The notes: generated from the sequence alone by a model not told the origin. Shown: positions 1 to 64,000, counted from the first letter of the stretch. The stretch: DNA of 64,000 nt from a bacterium (GCA_965219955.1 OZ244799.1:1984001-2048000); one strand, 5' to 3'. A program made the numbers and translations.

Positions 1-122
1 CGGCGCTTTATCCGGGCGTCACGGCGATTCTGGCGGCGATGTTTCTGGGCGAGGGCTTCACGCCCGCCAAGGTGGGCGGGCTCGTCTGCGCCGCTCTGGC
101 CGCATTCCTGTTCACGCGCTAG
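1..122 (+). CDS. EamA/DMT family transporter, C-terminal part (truncated by window edge)
   Basis: Frame starting at 3 reads ALYPGVTAILAAMFLGEGFTPAKVGGLVCAALAAFLFTR*, matching the typical EamA C-terminal pattern (YPxVTxxLAxxFLGE). Confidence 0.7.
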   Translation, partial: ALYPGVTAILAAMFLGEGFTPAKVGGLVCAALAAFLFTR

Positions 123-139
123 GTGGATACGCTTAAACC

Positions 140-2287
140 ATGACGACCAAACGCGGACTTCGCATCGGCATCGACACGGGCGGCACGTTCACCGACGTGG
201 TCGGCGTGCGCTCGGACACCGGCGAGGTCTTCACCACCAAGACGCCGACGACGCCCGCCGATTTCAGCGAGGGGCTGATCCAGGGCATCCGGAAAATTCT
301 CTCCGAGACCAAGATCCGCCCCGCCATGGTGAACGGCGTCTTCCACGGCACGACGGTGGCGACGAACGCGATCCTGGAGCGCCGCTTCGAGGACCTGGGC
401 TTCATCGTCACGGGCGGTTTCCGCCACCTGCTGGAGATTGGCGGCGCGAACGGCGCGGGGAAGGCCAATTACGCCGCTCCCCTGCTCGCAAAGCCACGCG
501 ACGCGCTGGTCCGCCCCGAACGGGTCCGGGAAGCCAAAGAGAGAGTCTCCGCATCCGGCGAAGTTCTCGAGTCCCTGAACGAACAGGACGCCCTCAAGCT
601 CGCCAGATGGTTCAAGGGGCAGAAGATCGGCTCCGTGGGGGTCTGCCTGCTCCACGCCTACGCCAACCCGGCGCACGAGGAGTTGATATTAGAGGCCTTC
701 GAGCGCGAATACCCGGAATGTTTCGTGAGCATATCGAGCGAGGTGATACCCGAACCCGGCGAGTACGAGCGCGCCATCACAACGCTTCTCGATGCGTGCA
801 TCAAACCGCGCATCAAGGCGTATGTCGAGAACGCTTCGAAGAAAATCGAGGATACGCTCGGCGGCGCGCCCTTCATGATCATGAAGAGCAACGGCGGCGT
901 CTCCACCGCGCGCGAGATCGCCAAACGGCCGATAAGCACCGTGCTGTCGGGGCCGGCCGCGGGCGCGCTCTCCGCCGCTTTCCTGGGGCAACTCTCGGGG
1001 CATGAGCAGCTCATCACCCTGGACGGGGGCGGCACCTCGACCGACATCGCCGTGGTCGAGGGCGGCGAGGCGAAGCGCGCCACGCGGCATCAGTTGGATG
1101 AGTTTTACTTGAGGATGCCGATGATCGACGTCGTCACCATCGGCACGGGCGGCGGGTCGGTCGCGTGGCGAAGCCCCGAGGGGCGGCTCCGCGTGGGCCC
1201 CAGGAGCGCGGGCGCGGACCCGGGCCCCATCTGCTACGGCAAGGGCGGGGAGGAACCCACCCTCACCGACGCGAACCTGCTCCTCGCACGCAGCCCGCTC
1301 CACCTGGCGGGCGGCGAGGTGAAGCTCAACAAGGCCCTCGCCATGAAGGCCATGCGCGGTCTGGCGCGCGAATTCGACATGAACCCCCACGAGATGGCCT
1401 CGGGCGTGGTCGAGATCGCCGCCTGGAACCAGACCCATGCCGTGCGCCGCGCGACGGTGCAGCGGGGGATTTCTCCCAAGAACTTCGCCCTGATGGCCTT
1501 CGGCGGCTCCGGCCCCCTGACGGCCGGCCTCGTGGCCGAACTGCTCGAGATCGACACCGTCATCGTGCCGCCCTTCGCGGGCATGACGAGCGCGTTCGGG
1601 CTGGAGGTCGTCGACCTGGTGAACGACCACGCGGCGGCGCACTATCAATCCGAAGAAAACGTCCGGCCCGACGCCCTGGGCGACGCGTATGAGAGACTCG
1701 AAGCCCAGGCGGCGGCGGGCCTCGAAAGCGAGGGGGTTCCCGCCCACCGGCGGATGATGCGGCGCACCGCCGAGATGCGCTACCAGGGAGAGGCCACCGA
1801 GATAGAAGTCGACGTGCCCGGCGGCTACCTCACCCCGCCGGTTCTGGCGGAGGCCTTCGAGCGCTTCCACACCCTCTACCAGCGCCGCTACACCTACAAC
1901 CACAAAGGCAGCCGCCCGGTCGAGATCGTGCACCTGCGCGTGACGGGTATCGGCATGACGGAGCCGCCGAACCTGCCCCTCATCTCCGCGGGCGATGACA
2001 GCCCCGAGGAGGCCTACAAGGGCGCGCGCCTCGTCTGGTTCAAGGAGTTGGGCGGATTCCACGACACGCCGGTCTATTACCGGGAAAGACTACTCGAGGG
2101 CAACTACATCCCGGGGCCCGCCATCGTCGAGAGTTTCGGCAGCACCACGGCCATCTTCCCGAGGCAGGAAGCCCGCGTGGACAGGTACGGAAACCTGGTG
2201 ATGCGCTTCCGAGCGCAAGTCTTCGAGCGCGACGAGCGCGCCGGCAGGCCGACGGGCGATCACGGCGTGGGAGCGGCCTGGGGATGA
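140..2287 (+). CDS. Hydantoinase A / 5-oxoprolinase family, ATP-binding subunit
   Basis: IGIDTGGTFTD, HGTTVATNA, SGPAAG, DGGGTSTD and SAGADPGP motifs. Confidence 0.92.
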   Translation: MTTKRGLRIGIDTGGTFTDVVGVRSDTGEVFTTKTPTTPADFSEGLIQGIRKILSETKIRPAMVNGVFHGTTVATNAILERRFEDLGFIVTGGFRHLLEIGGANGAGKANYAAPLLAKPRDALVRPERVREAKERVSASGEVLESLNEQDALKLARWFKGQKIGSVGVCLLHAYANPAHEELILEAFEREYPECFVSISSEVIPEPGEYERAITTLLDACIKPRIKAYVENASKKIEDTLGGAPFMIMKSNGGVSTAREIAKRPISTVLSGPAAGALSAAFLGQLSGHEQLITLDGGGTSTDIAVVEGGEAKRATRHQLDEFYLRMPMIDVVTIGTGGGSVAWRSPEGRLRVGPRSAGADPGPICYGKGGEEPTLTDANLLLARSPLHLAGGEVKLNKALAMKAMRGLAREFDMNPHEMASGVVEIAAWNQTHAVRRATVQRGISPKNFALMAFGGSGPLTAGLVAELLEIDTVIVPPFAGMTSAFGLEVVDLVNDHAAAHYQSEENVRPDALGDAYERLEAQAAAGLESEGVPAHRRMMRRTAEMRYQGEATEIEVDVPGGYLTPPVLAEAFERFHTLYQRRYTYNHKGSRPVEIVHLRVTGIGMTEPPNLPLISAGDDSPEEAYKGARLVWFKELGGFHDTPVYYRERLLEGNYIPGPAIVESFGSTTAIFPRQEARVDRYGNLVMRFRAQVFERDERAGRPTGDHGVGAAWG

Positions 2288-3996
2288 ACGCGAACCCGAT
2301 AGTGAGTGAAATTCTCGCGGGCGCGCTGCGCGCCATCGAAGAAGAGGTCGAGGACCTCCTCGCGCGCATCTGGCGAAGCCCCTCGCTGCGCGACGCAGGC
2401 GATTTTTCCGTCTGCCTGTTCGACCGCTTCGGACGCGCGCTCACCGGGCGGGTGCTCGCCACCGGCCCCGCGCCCGTCATCCGCGCGTATCCCGAGATGG
2501 ACGAGGGCGACGTTTTCCTCCACAACGACCCCTACATGCCCCCCGCGGGTCTGGGAGAAGCCGCTGAGCTCTGCCTCACCCGCCCCCTGTTCGCGGATGG
2601 CGCGCTCATCGCCTTCTTGCAGGTCAGAGGACGCCACGACGACCTGGGCGGCGCGCTGCCCGGCGGGGCGAGCGTCGGCTCGCGCGAGAGCTATCACGAA
2701 GGGGTCCTCATACCGCCGGTGCGGGTCGCGTGTGGGGATGAGACGGTCGAGGACATCAAGACGCTGCTCCTCAGGAACAGCCGCCAGGCCCATCTGTTGG
2801 GTGACGACATCGACGCCCAACTCGGCGCGCTCCGCGTCGGCGCCGCACGCCTTAAAGAGCTGACGAGGCGATACGGGGCGGAGAACCTGACGGCGTGCTT
2901 CGCCGATCTGCTGAGAGAGTGCGAACTCGCGTTCCGCGGCCATCTCATCCCGGAACTCCCCGAAAAAAGCTGGACGGCGCACGCCGCCGTCGAAACAGAC
3001 GGCTTGAACGGCCCCCACGAACTCACGCTCACCCTCACGCGGCGCAAAGACACCCTGCGTATCGGACTGGACGCAGCCCCCCAGGCGCGCGGCCCCATCA
3101 ACTGTCCTCTGGAGGGAGAAGGCGCGCAGTTCCTCACCCGTCTCCTCGCTCCCATGCTCCTCCACCTGCAGGACGATATGAATGAGACTCCCCTGAACGA
3201 CGGGGCCTTGCGGGCATTCCAGGTGCAACTGCCGGAACCGGGCACGATTCTCACCCCCCGCTTCCCGGCGCCGACGGGCCTGAGGGCGCTCACGCTCGCC
3301 AAACTGCTCTCGGCGTTCGGCGAAGCGCTCTTCGAGGCCTCGGGGGGCCGCACGCCCACCGGTTTCGACAACCTGAGGACGCTCAGCTTCTGGGGACACG
3401 ACGAGAAAGGCGGCTTCCACCTGCTGAGAGAAGCCCTGGGCGCAGGCGCGGGCGCGCACACGACGGGAGACGGGGCATCCGCCGTTCCCCCGCTCGGCGC
3501 GACCGGCGGCATGCCCGTCGAGGTGATGGAGGCGCGCTATCCGGTGCGGGTCGAGTCGATGGGATTGGCGCAGGATTCGGGCGGCGCGGGCGCGCGGCGC
3601 GGCGGCCTGGGCGTTTTTCGGGAATACCGCATGCTCATCGACGGCGTTTCGGCGAGCGCGGCGGGAAGCGCCGAAGCCGGCCCCGCAGGCGGCCCGGGCG
3701 CATCGGCCGGAAAGCCCTACGAGATTCGCCATCGCTCGGGAAAAAAGAGCGCGCAGGCTCCAGCAGTCGGCGCGTCAACCGCGTTCTCAAAAGGCGATTC
3801 GATTCGCGTCTCCACTCCCGGCGGCGGCGGATGGGGCGACCCCGGGGAGCGCGACCCCGAGGAAGTGCGGGCCGACGTTCTGCGCGGATTCGTCTCCGCA
3901 AAGGCGGCGGAGGCGGCCTACGGCGTGGTTCTGGGCGGCGCGCCGGGCTTCAAGATCGACGAGGATGCGACCCGAAAGCGCAGGCAGGGAAAATAA
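2284..3996 (+). CDS. Hydantoinase B / oxoprolinase family subunit (divergent metal motifs)
   Basis: HNDPY, HEGVLIPP, PVEVMEARYP, DSGGAG and TPGGGGWGDP motifs; ATGA overlap with upstream subunit. Confidence 0.88.
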   Translation: MNANPIVSEILAGALRAIEEEVEDLLARIWRSPSLRDAGDFSVCLFDRFGRALTGRVLATGPAPVIRAYPEMDEGDVFLHNDPYMPPAGLGEAAELCLTRPLFADGALIAFLQVRGRHDDLGGALPGGASVGSRESYHEGVLIPPVRVACGDETVEDIKTLLLRNSRQAHLLGDDIDAQLGALRVGAARLKELTRRYGAENLTACFADLLRECELAFRGHLIPELPEKSWTAHAAVETDGLNGPHELTLTLTRRKDTLRIGLDAAPQARGPINCPLEGEGAQFLTRLLAPMLLHLQDDMNETPLNDGALRAFQVQLPEPGTILTPRFPAPTGLRALTLAKLLSAFGEALFEASGGRTPTGFDNLRTLSFWGHDEKGGFHLLREALGAGAGAHTTGDGASAVPPLGATGGMPVEVMEARYPVRVESMGLAQDSGGAGARRGGLGVFREYRMLIDGVSASAAGSAEAGPAGGPGASAGKPYEIRHRSGKKSAQAPAVGASTAFSKGDSIRVSTPGGGGWGDPGERDPEEVRADVLRGFVSAKAAEAAYGVVLGGAPGFKIDEDATRKRRQGK

Positions 3997-4149
3997 TTTC
4001 GCACTTTTTCCCCGATGTAGTGGATTCAAGGCGCAAAGGAGGATAAAAACCCTCTGCCGCACTTGGAGCCGCCTATCGTATCGGGTAGAATCCGCCCGCG
4101 CAGGAATCAATGAGCGCACGCAAGGCCTGAGCAAACAATTTTCCCCTAA

Positions 4150-5181
<1,032 letters not shown>

Positions 5182-5195
5182 GAGGCTTCAAGGCA

Positions 5196-6419
5196 ATGGC
5201 GACGATCACGAGCAACATCGAAAACGGCGACCCGAAACTCGGCGTCGAGGACGTCGACGTCGCGGGAAAGCGGGTTTTCCTGCGCGTCGATTTCAACGTG
5301 CCGCTCGACGACCAGGGGCACATCACCGACGATACCCGCATCAGGGCGGCCCTGCCCACCATCAACTATCTTCTGGATGAGGGCGCGCGGGTCGTCATCG
5401 GCTCCCACATCGGCCAGCCGAAGGGGAGGGTCGACCCGAAAAATTCCTTCGCCCCGGTCGCAAAGCGCCTGGCCCGGCTTCTGGAGAAGGAATGCCCCCT
5501 CGCGCCCACTCCCACGGGAGCGGAAACCAGGAGCATGGCGGAGGAGATGAGACCCGGACAGGTGCTCCTGCTGGAGAACCTCCGGTTCCATCCGGGTGAG
5601 GAGAAAAACGACGATAAATTCGCCCGCGATCTCGCCTCGCTGGCGGATATCTACATCGGCGATGCGTTCGGCAACGCCCACCGCAAGCACGCCTCGATGT
5701 CGGCAATCACGAAATTCCTGAACCCCGCCGTCGCCGGTTTTCTGATGATCAAGGAAGTGAGCTACTTGAGCGGCGCGGTGAACAACCCGATGCGCCCCGT
5801 GGTGGCGATTGTCGGGGGCGCGAAGGCGAGCGCCAAAATCGGCATCGTCGAGCGGATACTTCCGAAAATGGACAAGATCATCATCGGGGGCGGCATGGCG
5901 GGTACTTTCCACCGCGCGCTGGGCTACGAGATGGGCAACAGCCTGGTCGAGGAGCACATGATGGAAACGGCGCGCTCGATCATGAACAAGGCGCACGAGC
6001 TGGAGGTGAAGTTCTACCTCCCCAGCGACTACGTGATCGCGGACAAATTCGAGGCTTCGGCCGAAACCAAGGTGGTGCCCGCCCAGGAAGTGCCCGAGGA
6101 GTGGTATGCGCTCGACATCGGCCCCGCCAGCACCACCTTGTTCGGAGAGGTGCTCCAGGACGCGAAAACCATCATCTGGAACGGCCCGATGGGCGTGTTC
6201 GAGGTCGACGCCTTCTCGCGCGGAACGTACGCCATGGTGAACCATGTGGCGAATTCCTATGCGCTGACGATAGTGGGCGGCGGCGATACGGACGTGGCGG
6301 TTCACGCCGCGGGCGAATCTCGCCGCATCTCCTACATCAGCACGGGCGGCGGCGCCTTCCTGGAACTGCTCGAGGGGAAAGAGCTCCCCGGCCTCGCCTC
6401 TCTGACGGACAAAAACTAA
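5196..6419 (+). CDS. pgk: Phosphoglycerate kinase
   Basis: RVDFNVP, LLENLRF, WNGPMGVFE and ISTGGGAFLELLEG motifs; start moved to the ATG at 5196. Confidence 0.97.
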   Translation: MATITSNIENGDPKLGVEDVDVAGKRVFLRVDFNVPLDDQGHITDDTRIRAALPTINYLLDEGARVVIGSHIGQPKGRVDPKNSFAPVAKRLARLLEKECPLAPTPTGAETRSMAEEMRPGQVLLLENLRFHPGEEKNDDKFARDLASLADIYIGDAFGNAHRKHASMSAITKFLNPAVAGFLMIKEVSYLSGAVNNPMRPVVAIVGGAKASAKIGIVERILPKMDKIIIGGGMAGTFHRALGYEMGNSLVEEHMMETARSIMNKAHELEVKFYLPSDYVIADKFEASAETKVVPAQEVPEEWYALDIGPASTTLFGEVLQDAKTIIWNGPMGVFEVDAFSRGTYAMVNHVANSYALTIVGGGDTDVAVHAAGESRRISYISTGGGAFLELLEGKELPGLASLTDKN

Positions 6420-6449
6420 GACACGAAAAAAGAAAAAGAGGAACTCGCG

Positions 6450-7232
6450 ATGCGGCGCGCCCTCGTGGCCGGCAACTGGAAGATGAACAAGACGATCGAC
6501 GAGGCGCGAACCCTTGCGCGCGAAGTGGCCCAAGGCATCGCGGGAGAGAACCCATCCGGCGTTGACGTCCTGCTGGGACCTCCCTATCTCGCCCTCACGG
6601 CGGTGGCGGAAGCGGTCTCGGGGAGCGCGATTGGCGTCGCCGGACAAAACTGTTCCCATCACCCGGACGGCGCATACACCGGCGAGGTGAGCGTCTCGAT
6701 GCTCCGGGACGCGGGCGCCACCCACGTTATCCTCGGACACAGCGAGAGGCGCGAGTTGATGGGAGAAGGCGACGGCCTCATCGCCCGCAAGGCGCGGGCC
6801 GCGAGCGCGGGCGGCCTCACGCCCATCATCTGCCTGGGCGAGCCGTTTACAACGAGAAAAGCCGGAAAGACGCTCGAGCGCATCGCCCACCAGGTGGAGC
6901 ACTCGATTCAGGGCGCGTTCAAATCTCCTCCCCCGGGGGGTTTCATCGTCGCGTACGAACCCGTTTGGGCCATCGGAACGGGCCTCACCGCCACGCCCGA
7001 GCAGGCCCAGGAGGCGCACGCCTTCATCCGCGAGCGGCTCGAGGCGATTTTTGGCTTGGAATGCGCGCAGGAAACGCGTATCTTATACGGAGGCAGCGTG
7101 AAACCGGATAATGCCGCGGAGTTGTTCGCCGGGCCCGACATCGACGGCGGCCTCATCGGCGGGGCGAGCCTGAACAGCGGAGATTTCCTGGAAATCATCC
7201 GCGCCGCGCGGACGGATTCCGCATCGACATGA
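6450..7232 (+). CDS. tpiA: Triosephosphate isomerase
   Basis: AGNWKMN, GHSERR, AYEPVWAIGTG and YGGSV motifs. Confidence 0.98.
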   Translation: MRRALVAGNWKMNKTIDEARTLAREVAQGIAGENPSGVDVLLGPPYLALTAVAEAVSGSAIGVAGQNCSHHPDGAYTGEVSVSMLRDAGATHVILGHSERRELMGEGDGLIARKARAASAGGLTPIICLGEPFTTRKAGKTLERIAHQVEHSIQGAFKSPPPGGFIVAYEPVWAIGTGLTATPEQAQEAHAFIRERLEAIFGLECAQETRILYGGSVKPDNAAELFAGPDIDGGLIGGASLNSGDFLEIIRAARTDSAST

Positions 7233-7245
7233 AAAGAGTGAGAAA

Positions 7246-7554
7246 ATGACGATAGTTTTGACCGTTTTGCATGTGGCCGTGGCGATTTGCCTGATCCTCT
7301 CCGTGCTTCTCCAGGCGGGCAAGGGCGGCGGCATGGGCGCCGCCTTCGGCGGGTCGAGCGACACGATGTTCGGCACGCGGGGGCCGGTGAACTTCCTGAG
7401 CAAGGTCACGACCGGCGCCGCCGTCCTCTTCATGGTGACCTCGCTTCTGCTCACCTACATCGGCTCGCACAACGCCAACCAGGGCGGTTCGATAGTGCCC
7501 AACACACCGCTACAAGCCGCACCCGCAACACCTGCCGCCCCGGAAAAGAAATAG
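7246..7554 (+). CDS. secG: Preprotein translocase subunit SecG
   Basis: VLLQAGKGGGMGAAFGG motif, two TM helices, conserved position after tpiA. Confidence 0.95.
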   Translation: MTIVLTVLHVAVAICLILSVLLQAGKGGGMGAAFGGSSDTMFGTRGPVNFLSKVTTGAAVLFMVTSLLLTYIGSHNANQGGSIVPNTPLQAAPATPAAPEKK

Positions 7555-7596
7555 AGCGAGGCCGACTCCTCTATTCCAGCGTTCTGAGGGCCGACG

Positions 7597-9675
7597 ATGC
7601 TGATCAAGCGCATCCTGCTGCTGCTCCCCATTCTCATCGCGGCCGTGTTGTTCCAGTCCTACTTCTGGGTGCCGACGTTCTCCGACCAGACCAAGGGGGG
7701 CAGCGACGAGCGCCTCCGCCAGTTCATCACCGGCTCCATCGGCGACGCGCAAATCCTGAACCCCATCCTCCACGCCGACACGGCGAGCGGGGCCATCGTC
7801 GATCAGATATTCGAGGGCCTCATCGACAGGGACCGCGACCTCTCCTACCGGGGCCGTCTGGCCGCCTCGTGGAAAATCTACGAAGAGGCGTTCTTCGTGC
7901 CCCATCCCGAGGGGCCGGGAGCGGAGGCCCTGGCGGCGCGCATCGAGCGGGCGCGCGCCGAAGACGGGGCGCAGTGGCTGAAAAACATCGAAAAAATCGA
8001 AGCCGTCGCTCCCGCGGAGCAGAAAACCACCATCCGCACCCCGCCGCCCAAGGGTAAGAAGCAGCCCGGCAAAAAAGAGGTCGTCATCGCCTATCCCGAG
8101 CGGGTGAAGGTGACGCTCAAGAGCGTGGATCAGGACCTCTTCAAGCATCTCGATAAGCTGCTGGGCGAGAGATGGGTCGCCAGGGACCCGGCTGCCCTCA
8201 TCAAGACCAGGCTGCCCGAGAAGCTGCTCCCACTCGCCGCGCGGCGCGTCAAGCTCACCGAGCACAACCCGATCATCATCTTCAAGATCAGGCGCGGCGT
8301 GCGCTTTCACGACGGGCACGAGTTCGACTCCGGCGACGTGCGCTTCACCTACGAAGCCATCCTGAATCCCAAGAACCTCTCCCCCCGGGTGCCGGACTAC
8401 GAACCCGTCAAGCGCGTGGAGACGCCTGACAAGTTCACCGTGAAGATCACCTACAAGCGGCTCTACTCCCCCGCTTTCGGCTCCTGGGGCATGGGGATGC
8501 TGCCCGAACACCTGCTGAACGAGAAAAAACTCGCCGAAGAAGCGAAGCAAAAGGGCAAGGACCCCAAGAAATTCAGCATGCGAGACAGCGCGTTCAACCG
8601 AAAGCCCGTCGGCACCGGGCCGTTCGTCTTCAAGGAATGGCGCTCGGACGAACTTATCCGCCTCGGGCGGAACGAGGGCTACTGGGAGGGGCCGCCCGAG
8701 TACCACGAATACGTCTACAGAATCCTGCCGGACCCCCTCACGCAGGAGATCACCTTCTACGCGGGCACGGTGGACCGCTACGGGGCGGGCGCGCATCAGG
8801 TCGAGCGCCTCAAGAAGGACCCGAGGTTCCAGGTGTTCTCGGGCCTCGGCTTCGGCTACACCTATGTCGGCTACAACATGCGGCGCTGGCCGTTTCAGGA
8901 CGCGCGCGTGCGCCGCGCACTCGGCATGGCGGTGAACACCAAAGAAATTCACCGCTACGTGCTGAATGGCGAGGCCGAGGACATCACGGGGCCCTTCGTG
9001 AAGCAAAGCCCACATTACAACAAAAAAATCAAACTCGTGCCCTACGACCCCAAAGGGGCGGTGCGCCTGCTCCACGAGGCGGGGTTCCGGAAAAAAGACG
9101 GAATCCTGATGAAAGACGGAAAGCCCCTCGCCTTTAACCTCATGACGAACCACGGCAACGAGATCAGGCGCGCCGTCGGCACCGTCGTGCAGGACGCCTG
9201 GAAGAAGATCGGCGTCAAGATCACCTTCTCGCAGGTCGAGTGGGCGGTGTTCATCCGAAAGCACGTCAACCAGCTCAATTTCGACGCGGTCGTCTTAGGC
9301 TGGAGCATGGGCCTGGACCCGGACCTCTACCAGATCTGGCACTCGAGCCAGACGAACAAGGGCCAGCTCAACTTCGTGGGCTATAAAAACCCCAAAGCCG
9401 ACGACCTCATCATCAAGATCCGCCAGGAATACGACCTGGCGAAACAGGTCCGCTACGCGCACGCGCTACACAGCATCATCGCGGCGGATCAGCCCTACAC
9501 GTTCCTCTACGTCGGCAAGTGGACGGCGCTGCTCGACAGGAAAATCGCCATCGCCAGGCGTCTCAGGAGCGGCAAATTACGGCCCGAAAAAATCCGCCCC
9601 ACCATCACGGGGAGCTATTCGTTCGACTTCAACGAGTGGCTCAAATTCCCCCAAATCCCCCGGTTCGAGAACTAA
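7597..9675 (+). CDS. ABC transporter peptide-binding protein (family 5)
   Basis: LNPIL, FHDG..DVRFTY and PVGTGPF motifs, N-terminal anchor, adjacent to OppB/OppC-like permeases. Confidence 0.9.
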   Translation: MLIKRILLLLPILIAAVLFQSYFWVPTFSDQTKGGSDERLRQFITGSIGDAQILNPILHADTASGAIVDQIFEGLIDRDRDLSYRGRLAASWKIYEEAFFVPHPEGPGAEALAARIERARAEDGAQWLKNIEKIEAVAPAEQKTTIRTPPPKGKKQPGKKEVVIAYPERVKVTLKSVDQDLFKHLDKLLGERWVARDPAALIKTRLPEKLLPLAARRVKLTEHNPIIIFKIRRGVRFHDGHEFDSGDVRFTYEAILNPKNLSPRVPDYEPVKRVETPDKFTVKITYKRLYSPAFGSWGMGMLPEHLLNEKKLAEEAKQKGKDPKKFSMRDSAFNRKPVGTGPFVFKEWRSDELIRLGRNEGYWEGPPEYHEYVYRILPDPLTQEITFYAGTVDRYGAGAHQVERLKKDPRFQVFSGLGFGYTYVGYNMRRWPFQDARVRRALGMAVNTKEIHRYVLNGEAEDITGPFVKQSPHYNKKIKLVPYDPKGAVRLLHEAGFRKKDGILMKDGKPLAFNLMTNHGNEIRRAVGTVVQDAWKKIGVKITFSQVEWAVFIRKHVNQLNFDAVVLGWSMGLDPDLYQIWHSSQTNKGQLNFVGYKNPKADDLIIKIRQEYDLAKQVRYAHALHSIIAADQPYTFLYVGKWTALLDRKIAIARRLRSGKLRPEKIRPTITGSYSFDFNEWLKFPQIPRFEN

Positions 9676-9676
9676 C

Positions 9677-10672
9677 GTGGGCGCCTACATCATCCGTACG
9701 AGCCTGTTCAAGCTGGCGACGCTTTTCATCATCTCGGTCGTGAGCTTCCTGATCATCCATCTCGCGCCCGGCGAACCGAGCCAGATCGACCCCCTGAACC
9801 CGCGCTTCACGCAGGAAGACCTCGCGCGCTACCGCGCCGCCTTCGACCTCGACAAGCCGCTTCCGGTGCAATACTGGCGCTTCTACAAGAAATTCTTCAC
9901 CGGCGAACTCACGAGCTTGAAGGACAACCAGCCGGTTTTCGGAAAGATATGGCGGCGCTTCCTCATCAGCCTGCCCCTGTTCATCGTGGGCACCATCATC
10001 ACCTGGTGCCTCTCGTTCCCGCTGGGAATCGCGGGCGCGCTGCGGCGCTACAGCGTTTTCGACCGCTCCACCACCTTCATGAGCTACCTCATGATCTCGA
10101 TGCCGAGCTTCTTCCTGGCCTACATCCTCATCATCGCCGTCGTCCAGGGGTTCACGCTGCCCTTCACCGACTTCCGCGTGCCGGGCCTAGAAGTCTCCGT
10201 CCTGGGAATCGAGACCTTCGGACGCGGCGAGGTTTCTCCCCTGTTCCGGATCAACGACCGCGTATGGCACCTGGTGCTGCCCAGCCTCGTGGGCGCAGTC
10301 GGGGGCATCGCCGTGCTCTCGCGCTACGTGCGCGGCCAGATGATAGAGGTGGTGGATTCGGACTTCATCCGCACGGCCCACTCCAAGGGCCTGGATGAGG
10401 ACACCGTGAACTACGTGCACGTCCTGAGGAACGCGGCCCTTCCCTTCGTCACCATGTTCGGCCTCATCCTGCCGGGGCTGATCGGCGGCTCGGTCATCAT
10501 CGAGAACATCTTCGCGTGGCCCGGCATGGGCCGGCTGGGCTTCGAGGCCGTGCTGGCGCGGGACTACCCGGTGATCCTGAGTCTCAACTTCATCTCCGCC
10601 ATCCTGGTCGTCATCGGCACATTCATCTCGGACGTCCTGCTCGTCGTCGTCGACCCGAGGATCCGCCTATGA
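9677..10672 (+). CDS. ABC peptide transporter permease (OppB/DppB-like)
   Basis: HLAPG, DFIRTAHSKGL, HVLRNA and IENIFAWPGMG motifs. Confidence 0.93.
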   Translation: MGAYIIRTSLFKLATLFIISVVSFLIIHLAPGEPSQIDPLNPRFTQEDLARYRAAFDLDKPLPVQYWRFYKKFFTGELTSLKDNQPVFGKIWRRFLISLPLFIVGTIITWCLSFPLGIAGALRRYSVFDRSTTFMSYLMISMPSFFLAYILIIAVVQGFTLPFTDFRVPGLEVSVLGIETFGRGEVSPLFRINDRVWHLVLPSLVGAVGGIAVLSRYVRGQMIEVVDSDFIRTAHSKGLDEDTVNYVHVLRNAALPFVTMFGLILPGLIGGSVIIENIFAWPGMGRLGFEAVLARDYPVILSLNFISAILVVIGTFISDVLLVVVDPRIRL

Positions 10673-12171
10673 ACGAAACGCTCGATATGCGCGAGATGAT
10701 CGAGGAGATGGGGGAAGAACTCACCCCCGGCCAGCGCGTTTGGCGGCATCTGCAGAAAAACCGCATGGCGATGGTGGGCGGCGTCGTGCTGGTGCTGTTC
10801 TTCGCCCTGGCGGCGATCGGCTTCGTCAATTCCGCCCTCATGAGCGAGCCGATGTTCGACGCGAACGTCGTGCGCCTGCCGGACAAGCTCATGGCCCCCT
10901 TCTCCGCCCCGAACGAAAACCAGGTGCCCAGGGAAAACCTCCCGCGCCTGGGGATTTACGTGTTCGGCACCGACGATCTGGGCCGCGACGTTTTCGCCAG
11001 GATGCTGGAGGGCACCTTCATCTCGATGTCGGTGGGCTTCGTGGCCATCGGCATCGCCACCCTGCTGGGGGTCGCGATAGGCGGAATCGCAGGCTTTTAT
11101 GGAGAAATCAAACCGAGCGGCGCGCCCCTGTTCGGCTTCATCGGAGCGGGCCTCACCGGCTACGCCGCCTGGAACGAGCTGGGATTCCTGGCTCTCCTGT
11201 TCGCCATGGCGGGCGCAGGCCTGGGGTTACTGGTGCGCCGCGACGGGCGCTCCCTGTTCCTGGAGGGCATGATCTTCGGCGCGCTTCTGGGCCTGGCGCT
11301 CGGCCCGTTCGAGCCGTTCGGGTTCAGCGGCTTCACCTCCGACTCAGGCCTCAGCGTGCGCACGCCCTACTGGCGCGAGGGGTTCCTGGGCGCGGCCTGC
11401 CTCGTAGCACTCGCCTCCTTCGGCGGGGCGCAGGGCGCGAACGCGGAGGAAAGCGCGGCGGACGGCGTCTCCCTGAGCGCGGTGTTCGGCGGAGGCCTCA
11501 CCTATTTCCTCTTGTTCCTCGCAGGCCTCTACCTCGCCTATCCGGGCCAAACGGCGCACCTGTGGACGAGCGTCGCGGGGGCGGTGGCCTTTGTCTATCT
11601 CTACCAGAGATTCGAGGTCACAGAGCTTCTTCAAAGATTCCGGCTGCCCAAGGTGGACATCATCTACACCACTATCGTGGACGTGCAGCTTTCGTTCCCC
11701 TCGTTTTTCGTGCTCCTGACCATCCTCGCCCTCGTGACGCCCAACATCTGGATCATCATGGTGGTCATCGGCGTCCTGGGCTGGGTGGGGCCCGCGCGTT
11801 TCGTGCGCGCGGAGATCCTCTCGCTGAGGGAGCAGCCCTTCGTGGAGTCCGCGCGCGCCTCGGGCGGCTCGGACAGGCTCATCATCTTCCGCTACCTGAT
11901 CCCCAATTCGCTGGCGCCCGTCCTTGTATCGGCCACCATCGGCATCGCGGGCGCGATCCTGACGGAAGCGAGCCTGAGCTTTCTGGGCTTCGGCGTTCCG
12001 CCGCCCCAGGCGAGCTGGGGGAACATCTTCTCGGACGGGAAGAAATACATCTTCGACGCCCCCTGGCTCACCTTCATACCGGGTTCGGCGATACTCGTCG
12101 TCATGCTCGCCTTCAACCTCTTCGGCGAGGGCCTGCGCGACGCCATGAACCCCAGGGCGAACAGCAGGTAG
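10669..12171 (+). CDS. ABC peptide transporter permease (OppC/DppC-like) with a large membrane insertion
   Basis: FGTDDLGRD, ARFVRAEILSLRE, EASLSFLG and FNLFGEGLRDA motifs; start at ATG 10669 overlapping the upstream stop. Confidence 0.9.
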   Translation: MNETLDMREMIEEMGEELTPGQRVWRHLQKNRMAMVGGVVLVLFFALAAIGFVNSALMSEPMFDANVVRLPDKLMAPFSAPNENQVPRENLPRLGIYVFGTDDLGRDVFARMLEGTFISMSVGFVAIGIATLLGVAIGGIAGFYGEIKPSGAPLFGFIGAGLTGYAAWNELGFLALLFAMAGAGLGLLVRRDGRSLFLEGMIFGALLGLALGPFEPFGFSGFTSDSGLSVRTPYWREGFLGAACLVALASFGGAQGANAEESAADGVSLSAVFGGGLTYFLLFLAGLYLAYPGQTAHLWTSVAGAVAFVYLYQRFEVTELLQRFRLPKVDIIYTTIVDVQLSFPSFFVLLTILALVTPNIWIIMVVIGVLGWVGPARFVRAEILSLREQPFVESARASGGSDRLIIFRYLIPNSLAPVLVSATIGIAGAILTEASLSFLGFGVPPPQASWGNIFSDGKKYIFDAPWLTFIPGSAILVVMLAFNLFGEGLRDAMNPRANSR

Positions 12172-12202
12172 CGGTAACGGGAATTGTCTGGAACGGGAGG
12201 CG

Positions 12203-12232
12203 TTGACAGCGCGGCATACGCAACGCTATATA
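12203..12232 (+). promoter_or_regulatory. Putative sigma70 promoter of tRNA-Leu
   Basis: TTGACA at 12203 and TATATA at 12227 (18-bp spacer), about 50 bp upstream of the tRNA. Confidence 0.55.
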
Positions 12233-12279
12233 GCCTCTTGGCCTGAGCGTTGCCCCGGATGAAAATTCTCAGGCTTCAT

Positions 12280-12366
12280 GCCCAAGTGGTGGAATTGGTA
12301 GACACGCTAGCTTGAGGGGCTAGTGGGGGCAACCCCGTGTCGGTTCGAGTCCGGCCTTGGGCACCA
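12280..12366 (+). tRNA. tRNA-Leu (anticodon GAG)
   Basis: GCCCAAG/CTTGGGC acceptor stem, CCA end, anticodon arm CTAGC-TTGAGGG-GCTAG, long variable arm, GGTTCGAGTCC T-loop. Confidence 0.97.
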
Positions 12367-12549
12367 AACAATTTTCGCGGCATGCACGACCCGGACGAAC
12401 CCGCCCGAGTCGCTTCTCCTTCTTCAAAACCCCAACAGAAAACAATCCGCGCCTTTTCTGTGGCGAAAACTTCGCCCTGAGACCTATATTGAGAATACAG
12501 GTGAGCGATAAATCTCTCGCGCGAGCCGGAGCCGCCGAAGGAGATCGGC

Positions 12550-12756
12550 ATGAGCCGATACATCTGGATTTGCCCGAAATGCCTGCACCAGTTTCAGGGA
12601 CACGTGTTCGATGAGGGCACCTACGGAAGCGGCCCCATCTGCAACGCCTGCTGCGTGGAACTGGAATTCGTGCCCGGAGAGGACGCGGCGGATGAACCCG
12701 CGTTCAAGGAACAACGGCGTGAGGCGGAGGTTCGCGCGTCTGACCCCGCCGCCTAG
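12550..12756 (+). CDS. Small zinc-ribbon-like hypothetical protein
   Basis: AGGAGA RBS; CPKC...CNAC cysteine pairs. Confidence 0.6.
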   Translation: MSRYIWICPKCLHQFQGHVFDEGTYGSGPICNACCVELEFVPGEDAADEPAFKEQRREAEVRASDPAA

Positions 12757-12827
12757 GGCCGCAGGGCGTGATGCCCCCGGCATTCCTCACCGAAGCAAAG
12801 CGCCGGGAAATCCCGCATTCTGTCGAA
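12753..12827 (-). pseudogene. Duplicated 3' end of def (copy 3)
   Basis: Translates FDRMRDFPALCFGEECRGHHALRP*, versus IDRMRDFSTLCFGEEYRRYHAPRPKED* at the end of def. Confidence 0.85.
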
Positions 12828-12842
12828 AATACGAATAATCCG

Positions 12843-12956
12843 TCATTCAGCCAGTTTTTTGTAAAGCGGCGCAAACCTCTCGTGGCTCGCCTGATAGGCC
12901 GCTATGACGCGGGCGCGCGGCCTGCTCCCCCTGCGCTTCTCGATCAAGTCGGCCAG
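12843..12956 (-). pseudogene. Duplicated 3' half of the antitoxin gene at 14771-15001
   Basis: 114-bp ungapped match to 14771-14884 with 9 mismatches counted by eye; followed on the minus strand by a copy of the doc start (ATG ACG GAT TAT). Confidence 0.88.
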
Positions 12957-13280
12957 CGGCGCGGCAGGCTTGATGAATCCGGCGCGGCCTCGATGGGTGG
13001 CGGGGAAAGGGAACCGACTACGCGGCGGGGAGAAAATTTTTTTCCGCTCCCCTTCATCGGGGGAAATCGGAAAAACAGGGCTTCATGCTCCATGCCGAAA
13101 GCGGAAAGGGATTTTTTTATGCGCGCCGTCAATTTCATTTCATGGCCGGGCGGGCATGATATGATCTCGCCCGGATGATAACGGCGCATGGGCCGCTGAT
13201 GGCACCGCCGCCGCTTGCCGATAGGGCACACTTCGGAGGGGTGATCGACGAACTACGCAGACAAATTGGAGGCACAAAAA

Positions 13281-14039
13281 ATGTCGCAACATCTAATAGT
13301 TGATGTGGATAGTTGGCCAACCCATAAAGGAAACGAGAAACCGTATCTGGATGTTGCAATTCCTTCTGTCTTGGAGTCTGTCTTCTGCGCGATGGTAGGT
13401 GCTTTCGGTAAGTTACCTGACGAACGAATTGAAGTCTCTTGGTGGAAAGATTTATCCAGAGTCCTTTCAGATTCCTGTTCTTATCAAATCCGTATTAATG
13501 CTCAAAATAGGAATTGGTGCGAATACGTCTATCAGTTCTCGCACAAACTGTGCCATGTAATGACGAACTACAATCCCAACAAAGTAAATCGCCATACTTG
13601 GTTTGAGGAAAGTCTTTGCGAAATGGCGTCATTGTTCGTTTTGTCTAGATTATCGGAGACCTGGAAAACCAACCCGCCTGTGAATGTCCGTGGAGCTGCC
13701 GAATTTGCACCTAGCCACGCAAAATACTGTGAGGATTTCGCAGACAAACACCTGACACCAGAACGCAAAAACTTACCAGGATGGTTATCATTAAATCTTG
13801 AGGATATGCAAAACAATCCTTATCTTCGCTGCCGCAATGCAGTTGTAGCCCTTGCCCTCCTGGATCATTTTCGGAGTGACCCTTCTCTTTGGGCGGACTG
13901 CGGATTTATAAATTACTGGAATGTTGAAAACGACAAAACTTTTGAAGACTATTTGAATTCATGGGAAAAGTGTTTGAAATGCAATGACTCTGATTCGGTT
14001 CGAGTACCTGCCCTCGTTAGAAAAATGTTTTACGAGTAG
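13281..14039 (+). CDS. Hypothetical protein, AT-rich, metallopeptidase-like with degenerate HExxH
   Basis: GGAGG RBS before ATG 13281; YQFSHKLCHV...WFEESLCE pattern; visibly lower GC than flanks. Confidence 0.7.
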   Translation: MSQHLIVDVDSWPTHKGNEKPYLDVAIPSVLESVFCAMVGAFGKLPDERIEVSWWKDLSRVLSDSCSYQIRINAQNRNWCEYVYQFSHKLCHVMTNYNPNKVNRHTWFEESLCEMASLFVLSRLSETWKTNPPVNVRGAAEFAPSHAKYCEDFADKHLTPERKNLPGWLSLNLEDMQNNPYLRCRNAVVALALLDHFRSDPSLWADCGFINYWNVENDKTFEDYLNSWEKCLKCNDSDSVRVPALVRKMFYE

Positions 14040-14272
14040 CAAGTCGTGAAGATAAACCAGTTGATCGCAAGTCTTGAATCCGCGCCCGTGGGCGACGGCG
14101 ATCTTATGGACGAGCCGTTCCTGTGATAGCCATATTAGCGTCGCCCCCTTCATGCTGCTCTTGCACCCTGGTATTGTGTACGGGCCTTTCCCTTGATGTG
14201 ATGGCGTGAAGTCCGGGTTTGGACAAGCCCTGTGCCTAGACATCGTGTGAGCCCGAGCGTGGACCGGGTGCT

Positions 14273-14353
14273 CTACTCGGCCTCTTCTTTGGGCCGCGGC
14301 GCGTGATGCCTGCGGTATTCCTCCCCGAAGCAAAGAGAAGCGAAATCCCCCAT
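14273..14353 (-). pseudogene. Duplicated 3' end of def (copy 2)
   Basis: Translates MGDFASLCFGEEYRRHHAPRPKEEAE*, homologous to the def C-terminus. Confidence 0.85.
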
Positions 14354-14390
14354 CCCATCCAAGCCGCTCGGCCCGCCTGAGTAATCGTAA

Positions 14391-14774
14391 TCATTCCGGA
14401 GCATCAAGCCGGACGTTCATTCTGAGCCAATCTCTCAATCGCTCGAAGATGAATGAATCGGTTTCATACAGGCCGATGATGAAGTTATAGGTATTTTCGG
14501 CGTCCGCCGTAATCCACACCCCGTTGATCGCGAGAAACGTATAGGTGACGGCGAAAGCCGTGCGCTTGTTCCCGTCGACGAACGGGTGATTACTCTCCAT
14601 ACTCTCCCAGAGCGCGGCGGCCTCCTCAATCAGATCGGCGTAGTAGCCCGTCTGTGGACGAAACAGTGCGGCTTCAAGCAGACCCGCATCACGCACGCCT
14701 TCGTCCCCGCCGTATCGCTCAATCTGGTCTTGGTGGATTGCAAGAACTTCAACGAGGGTCGGATAGTCCGTCAT
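14391..14774 (-). CDS. doc: Doc/Fic family type II toxin
   Basis: HPFVDGNKRTA Fic/Doc motif; GVRDAGLLEAAL N-terminal motif. Confidence 0.92.
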   Translation of the reverse strand: MTDYPTLVEVLAIHQDQIERYGGDEGVRDAGLLEAALFRPQTGYYADLIEEAAALWESMESNHPFVDGNKRTAFAVTYTFLAINGVWITADAENTYNFIIGLYETDSFIFERLRDWLRMNVRLDAPE

Positions 14775-15001
14775 TCAGCGAGTTTTTTGTAAAGCGGCGC
14801 AAACCTTTCATGGCTCGCCTGATAGACCGCCATGATGTGGGCGCGCGGCCTGCTCCCCTTGCGCTTCTCGATCAGGTCGGCCAGAGCCTCATCCACCAGG
14901 GTCTGAAGCTGCCGCCCCTCGCTCCGCGCAAGGCTGCGGACGGCGGCCAGAATTTCCGAATTCACCTGGGTTGCGAATTTCTCTCGCTCTAGGGTCGCCA
15001 T
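14771..15001 (-). CDS. Putative antitoxin (RHH-like) partner of Doc
   Basis: 76 aa, ATGA overlap with the toxin, KFATQV...VDEALADLIE RHH-like pattern. Confidence 0.8.
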   Translation of the reverse strand: MATLEREKFATQVNSEILAAVRSLARSEGRQLQTLVDEALADLIEKRKGSRPRAHIMAVYQASHERFAPLYKKLAE

Positions 15002-15024
15002 AGGGCACCTCCATTCTTAGGCGA

Positions 15025-15054
15025 AATTTATCATGAAATATCATGAATTGTCAA
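15025..15054 (-). promoter_or_regulatory. TA promoter with tandem TCATGA palindromic operators
   Basis: TTGACA on the minus strand at 15049-15054; TCATGA at 15031 and 15041 between the -35 and -10 elements. Confidence 0.6.
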
Positions 15055-15095
15055 GAAAACAGACGAATGGCCTCTTTGACTTTCGTCTCAACCAC

Positions 15096-15665
15096 TCAGG
15101 GTCGGGCTTTCTTGATGCGCCACTGCTTGAGCTTCGCCTCGGTGGACGCGCACGCCGCGAGCGCGAGATCGCGCGACATGAACGGCCCGGCCGACCTGCT
15201 TGCGGCGCCCGCGACGAGGCAAAGCGTCGGGTCTCCGCCGGGGCGGAACTCCATCGCCGCAGAGTCGTAATCGAAGTCTTGGCCTGTGGCGTTCTTCGCG
15301 CAATCCAACAGCCCAATCGTTACCCCGGCTGCGGCCGGCGCCAGAAGCGCCGCGCATTTCCCGGAAAATGTGGCCGAAGCGATCCGCCGCGCCGCCTCCT
15401 CGTAGCGGAACTGAACGTCGCCGCCCCTCGGCTTGCACGAGTGCGTATGCAGCCTATCGCTGAATCCTCGTCCTCGGGTATCGATGCACCAGCCAAGCTT
15501 GTCCTGTTCGTCCAGATTGTCCGCCAGGTAGATGACCGGGGCGGGCGTCCTAAGGTCGGGCGGCGCCGCATACGCTGCTTTCGGGAGAACCAACAGCAGG
15601 AGAAGAACCAGGTGCGCGAGCGTCTTGACGGCCGAGTGGGCGCCTGTAGCTGCGGTCATCGTCAT
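15096..15665 (-). CDS. Secreted ricin-type beta-trefoil lectin-like protein
   Basis: Signal peptide; repeated C-x-D/L...C subdomains (WCID..HSCK, KC..LLDC, LCL..LAAC..QW); AGGAGG RBS before ATG 15665. Confidence 0.65.
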   Translation of the reverse strand: MTMTAATGAHSAVKTLAHLVLLLLLVLPKAAYAAPPDLRTPAPVIYLADNLDEQDKLGWCIDTRGRGFSDRLHTHSCKPRGGDVQFRYEEAARRIASATFSGKCAALLAPAAAGVTIGLLDCAKNATGQDFDYDSAAMEFRPGGDPTLCLVAGAASRSAGPFMSRDLALAACASTEAKLKQWRIKKARP

Positions 15666-15753
15666 TTCCGGATTCCTCCTGCATTCCATGACTCACCGTA
15701 TCGGCCATGCCGATGCGGGAGAAAACCAAGCTGACCTGCTTCGCCTGCCCCCC

Positions 15754-16281
15754 TCAATCCTCTTTCGGCCTCGGGGCGTGGTATCTGCGATATTCCTCGC
15801 CGAAGCAGAGCGTCGAGAAATCGCGCATCCTGTCGATGAATATCAATCCATCGAGATGGTCGTATTCATGCTGGCACACGCGCGCGGCGAAGCCCTCGAG
15901 CTCCTCCGCATAGACGTTCCCCTCATGGTCCTGCGCTTCCAGCCGCACGCGGTCGTTGCGCGGCACGCGGCCGTGGATATCGGGGACGCTGAGACAACCC
16001 TCCCATTCCTCCCAACCCTCGTTCCCCAAGGGCGTGAGCTTCGGGTTCACGGCAAAACGCAGCGTTTCCTCATCGTCGGGGTCGAACTGCATGACGAACA
16101 GCCTGATCCCCAAGTGCACCTGGGGAGCGGCGAGGCCAACGCCCGCATATTCCACCATCGTCTCGAACATGTCCTCGATGATTTCCGCAAGTTCGGGACC
16201 CCCAAGATACTCGGGCTCGACCTCGCTCGCCTTCCGGCGCAGGACGGGGTGGCCCATGCGGGCGACCTTTAATATGGGCAT
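15754..16281 (-). CDS. def: Peptide deformylase
   Basis: GVGLAAPQ, EGCLS and QHEYDHLDG motifs. Confidence 0.97.
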   Translation of the reverse strand: MPILKVARMGHPVLRRKASEVEPEYLGGPELAEIIEDMFETMVEYAGVGLAAPQVHLGIRLFVMQFDPDDEETLRFAVNPKLTPLGNEGWEEWEGCLSVPDIHGRVPRNDRVRLEAQDHEGNVYAEELEGFAARVCQHEYDHLDGLIFIDRMRDFSTLCFGEEYRRYHAPRPKED

Positions 16282-16290
16282 CTCCCTCTC

Positions 16291-17007
16291 CTATCCGCTT
16301 GGAGACGTCATTGGCGGCAGGGCGGCGAACCAGGCGGCCAGACCGCCCGGATCGACGGTCTCCTCGAGCGAGTCCACGACGCGGTCGGCCTCGGTGAGTT
16401 TTTCGGCGGGGTAGCTCGTCGTCACCGCGAGCGTCCTCATGCCTGCGGCGCCTCCCGAGCGTACGCCCGCCACGGAATCCTCCACCACGAGACACGACGC
16501 CCCCGGAATCGGCTCGGCCCGGCTCTCGTTTATCCGCGCAAGCGCCGTCAGGAAACTCTCGGGGTCTGGCTTTCCCCGGCTCACCATCTCCGCCGTTACG
16601 ATGATCGGGAAACAATCGATCAGGCCCACCCTTTCGAGCACGGGCCGCACCTCGTGGCCCAGCGCCCCGCTCGCAATGGCGAGGGGCCAGTGCGCGGCCG
16701 CCGCGCGAATCATCTCCGCGGCGCCGGGCAGAATCTGCGGCGCCAGCGCGATTTCCTGGTAGCGCGCCTCTTTCATCTCCAGAAGCTGCTCGAAGCGGTC
16801 GGGTTCTACGCCCACGCCGCGATCGTTCAGAACGTGGGTGAACAGGAGCCTGTCGTCGAAGGCGAGGTAGCGCTCGGCGTATTCCTCCTCCGTCAAGTCC
16901 AGGTCCAGTTCTTCCGAGAGCACCGCCTGGAACGCCGCCAGATGGAGCGGCTCGCTATCCGCAATGGTGCCGTCGAAATCAAAAATGATCGCTTGTAATT
17001 CCGGCAT
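16291..17007 (-). CDS. HAD family phosphatase (beta-PGM-like)
   Basis: FDFDGTIADSE, GKPDPE and VEDSVAG motifs. Confidence 0.92.
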   Translation of the reverse strand: MPELQAIIFDFDGTIADSEPLHLAAFQAVLSEELDLDLTEEEYAERYLAFDDRLLFTHVLNDRGVGVEPDRFEQLLEMKEARYQEIALAPQILPGAAEMIRAAAAHWPLAIASGALGHEVRPVLERVGLIDCFPIIVTAEMVSRGKPDPESFLTALARINESRAEPIPGASCLVVEDSVAGVRSGGAAGMRTLAVTTSYPAEKLTEADRVVDSLEETVDPGGLAAWFAALPPMTSPSG

Positions 17008-17095
17008 TCCCTCTCTCCATATCCATGGCCGCCACGCCCCGATGGAAGCCTCCGCCTCGCCGCCGAACGCTATCCGCCATCGTTTTTCTCGGGCC

Positions 17096-17860
17096 TTACA
17101 GCCACCCGCCCCCGTCTTCGAATATACTCTCGCCCGTGATGTAGGCCGATGCGTCGGACGCGAGAAAAACCGCGAGACCCACGATGTCTTCCGGCTCGCC
17201 CACGCGGCCGAGTATCGTCCTCTCGTTCAAACCCTCTTCCACTTCGGGGTCTGCGAGCGCGGGCGCCAGCATGGGCGTTCTGTGCACGCCCGGGCAGATG
17301 CAGTTCACGCGAACGCCCCGCCCGCCCCACTCCATCGCGAGCGATTTCGTCAGGCCCACCACGCCGTATTTGCTCGCGTTATACGCCGCGCGCGCGGGCC
17401 TGTGCCCCCGTTCGCCCAGGAACGTGCCGATGTTCACGATGCTGCCGGAGCCTCGCGCGAGCATCCCGCGGCCTGCGGCCTGCGCGCAGAGAAAAGCGCC
17501 CGTCAGGTTCACGTCGAGGACGAAGCGGAAATCCTCAGGCTTTACCTCCACGCTCGGGTCGGCGTTTATCACGCCCGCTCCGTTTATCAGGATGTCGACC
17601 CCGCCCAGGGCCTCTTCGGTACGCTCCACGGCGCGGGCCACCTCGTCCGCTTTCGTCACGTCCGCTCCGATGGCCAGCGCGCGGCGGCCCGTTTCCTCGA
17701 TTCGGCGGGCCGTCTCGGCCACCAGGTTCTCTCTCCTGCCCAGAACGGCCACGTCCGCACCCGCCTCGGCCAGACCCAGCGCCATCGCCGCGCCCAGGCC
17801 CGTGCCCGCGCCCGTCACCAGGGCCGCCTTTCCGTCCAGACGAAATTTATCGAGTATCAA
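17096..17860 (-). CDS. SDR family oxidoreductase
   Basis: TGAGTGLG, NGAG, YNASK and VFLASD motifs. Confidence 0.93.
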   Translation of the reverse strand: MILDKFRLDGKAALVTGAGTGLGAAMALGLAEAGADVAVLGRRENLVAETARRIEETGRRALAIGADVTKADEVARAVERTEEALGGVDILINGAGVINADPSVEVKPEDFRFVLDVNLTGAFLCAQAAGRGMLARGSGSIVNIGTFLGERGHRPARAAYNASKYGVVGLTKSLAMEWGGRGVRVNCICPGVHRTPMLAPALADPEVEEGLNERTILGRVGEPEDIVGLAVFLASDASAYITGESIFEDGGGWL

Positions 17861-18034
17861 GACCGTATTCCTTGCAGATGATGAGACATATATCGGCGAT
17901 GCGCGCCGCTCCCGTAAAAGCGCCCCAAGCTAGGGGATGGCGCATGGGGGTGTCAATACGAGGGGCCGTATTTTGAGCCAACGCGAGAGCATGGTGGAAC
18001 GCATCTCGTCGTGGGTTAGTAAAGCCCCCTGCCG

Positions 18035-18350
18035 GGGGTTGTTGAAAAAGCCCCGTGGAGTGATTTTGGTTGAGCGCACGCTTTTGAAGTTCACTCCCCC
18101 CTTGAGGGGGAGTCGAAGAGCTGAGGGCGTAAGCCCGAAAGCGATTCGGTGGGGGGTATAATTCGGACTGGCGATAAAACGCACTTTACCCCCCACCGAT
18201 TCAGCCTTCGCACAAACCGCTCGGCTTCATCGACTCCCCCTCAAGGGGGGAGTGGTTGGCTGGCGCTTAGCAAAGGAGGAGTAAAGTTTCATCCCTCCAT
18301 GGTCGACTCCATATCTGGAATCACGAAATCAGGATTTTTTCAACAACACC
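18035..18350. mobile_element. MITE-like element E1 with REP-like core
   Basis: TIRs GGGGTTGTTGAAAAA / TTTTTCAACAACACC; 163-bp palindromic core at 18092-18254. Confidence 0.75.
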
Positions 18351-18464
18351 GGATAAGGGGGGCTTTTCCATCAACCACGTTGTTGAGGGCATACATAAAG
18401 ATTACACTTTTCCCGATGTGTCTGATCCCTGCAAAACGCCCCCACCCCAGGATGGGCTATCCAC

Positions 18465-19148
18465 ATGGCCGGTACCCGACCGGAACACTCGCTGGACGAG
18501 AAACATGAAACCTGCCCCCTGTGCGGGGCGGACGAGGCCGCGCTTTATCTTCATGCCGACGGGAGGGACTATTTTCAGTGTCCCCTCTGCCGCCTCATTT
18601 TCGTGCCGCCGGAGTTCTGGCCCGCACCCCAAATCGAGAAAGAGAGATACGAGCAACACCAGAATTCAGGCTCCGATGCGGGCTACGTCGCCTTTCTCAA
18701 GCAATTGAGCGAGCCTCTGGCTACAATGCTGCCAGAAGGCGCGCGGGGTCTTGATTTCGGCGCGGGGCCTGCGTCGGACGGGCGCCCCGTTCTGTGCGAG
18801 TTGTTCCGGGGCGAGGGCTTCGAGTGCCTGCCCTACGATCCGTTTTTCTTCCCGGAAATGCCGGACGGCCCTTTTGATTTCATCGCCGCCAGCGAGACGT
18901 TCGAGCATCTGAGGCATCCTGTGGAGGAGATCGAGAAAATTCATGAAAACCTCAGAACGGGCGGTCTTCTCGGCGTGATGACGGCGTTCTGGAAGGAGGC
19001 GCTATTCATGAACAACTGGCACTACAGGCGCGACTTCACCCATCTTTGCTTCTACCGGATGGAGAGTTTCGCGTGGATTCAGGAGCATTTCGGCTTCGCC
19101 TGCCGCTGGACGGATGAGCGCCGCGTCATCATTCTGGAGAAACTTTAA
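18465..19148 (+). CDS. Class I SAM-dependent methyltransferase with N-terminal Zn ribbon
   Basis: CPLC..CPLC, LDFGAGP, YDPFF and ETFEH motifs. Confidence 0.88.
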   Translation: MAGTRPEHSLDEKHETCPLCGADEAALYLHADGRDYFQCPLCRLIFVPPEFWPAPQIEKERYEQHQNSGSDAGYVAFLKQLSEPLATMLPEGARGLDFGAGPASDGRPVLCELFRGEGFECLPYDPFFFPEMPDGPFDFIAASETFEHLRHPVEEIEKIHENLRTGGLLGVMTAFWKEALFMNNWHYRRDFTHLCFYRMESFAWIQEHFGFACRWTDERRVIILEKL

Positions 19149-19195
19149 TAGGGCTCGGCTCTCATTGTTCTCTCGTAATCTGGGGCGGGACGAAC

Positions 19196-19456
19196 GGGGT
19201 TGTTGAAAAACCGGAACTCTGGATTTGTCGTATGTAACCGACCGACGAGAGAGTCAAATCACTCCCCCCTTGAGGGGGAGTCGAAGAGCTAAGGGCGTAA
19301 GCCCGAGAGCGATTCGGTGGGGGGTATAATTCGGACTGGCGATAAAACGCATTTTACCCCCCACCGATTCAGCCTTCGCACAAACCGCTCGGCTTCATCG
19401 ACTCCCCCTCAAGGGGGGAGTGATTCCTCTCTCCTCGGGCCTTTTTCAACAACACC
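19196..19456. mobile_element. MITE-like element E2 with REP-like core
   Basis: Same TIRs as E1; core 19260-19422 differs from the E1 core at 3 positions. Confidence 0.75.
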
Positions 19457-19602
19457 GAATCCGCCGCCTGTGATAAAAATTTTAATGCGCATAGCTCACG
19501 CACCCTGTTTTCAAGATTGCTTGTTCACGCTCATCCGCTGTGGCATTCTTGGCGCGTGAAATAAACGCTTGATTCATGTGGGGAAACGCTCTCTTGCGCA
19601 CG

Positions 19603-21327
19603 ATGAAAACGGACATTCTCATCCTGGGTTCGGGCGGCGCGGGCCTGCTGGCCGCGCTCGCCGCGCACACGAAAAACCCGGCCCTCGACATCACCGTGGC
19701 GGTCAAGGGTTTATTTGGGAAAAGCGGCTGCACGCGCATGGTGCAGGGCGGCTACAACGTCGCGCTCGCCGAGACCGACTCGGTGGAGAACCACTTTCTC
19801 GACACCTTACAGGGCGGGGCGTGGATTAACGATCAGGAACTCGCCTGGACGCTCGTGAGCCGCGCGCCCGGCTGCGTGGAGCGGCTCGAAACCGTGTGCG
19901 GGTGCTTTTTCGACCGAAACGAGGACGGCACGATCCACCAGAAAGCCTTCGCGGGCCAGAGCTTCGACCGCACGGTGCACAAGGGCGACTTGACGGGCAT
20001 CGAGATCACCAACCGCGTGGCGGAACAACTCGTCAGGCGCGGGGTGGACGTTCTGGAGGAAACGCGCGCCGTGGCCCTCCTGCCGGCAAGAAGGGAGCCG
20101 GAGCGGGTGGCGGGCGCGCTACTCCTCGACATCCAAAGCGGGGAATTCATCGCCGTGAACGCGAAGTGCACCCTCCTCGCCACGGGCGGCGGCCCCACGC
20201 TCTATAAAATCTCCGCCTGTGCGCAGGAACTCGCCACCGACGGCATGGCAATCGCCTGGGAGGCGGGCGCATCGTTCTGCGACATGGAGATGGTGCAGTT
20301 CCACCCCACGGGCATCCTGACGGGAGACGGCCTCCAGATAACCGGCACGCTGCTCGAAGAAGGCCTGCGCGGCGCGGGCGGGCATCTGAAAAACGCGGCG
20401 GGCGAGCGCTACATGGAGCGCTACGACCCCGAGCGCATGGAGCGCGCCACACGCGACGTGGTATCGCGCGCGGGCTACACCGAGATCATCGAGGGCCGGG
20501 GCACCGAGCGCGGCGGCGTGTTCATCGACGTGAGCCACCTGGGAAAGTCCTTCGTGCGCAAGAACTTCAAGGGCATGGTCGAGCGCTGCGCCGATCTGGG
20601 CTACGACCTGGTCGGCGGCCCCGTGGAGGTGACCCCCACCGCGCACTACATGATGGGCGGCGTGAAGATAGACACCGCGTGCCGCACGAATTTATCGGGT
20701 CTTTACGCCGCGGGCGAGGACGCGGGCGGCACGCACGGCGCGAACCGCCTGGGCGGGAACGGGGTGGCGAACGCCACGGTGTTCGGCGAGATTGCGGGGG
20801 AAGCCATGGCCGAAGAGGCGGCGGACTCCCCCCTCCTCCCCTATGACGCGGAGGCGCTATCGAGTGCTGAGGAGAAAACGCTGGACGCGCTGGGCGAAGG
20901 CGAACCGCCCTACCCGATCCGGGCGGAACTGAAAGACACCATGTGGAACAAGGTGGGGCTGAGAAGAAACGGCGCGGACATCCAGAGCGGGGTCCGCCTC
21001 CTGCACGATCTGAAGAGACGCGCGGCCGAGGCCCGCGCGGGAGGCGGGCGCGCCTACAACCTCGCCTGGCAGCACGCGCTCGACGTGAGAAACCAGGTTG
21101 CGGTCGCGGAACTCATCGCCTTCTCCGCGCTCGAGCGCGACGAGAGCCGGGGGAGCCACTACCGAGACGATTGCCCCGATACGGGGGATGAGGACCTCTA
21201 CAACGTCTATATCAAAAAAGAGGGCGATGCGGCGGTCATCGAGCGGAAACCCGTCGCGTTTCCCCGCCTGAGCCCGAAAGCGGAGCCGGCCGCACTGGCG
21301 GAGCCCGACCCCAATTTCATCGACTGA
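19603..21327 (+). CDS. Succinate dehydrogenase/fumarate reductase-like flavoprotein (non-covalent FAD type)
   Basis: ILGSGGAG, SGCTRMVQGG, QFHPT, HYMMGG, HGANRLGGN and ESRGSHYR motifs. Confidence 0.9.
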   Translation: MKTDILILGSGGAGLLAALAAHTKNPALDITVAVKGLFGKSGCTRMVQGGYNVALAETDSVENHFLDTLQGGAWINDQELAWTLVSRAPGCVERLETVCGCFFDRNEDGTIHQKAFAGQSFDRTVHKGDLTGIEITNRVAEQLVRRGVDVLEETRAVALLPARREPERVAGALLLDIQSGEFIAVNAKCTLLATGGGPTLYKISACAQELATDGMAIAWEAGASFCDMEMVQFHPTGILTGDGLQITGTLLEEGLRGAGGHLKNAAGERYMERYDPERMERATRDVVSRAGYTEIIEGRGTERGGVFIDVSHLGKSFVRKNFKGMVERCADLGYDLVGGPVEVTPTAHYMMGGVKIDTACRTNLSGLYAAGEDAGGTHGANRLGGNGVANATVFGEIAGEAMAEEAADSPLLPYDAEALSSAEEKTLDALGEGEPPYPIRAELKDTMWNKVGLRRNGADIQSGVRLLHDLKRRAAEARAGGGRAYNLAWQHALDVRNQVAVAELIAFSALERDESRGSHYRDDCPDTGDEDLYNVYIKKEGDAAVIERKPVAFPRLSPKAEPAALAEPDPNFID

Positions 21328-21352
21328 CGACAATGCGGAGCGAGACCCGAGA

Positions 21353-21706
21353 ATGACGAGCACAAAAGAGCCTCCGGCCACCAACAAACCACCCGTCTGG
21401 AAGGTCAGCGCCTGGCGCTCGATGTATCCCGGCATGTGGTCCTGGGTACTGCAGAGGCTCTCCGCCCTCGCGCTCATCGTCCTGTTCCCGATCCACGTGA
21501 TGAACCCCTACATCGATTCGGTGCGGATCACGATGCTGCTGCTCGTCGTATGGCACGCCATGCACGGCATAAAAGTGATTCTGACCGATTTCGGCTTTCC
21601 GGACCGCCACCAGCGGAAACTCTTCTGGGTGCTGTGCGTAGTGGGCGTCGCCGCGTTTTTCTGGCTGGCCTACATGCATACCGAATACTGGAGGTTCATG
21701 GCGTGA
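21353..21706 (+). CDS. SdhC-like membrane anchor (cytochrome b)
   Basis: WSWVLQRLS and HAMHGIKVIL motifs; three TM segments. Confidence 0.8.
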   Translation: MTSTKEPPATNKPPVWKVSAWRSMYPGMWSWVLQRLSALALIVLFPIHVMNPYIDSVRITMLLLVVWHAMHGIKVILTDFGFPDRHQRKLFWVLCVVGVAAFFWLAYMHTEYWRFMA

Positions 21707-22554
21707 ACGAAGACGCGCGAATCACCGAAGGAGCGCCGGATAAGGCGACGCCGGAAGAGCCTGCTCCTGAGAAAGAGGCGAAAGAAGATAAGGAGCAAGA
21801 GCGCCCGAGCGTACGCGTCAGAATCCGCCGGGGCGGCGCTGCGGACGATCCCGAAGCGCGCTTCGATACATACGAAATCGAGACCGGCCCGCGCATGACG
21901 GTGCTCGACGCCCTGGTCGCCGTCCAGAGCGCGCAGGAGCCCGCGCTTTCGTTCCGCTACTCCTGCCGGGTGGGCATGTGCGGCACCTGTGCGCTGCGCG
22001 TCAACGGGCGCCCCGCATGGGCCTGCAGAACAAGGCTCGAAGGCTTGGGGGAAGAAATCACGCTCGAGCCGCTCACCAATTTCCCGGTTCTCCGCGACCT
22101 GGCGGTCGACATGTCGCCGTTCTTCGCGAAGATGAAACGCGCGCGCGGCTGGCTCGAACCCACCAGCGCGGCGGAGAAGGCCCCTGCGCTCATCGCGCCG
22201 AATTCACGCGAGCGCAAGCGCATCGAGCCGCACATCGAGTGCATCACGTGCGGAATCTGCTATGCTTCCTGCTCCATTGTAGGGCATGATAGTGACTACC
22301 TGGGGCCTGCGGCGCTGAACCGCGCCTACACGCTCGTGAACGACAGCCGCGACGCCCTGGGACTGGAGAGATTGTTGGAAGTTTGCAACGAGGACGGCGC
22401 CTGGCGCTGCCACTCGCAATACAACTGCACGGAGAGCTGCCCCAAGGGCATCAGCCCCACGGGCGCCATCAAGGGACTCAAGCGACGCGCCGCAGCGGGC
22501 GGCGTCAAACGATTCGCCGCATCCATCTTCCGGGGCCGCGCGCCCGGCGGGTGA
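21703..22554 (+). CDS. SdhB/FrdB-like iron-sulfur subunit
   Basis: SCRVGMCGTC, CITCGICYASC and CHSQYNCTESCP motifs; GTG start overlapping the upstream stop. Confidence 0.92.
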   Translation: MNEDARITEGAPDKATPEEPAPEKEAKEDKEQERPSVRVRIRRGGAADDPEARFDTYEIETGPRMTVLDALVAVQSAQEPALSFRYSCRVGMCGTCALRVNGRPAWACRTRLEGLGEEITLEPLTNFPVLRDLAVDMSPFFAKMKRARGWLEPTSAAEKAPALIAPNSRERKRIEPHIECITCGICYASCSIVGHDSDYLGPAALNRAYTLVNDSRDALGLERLLEVCNEDGAWRCHSQYNCTESCPKGISPTGAIKGLKRRAAAGGVKRFAASIFRGRAPGG

Positions 22555-22573
22555 GAGCGGGGAGGACATCAAA

Positions 22574-23524
22574 ATGCCGACTGTCGATACACAAGCCATC
22601 AGCAGCGAACTGATCAGAGAGGTTGCTTTCGAGCTCAACCGCCGCGCCGCCATCGGAATACCGAAGGACGTGGGCGATTCCATCGCCGACATGGCCGAGC
22701 GCGAGACCCAGAAGCTCTCGAAGTTCGTCTTGCTGGAAATCGTCAACAACTACAAGGTCGCCGTGGACGAGCAGCGCCCCATGTGCGCCGACACGGGGCT
22801 TCCGCGCTTCTACGCTAAAATCGGGAACGACGCGGCGATCGAGGGCGGCTTCGTGGCGCTCGAGCGCTCGGTCCGCCAGGGCACGGCGGACGCCACCGAG
22901 CGCGTGCCCCTGCGTCCGAACCGCGTGCATCCCATCACCCGGCACGACTACAACAACAACGTCGGCATCCACGCCCCCACGGTGGACTACTCCTGGGAGC
23001 CGGACGTCGACTGGATAGAGCTCACCAGCTTCCACAAGGGGGGCCTGTTCGGCGGGGACTACCGGATGCTCTTCCCCACCGACGGCATCGACGGCATCAA
23101 GCGCTTCTTCCTCGACGTGATCAGCGAGTTCTTCAAGCGCGGCCTCTCGTGCCAGCCCGCCATCGTGGGAATCGGCATCGGCGGCACGAAGGACACCTGC
23201 GTGCGCCTCGCCAAGGAGGCGGCCTGTCTCCGCGTGGTGGGGGACAGGAACCCGGACCCCCAGATCGCGGAATTAGAAGAGGATTTGAACGACCTGGGCA
23301 AAAGGACGAGCCTCGGCCCCATGGGCTTCAAGGGCGAGGGCGCGGTGATGGACACCCACATCGAGGTGGCCTACACCCACACCGGCGGCATGCCCATCTC
23401 GATCCACCACCAGTGCTTCGCGCTCCGGCGCGCCACCGCGCGAATCCACCCCGACGGACAGGTGGAATACCGCGAAAACCCCCTCTGGTTCACCGACTAC
23501 TACCGCCGCGACAGCGTCGCCTGA
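22574..23524 (+). CDS. Fe-S hydro-lyase alpha subunit (class I fumarase / tartrate dehydratase family)
   Basis: RPMCADTG, LRPN, CQPAIVGIGIGG and GPMGFKG motifs. Confidence 0.88.
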   Translation: MPTVDTQAISSELIREVAFELNRRAAIGIPKDVGDSIADMAERETQKLSKFVLLEIVNNYKVAVDEQRPMCADTGLPRFYAKIGNDAAIEGGFVALERSVRQGTADATERVPLRPNRVHPITRHDYNNNVGIHAPTVDYSWEPDVDWIELTSFHKGGLFGGDYRMLFPTDGIDGIKRFFLDVISEFFKRGLSCQPAIVGIGIGGTKDTCVRLAKEAACLRVVGDRNPDPQIAELEEDLNDLGKRTSLGPMGFKGEGAVMDTHIEVAYTHTGGMPISIHHQCFALRRATARIHPDGQVEYRENPLWFTDYYRRDSVA

Positions 23525-23546
23525 GCGGCTTGGGAGACTTTTGGAC

Positions 23547-24230
23547 ATGAGCGGCACCGCAGACCTGGAAATGAAGGAGCATCACCTCACCACACCCGCC
23601 ACGCCCGAGGATCTGGCGAAGCTCGAACTCGGCGACGTCGTCTATTTCGACGGCCTGGTATTCACCGGCAGAATCGGCCTCTACAAGAAATTATTTGATG
23701 AAAAAGCGCCGCCGCCGGTGGACATCGCCTCGCTCACGAACGTGACGTTCCACTGCTCGCCCGCCGTGGGGAAGAACGAATCGGGCGAGTGGGAGGTGGC
23801 CGCGGTCACGGCCACGGCGAGTTTTCGCTTCGAGAAGCACCTCCCCCTGCTCATGGACGGGCACGGGATACGCTGCGTCATCGGCAAGGGCGGCATGGCG
23901 CAGGAATTTTACGAGAAACACTTCAAGCGGCTGGGCGCGGTGTTCCTGAACACGGTGGGCTACGGCATCGGCGCGCAGTACGGGCGCGGCATCACCGGCG
24001 TCAAAGACGTCTACTGGCTCGACGAACTCGGCATCGCGCAGGCGATGTGGGTGTTCGAGGTGAAGAACTTCGGGCCGTTTCTCGTCGAATGCGACGCCCG
24101 CGGCAACAGCCTCTACCAGATGGCGCTCGCCGAGACGAACGTGGAGCTGAGCAAGCTCTACGAGGGGCTGCCGCTTCCAACGCTCAAGCGCATGGGCGAG
24201 GTGCACAACCCCGAGGACGAGGTTTTCTAG
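23547..24230 (+). CDS. Fe-S hydro-lyase beta subunit
   Basis: LELGDVVYFDG, IGKGGM and ELGIAQAMWVFEVKNFGP motifs. Confidence 0.88.
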   Translation: MSGTADLEMKEHHLTTPATPEDLAKLELGDVVYFDGLVFTGRIGLYKKLFDEKAPPPVDIASLTNVTFHCSPAVGKNESGEWEVAAVTATASFRFEKHLPLLMDGHGIRCVIGKGGMAQEFYEKHFKRLGAVFLNTVGYGIGAQYGRGITGVKDVYWLDELGIAQAMWVFEVKNFGPFLVECDARGNSLYQMALAETNVELSKLYEGLPLPTLKRMGEVHNPEDEVF

Positions 24231-24278
24231 CAATATCCCCTGAAATACGAACCGGACCACCGACGAGAGGATAAGAAA

Positions 24279-25286
24279 TTGTCGAAAGGAATCGCCTGGG
24301 TCACCACCAGTTGGCTGAGCGGCCTCGAAGACCCGATGCGCCACTTCAAACGGCTTGAAACCGAGGCGGGTCTCGAAGTCAGAATCGAATCGAACGGGGT
24401 GGACAAGACCGAAGAAGAACTCATCGCCTCGCTTCCCGGCGTGGTCGTCACCTTCCCGAGCAACGACCCCTACAACGAGCGCACCCTGGCGGCGGGGACG
24501 CATCTCAAGCACATCGCCAGGACGGGCGTGGGCTTCAACTCCGTCGATCTGGACGCCGCCACGCGCCACGGGGTGGTCGTCACCAACGCGCCGGGCCAGA
24601 ACTCGGATTCCGTGGCCGAGCACGCCATCGGCCTCATGCTGTGCATCGCGCGGAATATCGCCTTATCCGACAAGAAGATGCGCGCGGGCGAGTGGGCGGA
24701 CCTTAGAGTCCCCATATCCCCGCTCCGGGGCAAGACGCTGGGGATCATCGGGCTCGGCAACATCGGCAAGCGCGTGGCGAGGCGCGCCGCCGCCTTCGGC
24801 ATGGAGGTCATCGCGCATGACATCGTGCGCGACGAGCGCTTCGCCGCCGAGGTGGGCGTATTCTTCGAGACGCGCGAGGAGGTGACGCGCAGGGCGGATT
24901 TCATCACCTGCCACGTGCCTCTCAACGATTCGACGCGCGGCATGGTGGACGAGAAGTTCCTCTCCTCGATGAAGCCGGGCGCCTATCTCATCAACACCTC
25001 GCGCGGTCCCGTGGTGGACCTGGACGCCGCCGCTAAGGCCCTGGAGCGCGGGATCATCCAGGGTGCTGCGCTGGACGTTTTCCCGAACGAGCCGGCCGAC
25101 CACCGCCACCGCATCTTCTCGCTCGACAACGTCGTCCTCACCCCGCACATCGCGGGCCTGGGCGAGGATGCGTGTGAGCAGTCGCTCGAATTCGCCGTCA
25201 CCGCAGCACTCGACGTCATCGCCGGGAGGCGTCCCGCCGGCCTGCTGAACCCCGGGGTGCTGGAAAAAGCGGGCATCGAGGACTAG
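24279..25286 (+). CDS. D-isomer-specific 2-hydroxyacid dehydrogenase (SerA-like)
   Basis: GLGNIG, INTSRG, ALDVFPNEP and TPHIAG motifs. Confidence 0.92.
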   Translation: MSKGIAWVTTSWLSGLEDPMRHFKRLETEAGLEVRIESNGVDKTEEELIASLPGVVVTFPSNDPYNERTLAAGTHLKHIARTGVGFNSVDLDAATRHGVVVTNAPGQNSDSVAEHAIGLMLCIARNIALSDKKMRAGEWADLRVPISPLRGKTLGIIGLGNIGKRVARRAAAFGMEVIAHDIVRDERFAAEVGVFFETREEVTRRADFITCHVPLNDSTRGMVDEKFLSSMKPGAYLINTSRGPVVDLDAAAKALERGIIQGAALDVFPNEPADHRHRIFSLDNVVLTPHIAGLGEDACEQSLEFAVTAALDVIAGRRPAGLLNPGVLEKAGIED

Positions 25287-25359
25287 AGTGAATCGCCGCC
25301 TTATCTCCGAGCCGCCGTTTCGGGATCATTAAATTCGCCGCCGCCACGAGGAAGAATTC

Positions 25360-26757
25360 ATGCGGAAAACCAACAAGCTGCGCGCGCTGCTGATCGGCGC
25401 CGGCCTCCTCCTTTTCTTCGCCGGAGGAGCCATCGCCGCAGACACCAGGGGGGATACCGCCCTGCGCGTTCCCTGGAACGTGACGGAGCACAGGATGAAG
25501 AACGGCATGCGCGCCCTCCTGCTGCCCGATAACAGCGCGCCCATGGTGGTCATGAAGGTCTGGTACGCCGTCGGCAGCCGCGACGAGCAGCCCGGCCTCA
25601 CGGGGGTCGCGCATTATCTCGAGCACATGATGTTCCGCGGCACGAAGAAATACGGCCCCAGGAAATTCAGCGAGATCATCAAGAAAAACGGCGGCTCCCA
25701 CAACGCGTTCACGAGCTTCGACTACACCGCGTACTACGAGCGCATCGCCGCGGACAGGCTCGAACTCATCATCGAACTCGAAGCCGACCGCATGGTGAAC
25801 ATGGTTCTCGAGAAGAAGGCCTTCGACGCGGAGAAGAACGTGGTGCACGAGGAAAGGCGCACCCGATACGACAGGCCGGTGGGCAAGTTCTGGGAGCAGC
25901 TTCGCGCCGTCGCCTACACGAACCACCCCTACAAGAACCCGATCATCGGCTGGCCCGAAGATATAGAAGCCATCACCATCAAGGACATGCAGGCGTTCTA
26001 CAGGCGCTACTACAGCCCCGAGAACGCCGTCGCCGTCCTGGTGGGCGATTTCAAGGCCGAAGAGGCCATCGCGCTTCTCGAAAAGCACTTCGGGAAAATC
26101 CCCAAATCCCCCACCTTCCGGAAAAGGCCCGATCTCGCCGAGTTCCCCCAGAAGTCGGAGCGCAGGGTGTACGTTCGCGCGGACGCCCAGCTCCCCTACG
26201 TGGCGATCGGCTATCACGCCCCCAACTGGAAGAGCGAGGACGCGCCCGCTCTCGTGATGCTCGAGGCCATCCTGGGCGGCGGGGAAACCTCGCGCCTCCA
26301 CCAGAGGCTCGTGCGCAAGGACACTCTCGCCTTAGGCGCGGGTTCTGATTACACCTACATCTCGGTGGACCCGATGATCTTCTATCTCTACGCGCGGGTG
26401 GCGCCCGGCAAAAAGGCCGCCGACGCCGAGAAAGCCCTGCTCGAGGAGGTGGAAAAACTCATCGAAAAAGGCGTGACGGACGAGGAGTTCCGCCGCGCGA
26501 TCAGGAACATCGAGGCGAAGATGGTTTTCGCCATGGACTCGCACTACTACCGGGCGAGGCTCCTCGGCTCGGCGGCCATAGCGGGCGACTGGCGGCTGCT
26601 CGAAGGCTACCTGCCCGCCCTGAGGAAGGTGACGCCCGCCGACGTGGTCCGCGTCGCCAGGAAATACCTGCGCCACAAGAACAAGACCACCGCCGAACTC
26701 ATACCGACAAAGAAGAGCCGCCGCGCGAACGCCGCCAAAAGCCGGGGAGGATACTAG
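25360..26757 (+). CDS. M16 zinc peptidase, catalytic subunit
   Basis: HYLEHMMFRGT inverted zincin motif; signal peptide. Confidence 0.94.
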   Translation: MRKTNKLRALLIGAGLLLFFAGGAIAADTRGDTALRVPWNVTEHRMKNGMRALLLPDNSAPMVVMKVWYAVGSRDEQPGLTGVAHYLEHMMFRGTKKYGPRKFSEIIKKNGGSHNAFTSFDYTAYYERIAADRLELIIELEADRMVNMVLEKKAFDAEKNVVHEERRTRYDRPVGKFWEQLRAVAYTNHPYKNPIIGWPEDIEAITIKDMQAFYRRYYSPENAVAVLVGDFKAEEAIALLEKHFGKIPKSPTFRKRPDLAEFPQKSERRVYVRADAQLPYVAIGYHAPNWKSEDAPALVMLEAILGGGETSRLHQRLVRKDTLALGAGSDYTYISVDPMIFYLYARVAPGKKAADAEKALLEEVEKLIEKGVTDEEFRRAIRNIEAKMVFAMDSHYYRARLLGSAAIAGDWRLLEGYLPALRKVTPADVVRVARKYLRHKNKTTAELIPTKKSRRANAAKSRGGY

Positions 26758-26758
26758 C

Positions 26759-28087
26759 ATGAGGCTCCACCGCATCCTCTGGACACTGGCCGCCGCACTC
26801 CTGCTGCCCGCCCTGGCATGGGCGGACGTCATCACCTACGAGCGTGAGGAATTGCCCGGCGGCGGCGTATTGCTCGTCAAGCAGAGCAGGCAACTGCCCA
26901 TGGTGCGGGTCGCCGTCTCGATTCCGGCGGGCGCGCGCCATGAAGCGCCCGAACAGGCGGGACTCGCGAACCTGACCGCCGCACTCCTCACCCGGGGAAC
27001 AAAAACGAGAAGCGCTTCGGAGGTCGAGAAGCTGAACGACGCCCTGGGCGGCGGCGTGGGCATGGAGGCAGGCCGCGCGCGCGCAGGAGCCTCCATGCGC
27101 GTGCTCACGCGGGATCTGGAAGAGGGCCTATCACTTCTGAGCGACGTTCTCAGAAACCCCGTCTTTCCGGCGGAGGAGGTCGGCAAGACGAAGCGGCGCA
27201 TCGCGGGCGGCATGCGCAGGCAGCGCGAGCGTCCCGGCCATCTGGCGAACAAGGCGCTCCGGAAAAGCCTCTTTGGGGAAACGCCCTACGGCCGCCTGGT
27301 CGAGGGCACGGAGGCGTCGATCAGGAAACTGGGCAGGGAGGACATCGTCCGCTTCCACCGGAAATGGTACGGCATGAAGGGGACGATCTTCGTCTTCGTG
27401 GGCGACGTTTCACTCAAGCGCGCGAGAGAACTCGTTCTGGCCCGCTTCAAGGGCTGGCGGGCGGAGGGAGGAAAAATCCCGGAAACCGCCCCGCCCGAGA
27501 CGCCCACGAAGATGCAGGTGCTCAAGATCGACCGCCCCCTCACCCAGACCACGGTGATGCTGGGCAACCGCTCGCTCAAGCGCACGCATCCTGATTTCTA
27601 CGCCGCGCGCGTGATGAACTACATTCTGGGCGGCGGCGGGTTTTCGAGCAGAATCATGGACAACCTGAGAGAAGAAAAGGGTCTCGTTTACAGCGCCTAC
27701 AGCTATTTCGCCTCGGGCCGTCATGCGGGCCACTGGCGGCTCATGCTCCAGACGAAGAACAAGACAGCGAACGAGGCCATCAAAGAGGCAATCGCGGAGG
27801 TGAAGCGCATCAAGGAAAAAGGGGTGAGCGACAAGGAGCTTCAAGACGCCAGGGATTTCATTACCGGGAACTTCGCCACGCGCTTCGGCTCATCGAGCCG
27901 CATCGCGAATTACATTCTCGCCGTGGAGATTCTGGGCTTCTCCCCCGGCTACGCGGATGTATACCTGAAAAAAATCCGCGCCGTCACGAAGAAGCAAATT
28001 CAGGACGCCGCGAGAAAACACATCAAGCTCGACGAATCCATTCTCGCGGTGGTGGGAAACCTGAACGAGGCGAAACTGGCCTATTGA
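26759..28087 (+). CDS. M16 peptidase, non-catalytic subunit
   Basis: GLANLTAALLTRG in place of HxxEH; LGGGGFSSR and REEKGLVY motifs. Confidence 0.92.
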   Translation: MRLHRILWTLAAALLLPALAWADVITYEREELPGGGVLLVKQSRQLPMVRVAVSIPAGARHEAPEQAGLANLTAALLTRGTKTRSASEVEKLNDALGGGVGMEAGRARAGASMRVLTRDLEEGLSLLSDVLRNPVFPAEEVGKTKRRIAGGMRRQRERPGHLANKALRKSLFGETPYGRLVEGTEASIRKLGREDIVRFHRKWYGMKGTIFVFVGDVSLKRARELVLARFKGWRAEGGKIPETAPPETPTKMQVLKIDRPLTQTTVMLGNRSLKRTHPDFYAARVMNYILGGGGFSSRIMDNLREEKGLVYSAYSYFASGRHAGHWRLMLQTKNKTANEAIKEAIAEVKRIKEKGVSDKELQDARDFITGNFATRFGSSSRIANYILAVEILGFSPGYADVYLKKIRAVTKKQIQDAARKHIKLDESILAVVGNLNEAKLAY

Positions 28088-28116
28088 GGCCCGGGGGCGG
28101 ATGAGGAGGAATAAAG

Positions 28117-28512
28117 ATGAAGCGCGAAACAGTAACGCCCGATGCGCTGGCCGCGCCCGCGGGGCATTTCTCGCACGGGGTCATCGCCGAGGGCGGGCGC
28201 ACGCTCTACGTGGCGGGCCAGACGCCGCTCGATGAGGACGGCAACATCGTCTGCCCAGGCGACCCGGAGGGACAGGCGCGCCAGTGCTACCGGAACATCC
28301 AGAAGGTGGTGGAGGCGGCCGGCGGACGCATGGCGGATACGGCCAAGATCCAGGTCTTCGTGACGAGTCTCGACTACAGGGCCGCCGTCGGCAAGGTGCG
28401 GGCCGAGTTCTTTCCGGATGACCCGCCGGTGAGCACGTTCCTGGTGATCTCGAGTCTGGCCGAGCCCGGTTTTCTGGTCGAAGTCGAGGCGATCGTCCCC
28501 CTGCCCGGATAA
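28117..28512 (+). CDS. RidA/YjgF family protein
   Basis: LYVAGQ and PPVST..LVEVEA motifs. Confidence 0.9.
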   Translation: MKRETVTPDALAAPAGHFSHGVIAEGGRTLYVAGQTPLDEDGNIVCPGDPEGQARQCYRNIQKVVEAAGGRMADTAKIQVFVTSLDYRAAVGKVRAEFFPDDPPVSTFLVISSLAEPGFLVEVEAIVPLPG

Positions 28513-28523
28513 AAGAGACAGCG

Positions 28524-28916
28524 GTGAGCGGAAAAACAACCCTGCGATGGGCGTTCGCGCTCGCATATATGGCGGGGATTCACCTCTGGACGGCGACGGG
28601 CGGGCGGAATCCCTCCACACCCATGCCGTTCGGGGTGGACAAAATCGTGCACCTCTGCGAGTTTGGGCTTCTCGCCCGGCTGCTCTGGCGGCCCTGGCGG
28701 GAAACGCTCCCCCACTGGGCCGAGGGGAAAACAGCCGCCTTCGTCTTGGTTCTCACGGCCTTGAACGGCCTGGGCGACGAGTTGCACCAGCTTTTCCTCC
28801 CCCACAGGACCGCCACGTGGGGAGACCTGGCGGCGGACATCGCGGGCGGCGGGGCCGCCGTCATGTGGTGTCTGCACCGCGAGAAGGGGAGGCCCTCTGC
28901 AGTGAGACCGCAATAG
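28524..28916 (+). CDS. VanZ family membrane protein
   Basis: DKIVH..EFG and DELHQLFLPHR..D..AD motifs. Confidence 0.85.
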   Translation: MSGKTTLRWAFALAYMAGIHLWTATGGRNPSTPMPFGVDKIVHLCEFGLLARLLWRPWRETLPHWAEGKTAAFVLVLTALNGLGDELHQLFLPHRTATWGDLAADIAGGGAAVMWCLHREKGRPSAVRPQ

Positions 28917-28925
28917 GAGAACTCG

Positions 28926-29375
28926 ATGGCCGGCATCCGGGAGGCGCTCACCGAAGACATGAAGGCCGCCATGCGCGCCAGGGAGACGCTCCGGCTCTCC
29001 ACCATCCGGATGGTGCGCGCCGAGATTTTGAACAAGGACAAGGAAGGCGGTGAAGAAACATCGGAAGAAGATATTCTCAAACTACTCCAAAGTATGGTAA
29101 AGAAACGGGAGGAAGCCGCCGAGCAGTACGCAGCCGCAGGCCGCGAGGATATGGCCCGGCAGGAACGAGATGAAATCCGGATCATCGAGGGCTATCTACC
29201 AGCGCAGATGGGGGATGCGGAAATCGAATCCGCCGCCCGGGCGATCATCGAGGAAACCGGAGCCTCCTCGATGAAAGACATGGGCAAGGTAATGGGAATT
29301 CTCACTCGTGAACTGGCCGGGCGCGCTACGGGCGCCCGGGTTTCCCAGGCGGTCCGGAAACTCCTGGGCACTTAG
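28926..29375 (+). CDS. GatB/YqeY domain protein
   Basis: DMKAAMRA, YLPAQM and MKDMGKVMG motifs. Confidence 0.93.
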   Translation: MAGIREALTEDMKAAMRARETLRLSTIRMVRAEILNKDKEGGEETSEEDILKLLQSMVKKREEAAEQYAAAGREDMARQERDEIRIIEGYLPAQMGDAEIESAARAIIEETGASSMKDMGKVMGILTRELAGRATGARVSQAVRKLLGT

Positions 29376-29394
29376 GTAAGAAGGAGGTCTCCAA

Positions 29395-29790
29395 ATGAAG
29401 AAGCCGACCTACCGCTTAGAAGACGTCGCCACAGCGTACCAATGCGAACCCGAGCAGGAGGAGATCATCTCTGCTCTGGCCGAGCGCGACTACCGTGTAT
29501 TCGAGGTCGAGCAGCCCGCCGGAGCCTTCGTGCCCTACCACACGCACGATGAGGAAGAAGCCGTGATCGTCATCGAGGGCCAGATGCAGTTCAACGTCGA
29601 GGAAGAACTCGTCCTCGTCCAGCAAGGCGAAGTGATCACCATCCGCGAGGAGGCGATACACAGCGCCGCCCAGATTGGAGAGGAGAAGGCAAAGCTCCTG
29701 CTCGCATTTCCGAATGACGGGAGCGACCCGCCGGTCATCGACCTCGACTGGGAGGGCGATGAGGAGGACGACAACCTCGGCTACGCCTGA
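29395..29790 (+). CDS. Cupin domain protein
   Basis: HTHDEEE...IH cupin motifs. Confidence 0.85.
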   Translation: MKKPTYRLEDVATAYQCEPEQEEIISALAERDYRVFEVEQPAGAFVPYHTHDEEEAVIVIEGQMQFNVEEELVLVQQGEVITIREEAIHSAAQIGEEKAKLLLAFPNDGSDPPVIDLDWEGDEEDDNLGYA

Positions 29791-30235
29791 GTCCAACTAC
29801 TTCGCCTACGGGGCAAACCTGCACGTCGCGCAAATGAAGTCCCTCTGCCCCGGGAGCGAACCCGTATGTCCCGCGCGCCTTTTGGACTACCGCCTCACCA
29901 TCGCCCTGCCCGCGGCGTCACCCGGAAACCAGCCCGGCTGGGCGACCGTGACGCCCCATGAGGGCGCGCTGGTGCCGGGCGCGCTGTTCCGTCTCCACGA
30001 AGACGACCTGCCCGCGCTGGATCACTTCGAGGACTACCCGTCGCTGTACGGTCGTGAAGAAGTAGGAATCGTCACGGACGAAGGCCCGCTCCGGGCCATG
30101 ATCTACATCATGCGGCATCCGCTGAAAGCGGCACGCCCCGCGGCCCACTACGTCGAAACGCTCCGGCAGGGTTACAGTGATTTCGACCTGCCGATGGAGG
30201 TGCTCGAAAGCGTTCTGGGGGAGACCTTCTCTTGA
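29759..30235 (+). CDS. Gamma-glutamylcyclotransferase family protein
   Basis: YFAYGANL and LDHFEDYP motifs. Confidence 0.87.
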   Translation: MRRTTTSATPESNYFAYGANLHVAQMKSLCPGSEPVCPARLLDYRLTIALPAASPGNQPGWATVTPHEGALVPGALFRLHEDDLPALDHFEDYPSLYGREEVGIVTDEGPLRAMIYIMRHPLKAARPAAHYVETLRQGYSDFDLPMEVLESVLGETFS

Positions 30236-30462
30236 TGGGGTTGCTGCCCCTCCCCTGACAAAGGGGGACAGGGGGGTGGTCTCAACAAGTGAGGGGGCAA
30301 TCGAACCGACCGGGGAGGCGCCACCCCGTAGGGACAGGCCTCCGTGCCTGTCCTGATTCGAACCATCCTGCAAAAGGACAACCACGGAGGGCAGGACAAT
30401 CCCAAAGGGTTGTCCCTACTACAACCGCAACATCGATCGACGGGGGCTTTTTCAACAACTCC
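30236..30462. repeat. REP-like palindrome cluster ending in an element right TIR
   Basis: GTAGGGACAGGC..GCCTGTCC / GGACAA..TTGTCCCTAC pair (30328-30419); TTTTTCAACAACTCC at 30448-30462. Confidence 0.7.
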
Positions 30463-30504
30463 ATCCGGAACCGACTTCGAAACGGACGTTCGAATGGTTG
30501 GACG

Positions 30505-30966
30505 TCAGTCGGCGGTTCTCTCGAGCAGACGGCGCAAGGCCAGCATCGTCGTCTCGCTTTGCCTCATCGTCGTCTCACTTTGCCTCATCGTCATCTCGCT
30601 CTGCTTCATCGTGATTTCGCTCTGCCTGAGCAGCGCGTCCGTTCGTTTCGTGGACTCTTCAAGCTGCTTGCTCATGGTATCCGCCATGATCTCCGTCCGC
30701 TTCATGGATTCTTCCTGCAACCTCGTCAGCGCGTCCGTCCGCTTCATGGACTCCTCATGCTGCTTGGCAAAGGCGTCCGCCATGAGTTCGATCTGCCTCA
30801 TCATGGCGTCGATCTGCCTGTCCGTCTGCCGGGCGCGCCTCTCGGAGGCATCGCTCATCCGTTTGATGCCGTAAAAGAACAAACCCGATTGCACCATGCC
30901 CACGAACAGGGCCACACCGGCCTGAACCCATCCCACGAGCAAGGTCGCCTGCTGGAATTCCGTCAT
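30505..30966 (-). CDS. Membrane-anchored coiled-coil hypothetical protein with heptad repeats
   Basis: One TM helix; EESMKRT-like x3 and MRQSETT-like x4 repeats; paralog of 33093-33542. Confidence 0.75.
   Translation of the reverse strand: MTEFQQATLLVGWVQAGVALFVGMVQSGLFFYGIKRMSDASERRARQTDRQIDAMMRQIELMADAFAKQHEESMKRTDALTRLQEESMKRTEIMADTMSKQLEESTKRTDALLRQSEITMKQSEMTMRQSETTMRQSETTMLALRRLLERTAD
30544..30627. repeat. 21-bp tandem repeat x4 (coding heptads)
   Basis: CATCGTCGTCTCGCTTTGCCT-like unit repeated four times. Confidence 0.85.
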
Positions 30967-31116
30967 TTCCCACTCTCCCACGCCTGAGAATAAATCAACA
31001 TACGAGACGTCATCAACTCGTCCCGTCCCGGGTGGGTCCTCTGTTGTCGGTTAGATCGTTAAGAAGTATAACATGAATCGAAACAATAACGAAAATACCG
31101 GGGTCAATCCGTTTTC

Positions 31117-31602
31117 CTAGAAATCGCCCTTTTCCTGCAGATACGGAATGAGACCGCCCGCCTCGATCATCGCCCAGAGGCCGTCCGGAAAAGGCGCGAA
31201 GGTGACGGTCTCATCGCCAACGCGGGCCTCGCCCGCCATGGGGTCGACCTCTATCTCATCGCCCGCCTCTATCGCGTCGGTATCGCACGCGATGACGGGG
31301 AGCCCCGAGTTGATGGCGTTCCGGTAGAACATGTGCCCAAAACTCCTGGCGAGCACACAGCTCACGCCGAGTTCCCTGAGCACGACGGCGGAATCCTGAC
31401 GGCTGCTGACGAGGCCGAAGTTCTCCCCCGCCACCACCACGTCGCCTTGCTGTACTCTCCCCGAGAAATCGGGGTCCAGTTCCCTGAAGGCGTCGCGCTT
31501 CAATTCTTCCAACGAGGTGCCCGGCGAGCGGTATTTGACCGACAGATGCACGTCGGTGCTGATGTCGTCGCCGAAGCGGTGGACGCGTCCCCTCATCGCC
31601 AC
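31117..31602 (-). CDS. Aconitase-family small (swivel) subunit, LeuD-like
   Basis: FGDDISTD, VAGENFG..SSR and FYRNAINSGL motifs. Confidence 0.88.
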   Translation of the reverse strand: MAMRGRVHRFGDDISTDVHLSVKYRSPGTSLEELKRDAFRELDPDFSGRVQQGDVVVAGENFGLVSSRQDSAVVLRELGVSCVLARSFGHMFYRNAINSGLPVIACDTDAIEAGDEIEVDPMAGEARVGDETVTFAPFPDGLWAMIEAGGLIPYLQEKGDF

Positions 31603-31623
31603 GATTTCATTCTCCTCATACGC

Positions 31624-32880
31624 CTAGAGAAACTCTCTGGGATCCGTGATACGGCCCGCCACCGCGCTCGCCGCCACCGTGGCGGGCGAGCCCAGATAAA
31701 TCTCGGCCTCCTTGCTGCCGAGCCTCCCCGGGAAATTGCGGTTCGCGGAGGATATGGCGCGCTCCCCGTCGGCGAGGCAGCCGTTTCCCGTCATCGAGGC
31801 ACAAGGCCCGCACGCGGCGGTGAGCACGGCGGCCCCCGCTTCGGCCAAAGCCCCGATGGCCCCGCTCGCGGCGGCGGCCTCGTAGATCTTCTTGCTCGTG
31901 GGCGCGACGTAGAAGCGAACACCCGGCGCAATCTTCCTGCCGCGCACGATCTTTGCGGCGATTTCGATATCCTCGAGCCTCCCGTTCGTGCACGTGCCCA
32001 CGAACGCCTGCTGGACGGGCAGGCCCGCGTAGTCCTCGATGGGGTGCGCGTTCCCGGTGGCGGGCGGCGCGGCCACGACGGGCGTGAGCGAGGAGACGTC
32101 GAGAGCGATTCTCCTCGCGTATTCTGCGTCCTCATCCGGCGAGACGGGCGTGTTGAACCGCGCCCCGTGCGCCCGCGCCCAGTCGAGCGCCTTTTCGTCC
32201 ACCTCCATGATCCCCGTCTTCGCCCCCATGTCGACCGACATGTTCGCGATAGTGAAGCGCGCGTCCATCGAGAGGTCCGCAAGTGCTGTGCCGCCGTATT
32301 CCACCGCCATGTAGTTCGCGCCGTTCGCGCCCATCTCGCGCGCGAGGACGAGTTCCATGTCTTTCGAGAAAACGCCGTGGGCGAGCGCGCCGGTGAACTC
32401 CACGCGGACGCTCTCGGGCGTCTTGAACCACAGCTTGCCGGTGGCGTAGGCCGAAGCGATCTCCACGCTCTCGACCGCCACGCCCATCGCGCCCAGCGCC
32501 CCGTAGGTGCACACGTGGCTGTCGCCGCCTACCGCCAGCGCGCCCGGCCCCACGCGGCCCTCCTCCGTCACCACGGTGTGGCAAACGCCGGAGCCTGGTT
32601 CAAAGACCTCGACGCCGTGCTCCTCGCCGAAGATTCTCAGCTTCTTGTGGTGGTTCGCCCAGAGGACGTCCTGGGCGGGCACGAAATGATCGATGACGAA
32701 ATCCGTTTTTTTCGGGTCCATCCGGAACTCGAAGCCCGCCTCGCGGAAGATGTCGACCGCTTTCGGCCCCTTGGCGTCGCCGGCCATGACGTAGTCGAGC
32801 TCGGCGATCACCAGATCGCCCGCCCTGGCCTCGCTGCCTGAGTGCGCGGAGAGGATTTTCTCCGCCATCGTCTGACCCAC
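31624..32880 (-). CDS. Aconitase-family large subunit, LeuC/homoaconitase-like
   Basis: DHFVP, GVCH, DSH, GTCTNGR, CGPC and NRNFPGR motifs; GTG start after AAGGAG. Confidence 0.9.
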   Translation of the reverse strand: MGQTMAEKILSAHSGSEARAGDLVIAELDYVMAGDAKGPKAVDIFREAGFEFRMDPKKTDFVIDHFVPAQDVLWANHHKKLRIFGEEHGVEVFEPGSGVCHTVVTEEGRVGPGALAVGGDSHVCTYGALGAMGVAVESVEIASAYATGKLWFKTPESVRVEFTGALAHGVFSKDMELVLAREMGANGANYMAVEYGGTALADLSMDARFTIANMSVDMGAKTGIMEVDEKALDWARAHGARFNTPVSPDEDAEYARRIALDVSSLTPVVAAPPATGNAHPIEDYAGLPVQQAFVGTCTNGRLEDIEIAAKIVRGRKIAPGVRFYVAPTSKKIYEAAAASGAIGALAEAGAAVLTAACGPCASMTGNGCLADGERAISSANRNFPGRLGSKEAEIYLGSPATVAASAVAGRITDPREFL

Positions 32881-33092
32881 GACTTTCTCCTTGTTGAATC
32901 TTTCATATCGGGAACGCAAAGCCTTTGTATACACCAAAAACCGGGCGCGCGGAATTGTGAGGAGGCATGCGCCTCGCGGTGGATTTAAAGGAACAAGGCG
33001 ACGAGGAGCCGAACGCGCCTTCGCTTTGACTTATCCCGCGCCCTGGGCGAGACTGGATGGGCTACTCCACGAGATAAACTGGAGAAAAGCGA

Positions 33093-33542
33093 ATGACGGA
33101 ATACGAAGCCGCAAGCCTCGCCGTGCAACAAGACACGCTCGCACTGCAACAGGCCACTCTAGCCCTTCAACAAGCATCGCTTGCAGTGCAACGAGCTTCC
33201 GTGTGGGTCGCCGCCATCGTCGGGGCCGCGCAGTGCAGCCTCATCGGAGTCGGGCTCTACATCATGCGCCGGGCCGCGATTCAGCGCGACGCCCAGCACC
33301 GGGAAAACATGGCGCAGCATCGGGAGACCATGAAGGAGCTGGACAGCCGACATCAAGCAGCCATGGCGCAACATCAAGAAACCATGGCGGTGCTTAATCG
33401 TCAGCAAGAAGCGCAAAAAGAACAACACCAGGAAACCATGAAGGTGCTGGAAGGCCAGAACAAGGCCCTGGACAATCAACAAACGGCGATGATGGAACTC
33501 ATCCGCCGAACCTCGGGGACACCCGCTCAAGGGGACGGCTGA
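33093..33542 (+). CDS. Membrane-anchored coiled-coil hypothetical protein with heptad repeats
   Basis: (A/D)(S/T)LA(V/L)Q(Q/R) x4, one TM helix, QH(R/Q)E(T/N)M(A/K) x4, ELIRRT C-terminus. Confidence 0.78.
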   Translation: MTEYEAASLAVQQDTLALQQATLALQQASLAVQRASVWVAAIVGAAQCSLIGVGLYIMRRAAIQRDAQHRENMAQHRETMKELDSRHQAAMAQHQETMAVLNRQQEAQKEQHQETMKVLEGQNKALDNQQTAMMELIRRTSGTPAQGDG

Positions 33543-33599
33543 GCGGGCGGGCTTCACCACCTCTAGTTCCTCTTCATATACGCTCCGGCAAGCGAGACG

Positions 33600-33788
33600 C
33601 TACCGGGCGGCTCTGGCCGCCGCCTGCTCGAAGTGACGGACAGCGGCCTCGAACCGGTCCCTGCAACCGGGATTGCGGAACCCGACGACCTTGCCGTCGT
33701 ACCCGGTCAGCGAGTCCGCCTGCACCGGCTCCCCGGACCAGGGGCGCCTCTCGTTGATGCAATCGGCGATATCGGGGTCCGTCATGGA
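33600..33788 (-). CDS. Small YHS/TRASH-like protein
   Basis: INERRPWSG..V....GKVVGFRNPGCRDRF pattern. Confidence 0.6.
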   Translation of the reverse strand, partial: SMTDPDIADCINERRPWSGEPVQADSLTGYDGKVVGFRNPGCRDRFEAAVRHFEQAAARAAR

Positions 33789-33864
33789 AATCCTTGCCCG
33801 GCTCATACAGGGGGCGTTCGAGAACGCCCCACGTTCGCGAGCGCAGGCCGCTCACGAGCGGCCC

Positions 33865-34785
33865 CTACGGACGTTTGGCGCGGCGTTTCCGGGGTTTCGG
33901 CGCCGGGCGTTCGGCCAGGAACCAGTCGAGTATCTGCTCGCCGTCCCAGCACACCACCCCCGGTTTGGACAGGATATGCTCGAAAGTTTCGCGCACGTAT
34001 TTGATCCGGTGCGGCGAGCCCGAGAGATATGGGTGCATGGCGATCGACATCACCTTGGTGGATTCGTGGCTTTCGGCGTAAACGGTCTCGAAGTAATCAA
34101 TCGCGCGGTCGCGGAAGACCCGGGACTCATGGTACTGGATCGCCATGCTCACGATGTCGTGGAGCTCGTAGTTGTAGGGCAGCGCCACGACCGATTTGCC
34201 GACCGTCGTCTTCACGTGCACCGGCTGGTCGTCGAGCACCCAGTCGCCGATGTATTCGACCCCGGCTTCGGCGAGAAGATCCAGCGTCTGGTAGGTCTGC
34301 GTCAGCCCCGGACCGAACCAGCCGCGCGGCCTCTTGCCGCAGAATTCCGTGATGATGTCCATGCACTTGTCGATCGTCTCGCGTTCGTCGTCGAGCTTGT
34401 GCATGGGTATCTGCTCGTAGGAGTGGGCGTTGAACTCCCAACCCGCTTCCAGGCAGGCCCCGGCGACTTGCGGGTATTCCAGGCAGGTGCGGGCGTTCAG
34501 GGTCACCGTCGGGCGGACGCCCAGATCGTCGAGCATGCGCTTGATGCGCCACACGCCGACCCGCATCCCGTATTCATGCCAGCTCCAGTTGGGATGGTCG
34601 GGGAGCATCGGCACCCCCTGGGGCGGGGGTATCACCATGCGCGCCATGGGCCGGACGATGTCCCACACCTCCAGCGCCAGTACCGGCCAGAGCACCAGGC
34701 GTGCGCCTTCGGGAAGTTTGAGCGGCTTGCGATCGATGATGGCCGAATAGGGCAGGCGGTCTCCGGGCCTCATGCCTTCTTTCAT
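33865..34785 (-). CDS. Polysaccharide deacetylase family (PuuE-like)
   Basis: WHEYGMRVG, PRGWFGPG, DDQP and MHPYLSG motifs. Confidence 0.9.
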   Translation of the reverse strand: MKEGMRPGDRLPYSAIIDRKPLKLPEGARLVLWPVLALEVWDIVRPMARMVIPPPQGVPMLPDHPNWSWHEYGMRVGVWRIKRMLDDLGVRPTVTLNARTCLEYPQVAGACLEAGWEFNAHSYEQIPMHKLDDERETIDKCMDIITEFCGKRPRGWFGPGLTQTYQTLDLLAEAGVEYIGDWVLDDQPVHVKTTVGKSVVALPYNYELHDIVSMAIQYHESRVFRDRAIDYFETVYAESHESTKVMSIAMHPYLSGSPHRIKYVRETFEHILSKPGVVCWDGEQILDWFLAERPAPKPRKRRAKRP

Positions 34786-34889
34786 GTCTTGTCTCCGAAT
34801 AGGTTGCGACCGGCCATGCAGGGCCGCGCGCGGTTTTTGTTTGCGTGACTATACCATAGTCAATAAGACGCGGCAGAGAGCCCTGCGCG

Positions 34890-35438
34890 TCAGTCGGCGG
34901 GGCGGTGGCGCGCCAGGGCATTGGCCAGGATATCGCGCGCCGGAGCCGATCCGTCGAGCGGGCGCAGCTTCCGGCTCTTGATCTTCCAGCCGCCGGGCGT
35001 GCGCGTGAGTTCCCAGCGGTTGGCGAGGACCCGGTGGATGCGGTAGCCGGTCGAGACGCCGTGATTGGGCAGCTCGCGCTCGTCGCCCTCGGCATCGGGA
35101 TGGATGAGCTGCAGGTAGGAAGTGACCCAGGCAGAATCGCCGTCGAGTTCGACGTGCGGCAGCCCGGCGAAGTGGGCGAGGCCGCCGTGGATCGCCTCTT
35201 GATGTTCGGGCCTCAGGGTGATGGCGGCGATGGCCTCGGCCCCGAGCGTGTAGTCGAGACTCTCCCCGCGGTCAAAGACGCCGTCTTCGGTGAAGATGGC
35301 GCGGGTGTAATAGTCCGCGCCGGTGTCGGCGCTCGGCGGGTGCGAAGCGATGAGGTTGTAGATTTCGAGCCTGTCCTCGATATCGCGCAGCCGCGCTTCG
35401 AGCGGCTCAGGCCCCGGCGTTCTTTCGGTTTCAGTCAT
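34890..35438 (-). CDS. SnoaL-like / NTF2 family protein
   Basis: IEDRLEI, FTEDG and GWKIKSR motifs. Confidence 0.85.
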   Translation of the reverse strand: MTETERTPGPEPLEARLRDIEDRLEIYNLIASHPPSADTGADYYTRAIFTEDGVFDRGESLDYTLGAEAIAAITLRPEHQEAIHGGLAHFAGLPHVELDGDSAWVTSYLQLIHPDAEGDERELPNHGVSTGYRIHRVLANRWELTRTPGGWKIKSRKLRPLDGSAPARDILANALARHRPAD

Positions 35439-35540
35439 ATCGTTTCCTCCCTCCGGACAATCGAATGAAAATATCGCACGTTCCGGGGCGCGGTCGCTCT
35501 CTCAATTTTGCGATGAAGAACTTCGCCGGGATGGTTCGTT

Positions 35541-35951
35541 TCACACGTGCAGAACGACGAGGTCATCCTCCACCGTCACCCGAAAGGTTTCCACGGAAGG
35601 GTCTTCCTCCACGCTCTCCGGCCGTTCGACCGTCACTTTATACGCTCTTACGCGGGTGCGGTGCGGGTTGAAGACGGAGCGCCCCGTGAGGATGTCGAAT
35701 TCCCAGCAATGCCAGGGACAGACGATGATCTCGCCGTCTTTCACGTATTGGATCTCACGGGGGGCGTTCGCGTCCATGGTCCCGCGCACGGGCCCGATGC
35801 ATAACGGCGCTCCCTGGTGGGGGCAAATGTTTCTCAAGGCGAAATACGCCCCCTTGACGTTGAACACCCCGATGGAGCGATTGTCGAATTCGACGATTTT
35901 CCTTTCGCCGGGAGGCAAGTCCGACACCTTGCATACGATATGCTTTCCCAT
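35541..35951 (-). CDS. Rieske [2Fe-2S] ferredoxin
   Basis: CPHQG and CPWH motifs. Confidence 0.93.
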   Translation of the reverse strand: MGKHIVCKVSDLPPGERKIVEFDNRSIGVFNVKGAYFALRNICPHQGAPLCIGPVRGTMDANAPREIQYVKDGEIIVCPWHCWEFDILTGRSVFNPHRTRVRAYKVTVERPESVEEDPSVETFRVTVEDDLVVLHV

Positions 35952-37138
35952 CAGGCTTCCCCGTTTTCTCCCATCACGATTTTCTTGAGCTTCGGGTAGG
36001 TACCAAGCGCATTCTCATAGAAGATGCTCTTGCGCAGCTGCGGGTCGACGTTGGGGAAAACATACCGCGGATCGTCGAAGTCCCAATGCGGGTAGTCCGA
36101 TGAAAACTGAAGCGTGTCTTCCGCATAAATCATTCTCAGCATTTGCTCGTTGAATTCGGGCCTGGGCGGCTCCTCCACGGGCTGGCTCGTGAACCGAACG
36201 TGTTTTCGGATGACTTCGCTGGGCGGCTCCTTCACCCAGGGGACTTCCAGCCGCAGGGACCTCCACTCCTTGTCCAGGCGCCACATGAGGCCCGCGACCC
36301 ATGCGTAACCCATCTCCTGGACGATGAACTTGAGGTTCGGGAAGCGTGAGAACACCCCCTCGCATACCATGCTCGTCACGTGCATCCACCCCACCTGGGG
36401 CAAGCCGCTGTGCAGTTCGATGAAGTAAGACGGCATCCCCACGGCCAGCATCGGCGGGTTGACGCCGGCGGTTTCAGAGCCGCCGTGAATCGCGACGGGC
36501 AGATCGTGACGGGAGGCCGCTTCGTATATCGGCCACATGTACCGCTGTCCCAGGGGAATATCCATCGGACAGACCTGGACCGAGACGATATCGGGATGAC
36601 CCGCCAGCCGATCGATTTCCTCCGCCGCGAGATTCGGATCGCGCGGACTCACCCAGATGCACGCCTTGAAGCGGTGATCGGTGGAAGCCCACTCGGCGAG
36701 AACGAAATCGTTGTAGGCGGAAGCGTAGGCGGCGCTCAGGTCCGCATCCGGAATTCCGGAGACCCCCGTGGCGTCCTGCCCGACGATGATGGCGTAGTTG
36801 ATGTCGTGCTCGTCGAGAAGCTGCTTCGCCAGGAAGCCGATGTCCGATCCGATGGGTCCGCCTTCGGGCGGCCTGGCGTCCACTCGCCCGGACCCCCCGG
36901 GATGAGGATGGAAGAAAGCGCGCCTGGGAACGGAAAACGTATTTCGGGGATTGGCTTCGTCTTTCACCAGGGCGCCCTTCATCCCGAGCCGGGCCTGCCA
37001 CTTCTCGGGGAGATAGGGTTTTAAGGACTGCACCCCTTTCGGCATTCGGGGATGAATATCGCAATCGATGATGTTCAACTTTTTTCCGGTTGAGACGTCA
37101 ATCATGTCCGTGGTTTCCGCTTGATTCACCGGGTTCAT
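35951..37138 (-). CDS. Amidohydrolase_2 family protein (possible dinuclear oxygenase)
   Basis: DCDIHP, QPVEEP and FSSDYPHWDFD motifs; translationally coupled to the Rieske gene. Confidence 0.9.
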   Translation of the reverse strand: MNPVNQAETTDMIDVSTGKKLNIIDCDIHPRMPKGVQSLKPYLPEKWQARLGMKGALVKDEANPRNTFSVPRRAFFHPHPGGSGRVDARPPEGGPIGSDIGFLAKQLLDEHDINYAIIVGQDATGVSGIPDADLSAAYASAYNDFVLAEWASTDHRFKACIWVSPRDPNLAAEEIDRLAGHPDIVSVQVCPMDIPLGQRYMWPIYEAASRHDLPVAIHGGSETAGVNPPMLAVGMPSYFIELHSGLPQVGWMHVTSMVCEGVFSRFPNLKFIVQEMGYAWVAGLMWRLDKEWRSLRLEVPWVKEPPSEVIRKHVRFTSQPVEEPPRPEFNEQMLRMIYAEDTLQFSSDYPHWDFDDPRYVFPNVDPQLRKSIFYENALGTYPKLKKIVMGENGEA

Positions 37139-37278
37139 GGGGAGGCCTCCAACTCAGATGTGAGATTGGCGTTTCACGAAATGTCCCTAATATGGTGTCT
37201 GGAGTGAAGCGAAGTCAAACAACACGCTGTGAAGACACTTCTGCAAAGAGATACGGAGCCATTGCATCCAGTTGACGT

Positions 37279-37749
37279 GGAGTTGTTGAACAAGCCCTTC
37301 CCAGGCAGGTTCGACTGCCGGAACAATGGAGCAATGTCTCGTTCCCCGTAGGGGCCGTTCGCGAACGACCCCCTGGAGAAACGGGTGCTTCACGAAGCGC
37401 CCCTACGGGAACGTCCCTTTGAGAGATCACAATGCCCGTCATTCCGGCGAAAGCCGGAATCCATTTTCGCCTTCGTCTTTTCGCCTCCTCGTTCGGACGT
37501 ATTCACTTCAGGGCGGGAAGGATCGGAATCGAACACGAAAAGCGAATTCTCTGGATTCCGCATCCGGACGCCGCGCAACAACGAGGTCGTGGTCACCCTG
37601 CCCGGTGAAAAGTCAAAATGGATTCCGGCTTTCGCCGGAATGACGGCTTCGTGGTGAACCGCATCAGCCGCCTCCGTAACGACGCCCGAATCCAAGCGGA
37701 CGCGAAACGCATCGTCAATTCCGACCGGGGAGGGCTTTTCAACAGCCCC
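37279..37749. mobile_element. MITE-like element E4 with two REP-like cargos
   Basis: GGAGTTGTTGAACAAGCCC / GGGCTTTTCAACAGCCCC ends; GTAG REP pair at 37348-37406; GTCATTCCGGCGAAAGCCGGAATCC inverted pair at 37438-37644. Confidence 0.7.
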
Positions 37750-37951
37750 GTATGGTTCTCAAGTTCATGGCAAGCAGAGGATGAATTCCGGGTAGTTGAC
37801 ATGACCTGATGAGCGGGGGATATTTGATGGATCATCTGAATTTATGGAAACCGACAGCGCCATTCCCCGGTACGAAGGGGTTGGGAGGGAATACGTATAG
37901 ATACGGTTGTGTTCGCTCGCAGTGCCCGCCGGAAAACGGAGGAGATCCATA

Positions 37952-38359
37952 TTGGAACCCCGTGACCACGTCGCAAAGGCGCAAAGAATCGAAGCCTCTC
38001 TTCGGAAGCTGGATCCCGCCGACGACCCCGAGATGATCATCGAGACGTGCATGCTCGCCGCCACGCACTATTTCAACGCGGCTCTCCACGCGGAAGGGAT
38101 AACGAACCAGCTGATGGATCATGCCCACACCTTCCGCCCCACTCTGGACGGATACGTCAAGAAGCCCAGCGCGGCGCTTCAGGCGGCGATGGAGCCTCTG
38201 AAATTCATCGAGCAACTCCGCCCCGGGCATTGCCGGGGCACGGAACCGATCAGCCGGGCGATCATGGACGAATGCCTCCAAAGTCTGGAGGAGGCGAAAG
38301 CCGGTTTTCTGGGAATCGTCGGGGGCGCGGCCCGGTCCGCAGTCTGGAAAGTGATATGA
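37952..38359 (+). CDS. Hypothetical helical protein (paralog 1)
   Basis: GGAGGAG RBS with TTG start; homologous to the next ORF. Confidence 0.75.
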   Translation: MEPRDHVAKAQRIEASLRKLDPADDPEMIIETCMLAATHYFNAALHAEGITNQLMDHAHTFRPTLDGYVKKPSAALQAAMEPLKFIEQLRPGHCRGTEPISRAIMDECLQSLEEAKAGFLGIVGGAARSAVWKVI

Positions 38360-38381
38360 CCGGAAAATCTGGAGATACGCC

Positions 38382-38786
38382 GTGAAAATCGAAGAACATA
38401 TGGCCAAGGCTGAGCGGTTTGCGCGATCCGTGGAAAAACTGGACCCCGCAGAAGATTTCGAGGCGGTGATGTGGGGCCGCATGCACATCTGCTCGAACTG
38501 GATAAATGCCGCGCTCCATGCGAAAGGGGTCATTCCGGAAACGGATGACGTCGCCCATACCTGGTATCTGTTCGATTACGGGGACCATGATTTCCTGGAG
38601 GCCAGCATAGACCAAGAGACCCGGCGCGCCCTGACCGAATTGGCCGTATTCGAGAGCCTCAGAACAACGCACGTGCGGGGACCCGGCACCTACGGCTCCG
38701 AGGTGTGCAACCTTTCCGAAAGAGCCTACAACCACCTCAAGGAATTTACGGAGAAAGCGATTGCCGCAATAAGTCCGAGCGCTTAG
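38382..38786 (+). CDS. Hypothetical helical protein (paralog 2)
   Basis: GGAG RBS with GTG start; shares H..KA, LDP..D.E, NAALH, D.AHT and E.LR..H.RG with paralog 1. Confidence 0.8.
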   Translation: MKIEEHMAKAERFARSVEKLDPAEDFEAVMWGRMHICSNWINAALHAKGVIPETDDVAHTWYLFDYGDHDFLEASIDQETRRALTELAVFESLRTTHVRGPGTYGSEVCNLSERAYNHLKEFTEKAIAAISPSA

Positions 38787-38860
38787 ATAGTCGAGGCGTT
38801 GGTTAAATCATCCCGTTCAAGGATGCAAATCGTCCTGCTCTGATGAGGGAGGGTAAATTG

Positions 38861-39865
38861 ATGCTCAAAAAGACTTGTCGCCAGCACTCAGCACGGATTG
38901 TGGTCTGTATCACCTTGTTTGCCTTTGTGTTCGTGGCTCCACCCCAAGTCGAAGCCGCCAAGAAAGCGGTCAAACTGGGGGCCGCCACCGTCGCCAGCAC
39001 GCTCTATGTCATGGCGGGCGCCCTGGCGGACGTCTTCAACCGCAAGAACAAGGACTACTCCCTGAACGTCACCCTGGGCGGGGGAAAGTCCAACCCGCAA
39101 CTGGTGGGGGTGGGCAAGTCCGACATCGCGTACAGCTACACGTATTACGTGGGAAACGCCATTGCGGGCAAAAAACCATACAAGAAAAAGTACCCGAACT
39201 TGAGGGCCATGGTATGGCTCTACACGTCCGCCGTTCATTTCATGGCGGCGCCGGAACTGGTCGATAAAGGGATTCAATCGTTCGAGGATTTCGTGCAGAA
39301 GAAACCCAAGGCCGGGATAACCATCGGGAAGAAAGGGACGGGGACCTACAACATTGCGACCTACCTTTTGAAGGAGTACGGAACCTCGACCGCTGCGCTG
39401 AAAAAAGCGGGCGTGTCGGTCCGCCTCGGCGGAGGCCGCGCCATGATGCGCTTTTATCAGGACAAGCACGTGGATTTCGTCCTGTTCCACACGGGCCCCG
39501 GTAACGGGTTGATCAAGCAAGCGGCCCTGCGCCGCCCCATCAATTTCACCGGGGTTACGCCGGGCATGCGGCAGAGGCTGGAAAAGTTCGGCCTGGTGGA
39601 ATCCATTGTGGACGCGAATACCTATCCGGGCCAGAAGAAACCCCTCGATACCTACGGACTCCGAACGATCATTTTCACGAGAGGGGACCAATCACCCGAC
39701 CTGATCTACAAGGTGACGAAAACCGTTTTCGAGAACAAGGATTATCTGAAGGGCGCCCACAGACTTTACGGTTTCCTGGAACCCAAACGTTCCGTGAAGA
39801 ACATGAAAGGCGTTCCCATGCACCCCGGCGCAGCCCGTTATTACAAGGAAGTGGGAGCGATGTAA
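38861..39865 (+). CDS. TAXI-family TRAP solute-binding protein
   Basis: Signal peptide; NTYPGQ and PMHPGAARYYKEVG motifs. Confidence 0.92.
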   Translation: MLKKTCRQHSARIVVCITLFAFVFVAPPQVEAAKKAVKLGAATVASTLYVMAGALADVFNRKNKDYSLNVTLGGGKSNPQLVGVGKSDIAYSYTYYVGNAIAGKKPYKKKYPNLRAMVWLYTSAVHFMAAPELVDKGIQSFEDFVQKKPKAGITIGKKGTGTYNIATYLLKEYGTSTAALKKAGVSVRLGGGRAMMRFYQDKHVDFVLFHTGPGNGLIKQAALRRPINFTGVTPGMRQRLEKFGLVESIVDANTYPGQKKPLDTYGLRTIIFTRGDQSPDLIYKVTKTVFENKDYLKGAHRLYGFLEPKRSVKNMKGVPMHPGAARYYKEVGAM

Positions 39866-39969
39866 CCTGAGAAGGCGCAGTTATACCACGCTAGAGGAAT
39901 GAGCGGGCGCCGGGGATTCCCGCGATTATCCCGGCGCCCGTTTCCGCATAATTCCGGAAGGCGTTCTTC

Positions 39970-41964
39970 ATGGCCAGTCAAGGCGTAAATTTTCCTCCCA
40001 GGGGATTCGTCGGCTATCTCATCGCGCTGGTTGCGATCGGCATGTCCCTCACCGAGGTCTATCTCGCCGTTACGGGCGGGATGGATGCGATTTTCGAGCG
40101 GCCGATGTTTTATCTGGCCGCCGCCGCCATCATCTTTCTCACTCCTCCATCTGAAAAAGCCGGTGTCTTGCCGCCGGGGTGGCGCAAGGCGTTTGTCGCC
40201 TTTCTGGGCGTCCTGGCGGTGGTGTCCGTCATGTGGCTGCTCTGGGAGTTCGACCGGCTGCTCGAACGCACCCGGTATATAGACGATGTCCTGCTCCCGG
40301 ATATCGTTTTTGGGGTCGTCTGCATCGTTTTGGTTCTCGAGGCCACGCGCAGGGCGATCAATCTGACCCTGCCTTTGATTGCGCTTTTCTTCCTTGTCTA
40401 CACCTACTTCGGCCCCTGGATGCCGTGGGAGTTCAAGCACGGCGGCATCGGGTTCCTGGACATCATCGATCATTTCTACATGACCGACGGGGGCCTTTGG
40501 TCCGCCCCGATGTACGTTTTCGTCAATTACATGTTCCTGTTCATCCTGTTCGGGGCCGTGCTCGATGCTTCGGGCGCCGGGAAGATATACATCGACTTCG
40601 CGTTCCTGCTGACCGGCAGAATGCGGGGCGGGCCCGCCAAGGCGGCCGTGGTGGCCAGCGCCCTCTCGGGAACCATATCGGGAAGCGCCACCGCCAACAT
40701 CGTCACCACGGGAACCTTCACCATCCCCTTGATGAAAAAAATGGGGTACCGCCCCCACGTGGCGGGAGCGGTCGAGACGGCGGCTTCCACCGGAGGCCAG
40801 ATCATGCCTCCCATCATGGGAACGGCGGCGTTTCTGCTGGCCGAATTCACCGGGACTTCCTATTTCACTATCATCAAGATTTCGGTGATTCCGGCGCTGC
40901 TCTATTTCATGTCCGTTTTCGTGTTCGTGCATCTCGAGGCGGCCAAGAACGACATCCGGGGCCTGAGTTGGGAGGATCTTCCCAACATCCTGAATACGAT
41001 AGGTCGCGCATTCGTTTTTCTCATCCCGCCGGCCGTCCTGATTTATTTCATGGTGGTCGGGAGATCGGTCCAATATGCGGGCGTATCCGGAATCATCGCC
41101 ACGATTGTTTCAATGACATTGCTGGGAATGGTCGACTATCTCTACCAGGGATGGCGGGAACGAAGTTTTTCCGCGAGGCGCGCCCTCGATTATCTGACAA
41201 GCGGAGCGGGCAAACTCGTCCGGGCGCTGGTTCGAGGAGCGCAGCAGTGCGCCCCGATAGCCGCCGCATGCGCGACTGCGGGCATCATCATCGGAGCGAC
41301 GACGATTACGGGGCTGGGGCTCAAGTTCTCCTCCATCGTCGTTTCAGCCTCGGGGGGAAGTCTCTTTCTCGGAATCATTCTGGTCGGCGTGGCCTCCTTC
41401 GTTCTGGGGATGGGGCTTCCGAGCAGTTCCGCCTACATCGTTCTGGCGACGATGGCCGCGCCCGCTCTCATCGAGCTGGGCGGCATGAGCGCCGTCACGG
41501 CTCACATGATCATCTTCTGGTTCAGCCTGGATAGCTGTTACACGCCTCCCGTTTGCATTCCTGCCTACACCGCCGCCGCCATCGCCGAGGCGGACCCGAT
41601 GAAGACCGGCTGGACTTCCTTCAGGGCGGCGAAAGGCCTCTATGTGATCCCGTTTCTTTTCGCCTATTCCCCCGCCATTCTGTTGAACGGCAGTGTGGTT
41701 GAAATCATCCTGGTTACCTTGACGACCGGCATCGCGCTCGTCGCCGGAACGGCCGGCCTGAGTGGCTATCTGATCGGGAGGACAACCTGGGCCGAGAGAG
41801 GCGGCCTTCTCCTGGGGGGATTCATGATGCTATGGCCCACGCTTGCTTCTCAAGGGGCAGGATTCGTCTTGTTGACGATTCTCGTGATTTTCCAGGTCAC
41901 GCGCCACGGAGGCTGGTTTTTTCGAAAAGAACTCATCGAGGAAAGCCTCCCGAAAAGCGGATAA
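39970..41964 (+). CDS. TRAP transporter fused 4TM/12TM permease
   Basis: GGPAKAAVV, ISGSATAN, STGGQIMPPIMG and TPPV motifs. Confidence 0.94.
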   Translation: MASQGVNFPPRGFVGYLIALVAIGMSLTEVYLAVTGGMDAIFERPMFYLAAAAIIFLTPPSEKAGVLPPGWRKAFVAFLGVLAVVSVMWLLWEFDRLLERTRYIDDVLLPDIVFGVVCIVLVLEATRRAINLTLPLIALFFLVYTYFGPWMPWEFKHGGIGFLDIIDHFYMTDGGLWSAPMYVFVNYMFLFILFGAVLDASGAGKIYIDFAFLLTGRMRGGPAKAAVVASALSGTISGSATANIVTTGTFTIPLMKKMGYRPHVAGAVETAASTGGQIMPPIMGTAAFLLAEFTGTSYFTIIKISVIPALLYFMSVFVFVHLEAAKNDIRGLSWEDLPNILNTIGRAFVFLIPPAVLIYFMVVGRSVQYAGVSGIIATIVSMTLLGMVDYLYQGWRERSFSARRALDYLTSGAGKLVRALVRGAQQCAPIAAACATAGIIIGATTITGLGLKFSSIVVSASGGSLFLGIILVGVASFVLGMGLPSSSAYIVLATMAAPALIELGGMSAVTAHMIIFWFSLDSCYTPPVCIPAYTAAAIAEADPMKTGWTSFRAAKGLYVIPFLFAYSPAILLNGSVVEIILVTLTTGIALVAGTAGLSGYLIGRTTWAERGGLLLGGFMMLWPTLASQGAGFVLLTILVIFQVTRHGGWFFRKELIEESLPKSG

Positions 41965-42024
41965 ATCTCGAGGGCCCAAAAGGCCCCGAGCGTCTCGAAA
42001 GCTTCCGGGCCGCTGATTTCCGCT

Positions 42025-44061
42025 TCAAGCGGAATGCGTCGATTGCGGGCTCATCCCCTCGGTGATTTCACGCACCCTGGCCTTAAGCCAGGATTCATCG
42101 ATCGGCTCCGCTCCCGACCGGTTCCCCTCCACGGCTCTCATCGCCTCGAAGCGTACGTGCTGCCGTATGGCGGGGGGGATGCCCTCCGTGGCCCGGTTGA
42201 CGGCCAGTTGCAACTCATCCGGCCAGAGCCGCTCGAACGCCTCCCGGGCGGCCCCGAACGTAAACGGAGCAGGCGGCGATGCGCCGTCATGCCCATCGGC
42301 AAGCAGCCGCCTGCGCTCGGCGGTTTCTCTTTCCAGGATTCGGCCGTCCCGGATGATCACGCCGTAGACCTCGCCGGCGCTCTCAGGCGTCACCAGCCCG
42401 TCCTCGACGTCGCGCAGCACCAGCGCGGGGTCGCGCTCCCGGGGCGGGCCGAACCCGCCTCCGCCGGCCGAGTGGGCGTGCACGACGCCGCCCGCCGGAA
42501 CATCGAGCACGTTTATCTTCGCAATCGGCTCGGGCTCCTCGCCCGGGGCTTGCAGGAACGCGCGTCCCGCCTCGCCCGGCCGGCCGTCTTCCCTGCCCCA
42601 GGGCTGAAAATGAAACCGCTCCATCCCCCGGGCCGTCACCACCCCGCCGGGCACGAGAAGCCTGAGAGAATAGTTCAGGCCGCACCCGCCGCGCAGGCGG
42701 CCCGCACCCCCGGAATCGGGGATGAGCGCGTAGCTCTCGACCAGGACGGGCATCTCCGATTCCAGCACCTCGTTGGGGATGTTCCGGTAGAAGCCCGTGG
42801 TGAAATCGACGCCTTCGGTGCCGTCGTCGAAGGGCCGCGCTCCCGACCCGCCCACGAGAGGCTGGACGGTGCTCACCAGGTTCGTCCCGGTGGTGAAGTC
42901 CGGCGCCGACACCAGCATGATGGAGCCCTGGCCGCAGCCCGCGGCCGGCATCCGCTCCCTCCAGGCGTGCGCCAGGGCGCCGAGAACGATATCGGCCACC
43001 TTGAAAAACGTGGCCTGCCGGGCTCCGCAGGGCGCCCCGGGTTCGGGATTGAGGAGGGACCCCCGTGGCGCGTTCACTCGTACGGCCCGGACAAGACCCG
43101 AGTTGTACACCGTGTCCGGCTTGACGCTCCGCATGAAGTTGACCACGCCCATGACCAGGAGGTAGTGGCCGTCCGTGCTGTAGGAGGGGATGTTGAACGC
43201 CGCCGCCACCTGCGGGTCCGTGCCCTCGAAGTCGAGGAGCATCTCATCCCCCTGGATCCTCAGCGTGAGGCGGATCCGGACGTGGCGGCCCTCGGGCATC
43301 AGATCCCCCTCGAGGTAGTCCCAGAACGCGTAGTCTCCGTCGGGAACCTCCCGTATCAGGGAGCGGGCCTGGGCTTCGGCGTAATCCAGAACGTCGTCGA
43401 GCGCCGTCCTCAAGAGGTCCCCGCCGAACTTCGCGGCCAGGCCCGTCACGCGCAATTCCGCGCGCTTGAGCGCTCCGAGCATCGCCAGCACGTCGCCCCG
43501 GTTCTTGTCCGGAACGCGGCAGTTCCGCAGGAAGATCCGCAAAACGTCTTCCCGCATCTCGTCTTCGGCGACGAGCCGGGTTACCGGAATGACCACGCCT
43601 TCCTGATGCTGGTCGACGGCGGAGGGCGCGATGGACCCGGGCGCGAGCCCGCCCACGTCCGTGCAATGGATGAAGGCGGCCGCGAAGCAGACGAGTTCAC
43701 CATCGTGGTAGATGGGACGCCAGCAGAAGACATCGAGCAGGTGGGTGACCAGGCCCCTGCTTTGCTCGGGATCGTTGGTGAACCAGACGTCGCCGGGCCG
43801 GTATGGCCCGCCGGCGTCGAATACGGCCTGAAAGTTCTGGCCGACCCCTATCCAGAGCCCGATATCCACGGAGCAGGCCGCCACTTCACCCCTGGGCGTC
43901 ACCAGGGCGACGATGAAATCCTGCGTTTCCTTGACGAAGACGGTATGCCCGCAGTGGGTCAGCAGTTCACCCATCTCCTCCACGACCCCCTGAAACTGGC
44001 ACCGGAGTATTTCGAAGAGAACCGGGTCGGACCTGGTTTTGGGCGTAAAAGTTTCGCTCAT
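42025..44061 (-). CDS. Hydantoinase B / oxoprolinase family subunit
   Basis: KETQDF, TNDP, THLLD, HCTDVGG, DSGGAG and GGGGFG motifs. Confidence 0.92.
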   Translation of the reverse strand: MSETFTPKTRSDPVLFEILRCQFQGVVEEMGELLTHCGHTVFVKETQDFIVALVTPRGEVAACSVDIGLWIGVGQNFQAVFDAGGPYRPGDVWFTNDPEQSRGLVTHLLDVFCWRPIYHDGELVCFAAAFIHCTDVGGLAPGSIAPSAVDQHQEGVVIPVTRLVAEDEMREDVLRIFLRNCRVPDKNRGDVLAMLGALKRAELRVTGLAAKFGGDLLRTALDDVLDYAEAQARSLIREVPDGDYAFWDYLEGDLMPEGRHVRIRLTLRIQGDEMLLDFEGTDPQVAAAFNIPSYSTDGHYLLVMGVVNFMRSVKPDTVYNSGLVRAVRVNAPRGSLLNPEPGAPCGARQATFFKVADIVLGALAHAWRERMPAAGCGQGSIMLVSAPDFTTGTNLVSTVQPLVGGSGARPFDDGTEGVDFTTGFYRNIPNEVLESEMPVLVESYALIPDSGGAGRLRGGCGLNYSLRLLVPGGVVTARGMERFHFQPWGREDGRPGEAGRAFLQAPGEEPEPIAKINVLDVPAGGVVHAHSAGGGGFGPPRERDPALVLRDVEDGLVTPESAGEVYGVIIRDGRILERETAERRRLLADGHDGASPPAPFTFGAAREAFERLWPDELQLAVNRATEGIPPAIRQHVRFEAMRAVEGNRSGAEPIDESWLKARVREITEGMSPQSTHSA

Positions 44062-46079
44062 CCGGCCGCCTCCGCGTGAAGATTACCCGCCGCGTCGGCC
44101 CGGAAAACGAACCCGGGCGTGACGAAAACGGTCGTGTCGTACTGAAGAAGCACGGCAGGCCCGGAGAGCCGAAGGCCGACGGGAATTTGCGCTCTTTGGT
44201 AGACGGGAACCGCGAGCCGCCTCCCCTGATGCGTCACCTCGCGCGTCTCCACGGGTTCGGGCCGGTCCGACTCCCCGGGCATTGGGGAAGAGGCAGCGTC
44301 GACCATCCGGTTCGGCACCCTGGCGAGCATCCGGATTTGGAGCACCTCGATCCCGCTCTCGGGGTCGAGGTATCCGAAGGTCTCTTCATATCTGCGGTGG
44401 AAGGTTTCCTGGTAATCCCCGTTCCCGGTCAACCCCACCATGATCTCGAAGGATTGCCCCTTGTAGCGCATATCCGCACTCCGCTCGAACTCCGCCGACC
44501 CGGGTTCCAATCCCTGTTCGGCGAGCCACCTCCGGGCGGTTTCCTCCATCTCCGAGAACATCCCTTCCATCCCCTTCTCATCCAGCAAGTCGGTGCGGAC
44601 GCTGCGCACAAAATCCATCTGGACGTCCGCCACGGCCGCTCCCACCGCGCACATCGCGCCCGGCGCAGGGGGGATGACGATCTTCCGGATGCCGGCTTCC
44701 GCCGCCAGCAGGAAGGCATGGGTGGGCCCGGCGCCCCCGAAGGCCTGAAGGCTGAATTCGCGGTGGTCGACCCCGTAGCGCGCGATCATCGGCAGAAACG
44801 AGGCGACCATGTTCGCCGTCGCGACCCGCAGGACGGCTTCGGCCGCCTGGATCGTCTCCATCCCCAGGGCTTCGCCCAGGGAGCCTATGGCATCTTCCGC
44901 TCGCGCGCGGGAAAGCGTCATCCGGCCGCCGAGCAGGTCGTTCTCGCCCAGTATGCCCGTTACGAGGTAGGCGTCCGTGACGGTCGGCTCCCGGCCGCCG
45001 CGGCCGTAGCACGCAGGTCCGGGAACGGCCCCCGCCGAGCGCGGGCCCACCTTCAGCACTCCGTGCGGGTCGACCCACGCGATCGATCCGCCCCCAGCAC
45101 CAATGGTCTCGATGGCGACGGCGGGAAGGAAAAGCGGAAAATCCCCGATCGTGCTCTCCACGCTGACGCGGGGCCGGCCGTCGATGAGGGACATGTCCGC
45201 GCTGGTCCCTCCCATATCCAGGGTGAAGAGTTTCGCCTCGCCGTATTCACGCGCGGACTTGGCCGCCGCCATCACTCCCGAAGCAGGCCCCGAGAACATC
45301 GTGCGCACGGGTATCCGCGCCGCCTCATGGATGGAGACCGTCCCGCCGTTGGACTGGGTGATCTGAACCGGACAGCCGACGCCCATCGCCCGCAGGCCCT
45401 CCTCCAGCTTCCCGTAATAGGAGCGCATGGTGGCCCCGACGTAGGCGTTCATCACGCAGACGAGCGTCCGCTCGTATTCGCGCTGCTGGGGCCACGTCTC
45501 CCACGACGCGCAGACGAAGAGATCGGGCCATCGCCCGGCGATGACCGCCTGCGCCGCTTGCTCATGAACCGGATTGATATAGGTATGCAGAAAGCTGACC
45601 GCCACGGCCGTGACGCCGGCGCCAAGGAGTTCCTCGACCCCCTGCAGGACGGAATCCGTATCCAACGGGCGCAGGACGGTCCCGTCCGCGCCGACGCGCT
45701 CCCTCACCTCCCGGACGTGGGCCCGGCGGACGAGCGGCACGGGTCTTGCCGCCTCGAAGCTGGGCGCATCGGGAAGCCGGGTCCGGCGGATCTCCAGGAC
45801 GTCGCGGAATCCCTGCGTGACCAGGAGGCCTGTCGGCTCTCCTGAGCGCTGAATGATGGTGTTGACCGCAAGCGTGGAGCCCGCGCCGAAGTAGACGACG
45901 TCCCTGGGATCGAGGCCTTCGCCCCGCAGTCCTTCCCGCACCCCTTCCAGCACGCCGGAAACCGGCTCGCCGACAGACGTGGGCACCTTGTAGACGCCCG
46001 TCCGGCCCGTGGATTCCTCCACCAGGGCCACGTCCGTAAAGGTGCCTCCGACGTCCACGCCGATTCGCCAGCCGCTCAA
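44058..46079 (-). CDS. Hydantoinase A / oxoprolinase family subunit
   Basis: GVDVGGTFTD, SGPASG, DMGGTS and SAGAVPGP motifs. Confidence 0.93.
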   Translation of the reverse strand: MSGWRIGVDVGGTFTDVALVEESTGRTGVYKVPTSVGEPVSGVLEGVREGLRGEGLDPRDVVYFGAGSTLAVNTIIQRSGEPTGLLVTQGFRDVLEIRRTRLPDAPSFEAARPVPLVRRAHVREVRERVGADGTVLRPLDTDSVLQGVEELLGAGVTAVAVSFLHTYINPVHEQAAQAVIAGRWPDLFVCASWETWPQQREYERTLVCVMNAYVGATMRSYYGKLEEGLRAMGVGCPVQITQSNGGTVSIHEAARIPVRTMFSGPASGVMAAAKSAREYGEAKLFTLDMGGTSADMSLIDGRPRVSVESTIGDFPLFLPAVAIETIGAGGGSIAWVDPHGVLKVGPRSAGAVPGPACYGRGGREPTVTDAYLVTGILGENDLLGGRMTLSRARAEDAIGSLGEALGMETIQAAEAVLRVATANMVASFLPMIARYGVDHREFSLQAFGGAGPTHAFLLAAEAGIRKIVIPPAPGAMCAVGAAVADVQMDFVRSVRTDLLDEKGMEGMFSEMEETARRWLAEQGLEPGSAEFERSADMRYKGQSFEIMVGLTGNGDYQETFHRRYEETFGYLDPESGIEVLQIRMLARVPNRMVDAASSPMPGESDRPEPVETREVTHQGRRLAVPVYQRAQIPVGLRLSGPAVLLQYDTTVFVTPGFVFRADAAGNLHAEAAG

Positions 46080-46475
46080 TGGCGCCTCCTGCTTTCACTA
46101 TTGCCTAGAACTTGCCAGATGAAAAAGCAGTATATTCCATGCACGAGGCGGGAGAAACCGTGGTCCTAGGGCGAGCGCCTGATGTTTATGCGAGAGGTTC
46201 TGTCCGGGTAAGAGCAACATGGCATTGGGATAGCTGAAAGATAAGAGAATGAAGCCGGCCCGATTGCGCCACGATTTTAAGCTGCAAGAATTTATCCCCC
46301 ACAAACACATTCTTGCAACGTAATGCAATCCAGCTTTTTCAGTGTTTCAACATATTTCAGCATTTCCTGAAAATACCCATTAGAGTGAAATACGCGGTTG
46401 AATCCGGGGTGATCACGCCACGATTTCTTAGCCGCAGGAAACACTCCCCCATCGGTCGGCAATCTCTCCCTGATC

Positions 46476-46954
46476 GGGATTGTTGAAAAAGCCCCGCATG
46501 CGTCCCCTGGAAACCGCCAACGCTTCTTTCCTCACCCTGAGTAGCCGCCGAAGGTAAAACGCGACTGAGAAAGGAGCGTTTGTATCGAAGGGCGAGGGGC
46601 TCGCATCGGAACGAGAGCAACCGCTCATTCATCAATCGCGTTTGACCTTCGATACGCGGCTCCGCCGCTACTCAGGATGAGGCGGTGCGGTTTTGTTTCG
46701 TCATTCCGGCGAAAGCCGGAATCCATTTTGACTTTTCACCGGGCGGGGCGGCCACGGCCTTGTTGATACGCGGCGTCCGGATGCGGAATTGAGAAAATAC
46801 GCTTTCTTTTATGTGTTCGATTCCGATCTTCGCCGCCCGGGAGTAAAGACGTCCGAGCGAGTAGGTGAAAAAACGAAGGCGAAAATGGATTCCGGCTTTC
46901 GCCGGAATGACGGCGGTGGCCAATTCTGCACGGGAGAGCTTTTTCAACAGTCCC
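46476..46954. mobile_element. MITE-like element E5 with a 5-bp direct-repeat flank
   Basis: GGGATTGTTGAAAAAGC / GCTTTTTCAACAGTCCC TIRs, TGATC on both sides; cargo at 46700-46911 is an inverted homolog of 37438-37644. Confidence 0.8.
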
Positions 46955-46973
46955 TGATCGGTCGAGATTGACC

Positions 46974-47063
46974 TCAAATCGCCTTCAGCCTCCCCCCGTC
47001 GACGGCGAACACGCCGCCGGAGATGTAGCTCGCCTCGGACGAGGCGAGAAACGCGAACATCGC
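46974..47063 (-). pseudogene. Orphan C-terminal fragment of an SDR oxidoreductase
   Basis: Translates AMFAFLASSEASYISGGVFAVDGGRLKAI*, the canonical SDR tail, with no upstream body. Confidence 0.8.
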
Positions 47064-47361
47064 ACCGAATTCCGCTGAATGATGCGGCAGTAAATTTCAT
47101 GCCCAGCCCGTGAGAAACATGAGGCGCTCTCGTTTCAGGAGGCGGTATCGAAGAGCGTGTGGGTGGGCGAAATATTTTGCTGATTCATTTCTTCATGACA
47201 ACTCTATGAACGATAAGGACGATGAACGAAGCGATTACCTCTCAAATTGCCAGCTCATTCATACTCTGTTAGTTTTCTACTACCCAACTCACCCAGATTA
47301 TTTTCATCGAAATTTGTCTTCGCCTGCGGACTATGTTGATAACTGCAATCTTGAGGTTTTC

Positions 47362-47856
47362 ATGGAATCTCCAGCGAGCACCAATTACCTGAAAACCGCC
47401 GAAAAGAATATGCTTGACGGCAATTATGGAACTGCGATTGAAAACCTGACCAAGGAAATCGCGCGCGACCCCGAGTCGCTGATAGCCTACCGAAACCGGG
47501 GCGTGGCGAAAGGCATTCTGGGAGAATACGAGGCGGCCATGGAAGACCTCGATAAGGCGCTGCGGATAGATGCGAAAGACGTATACGCCTACTTCAACAG
47601 AGGCAACGTCAAAAAGGATATGGGACGCTACGAAGAAGCGATGGCCGACTACAACAAAGCGCGGCAAATAGATGAGAAATTTGCGCAGCCGCATTTTGGA
47701 TTGGGGGAGGTAAAATTAAAAACAGGCAAAGCCGATGAAGCCTTTGAGCATTTCATCGAAGCCGTGCATCTGGCGAAGAATTCCAACAACCGGAAATTCG
47801 TAGACCTCGCGCAGGAAAGAATAAAAGAGGTGATCCAATACAAAAAAGCTTCATGA
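47362..47856 (+). CDS. Tetratricopeptide repeat protein
   Basis: AYRNRG..GEYEAAMEDLDKA and AYFNRG..GRYEEAMADYNKA TPR units; GAGG RBS before ATG 47362. Confidence 0.9.
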   Translation: MESPASTNYLKTAEKNMLDGNYGTAIENLTKEIARDPESLIAYRNRGVAKGILGEYEAAMEDLDKALRIDAKDVYAYFNRGNVKKDMGRYEEAMADYNKARQIDEKFAQPHFGLGEVKLKTGKADEAFEHFIEAVHLAKNSNNRKFVDLAQERIKEVIQYKKAS

Positions 47857-47942
47857 CGTCCGGATGAAGCTGCTTACTCCCTTCCGCCGCGCGATTCTCG
47901 ACGCAATGGCCAAGGAAAAGTTCCCCTTGTGAATGAAAAATG

Positions 47943-48154
47943 ATGCTCAAATACGCGATCATTCTCTACTGGAGAGCGCGGACGACGCTTTCGTGGCCGA
48001 AGTTCCGGAGCTTCCCGGCTGCGCCGCGCACGGCCACTCACAGGAAAACGCTCTCAAGAACATCAACCAGGCGATTGCTATCTGGATTGATACGGCGAAA
48101 GAAGCCGGCGACCGGATACCCGAACCCGAGGGCGAGCGCCTGATGCTGGCGTAA
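47943..48154 (+). pseudogene. hicB: HicB family antitoxin, frameshifted
   Basis: MLKYAIILYW is in one frame and DDAFVAEVPELPGCAAHG..WIDTAKE.G..IPEP in another; shift at TGGAGAGCG. Confidence 0.8.
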
Positions 48155-48214
48155 GGGGTTCCGGCACGATAAAAGAACGCGTCAATCGGAGAACAGAAAC
48201 AGGCTCGCCGCACC

Positions 48215-48637
48215 GTCATTCCGGCGCACGCCGGAATCCAGGGCCGAGCGGAATGGCAATACTCCGGTTTTTCATCATCTCGTCATTGGCGGGAATCAAT
48301 CAGAAAATAAAACAAAGCAAAACAAATGGATTCCGTCGAATCCTCCCGCATTGGTCGGCTCCGACGCCGGAATGACGAACAAAGCCGCACCGCCTCGCAG
48401 TGACACGGTTCCTCCCTCTTCGGTCGGAATCGACCCCTTGGGGCTGCCCCGCAGGTTGCGACTTCTGACAGGCACGGGGCCTGTCTTTACGCAAGGATTG
48501 TGTCTTTGCAGGGGAGAACCTGCGTGTTCTCCCGTTTTTTTGTGCCCGCGTCCGGTTGACCGGGCGGACACACCGGTTCGCCCCTACGGGAAACGAGGTA
48601 TTCACATTCACCCCTTGAGGACTTTTTCAACAGCCCC
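48215..48637. repeat. REP-like palindrome cluster ending in an element right TIR
   Basis: GTCATTCCGGCGCACGCCGGAATCC, GGGAGAAC..GTTCTCCC / GCCCCTAC palindromes, TTTTTCAACAGCCCC at 48623-48637. Confidence 0.7.
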
Positions 48638-49182
48638 TTCCTCAAGGTGGGAGTGTTAATGCCACATATGCCGTCCCGCGAGGTGCGGCGGCTACATCAT
48701 ACCCTCGGCCTTCAAGGCATTTCTCAGCGGAGCCAAGTCGAAGCCGTCCCCGTCCCGGTAGGTGCGCGTGCGCGGGAGCTTCTTCTCCTTCTTCAGGACC
48801 TTCGCCACGCCGACCAGCCACTTGCGGGCGGGGGCGTTTTCGGGAGAGCATCGAGAGCGGACCAAGGGGACGGACGATGAGGCGAAGCGGCGATGATTTG
48901 AGGATTTCGAACAGGGCATCCCGAGCGAAGTTCGCAGTCGCAAAGATGCCGCCCGGAATTTCTGAAAAATTAGATAAAATCAGATAAATTCACGGGGTTT
49001 TTCGATAATTTGACGATGAATTTTTCCTGGGAAATGGCGCCGCGGAATCCGGGCGCAGGGGAATTCTGCCATGGCCCGCGCCTTTCGCGATGACAGCAAA
49101 TGCGGGGAGTTGCGGGGGGGGGTGGATGCACTTGTAGTGAAACATACGATAATCAGCATAACTATCTGAAAAGGAGAGCGTT

Positions 49183-49545
49183 TTGGACTGGATAGGGGCG
49201 GGACTTCTGGTATTGGGCGCTATCGTGGGCACCTTGAACGCAGCCACCGGCGTGGGCTGGGGCATCATCGTGGTGCCGACGCTGTTCCTCATCCCCTCGC
49301 TCACGCCCCAGCAGGCGGTGGCGGTCTCGATTCTCGCCTACCTGTTCAACTCGCTGGTCGCCTCGTTCGAGAACGTGCGAGGCGGGCTAATTGTCTGGAA
49401 TTACGCGGTTTACCTGAGCATCGGCGCGGTCGTGGGCGGCGTAGTGGGTGCGCATCTGCTCCAGACCTTCTCGGCCCTCACGCTCAAGAGAATCGTGGGC
49501 GTGGCGGTGATAGCAGCGGGCGCGCAACTGCTCATCAACCGCTGA
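49183..49545 (+). CDS. Half-size TSUP (TauE/SafE) family membrane protein
   Basis: AAGGAG RBS, G..NAATGVGWGIIVVP motif, about four TM helices, 120 aa. Confidence 0.75.
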   Translation: MDWIGAGLLVLGAIVGTLNAATGVGWGIIVVPTLFLIPSLTPQQAVAVSILAYLFNSLVASFENVRGGLIVWNYAVYLSIGAVVGGVVGAHLLQTFSALTLKRIVGVAVIAAGAQLLINR

Positions 49546-49549
49546 AACA

Positions 49550-49575
49550 AAACCCCCCGCTCCGGCGAGGGGTTT
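49550..49575. terminator. Putative intrinsic terminator hairpin
   Basis: AAACCCCCCGC-TCCG-GCGAGGGGTTT immediately after the stop codon. Confidence 0.55.
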
Positions 49576-49822
49576 GATACCGCTTGCGCCTCATGAACTC
49601 ACGACTGCCCTGATAGAACAGATAAAATACGCGAAATCAAAGGATTACGGGATTTACCTCATATGATTCATCGATCGGCTATCCCAGCAGCTTCCTCTTC
49701 ATCCACATGAAAACCCGCGCCACGGCGGAGAACAACCCGACGGCTCAGGTGGGGCAGGCGTGTTGCTCGGGCGGCATTTCGTGCTTTTCATCCACCGGCT
49801 TCGGCGTGCGGGTCTCCAAGGT

Positions 49823-50176
49823 TCAGCCCTCTCTTTCTTCTGAGCTTCCGGCGCGCTCGGGAGCGATTTCGTAAAGATAATCAAACGAATAGATGCCAGC
49901 CCCGCACCCGCCCCGCCAGATGAAGTTGATGGCGTAGCGCCCCACCATCTCGACGTTCTCAAGCTCAGTCGGCCCACTCGGCCCCGAGAGAACGGTGAGG
50001 GGGTTTTTCTCGCGCGCCTTGCGCTCCTCCTTGCAATTCGCGCACGGGCAAAGGGCTGCGAGATAATCGAATCCGTAGGCGCTCTTCTCTCCGCTCGCCC
50101 ACTCGACGCGAAACTCGCGGGCGGGCTTGTCCACCGTGAGATCGACGGGATGGGCCTTGTCGTCCAGTCCGCTCAT
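49823..50176 (-). CDS. DUF971 / GBBH N-terminal-like protein
   Basis: CPCANC, VGRYA and GIYSFDYL motifs. Confidence 0.88.
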   Translation of the reverse strand: MSGLDDKAHPVDLTVDKPAREFRVEWASGEKSAYGFDYLAALCPCANCKEERKAREKNPLTVLSGPSGPTELENVEMVGRYAINFIWRGGCGAGIYSFDYLYEIAPERAGSSEEREG

Positions 50177-50205
50177 AAGCCGGTAACCTTTTGTTGTATT
50201 GGCGA

Positions 50206-50865
50206 TTATCTCGCCTTCATCCCGTATTTCTCGTACTTCTTGGACGAGGCGGTACCGAGCTTGGCGGATTGGGGCGTCTTGAGTTCGAGCAGCCAGGGCC
50301 GCTCGGCCGAGGTGGCCCGCACGGCGTCGAGGAGCCCCTGCTCATCGCCTTCGCTCTCCCAATCGCCCTCTTCGAGCTTCACGAAAACGGGTTTGCCCTC
50401 GCCGAAATCGAGCGTGGGAACGCCGAAAATGCCCTGCTCGGCCGCGTCCTCATGCTCTTGCGCGATGAGGGGGATGGTGGCGCCGCTTTTCATGTCCTCC
50501 TCCCAGCGTTCGACGTCCAAGCCCACTTCCACGGCGATATCGCGCAGAACCAGTTCACTGGTGATGTCCTTGCCGTCCTGGTGTCTCGCCCGGTGGAGCG
50601 CCACGTGGTATTTATCGAACTGCGTCTCGCCCTGCAAGGCAGCGCACTTGGCAGCCTGATGCGGGGGGAGATCCCTGCTCGGGAAGGTCTTGTCCTCCCA
50701 GGCCTTCCAGTCTTCGCCCCGCGAGGGGCCGAAATTCGCCTGCTCGAGCACGAAGGCCTTGTAATCCACTTTCAGATCGCTTCTTTTCTCCTGAAGACGA
50801 ACGAGCCACTCCATGGCTCTGTAGGCGTAGGGTCAGACGTAGCAGTTCCACATGGTGACGTTCAT
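50206..50865 (-). CDS. DsbA/FrnE-like thioredoxin-fold probable selenoprotein (CxxU)
   Basis: GAGGAG RBS; ATG 50865 reads MNVTMWNCYV-TGA-PYAY in frame with the downstream ORF, which contains GIFGVPT (cis-Pro loop). Confidence 0.85.
50803..50819 (-). promoter_or_regulatory. Putative bacterial SECIS hairpin
   Basis: GAGCCA-TGGAG-TGGCTC stem-loop starting 13 nt 3' of the in-frame UGA. Confidence 0.65.
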
Positions 50866-50973
50866 GATTTTCTCCTCAAGATGAGCCGTAAAGAGACATT
50901 GCGCGCCAATCATACACCACAAGAACACAGATGAAAAAGCAGCGCAAAATCTTTTGAAAACAGCCGAATTCCG

Positions 50974-51573
50974 CTAATTTTCCGGCGCGAGCGCCCTGTT
51001 CAACAGCGCCTCCGCACCCGCATCGAGAGAAAGCTCCCTGGCGGCCTCCTGCCCGCGCGCGGACATTTTTACCCAGGTTTTCCGCAAGATGCCGATGATT
51101 TTCTCCTCATCATGAAGCCGTGAAAAATCCCAGAAATAGCTTTCCAGAAACACCAGACAGGCGACGTCCTCGAGCATCTGGGTTTCCGGGCTTGATTTCA
51201 ATCTCTGTTTTTTCAACATCTTCCGCACCCGGGCTATCGTTTCCTCATCGTAACCCACCTCCTCAAGAATCCCGGCGGCTTTCTCCCCATGATAGTCGTA
51301 GAGGCGGGTCCGCCATTGGTGATACCCCTTTCGACCCAGAGGGTAATCCGAGCGAGGAATCTCCCATCTGCATATATGCTGGCTCCGAACAGCCAGACGA
51401 AGGGCCTCCGAGGCTTGCGGCTCGATGGTTTCGAGCCATCTCGTCATTCTCATCGAATACAAAAGCTCTTTGGGGTAATCCTCGCCCTCGAAACTCTCGG
51501 TATTCGGATCCTCGGAATTCGCTTCATCGATGAGACGCAGAGCATCTTCAAGACGTTTGGGATCTTCACTCAT
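50974..51573 (-). CDS. DUF4202 domain protein
   Basis: IDEANSEDPN, QHICRWEIPR..YP, LEDVACLVFL and KTW.KMS motifs. Confidence 0.87.
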   Translation of the reverse strand: MSEDPKRLEDALRLIDEANSEDPNTESFEGEDYPKELLYSMRMTRWLETIEPQASEALRLAVRSQHICRWEIPRSDYPLGRKGYHQWRTRLYDYHGEKAAGILEEVGYDEETIARVRKMLKKQRLKSSPETQMLEDVACLVFLESYFWDFSRLHDEEKIIGILRKTWVKMSARGQEAARELSLDAGAEALLNRALAPEN

Positions 51574-51653
51574 GATTTACACCTTCTCGGTTGCGATAAG
51601 CATCAACAGAATCATTCCAGACAAGATAACTCCAGAATAAACGCTTGCTTGGG

Positions 51654-51711
51654 TTGACAAAAGCAGGAGAGTAAAATATTTTTCTGAAAATGTTAAGTGT
51701 TTTACTTAACA
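51654..51711 (+). promoter_or_regulatory. Promoter and palindromic operator upstream of cobA
   Basis: TTGACA-17 bp-TATTTT followed by TGTTAAGT-N5-ACTTAACA (51691-51711). Confidence 0.6.
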
Positions 51712-51749
51712 ATAAAAAGAAAAATTGATTTTTATACGGGAATCTCTAC

Positions 51750-52559
51750 ATGTATCAAGGAAAAGTTCAGATTGTGGGAGCAGGCCCTGGAGATCCGGAC
51801 TTGCTTACACTCAAGGCGGCAAAAGCTCTCTCAAATGCAGACTTGGTGGTTTATGATCGTCTTGTGAACCCCGAAGTTCTTGAACTTTGCCCGGAAAACT
51901 GCCAACTCATCAATGCGGGAAAATCCAGCGGTCGACACACCATGAGCCAAGATGACATCAACGCAGCTCTAATCCATTTCGCTCAGCGCGGTTATCAAGT
52001 GGTGCGTCTAAAAGGCGGGGACCCTTTCGTGTTCGGTCGTGGCGGCGAGGAAGCGCAGGCACTGGCAGATGCCGGTATTGATTTTGAAATCATACCAGGC
52101 ATCAGTTCCGCTTTAGCTGTGCCCGCCTATGCCGGAATACCCGTCACACACCGAAAGCTCGCCTCGTCGTTCACGGTCGTAACTGCACATGAAGACCCCG
52201 GAAAACCAGAAACGCAAGTGGATTACGCGTACTTGGCGAAGAACAGGGGGACGCTTGTTTTCCTCATGGGCGCGCGCTCCATCGGACGCATATCATCCGC
52301 TTTGATGGAAAACGGCATGTCGAAAGACACGCCCGCCGCCATCATTGAAAATGGAACCACAAACAGGCAGTTGGCCTACCGATGTTCTTTGGAAGAAGCA
52401 TCCAGCCTCGCGCAACGCGAAGAAATATCCCCCCCCGCTGTTTTTCTCGTCGGACCCGTCGCCGGTCTTGAAGACCTCGTTTGGTTCGAGGCCGACGAGA
52501 GTCAAGAAATCTCCTGGCGCTGTTCCACGGAAGACCCCCTGAGCAAAGTCATTTCGTAA
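51750..52559 (+). CDS. cobA: Uroporphyrinogen-III C-methyltransferase
   Basis: VGAGPGDPDLLT, RLKGGDPFVFGRGGEE and GIPVTHR motifs. Confidence 0.95.
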   Translation: MYQGKVQIVGAGPGDPDLLTLKAAKALSNADLVVYDRLVNPEVLELCPENCQLINAGKSSGRHTMSQDDINAALIHFAQRGYQVVRLKGGDPFVFGRGGEEAQALADAGIDFEIIPGISSALAVPAYAGIPVTHRKLASSFTVVTAHEDPGKPETQVDYAYLAKNRGTLVFLMGARSIGRISSALMENGMSKDTPAAIIENGTTNRQLAYRCSLEEASSLAQREEISPPAVFLVGPVAGLEDLVWFEADESQEISWRCSTEDPLSKVIS

Positions 52560-52627
52560 ATGCCGGGCTTTAGCCCGGACCATCATTCATTATCCAACAT
52601 GTACGTAGCCGTTCACGTAAGGAGTAA

Positions 52628-54430
52628 GTGATGCACGAAGAATCACGAAAACCATTGTCTCGGGAAACAGGCGTCATTCCGGTGATTCCCGAAGAATTCG
52701 ATGATTTTGAAACACAAGCCACCAGATTCCGAAACGGGGAACTCGATAACAGCGAGTTTCTCCCCTATCGCTTAAGGCGCGGCGTATATGGCCAGCGCCA
52801 GGCGGACGCACAGATGGTGCGCGTGAAAATTCCTTTCGGCGGCCTGAGCGCTTCCCAACTCGAAGCCCTGGGGCGTGTATCGCGTGATTACGTGCCGTTG
52901 GGAAAAGGTCACGTGACGACACGGGAAAACGTGCAGTTTCATTTCGTTCCTCTCGACCAGTCCGCCGATGTCCTGAGGCTTCTGGGCGAAGTAGGACTGA
53001 CCACGCGGGAAGCATGTGGAAATTGCGTGAGAAACGTCACCGGTTGTCCCTATGCGGGCGTTTGCAAGGATCAGGTTTTCGACGCTACTCCCTATGCAGG
53101 CGCATTTGCGCGTTACTTCGTCCGCAGAGATTTCACACAGGACCTGCCGCGCAAATTCAAGGTGGCGTTCTCGAGTTGCGCTTCGGACTGCGTGGTCGGC
53201 GGAATTCATGACATCGGGTTCATCCCGGTTATCAAGGAGATGGAAGGAACTCCCGTGCATGGCTTCAAGATGCTTGTCGGAGGCGGACTCGCTACTTTCG
53301 CGCGTACCGCCGAGGTGCTTTACGAGTTCGTTCCGGTGTCCGATTTCCTGAGGGTGAGTGAAGCCCTCATCCGGGTTTTCGACCAGGCTGCTGAACTTCG
53401 CAAATCCCGCTTCAAGGCGCGCATCAAGTTCCTCGTAAGCTGGATAGGGATAGACGGGCTGCGAGAACGCGTCGAGGAAGAACTCAAAAAGGACTGGGCG
53501 AAAGATCCCGTCAGTCCCGAACCTTATCTTTGGAAAGATGATGAAGAAACCGACGCTCCACCCGTCTTGAATACCCTGAACGGGGCGGGAGCCAGCCCGA
53601 ATGGCGACGCTGCGGATTATCACGCCTGGAGAAAAACGAACGTCACCGCACAGAGGCAAGAAGGCTACTTCGCCGTCGATGTAAAACTCCCGTTGGGGAA
53701 CATCCATACGGATCAGTTCTTCGCCCTGGCCGACCTCACCCGGCGTTTCGCGAGAGGGCGCGCAAGAACGAGTTTCGAGCAAAACCTCGTGCTCAGGTGG
53801 GTGCGCGAAGGCGAACTTTACCCCCTCTGGAAAGAGCTTCAGAGAATCGGGCTCGCCGAAAAAGGGGCCAGAGAGATATCCGACGTGGTTTCCTGCCCGG
53901 GAACGGATTCATGCAAACTCGGCATCACCTCTTCCATGGGCCTGGCAAACGCCATTCGTGAAACACTTCATGAGATTGATCAGGATCCTCTTACGCGGGA
54001 GATGCACATCAAGATGAGCGGTTGCCCGAATTCCTGCGGGCAACACCACATCGCCAACATCGGGTTTCACGGGGGGACGCTCAAGGCGAACGGCGCGATG
54101 CTGCCCGCTTATGAAATTTTCCTCGGCGGTCAATACGATGGCACCGACGGAGAAATCCGCATCGGAAAACGCATCCAGGTTCGGATTCCGGCAAAACGCG
54201 TTCCTGCTGCACTCAAGAAAATGTTGTCCCACTACCAGGAAAACAGAAACGAGAGCGAGCGATTCAGCGAGTTTTTGGATCGTGTGGGGAGTGCGTCCTT
54301 TGAAGACTTGCTGCAGGAGTTTCACCTGGCCGGTCAGTTCAACGACGAGCCCGATTCCGATTTGTTCATCGACTGGAGTCAGGACAGGCAATACGTTCTG
54401 GAAAGAGGAGAAGGCGAATGCCTGGCCTAG
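52628..54430 (+). CDS. Siroheme nitrite/sulfite reductase
   Basis: TTRENVQ, LPRKFK, CPGTDSC and SGCPNSCGQH motifs. Confidence 0.93.
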   Translation: MMHEESRKPLSRETGVIPVIPEEFDDFETQATRFRNGELDNSEFLPYRLRRGVYGQRQADAQMVRVKIPFGGLSASQLEALGRVSRDYVPLGKGHVTTRENVQFHFVPLDQSADVLRLLGEVGLTTREACGNCVRNVTGCPYAGVCKDQVFDATPYAGAFARYFVRRDFTQDLPRKFKVAFSSCASDCVVGGIHDIGFIPVIKEMEGTPVHGFKMLVGGGLATFARTAEVLYEFVPVSDFLRVSEALIRVFDQAAELRKSRFKARIKFLVSWIGIDGLRERVEEELKKDWAKDPVSPEPYLWKDDEETDAPPVLNTLNGAGASPNGDAADYHAWRKTNVTAQRQEGYFAVDVKLPLGNIHTDQFFALADLTRRFARGRARTSFEQNLVLRWVREGELYPLWKELQRIGLAEKGAREISDVVSCPGTDSCKLGITSSMGLANAIRETLHEIDQDPLTREMHIKMSGCPNSCGQHHIANIGFHGGTLKANGAMLPAYEIFLGGQYDGTDGEIRIGKRIQVRIPAKRVPAALKKMLSHYQENRNESERFSEFLDRVGSASFEDLLQEFHLAGQFNDEPDSDLFIDWSQDRQYVLERGEGECLA

Positions 54431-54870
54431 AAAAACAATTGGAATTTCTGGACGATACGCCCGAGGACCAGATAAAAACTGCTGTCTTGCTCATCGGTCA
54501 CGGCAGTCGCGCGCAAAACGCCAACGAAGCGCTGTTCCTCGTCGTGGAGCATTTTCAAAAAGCATGGCCGCATCGCATATTGAAAGCCGCTTTCCTGGAG
54601 ATCAGTTACCCCTCCATTCCAGAGGGAATCGACTTGTGCGTAGCGAAAGGGGCTGAGAGAATCATCGTCATCCCTTACTTTCTTTTCAGGGGCAATCACG
54701 TGAAAGTGGACTTGCCCGTCTTCATCAATGAAGGCCGGAGGAAATATCCGGATATCGACGTCATTTTGGGCCCGCATCTCGGCTTTCATCCCAAGATGAT
54801 CGAGATCGTCGATGAACGAATCCAACAGGTGTTGGACACGCTAAAATTCGAGGAGAATGTGCTCTCATGA
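54418..54870 (+). CDS. Sirohydrochlorin chelatase (SirB/CbiX family)
   Basis: IGHGSR, AFLE and PYFLFRGNH motifs. Confidence 0.9.
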   Translation: MPGLEKQLEFLDDTPEDQIKTAVLLIGHGSRAQNANEALFLVVEHFQKAWPHRILKAAFLEISYPSIPEGIDLCVAKGAERIIVIPYFLFRGNHVKVDLPVFINEGRRKYPDIDVILGPHLGFHPKMIEIVDERIQQVLDTLKFEENVLS

Positions 54871-55841
54871 GTGGCCAAAACGGATCCGCCCGCCCCATCG
54901 CCATTTATTATGAACACCCCGAGTGGTTCAAAAAGCTCTTTGATGAACTCGACAGGCGAGATGTGGCATATGAAAAAATAGAAGCCCACAACCATCGCTT
55001 CGATCCGACCGAAACCGAATCGCCTTATTCTGTGATTGTGAACCGCATGAGTCCATCCGCATGGGCGCGCGGGCATACACATGCGATTCCCTACACGCTG
55101 GAATATTGCGCGCACCTCAAAGCGATTGGCGCCAACGTGATCAACGGTTATGAGGCCTATCTCCATGAATTCTCAAAAGTGCGGCAAACCCGTTTGCTCA
55201 AGAGTTTGGGCGTTAATCATCCGAGGTCACGGGTGATCAATCATCCCTCACAAGCTCCTGCAGCAGCCCAGGGATTGAGTTTCCCTGTTATTACGAAGGC
55301 GAACATTGGCGGAAGCGGTGCCGGTATACAAAAGTACGATACGCCTGAAGAACTCCAGAGAGCGGCGGATGAAGCGAGTATTGACTTCGGTATCGACAAT
55401 GTAGTGCTCGTGCAAGAATACATCCCGCCCCGTGGAGAACAAATTGTCCGCATCGAGGTTTTGAACAGCAAGTTTCTATATGCGATCCAATTGGCCTTGG
55501 TGGACCCGAATTCATTTAACCTATGCCCGGGCAGTTACTGCCGCCGCAACGAGGAGGTCGCGTGCGGGGTAAACGGCAGAAACGCCTTGATTGAGAAGGT
55601 CACGCCACCACGAGAGGTAATAGACACGGTCGAGAAAATCATGCAAACAGCGGGCATAGAGGTCGGCGGCATCGAATATCTGGTGAGCGATAAAGATGGG
55701 GAAATCTATTATTACGACATCAATGCGCTCTCGAATTTCGTGGACGATGCGCAAAATATGATCGGCTTCGACCCCTGGCCGCTGATGGCCGACTTCATCC
55801 TCGAACGCGCGCAGCACCCTTCTCCTGCGCTGAGCATTTAG
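54867..55841 (+). CDS. ATP-grasp ligase (RimK/GshB-like)
   Basis: KANIGGSG, LVQEYIP and YYDINALSNF motifs. Confidence 0.85.
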   Translation: MSGQNGSARPIAIYYEHPEWFKKLFDELDRRDVAYEKIEAHNHRFDPTETESPYSVIVNRMSPSAWARGHTHAIPYTLEYCAHLKAIGANVINGYEAYLHEFSKVRQTRLLKSLGVNHPRSRVINHPSQAPAAAQGLSFPVITKANIGGSGAGIQKYDTPEELQRAADEASIDFGIDNVVLVQEYIPPRGEQIVRIEVLNSKFLYAIQLALVDPNSFNLCPGSYCRRNEEVACGVNGRNALIEKVTPPREVIDTVEKIMQTAGIEVGGIEYLVSDKDGEIYYYDINALSNFVDDAQNMIGFDPWPLMADFILERAQHPSPALSI

Positions 55842-55893
55842 CGCTCAGGTCAAAGCGCCTTGATGGGCTCGTATACTTCTCTATAATCGAAGT

Positions 55894-56790
55894 GTGTTAG
55901 AGACAGCCGCCGTATACGCCCTCATATCAGCAGTTCTGCTTGCGCTAAGGGATATCTTCGGACGCTTCGCGATCCGGGGCATAGACCCCATCACCGGAAC
56001 GGCCTTCACCGCCATCATCGGCCTGCCCGTTCTTTGGATTGTATCCGCTGTGCGAGGAGATTTTTCGGACCCCTGGCCGGGCTTCGGCTGGCCTCTTCTT
56101 TTCATAGCCGTCGCAGGGATTTTCAGGGTCTGCGTTGCGCGCACCATGCTCTTCGCCGCCACGCAGCACATCGGGTCTGCTCGCACAAGCACCATCGTCG
56201 CGACGAATATGATATTCGCCGTATTCTTCGGCGTCGCCTTGCTGGGAGAGGCGCTCACTATCACCATCGGGCTGGGCGCCCTGCTCGTGTTTAGCGGTTA
56301 CATCTTCATCGCCAGGAGTCATCCCAATCATCAGGGGGGTGAATCTCCCAAAAGCCAGTATATCGGAATGGGATTGGCTCTTGGCTGCGCGCTGGCCTTC
56401 GGAGCGGCCGCGGTGCTTGTGCGACCCGCGGTCGGGTTCTTCACCTCAGCCAATGAAGCGAACTTTTATTCCAACATTTTCGCGGTAGCGGCTTTTTTGC
56501 CTTTGCTCTGCCGCAAAGGCAAAATAAGTGCAATCAAAAGCTGGACCCCGAGCAATTGGGGGTTTCTCGTTCTGGCCGGCCTATCCGCAAGCCTTGGCGT
56601 CACGTTTTTGTATCTTGCGCTGGCGAACGCGCCCGTCGTCTATTCCTTCCCTATCTCTCAGTCAAGGCCTTTGTTCGCCATCGCGATTTCATGGGCTTTT
56701 CTTCAGTCGGAAGAGAGAATGAACTGGCGCGTCGTGGCCGGCGCGATCGCAATTTTTACTGGCACGGTTACTCTGATTTTCAACGGATAA
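55894..56790 (+). CDS. DMT/EamA family transporter
   Basis: About ten TM helices in two repeats, each with an LGE/SEE-type ending. Confidence 0.85.
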   Translation: MLETAAVYALISAVLLALRDIFGRFAIRGIDPITGTAFTAIIGLPVLWIVSAVRGDFSDPWPGFGWPLLFIAVAGIFRVCVARTMLFAATQHIGSARTSTIVATNMIFAVFFGVALLGEALTITIGLGALLVFSGYIFIARSHPNHQGGESPKSQYIGMGLALGCALAFGAAAVLVRPAVGFFTSANEANFYSNIFAVAAFLPLLCRKGKISAIKSWTPSNWGFLVLAGLSASLGVTFLYLALANAPVVYSFPISQSRPLFAIAISWAFLQSEERMNWRVVAGAIAIFTGTVTLIFNG

Positions 56791-56959
56791 GGCAGCTTGG
56801 CAATTCCATGAAACACCTATGGAGTCAACTTTTCATTTCCATGTTTTAAAATCGTGCGCTGGTCTGGAAGAGGAAAAAACCAGTTGCGGAAGGTCAAACC
56901 TTGGGATACATTTGAATGAAATTACTAAGTTGCCCCTCCATCAAGGAGAACTCCACGAC

Positions 56960-57298
56960 ATGATGAACATCGGGGAAGAAAAAGCGGATTCTGTTGTCAT
57001 CGTTGCGATTGAAGGGCGCGTCGACGGTCTCACTGCACCGGAACTGGAAAACCGGATTTCGGAAATCGTCGACCGTGGTGATGCCCAGGTTCTACTTGAT
57101 TGCGCAGGAATGACATATGTCAGTAGCGCCGGTCTGCGCATATTTCTCACAGGCGCGAGAAAATGCCAGCAAAGCGGAGGCAATTTGATGATCTGCTCGT
57201 TACAGCCCGATTGCAAGTCAGTAATAGAAACCAGCGGTTTCCATACCGTAATCGATTGCCACGACACTCGAGAGGCAGCCCTCGCGGCTGCTTCATAA
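56960..57298 (+). CDS. STAS domain anti-sigma factor antagonist
   Basis: EGRVD..TAP and YVSSAGLR motifs. Confidence 0.9.
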   Translation: MMNIGEEKADSVVIVAIEGRVDGLTAPELENRISEIVDRGDAQVLLDCAGMTYVSSAGLRIFLTGARKCQQSGGNLMICSLQPDCKSVIETSGFHTVIDCHDTREAALAAAS

Positions 57299-57309
57299 AG
57301 GAGCGCTCC

Positions 57310-57963
57310 ATGCTGACATTTGTCGATGAAATCCTGTTGCTGATGCTGGATGACGAAAAAGGCTCGTTCCTCCCCATCCGCGAAAGCACGATGGGATATG
57401 TGCTCGCGGGCGCCGTTCTCATGGATCTGGCCTTTGCAAACCGCATCGACACCGACCCCAACCAGTTGATGGTTCTGGACAAAACGCCGATTGGCCACTC
57501 GCCGCATGACCGGATTCTCGAAAATATCGCGTCTTCCAGCGAAACCAGGGATACGAAGGCCTGGATTGAAACGATCTCCCGTGAGGCCGGTGAAATCCGC
57601 GAGCAGTCACTCGCCAGCTTGGTAGATACCGGCATTTTAGAATCCCAGGAGGAAAAGTTTCTTTGGGTCTTCCGGGCGCGGAGATACCCGACGATCGACG
57701 GTCGCGCCGAGCGCGAAGTGAAGTTGCGCATCACCGGCGTCCTGCTATCGGATGAAACTCCGGATCCCAAAGATGTCGCTCTGATCTGCCTTGCCGATGC
57801 ATGCAATATTCTGCGCGACGTGTTTTCCGACAGGGAGATCAATCGCATCCGCCCTCGTATCGATCAGATTCGGAAGCTGGATCTCATCGGACGTGAAGTC
57901 AGTGGAGCGATTCAGGAAATCGAACAAGCGATCATGGCGGCGATGACGCATGCTCACCACTAG
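57310..57963 (+). CDS. GPP34/GOLPH3-like family protein
   Basis: MLT..EILLL.LDD..G, LAGAVLMDL and RYP motifs. Confidence 0.85.
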   Translation: MLTFVDEILLLMLDDEKGSFLPIRESTMGYVLAGAVLMDLAFANRIDTDPNQLMVLDKTPIGHSPHDRILENIASSSETRDTKAWIETISREAGEIREQSLASLVDTGILESQEEKFLWVFRARRYPTIDGRAEREVKLRITGVLLSDETPDPKDVALICLADACNILRDVFSDREINRIRPRIDQIRKLDLIGREVSGAIQEIEQAIMAAMTHAHH

Positions 57964-58094
57964 AAATCGCGGATTTTGAGCACCTCTGAGGTGAAGAGCA
58001 TCAACAGCTTCCATTCATAGACGGTCGATTCGGAAAGGTTTTCCCATTTCCTTAGTCGCTAGCGTCATTTTCGAAAGCGCCATATGCCTTTTGC

Positions 58095-58553
58095 CTAAAT
58101 ATTTCCGCTATCCCGCCTGCGCACCAAATTCACGGACCGCATCGAGAGCACCAGTTCGTTTTCCTGGTTGTATGTCCTGAATTCCATGAGGACAATTCCT
58201 CGTCCAGCTTCCGAGCGGGACGCTCTCGTCTCGATGACTTCCGCTTCGACCCGCAATGTGTCTCCGGGACGAACGGGCTTTATCCAGCGGATGGAATCCA
58301 TGCCGGGCGATCCCATCCCCGTGGTCCCGATAACGCCCGTATCAAGAAACAGACGAAACGAAGTCCCTATCGTATGGAACCCACTGGCGATGATGCCGCC
58401 ATATGGAGACTCGGCCGCTGCGCTCTCATCGATATGGAACGGCTGCGGGTCGTACAACTCGGCAAATTCTATGATTTCTTCGGTCGAGAGCGTTTTCTCT
58501 TTCGTATGAAACTTCTCCCCAACCCTGAAATCCTCAAAATATTTTTCTCTCAT
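58095..58553 (-). CDS. MaoC family dehydratase
   Basis: YFEDF, DPQPFH, IASGFHT and PVRPGD motifs. Confidence 0.92.
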   Translation of the reverse strand: MREKYFEDFRVGEKFHTKEKTLSTEEIIEFAELYDPQPFHIDESAAAESPYGGIIASGFHTIGTSFRLFLDTGVIGTTGMGSPGMDSIRWIKPVRPGDTLRVEAEVIETRASRSEAGRGIVLMEFRTYNQENELVLSMRSVNLVRRRDSGNI

Positions 58554-58577
58554 CAAATTCAACCTTGAAATTCCATG

Positions 58578-58976
58578 TTATGCCGAGTCCCCGGGATATT
58601 TTTTCTCTGCTTCCTCGGCTCCTTGCGCCAAATTGTAATCCTCATCCAGCTCTCCCGTTCCAGCCGGAAACTTCACGGTGAAGAAAGTGGCTTCCCCATC
58701 GACAGCCCGGCTCCTGTGGTTCGTAAACCTGGGAATGTGGATCAAATCGCCACGCTCAACAATCTTGTCTTCTTCCCCAAGTATATAGTGCAGCTTGCCA
58801 TCCAGAATCAGCGTAAACTGCTCTTCGTTCGGGTGCATGTGCAGCGGAGGACCCTCTCCCTCCGGCTTCGTGACTATGCCAACCTTCATGAATTCGCCCG
58901 CAACGCTTTTCGCCCTGACTTTGGGATTCGTCTTGCTGTTGCTTTCTTTCATTCCTTCGATTTCATAAAAAGGCAT
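58578..58976 (-). CDS. Cupin domain protein
   Basis: HMHPNEEQ...H motif. Confidence 0.88.
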   Translation of the reverse strand: MPFYEIEGMKESNSKTNPKVRAKSVAGEFMKVGIVTKPEGEGPPLHMHPNEEQFTLILDGKLHYILGEEDKIVERGDLIHIPRFTNHRSRAVDGEATFFTVKFPAGTGELDEDYNLAQGAEEAEKKYPGDSA

Positions 58977-59005
58977 GCGTATTCCTTTCTGTTTCTTTGA
59001 AAGAC

Positions 59006-60127
59006 CTATAATTCCCCGTACTCACTGATAGACATGGGTAATGAGACCGGCTCTTTTCGTTGCGCGGAAACGTCCATCGCCATTGTGAGCAGGAGGTTTC
59101 TGTGACCATCCTGCACGGTGGCGTGCGGCGTCTCCAATCCTGTGTAGATGCGTCCGAACCAGGCGTTGGTTTCTTCGCGCATCGGGCCCCAGAGCTGTTC
59201 GAATACAACGTCGCCAGGCGGATAACTCGTCAGGAAATCCACGTTTCGCTTCACATCGGGCGTATAGCCTGCCGGCTGCGCATTTTCACTGGCAAGAACC
59301 AAGTCTCTATGGGTGTCGTCTATGGTGAGAACGCCCTCTGTGCCCACGATGCCGATTTCCAGACTATAGACGGATCCGGGCCAGACCGTCGGCAGGGCCC
59401 ATGAGATGTTCATGCTCCATATCGTGCCGTCATCAAAGGTGAAGATCCCCAGGGTCGCGTCCTTGGTTCCATAGGACGCGCCAAGCGCCTTATCCATCGA
59501 GCGCGCATAAATCTCTACGGGCGTCTTGCCTTCCATCAGCCACATGCAGACATCCAAGCTGTGCGTCCCCGAGACGACCATCGGCGTGAGGATGCCGCGG
59601 TATTCCGTTTTCTCCACCGTGGCGATGGGCACCAGCCGGTTCATAAAGGCTCTCGTGACGACAGTGGTGACATCTCCCAGTTGCCCTGTGCGAATCTTTT
59701 CCTTGGCGACCAGAAACCGCCTCCTGAAACGCTGGGTATAGCCAATAACCGCATCCAGACCTGCGTCTTCGATGGCATTGAGAACCCGGGCCGAATCGGC
59801 CGCATTCGTCGCCAGCGGCTTTTCGATGAACATATCGTGGCCCCCATCCACAGAAGCCAATATGGGGCCTACATGTTCGTTTTCCTCTGTGGCGATGATG
59901 GATGCCGTCACCTCCGGTCGGGCCAACAGCTCTTTGTAGTCCGTGGTGAAAAAATCGGCATTCGTTTCTTCGGCGAGTTTTCTGCCTACTTTCTCGTTGA
60001 TGTCACAAAGGCCCAGCCATTCGACGCCCGGATAATCACGGGCGAATTCAGCACGTATTTTGCCGATCGTTCCGCAACCTATGATGGCCAAGCCGATGGG
60101 TGCTCTTTTTCCATTTTCGGTGTTCAT
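59006..60127 (-). CDS. Gfo/Idh/MocA family oxidoreductase
   Basis: IIGCGTIG, EKPLA and H.LD motifs. Confidence 0.9.
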   Translation of the reverse strand: MNTENGKRAPIGLAIIGCGTIGKIRAEFARDYPGVEWLGLCDINEKVGRKLAEETNADFFTTDYKELLARPEVTASIIATEENEHVGPILASVDGGHDMFIEKPLATNAADSARVLNAIEDAGLDAVIGYTQRFRRRFLVAKEKIRTGQLGDVTTVVTRAFMNRLVPIATVEKTEYRGILTPMVVSGTHSLDVCMWLMEGKTPVEIYARSMDKALGASYGTKDATLGIFTFDDGTIWSMNISWALPTVWPGSVYSLEIGIVGTEGVLTIDDTHRDLVLASENAQPAGYTPDVKRNVDFLTSYPPGDVVFEQLWGPMREETNAWFGRIYTGLETPHATVQDGHRNLLLTMAMDVSAQRKEPVSLPMSISEYGEL

Positions 60128-60237
60128 TCATGACTCCCTGATAAGTACGATGAAATGCTCATAAGAAACGCGTCGGGCTAACTTCCCTCTACGACGAGGT
60201 ATTATGCCTGGCGCGTAAAATCGCCAAGTACTCAAAA

Positions 60238-60600
60238 CTAGTCTTTGATCTCGACGCGAATTGCTTTGAGGGGTTTGTCTCCGTGATTCTCCACAGCATG
60301 CAGGCCCTCCCTCCCCAGCCAGAAAGGAACGCCTTCTTTGCGGTCTTCGCTGATGGCGCAAGCCTCGCCCTTCTCGTTGTAATAGGTGAGTTTCGGGAAA
60401 CTCATGATGGTGAACACGCTCTCCCATTTATGCGTGTGCTCTTTTTCCAGTTCACCCGGCTGAATCGTCACCCGCAAAACGCGGACCCTTTCATTTTCGA
60501 AAATAATTTCGTGATTGTCGGGAGCCGCGATTACGGCATCCAACTCATCAGGCGTTCCGGGAATATATGGAGGCCTGCTTCCTGTAGCATTTTCGCTCAT
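60238..60600 (-). CDS. Cupin-like protein
   Basis: FENERVRV, HTH and HAVEN motifs. Confidence 0.85.
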   Translation of the reverse strand: MSENATGSRPPYIPGTPDELDAVIAAPDNHEIIFENERVRVLRVTIQPGELEKEHTHKWESVFTIMSFPKLTYYNEKGEACAISEDRKEGVPFWLGREGLHAVENHGDKPLKAIRVEIKD

Positions 60601-60634
60601 TTTCTAACACTCCTATGAGATAAAAACACGTAAA

Positions 60635-61570
60635 TCACGAAAATAAGGATTTCGGCAACATGGCGTGAACCCCTTTTACCCCATTTACGATTTGAGTCAC
60701 TCGCAGATCCACGGCAAGGCTGCAAAGCGTATATGCGTCATCCCTGCTCATGCCGCGCAACTCTCCCAGAAATTTTATCGTCTCACGCAGCGCCATCTTG
60801 GCCGCGTTATCGAGAATGGGATCAAAACCCATCAGGATATAATGCGTGTCGGTTTCCGCCCGGGGATTTTCGAGGCGCATATCCTTTCTGACGATGATTT
60901 CCATCGTCCCCGAGAGACCCGTTTCGATGGCCGTCAAACAGGCCTCCCCGTCGCCCTGGCAACCATGCCCATCGCCTACGGAGAACAACGCGCCCTCGTT
61001 GAAAATCGGGAAGTAGGCGACAGAACCTGATATGAGTTCCTTGTTGTCCAGATTCCCGCCCCAGGCGCTTGGGGGATAGCTCCCCACACGGCCCATGGCA
61101 GGCGGGGGCGCCACGCCGAAGTTTCCGAAATAAGGCCTGAGAGGCACCCTGACGCCCGCGCCCCAGTCCCCCGTTTGCGCTTCCAGGTCGAGGTCCACGA
61201 TGACGGCGCGCGTATACGGGAAATCCTCCGGCAATCCCCCCATCATCGGCCTGATGGCGTTATATCCCCAGTCATAGCGCGTCTTGACCTCGTGGATGCG
61301 GACTTCCAGCACATCTCCGGGTTGTGCGTCTTCTACAGCCACAGGGCCCGTCATGATGTGGGGGCCAAGTTCCTGGGGAACTTGCGCGATGATGTCCCTT
61401 AAATTCCGGGACGCCCGGTCTCCGAGTTCCGCCAGATATTCCTCCCGGCCCGATTCCGTATGAACTTCTAGCGTGTCGCCCGAGCGAATCCTCATTACAG
61501 GCTCCAGGGAGGCGTCATAAAAACCCCAATGGACGGTATCCGGATTCGCAATCAATTCATGAGTCGCCAT
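60635..61570 (-). CDS. Acetamidase/formamidase family protein (copy 3)
   Basis: HIMTGP, GGNLDNKE and GDGHGCQGDGE motifs. Confidence 0.92.
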   Translation of the reverse strand: MATHELIANPDTVHWGFYDASLEPVMRIRSGDTLEVHTESGREEYLAELGDRASRNLRDIIAQVPQELGPHIMTGPVAVEDAQPGDVLEVRIHEVKTRYDWGYNAIRPMMGGLPEDFPYTRAVIVDLDLEAQTGDWGAGVRVPLRPYFGNFGVAPPPAMGRVGSYPPSAWGGNLDNKELISGSVAYFPIFNEGALFSVGDGHGCQGDGEACLTAIETGLSGTMEIIVRKDMRLENPRAETDTHYILMGFDPILDNAAKMALRETIKFLGELRGMSRDDAYTLCSLAVDLRVTQIVNGVKGVHAMLPKSLFS

Positions 61571-62526
61571 CAACACTCTCCTCCATCAAAAATTTCTTTT
61601 GGCAGCATCGCATGAACCCCTTTGACCCCGTTCACAATCTGCGTGATGCGCAAATCCACCGCCAGGCTGCACAGCGTATAGGCGTCATCTTTGCTCATGC
61701 CGCGCAATTCCCCCAAAAACCGGATCGTCTCCCTGAGCGCCATTTTGGCCGCATTGTCGAGAATCGGGTCGAACCCCATGAGGATATGATGAGTCGGTGT
61801 CTCGGCGCGGGGCATTTTCAAACCCAAATCCTTTCGGACGATGAGTTCGATTTTCGCGGACATGCCGCATTCCAGGGCCGAGAGACAGCTTTCCCCGTCT
61901 CCCTGACATCCGTGCCCGTCACCTATGGCGAACATAGCCCCATCCTGGAATACGGAAAGGTAGACGCGAGAACCTGCGATAAATTCCTTGTTGTCCATGT
62001 TTCCGCCCCAGATTCCCGGCGGAGTGGATGGAACACGACCAAAATCGCTGGGCGGAGCTACGCCGAAGTTGCCGAAATAAGGCCTGAGCGGCACTTTCAC
62101 GCCCGCGTTCCAATCCCCCGTATTCGCTTCTTTGTCTATTTCCACGATTACCGTTCTCGAATACGGAAAATCCTCGGGCAAGCCACCCGCCAGGGGCCGG
62201 ATGACGTTAAAACCCCAATCGTAGCGCGGCCGGATATCCAGAAATCTCACTTCCAAAACATCTCCCGCCACGGCTCCTTCGACAGCGATGGGTCCGGTGA
62301 GGATATGGCCGCCCAGGTCCCTCTTGCCGCGCTCGGCGATGTCCCGCAGATTGTCAGAAGCTCTTTCCCGTATCGGAGATTCAAGAGTCCGGATCCCCGG
62401 TTCGGTGTGAATTTCGAGCACATCGCCTGAAGCGACGGTGAGAACCGGGGAAAGCCCGGCGTCATAATAGCCCCACTGGATGTTGTCGGGGTTTTGCGCA
62501 ATCACATGTTCGGCCAAGGATGACAC
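61570..62526 (-). CDS. Acetamidase/formamidase family protein (copy 2)
   Basis: HILTGP, GGNMDNKE and GDGHGCQGDGE motifs. Confidence 0.92.
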   Translation of the reverse strand: MSSLAEHVIAQNPDNIQWGYYDAGLSPVLTVASGDVLEIHTEPGIRTLESPIRERASDNLRDIAERGKRDLGGHILTGPIAVEGAVAGDVLEVRFLDIRPRYDWGFNVIRPLAGGLPEDFPYSRTVIVEIDKEANTGDWNAGVKVPLRPYFGNFGVAPPSDFGRVPSTPPGIWGGNMDNKEFIAGSRVYLSVFQDGAMFAIGDGHGCQGDGESCLSALECGMSAKIELIVRKDLGLKMPRAETPTHHILMGFDPILDNAAKMALRETIRFLGELRGMSKDDAYTLCSLAVDLRITQIVNGVKGVHAMLPKEIFDGGEC

Positions 62527-62542
62527 CTTATAAATATGAAAC

Positions 62543-63478
62543 TTATTCGAATAAAGATTTGGGCACCATGGCGTGAACGCCCTTGGTGCCGTTCACGATT
62601 TGGGTCACGCGCAGGTCGACCGCCAGGCTGCACAACCTGTACGCGTCATCACGGCTCATGCCCCGAAGCTCACCCAGGAACTGAATCGTCTCCCGCAAAG
62701 CCATCTTCGCCGCATTGTCGAGAATCGGGTCAAAACCCATCAATATATAGTGCGATTCCGTCTCCGCGCGCGGGGTCTTGATATCCATGTCCTTTCGGAC
62801 GGTCATCTCGAAAGTGCCGATGAGGCCCATCTCGATTCCGTTGATGTTCGCCTCCCCATCCCCCTGGCAACCGTGCCCGTCACCCACGGAGAACAAGGCG
62901 CCTTCGCTGAAAACAGGCAGATAAATCGTCGAGCCGGCCGTGAATTCCTTACAATCCGTATTGCCGCCCCACTCTCCCGGAGGAGACGACGGCACGCGCC
63001 CAAGCGCCGGAGCGGGCGCTACCCCGAAATTTCCGAAAAAAGGCCCGAGCGGCACCTTGACTCCCGCGCCCCAGTCGCCCGTTCCACTCTCCTCGTCCAC
63101 CTCGACAATCACAACCCTCGTATAAGGGAAATCCTCCGGCAGCCCACCCATCAGGGGTCTGAAGCCGTTGTAGCCCCAATCATACCGGGGTCTGATATCA
63201 CGAATCTTGATCTCCAGAACATCGCCGGGTTCGGCGCCTTCGACCGCCACCGGACCCGTCATGATGTGCGCACCGGGCCCCTGTTCCATCGTCTCCAGGA
63301 TTCGCCTCAGATTATCCGAGACTCTCTCGGGATGTTTTTGCAGAAAATCCTTGCGCCCAGACTCGGTTTTCACGACAAGCGTATCGCCGGAAGCGATCGT
63401 CATAACGGGAGCAAGAGCTGAGTCATAAAAGCCCCAATGGCTGGTATCGACGGTGGTATCCAGTTCATGCGTGGCCAA
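62543..63478 (-). CDS. Acetamidase/formamidase family protein (copy 1)
   Basis: HIMTGP, GGNTDCKE and GDGHGCQGDGE motifs. Confidence 0.92.
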   Translation of the reverse strand: MATHELDTTVDTSHWGFYDSALAPVMTIASGDTLVVKTESGRKDFLQKHPERVSDNLRRILETMEQGPGAHIMTGPVAVEGAEPGDVLEIKIRDIRPRYDWGYNGFRPLMGGLPEDFPYTRVVIVEVDEESGTGDWGAGVKVPLGPFFGNFGVAPAPALGRVPSSPPGEWGGNTDCKEFTAGSTIYLPVFSEGALFSVGDGHGCQGDGEANINGIEMGLIGTFEMTVRKDMDIKTPRAETESHYILMGFDPILDNAAKMALRETIQFLGELRGMSRDDAYRLCSLAVDLRVTQIVNGTKGVHAMVPKSLFE

Positions 63479-63640
63479 AGCCCTTCCTCCTCTTGACTGT
63501 TACAGCCACAGAATATCCATAGGGACATCGTCGGCATCTATGGAACCTTTGGAAGATAAAACCTGATTATCGATTGCGGATTCGCAATGGACTTTATCAC
63601 CCGCAGGTTCGAAGATCAAAAATACGCCTGTTGAATATGT

Positions 63641-64000
63641 TCAAGCAAGAACCACATCGACGAGCGCGGGCAATACATCGCCCGTTTTTCCTTGAATGCG
63701 TATGTCCGCTCTGGCGTCAAAACGGGTGGGGCCTTCGTTCACGATGATGAGGCGCGCCCCCGCTCTTCGGGCGCGCTCGGGCAAGCCGCCTGCAGGCCTG
63801 ACCGCCAATGAGGAGCCGGCGACCAGGAAAACACCGGCCTCTTTTGATGCCTCAACGGCCCGGGACAATTTTTCCGGGGATAACCCTTCCCCGAAGAAAA
63901 CGGCATCCGGCTTCAGCAGGCATCCGCAATCCTCACATTTTGGAATCACTTCACCTCCCTGAACCCGCGCGTGCACCTCGGAGCGAGGCAATTTGCTCCC
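63641..64000 (-). CDS. Sirtuin (NAD-dependent deacylase), C-terminal part (truncated by window edge)
   Basis: PKCEDCG..LKPDAVFFGE, GSSLAV.PA and IIVN motifs. Confidence 0.9.
   Translation of the reverse strand, partial: GSKLPRSEVHARVQGGEVIPKCEDCGCLLKPDAVFFGEGLSPEKLSRAVEASKEAGVFLVAGSSLAVRPAGGLPERARRAGARLIIVNEGPTRFDARADIRIQGKTGDVLPALVDVVLA

Follow-up and report, generated by a model that had tools for sequence, protein, structure and literature searches.

Three same-strand copies of the end of def, the peptide deformylase gene, lie in the 64-kb window analysed here (the whole 64,000-nucleotide stretch of bacterial DNA), with accessory genes between them. This raises the question of how such an array was built, and whether def is a serial integration site into which elements insert one after another, each bringing a replacement gene tail, as an earlier note on this sequence had proposed. 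Sequence comparison makes the array look like the result of old insertions that no longer move, and not like a hotspot where integration is still active. The explanation we favour, at a little under even confidence, is an old and immobile two-cassette array at the def 3' end, in which two related elements of the tail-replacing kind would survive as decayed, CIME-like remnants.

The intact def gene (15754..16281, minus strand, 175 aa) matched PF01327 with E=2.6e-49 over profile positions 2-152 of 156. Searching with nhmmer and a profile of the three copies placed the last ~26 codons of def at 15755-15839 (tail 1, within def itself), 14283-14363 (tail 2) and 12752-12829 (tail 3), all on the minus strand, with no fourth copy in the 64-kb window. 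A repeat search likewise returned one family of three 72-nt direct copies, with 12756-12827 as reference, 14291-14362 at 79% and 15766-15837 at 76%. When 72 nt of the intact tail was slid along both window strands (127,858 positions), the extra copies scored 55 and 53 matches out of 72 compared to 39 for the runner-up elsewhere in the window and 42 for the top score in 100 shuffled windows. These scores put the repeats well outside anything expected by chance, and an assembly artefact is excluded because the tail copies are too diverged (73-79% identity). Thus the three copies claimed in the earlier note are real and its coordinates and translations of the tails were correct on re-check, although its figure of "about 80%" identity between tail 3 and def was slightly generous (76% over 72 nt, 73% over 78 aligned columns). 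All tails start within a few bases of one def codon (the Asp of IDRMRDF), and no exact core is common to them, the longest shared runs being 8, 8 and 11 nt. Tail 2 encodes a def-like C-terminus, LCFGEEYRRHHAPRPKEEAE followed by a stop, in a frame open to the stop at 14273. Tail 3 has an in-frame TAG at a def Lys position, then GCGG, as does the distal tail of the relative L002, and the string CCCTAGGCGG is common to these two tails.

Pfam searches and G+C content agreed with the cargo as originally described, a lectin with a toxin-antitoxin pair and then an AT-rich gene. Cassette 1, between tails 1 and 2, contains a Ricin-B lectin protein with a hydrophobic N-terminus (15096..15689, minus strand; PF00652 E=8.9e-8), an RHH antitoxin (14771..15001, minus strand; Antitox_RHH E=3.5e-4, under the curated cut-off) and an intact Doc toxin of the Fic/DOC family with the motif HPFVDGNKR (14391..14774, minus strand; PF02661 E=3.2e-16). 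The antitoxin gene overlaps doc by 4 nt, a promoter scan placed a promoter-like site upstream of it at 15054-15025, and its L001 orthologue gave an RHH_3 match above the family cut-off; the predicted RHH-Doc pair fits a Phd/Doc type toxin-antitoxin layout. Cassette 2, between tails 2 and 3, holds an ORF (13266..14039, plus strand) in a stretch of 42-47% G+C compared to 60-70% in the flanks, and this cargo is compositionally foreign. The uncharacterised protein had no Pfam or PADLOC family and is 79% identical (aa) to that of L001; among its 73 homologues one bears an alphaproteobacterial name (Albidovulum). In the alignment the family motif HExxH...E reads HKLCH in the window copy, and an AF2 model (pLDDT 92.9) gave weak Foldseek matches to M61/M1/M4 peptidases (TM 0.36-0.45), consistent with a gluzincin-like predicted fold. 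Between this gene and tail 2 lies a spacer (14121..14282); by blastn the region 14100-14300 matched only itself in the window and the 80 def loci compared, and the L001 counterpart of the spacer is a 140-nt zinc-ribbon 3' fragment.

Two features beside tail 3 had escaped the earlier note. One is a repeat at 12832-12956 (minus strand), fused to tail 3, in which the 3' half of another RHH antitoxin gene is followed by the opening codons of doc. It is 91% identical to 14760-14884 and matched antitoxin residues 40-76 at 86% (tblastn), and the cassette-2 copy of doc is deleted beside it. The other is a conserved zinc-ribbon gene (12550..12756, plus strand, 68 aa), convergent with def and overlapping the end of tail 3, with a weak DUF4379 treble-clef match (E=1e-4, under the curated cut-off). 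By tblastn it is also present in L001, L002 and L003. The 3' end of this gene overlaps the intact def in L003, and in the window, L001 and L002 it overlaps the distal tail instead. Ancestrally this was the gene immediately downstream of def. The outer end of the variable interval is marked by a conserved tRNA-Leu (GAG) at 12280..12366 (plus strand; ARAGORN, Rfam tRNA), with 98-100% identity in L001 and L003 and 85% in L004; no tRNA-Leu fragments are repeated within the interval.

The earlier note had suggested comparing the def-to-tRNA-Leu interval across strains. The 80 def loci compared included the four nearest relatives found (L001-L004), among which the interval was not invariant. L003 has one tail and no cassette, def running straight into the convergent zinc-ribbon gene, and L004 likewise has one tail and no cassette, with 535 nt from the def stop (ORF end 10585) to tRNA-Leu (11121); neither interval contains homologues of the cargo. 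L002 has two tails and one cassette (lectin-TA only), and L001, like the window, has three tails and two cassettes. Each locus was tested with its own tail, and extra def tails with cargo occurred only in L001 and L002 (2/80); outside this small clade nothing shows def to be a serial integration site. The lectin has 80-81% aa identity in L001 and L002, and tblastn found it in neither L003, L004 nor any of the remaining 76 loci. Doc has 92% aa identity in L002, and one blastn alignment runs collinearly through the doc-spacer-tail junctions of the window and L002. Flank identity among the window, L001 and L002 is 90.9-91.0%, making them roughly equidistant, and the informative sites (90/87/75) do not separate the three-way branching order. 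Genomes that are ~91% identical in their flanks have in common the lectin-antitoxin block as well as the AT-rich block and its junctions. Three genomes at roughly equal distances from one another hold cassettes that look orthologous, so the array seems to be old and to have been inherited vertically, with no recent mobility seen, and the shared blocks suggest at most two old gain events rather than continuing turnover.

In L031 a 97-nt unit spanning the def stop is repeated 2.6 times in tandem without cargo, which shows that no mobile element is needed to duplicate a def tail and counts against the favoured reading. Simple tandem duplication of this type was rejected for the window, where the copies lie 1475 and 1535 nt apart with cargo genes between them.

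The tails were also compared by codon position. Between tail 1 and the working tails in L001 and L002 identity is 86-94%, and tail 2 has only 76% identity to either neighbouring window tail. The differences between tails 2 and 1 fall at codon positions 1/2/3 as 6/0/13, and zero second-position changes among 19 differences has a chance of (2/3)^19 = 4.5e-4; against working def tails generally, the second codon position accounts for 0-1 of 16-19 differences in tail 2. The corresponding counts for tail 3 and the L002 distal tail are 5/6/6. Over codons 9-26, tail 2 differs from the L002 working tail at 8 positions (6 synonymous codons and 1 non-synonymous), and tail 3 at 14, with 7 non-synonymous codons. 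The C-terminus of tail 2 (...PKEEAE, stop) resembles that of L003 (...PKKAE, stop), unlike both other window tails. The near absence of second-position changes is as expected if tail 2 was once a working tail, or is a copy of one. Tail 3, now decayed, is the displaced ancestral def tail: it overlaps the zinc-ribbon gene convergently, just as the intact def of L003 does.

These observations suggest the following sequence of events. The ancestral state would have been that of L003, with def ending in a convergent overlap with the small zinc-ribbon gene. Before the split of the window organism, L001 and L002, an element of ~1.4 kb carrying the ricin-B lectin gene, the RHH-Doc pair and a replacement def tail would have inserted ~85 nt before the end of def; def would have stayed intact as the element supplied its tail, and the original tail would have been stranded beside the zinc-ribbon gene. 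A second unit, with its own def tail, foreign AT-rich cargo and an antitoxin-doc remnant at the distal tail, would then lie in between. Both units may belong to a single family of small integrative elements that replaced the def tail, and may since have decayed; with a recombinase acting in trans or lost over time, they would be CIME-like remnants joined by accretion. The array would have decayed by deletion of the second doc, truncation of the second antitoxin gene and mutation of the displaced tails, and homologous recombination between its repeats would also have reshuffled it, producing the 403-nt repeat of L001. We infer both the action of a site-specific recombinase and the order of the two events.

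Direct same-strand repeats bounding the cargo, a full-length def, empty sites in relatives and graded occupancy among them support tail-replacing insertion. So do the common starting codon of the tails, the antitoxin-doc module that adjoins a tail at the close of both units, the collinear doc-spacer-tail junction of L002 and the foreign composition of the unit-2 cargo. The ancestral character of tail 3 and the coding-type divergence of tail 2 agree with the repeated insertions that the earlier note envisaged. That proposal is weakened by the absence of an integrase and an exact core, by there being at most two old gains, and by repeats wider than the tail; the units are also only ~1.4-1.5 kb. 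As the earlier note had stated, no integrase is encoded in the window: Pfam integrase, recombinase or transposase families were absent from 87 window ORF translations. A search for integrases next to def tails, which it had suggested, gave none, these families being absent from 10 ORFs of the L001 and L003 intervals, to which the scan of relatives extended, and none of the 80 def loci contains an integrase-bearing relative of the two units.

The wider repeats underlie a serious but less probable alternative, in which a single lectin-TA insertion founded the array and unit 2 is a duplicated junction (antitoxin 3' half, doc, tail and start of the zinc-ribbon gene) with foreign AT-rich DNA captured between the copies, through unequal crossing-over or Campbell-type homologous integration of a circle carrying the segment. 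Exactly the signature expected of this is present in L001, where the AT-rich cargo lies between the copies of a 403-nt direct repeat (93.8%) made up of about 180 nt of antitoxin 3' half, a delta-doc, the tail and, beyond it, 140 nt of chromosomal zinc-ribbon gene. The 125-nt antitoxin-gene repeat adjoining tail 3 in the window is ~90-91% identical to the full copy and better conserved than the tails, which stand at 82.5% among themselves; this difference counts against the favoured reading. The delta-doc junction of the window is present in both L001 copies, and the junction of cargo and antitoxin fragment is also shared with L001. That the repeated unit exceeds the def tail speaks for homologous recombination or duplication and against site-specific integration, and the L001 repeat counts against integration because a site-specific crossover in the tail would not predict it. 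This route requires no integrase, and the ORFs scanned contain none. Unequal crossing-over of tail 1 with the displaced tail would also give a middle tail with its 3' part from the working gene, which fits the tail comparison. However, tail 2 is followed by ~160 nt without a match in the window and 80 loci, not by zinc-ribbon sequence, it is more diverged from its neighbours (76%) than are the adjacent antitoxin copies (~90%), and its end is nearer to that of L003 than to other window tails. The foreign DNA must moreover begin exactly at the 3' edge of a tail, a coincidence that a sibling element with its own tail avoids, and the founding tail duplication itself would still have to be explained.

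We consider it rather improbable that no site-specific recombinase was ever involved and that DNA of related bacteria entered by transformation with the body of def as homologous anchor. The other end would have been joined by homology-facilitated illegitimate recombination, a mechanism from naturally transformable bacteria, or by homologous recombination in an existing displaced tail, and the cassettes would then have spread among relatives through the flanking homology of def and tail. The lack of any integrase family in the window and L001/L003 ORFs, the length of the repeats (~85 nt and more, without a discrete identical core) and the homologous recombination evident in the L001 repeat are consistent with this route. 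Two independent illegitimate joins at the same def codon are unexpected, yet all tails have nearly the same starting point, to within a few bases. Further, 85 nt at the present 73-79% identity is a poor RecA-type substrate, although identity at the time of insertion may have differed, and a donor layout, with def natively followed by lectin-TA, was not found in the 80 loci.

More doubtful still is the notion that the ~85 nt def tail is a live attachment site in this Nitrospinota-related clade, with cassettes moved in trans or spreading by flanking homology. A miniature cassette may then comprise its own def tail, one cargo gene and an RHH-Doc stabiliser. Its recombinase would come from a gene at another place in the genome, as with SCC cassettes that lack ccr, or the cassette would spread without any, with the def body on one side and the displaced tail on the other serving as homology. 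If true, an essential translation gene would be the anchor of an undescribed cassette-capture system; our literature search returned no paper naming def as an attB. Finally, chance resemblance or misassembly is refuted, with nothing found in its favour, by the tail scores, by copies too different for collapse or mis-join, and by homologous arrays in both L001 and L002, public assemblies that are independent of each other.

The favoured reading, decayed tail-replacing elements, can be set against known systems. Integron arrays contain short, promoterless-looking cassettes in series with a recurring site between them. The def cassettes are likewise short, promoterless-looking and serial with a recurring site between, but without IntI, attI or Pc, and what recurs between them is part of a coding sequence; an integron cassette array was rejected, there being no integrase in the 87 window ORFs and no excess single-strand folding of the tails over shuffles on either strand (z -0.79 to +0.89). 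Pavlovic et al. (2004), cited in the review PMC5704250, are said to have dealt with ICESt1-related elements. Streptococcal ICE/IME families include CIMEs and tandem accretion at target-gene 3' ends, and the part of PMC5704250 available to us sets out a three-step accretion model for such decayed tandem elements, which the def array pattern matches. Like the CIMEs described there, the def units are small, tandem and generally decayed, with direct repeats of an intact housekeeping gene's 3' end at their borders, and neither has integration or transfer genes, as the CIME definition requires. One unit holds a toxin-antitoxin module, also counted among the likenesses. Unlike CIMEs, the def units have no integrase-bearing parent or partner among the 80 loci, the repeats are ~85 nt long, only 73-79% identical and without an exact core, so that retained att function is doubtful, and one L001 repeat pair reaches into flanking chromosomal DNA; the array is also common to three species-level genomes and therefore appears fixed.

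SCC elements are moved by Ccr serine recombinases at short repeats. In the excerpts available on SCC and pseudo-SCC composite islands at the rlmH 3' end of staphylococci (PMC11470126, PMC13739063, bioRxiv 10.1101/336396), cassettes lie in series behind the 3' end of a conserved, intact protein-coding gene, as at def; some lack their own recombinase, and accessory or defence genes are among the cargo, further features in which the def units resemble them. By comparison with those accounts, the def units are far smaller, with neither a recombinase nor a short conserved core seen. The available portion of PMC3146451 describes tandem ssrA islands in Dehalococcoides with a 20 bp repeat, 16 of them with a conserved integration module and a CcrB-like recombinase; some of those without the module are suggested by its authors to be CIMEs or fixed. 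As described there, these islands resemble the def units in being tandem, downstream of a single-copy essential gene and bounded by 3'-end direct repeats, whereas def is a protein-coding target with ~85 nt repeats and no integration module. In Legionella islands, as far as the available text of PMC3864950 goes, several direct repeats of a tRNA 3' end are read as several insertion events, integrases are present, and peptide deformylase appears only as island cargo, not as target. The def array shares with those islands the several direct repeats of a gene 3' end, but its target is protein-coding rather than a tRNA and no integrase family matched the ORFs scanned. Our best reading is that the def array would be a further member of the tail-replacing, CIME-like systems already described.

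Downstream of the peptide deformylase gene def, the window carries three copies of the def 3' end with accessory genes between them, as the earlier note had claimed. Full-length def (15754-16281, minus strand; Pfam E=2.6e-49) is followed on the same strand by a ricin-B lectin gene recognized by Pfam search (15096-15689), an RHH antitoxin gene (14771-15001) closely preceded by a promoter-like site, an intact Doc toxin gene (14391-14774) and a second def tail (tail 2, 14283-14363) whose frame stays open until a stop at 14273. Beyond a spacer of about 160 nt with no match elsewhere in the compared sequences lies an AT-rich gene (13266-14039; 42-47% G+C) on the strand opposite to def. After about 300 nt of non-coding sequence come a second antitoxin gene reduced to its 3' half and joined to the first doc codons (12832-12956, read on the minus strand), a third tail (tail 3, 12752-12829, minus strand), a 68-aa zinc-ribbon gene convergent with def (12550-12756) and tRNA-Leu(GAG) (12280-12366), the sole tRNA of the window. 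We refer to the lectin with RHH-Doc as unit 1 and to the AT-rich gene with the antitoxin-doc remnant as unit 2. A repeat search of the window returned three 72-nt tail copies, 76-79% identical to the one taken as reference, together with a second repeat of 125 nt at 91% identity, and a profile of the three tails found no further copy in the window. Rfam at E<=0.1 returned only the tRNA, and no other RNA, in the interval.

A def protein scan of genome contigs yielded 80 loci, four of them close to the window: L001 (def 84% identical at the amino acid level; a complete MAG chromosome, OZ242260.1), L002 (83%; from a Nitrospinota MAG, on a contig that stops about 2 kb past def), L003 (75%) and L004 (62%; a Nitrospinota MAG). 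The def proteins of the remaining 76 loci, nearly all titled as Acidobacteriota groups, are 49-56% identical, and tblastn with five cargo and neighbour proteins gave no match in these loci. The spacer sequence at 14100-14300 had no match in the zinc-ribbon region or across the 80 loci. Synteny between the window and the four close relatives is kept on both sides of the variable interval, and the interval comparison proposed in the earlier note revealed both empty sites and variable cassettes. L004 has 535 nt from def to tRNA-Leu, with neither the zinc-ribbon gene nor cargo, and in L003 no cassette separates def from the convergent zinc-ribbon gene, the two sharing 31 nt at their 3' ends. The order in L002 is def, lectin, antitoxin, doc, second tail and zinc-ribbon gene; in L001 it is def, lectin, antitoxin, second tail, AT-rich gene with an extra 116-aa ORF, antitoxin fragment, third tail and zinc-ribbon gene. 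With one tail in L004 and in L003, two in L002 and three in L001 and the window, the five genomes on which the history rests together display empty, one-cassette and two-cassette states. When each of the 80 def loci was searched with its own tail, four gave extra matches: tails with cargo in L001 and L002, a cargo-free tandem repeat in L031, and a weak match in L005 (14 aa, E=0.006, 9 kb upstream) that was taken as chance. The L031 repeat (L031:10474-10724, a Vicinamibacterales MAG) comprises 2.6 tandem copies of a 97-nt unit over the def stop with 89% matches, indicating that def tails can duplicate by simple slippage in another phylum.

We then compared the tails with one another. The distal tail, furthest from def, overlaps the zinc-ribbon 3' end by 5 nt in the window, 12 nt in L001 and 8 nt in L002, as the working def of L003 does, which identifies it as the original chromosomal tail. 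Relative to the L002 working tail, tail 3 has 14 differences in codons 9-26, with seven non-synonymous codons, and its differences from the L002 distal tail fall 5/6/6 at codon positions 1/2/3; both tail 3 and the L002 distal tail contain CCCTAGGCGG, at a place where working tails encode Pro-Lys. Tail 2 differs from the working tail of the window (tail 1) at 6/0/13 first, second and third codon positions, and the lack of any second-position change among 19 differences has a probability of (2/3)^19 = 4.5e-4 if positions are hit equally. Over codons 9-26, tail 2 differs from the L002 working tail at six synonymous codons and one non-synonymous codon. These coding-type differences indicate that tail 2 either served as a working end of def during its evolution or is a copy of one. 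With tails of about 80 nt, each comparison rests on 16-25 differences; decay ranks by position, being greatest in tail 3 and least in tail 1. Differences in codons 1-8 and 9-26 number 8 and 8 in tail 2 and 4 and 14 in tail 3; a reciprocal mosaic of these two tails, as a crossover inside the tail would give, involves few sites and was not relied on. The 5' part of tail 3 has CGG and CCG in common with the L002 distal tail, and this speaks for an ancestral origin of the whole of tail 3.

An antitoxin-doc module adjoins the tail at the end of each unit, and the doc, spacer and tail 2 of the window are collinear with the doc, spacer and distal tail of L002 in one blastn alignment. Beside tail 3, a clean excision removed doc between two short, similar strings, one at its start (ATGACGGA) and the other past its stop (CAGACGGG in L002), leaving a junction that is identical at three sites (window 12832-12846, L001:11490-11510 and L001:13485-13510). 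The antitoxin orphaned by this loss is full length in L001 and a fragment in the window, and both genomes also share the point at which the AT-rich block meets the antitoxin fragment.

Pairwise identity among the window, L001 and L002 is 90.9-91.0% in 6509 columns of flanking sequence, 86.6-86.8% in the 2099 columns that span SDR, HAD and def, and 80-83% in 943 columns of the lectin-antitoxin block. The simplest reading of these alignments is that there was a single acquisition before the three lines split, which would have been followed by vertical descent. Informative sites for their branching (90/87/75 and 27/34/38) favour no order clearly, so the flank phylogeny does not fix the order of insertions, and two histories fit unit 2: a gain on the branch to the window and L001, or a loss in L002.

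The earlier note proposed that tail-replacing insertions built this array. We tentatively favour a version in which two related elements of this type inserted in series and are now decayed and without a recombinase, although we would put it at somewhat under even chances. Related elements would have inserted one after another behind def, the recombinase would have acted in trans or since been lost, the array would have decayed, and repeats within it would have recombined by homology, overwriting the original junctions. Serial tail replacement is supported by the classical anatomy, by tails with common boundaries, by the like architecture of both units, by the empty sites in relatives and by the coding-type pattern of tail 2. 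However, no recombinase was found in any sequence searched, and integrase, recombinase and transposase families matched 0 of 87 ORF translations from across the window, in agreement with the earlier note. The tails also have no exact core, sharing runs of 8-11 nt, the units are very small, and there is no sign of recent movement.

A further point against serial tail replacement comes from L001, where a direct repeat of 403 nt (93.8% identity; L001:11326-11727 and 13319-13721) lies on both sides of the AT-rich cargo. The 3' half of the antitoxin gene, the doc-deletion junction, a tail and 140 nt of zinc-ribbon sequence make up each copy, which thus runs past the tail into chromosomal sequence. 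An att-site crossover does not account for this chromosomal reach; Campbell-type homologous insertion, segmental duplication or gene conversion does. The window has an intact doc, a distinct tail 2 and a unique spacer at the matching position, indicating that the two genomes diverged here beyond point mutation. The repeat also created a chimeric 86-aa ORF (L001:11577-11837, minus strand) in which 28 residues encoded at the AT-rich block's end are fused to 50-odd C-terminal zinc-ribbon residues. The main rival holds that there was one founding insertion and that unit 2 is a duplicated or homologously integrated junction plus captured foreign DNA; it has the L001 repeat on its side, and we regard it as somewhat less likely than serial tail replacement. 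Transformation with homology-facilitated recombination, a recombinase-free route consistent with the recombinase search, is less probable still. Chance resemblance or an assembly artefact is excluded: the assemblies of L001 and L002 carry like arrays, and the intact tail matches the extra copies at 55/72 and 53/72 positions against a maximum of 42/72 in 100 shuffled windows and a next best match of 39/72 among 127,858 window positions.

Two other site types were rejected. Integron-like folded sites were not supported when the three tails were folded as ssDNA on both strands (z -0.79 to +0.89). A classical tRNA-Leu island was discarded since no tRNA fragment is repeated in the interval of the window or the four close relatives, where extra tRNA matches were 9-11 nt only (E>=0.066). 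Nothing indicates present-day mobility, and we see the locus as a well-resolved fossil, not as a system still at work.

Pfam assigns a ricin-B domain to the lectin, whose N-terminus is hydrophobic. Doc carries an HPFVDGNKR motif in its translation and is 92% identical in L002, and is therefore probably active; L001 retains the antitoxin without doc. The AT-rich protein has 73 homologues, one named as alphaproteobacterial, and no Pfam family. An alignment of 41 sequences shows an HExxH...E pattern, with His89 invariant and Glu90, His93 and Glu110 nearly so; the window and L001 copies read HKLCH (Glu to Lys). Its AlphaFold model (pLDDT 92.9) weakly resembles M61, M1 and M4 metallopeptidases (best E=7e-4, TM 0.36-0.45), and we would call the protein gluzincin-like, with the catalytic Glu replaced in this clade. 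Its only plasmid matches were to four Mesorhizobium plasmids at about 27% identity, giving no evidence of plasmid travel. Among PADLOC defence families, Doc had weak matches to candidate families only, and the lectin, antitoxin, zinc-ribbon and AT-rich proteins had none.

A second variable spot lies between the zinc-ribbon gene and tRNA-Leu (L003:10923-15262; L001:13960-14757). In L003 it holds a TmtA-like (Tiamat defence) gene of about 1,450 aa, divided between two overlapping ORFs (PADLOC E=8e-40 and 3e-32), in L001 a 265-aa Lys/Arg/Ala-rich protein of no family, and in the window 183 nt only; no tRNA-fragment repeats surround the L003 and L001 inserts. Two kb upstream of def, a methyltransferase gene (18465-19148) has on either side a 167-nt copy of a long imperfect hairpin (18091-18257 and 19259-19425), the two being 98% identical. 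The hairpin looks MITE-like, is absent from all 80 loci and matched in Rfam only miRNA-precursor hairpin models, far below gathering scores. The def of L004 (L004:10001-10585), the most distant close relative, has a 20-residue acidic C-terminal extension (…PKPEESEEGEDPKGAEAPEEGEG), so the length of the def C-terminus varies across the clade.

The protein-coding genes prfC, guaA and trmE, listed in the earlier note, and fda have 3' ends that serve as landing sites. If serial tail replacement is true, def enters this short list, in an uncultured lineage with hardly any known mobile elements. The finding opens no long-standing question; the locus is a clean worked example of how an array ages, with its occupancy states, positional tail decay, excised toxin and kept antitoxin. 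For annotation, short def-like pseudo-ORFs downstream of def can be read as cassette-boundary markers. The earlier note knew of no description of def as an attB site, and likewise a search of the main texts of open-access articles found no paper naming def as an integration target; in work on Legionella islands, deformylase is island cargo and not the target (PMC3864950).

Decayed units that lack a recombinase and stand in tandem behind a housekeeping gene's 3' end form a kind of structure that is already known. The def array resembles the cis-mobilizable element (CIME) and accretion picture outlined for streptococcal elements in PMC5704250, which likewise involves serial, decayed units without a recombinase. 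It is also similar to the islands without an integration module behind ssrA in Dehalococcoides, for which PMC3146451 suggests a CIME-type reading. Finally, the rlmH 3' end is described as the landing site of SCC, and the def array can be likened to the pseudo-SCC elements found there (PMC11470126, PMC13739063, bioRxiv 10.1101/336396).
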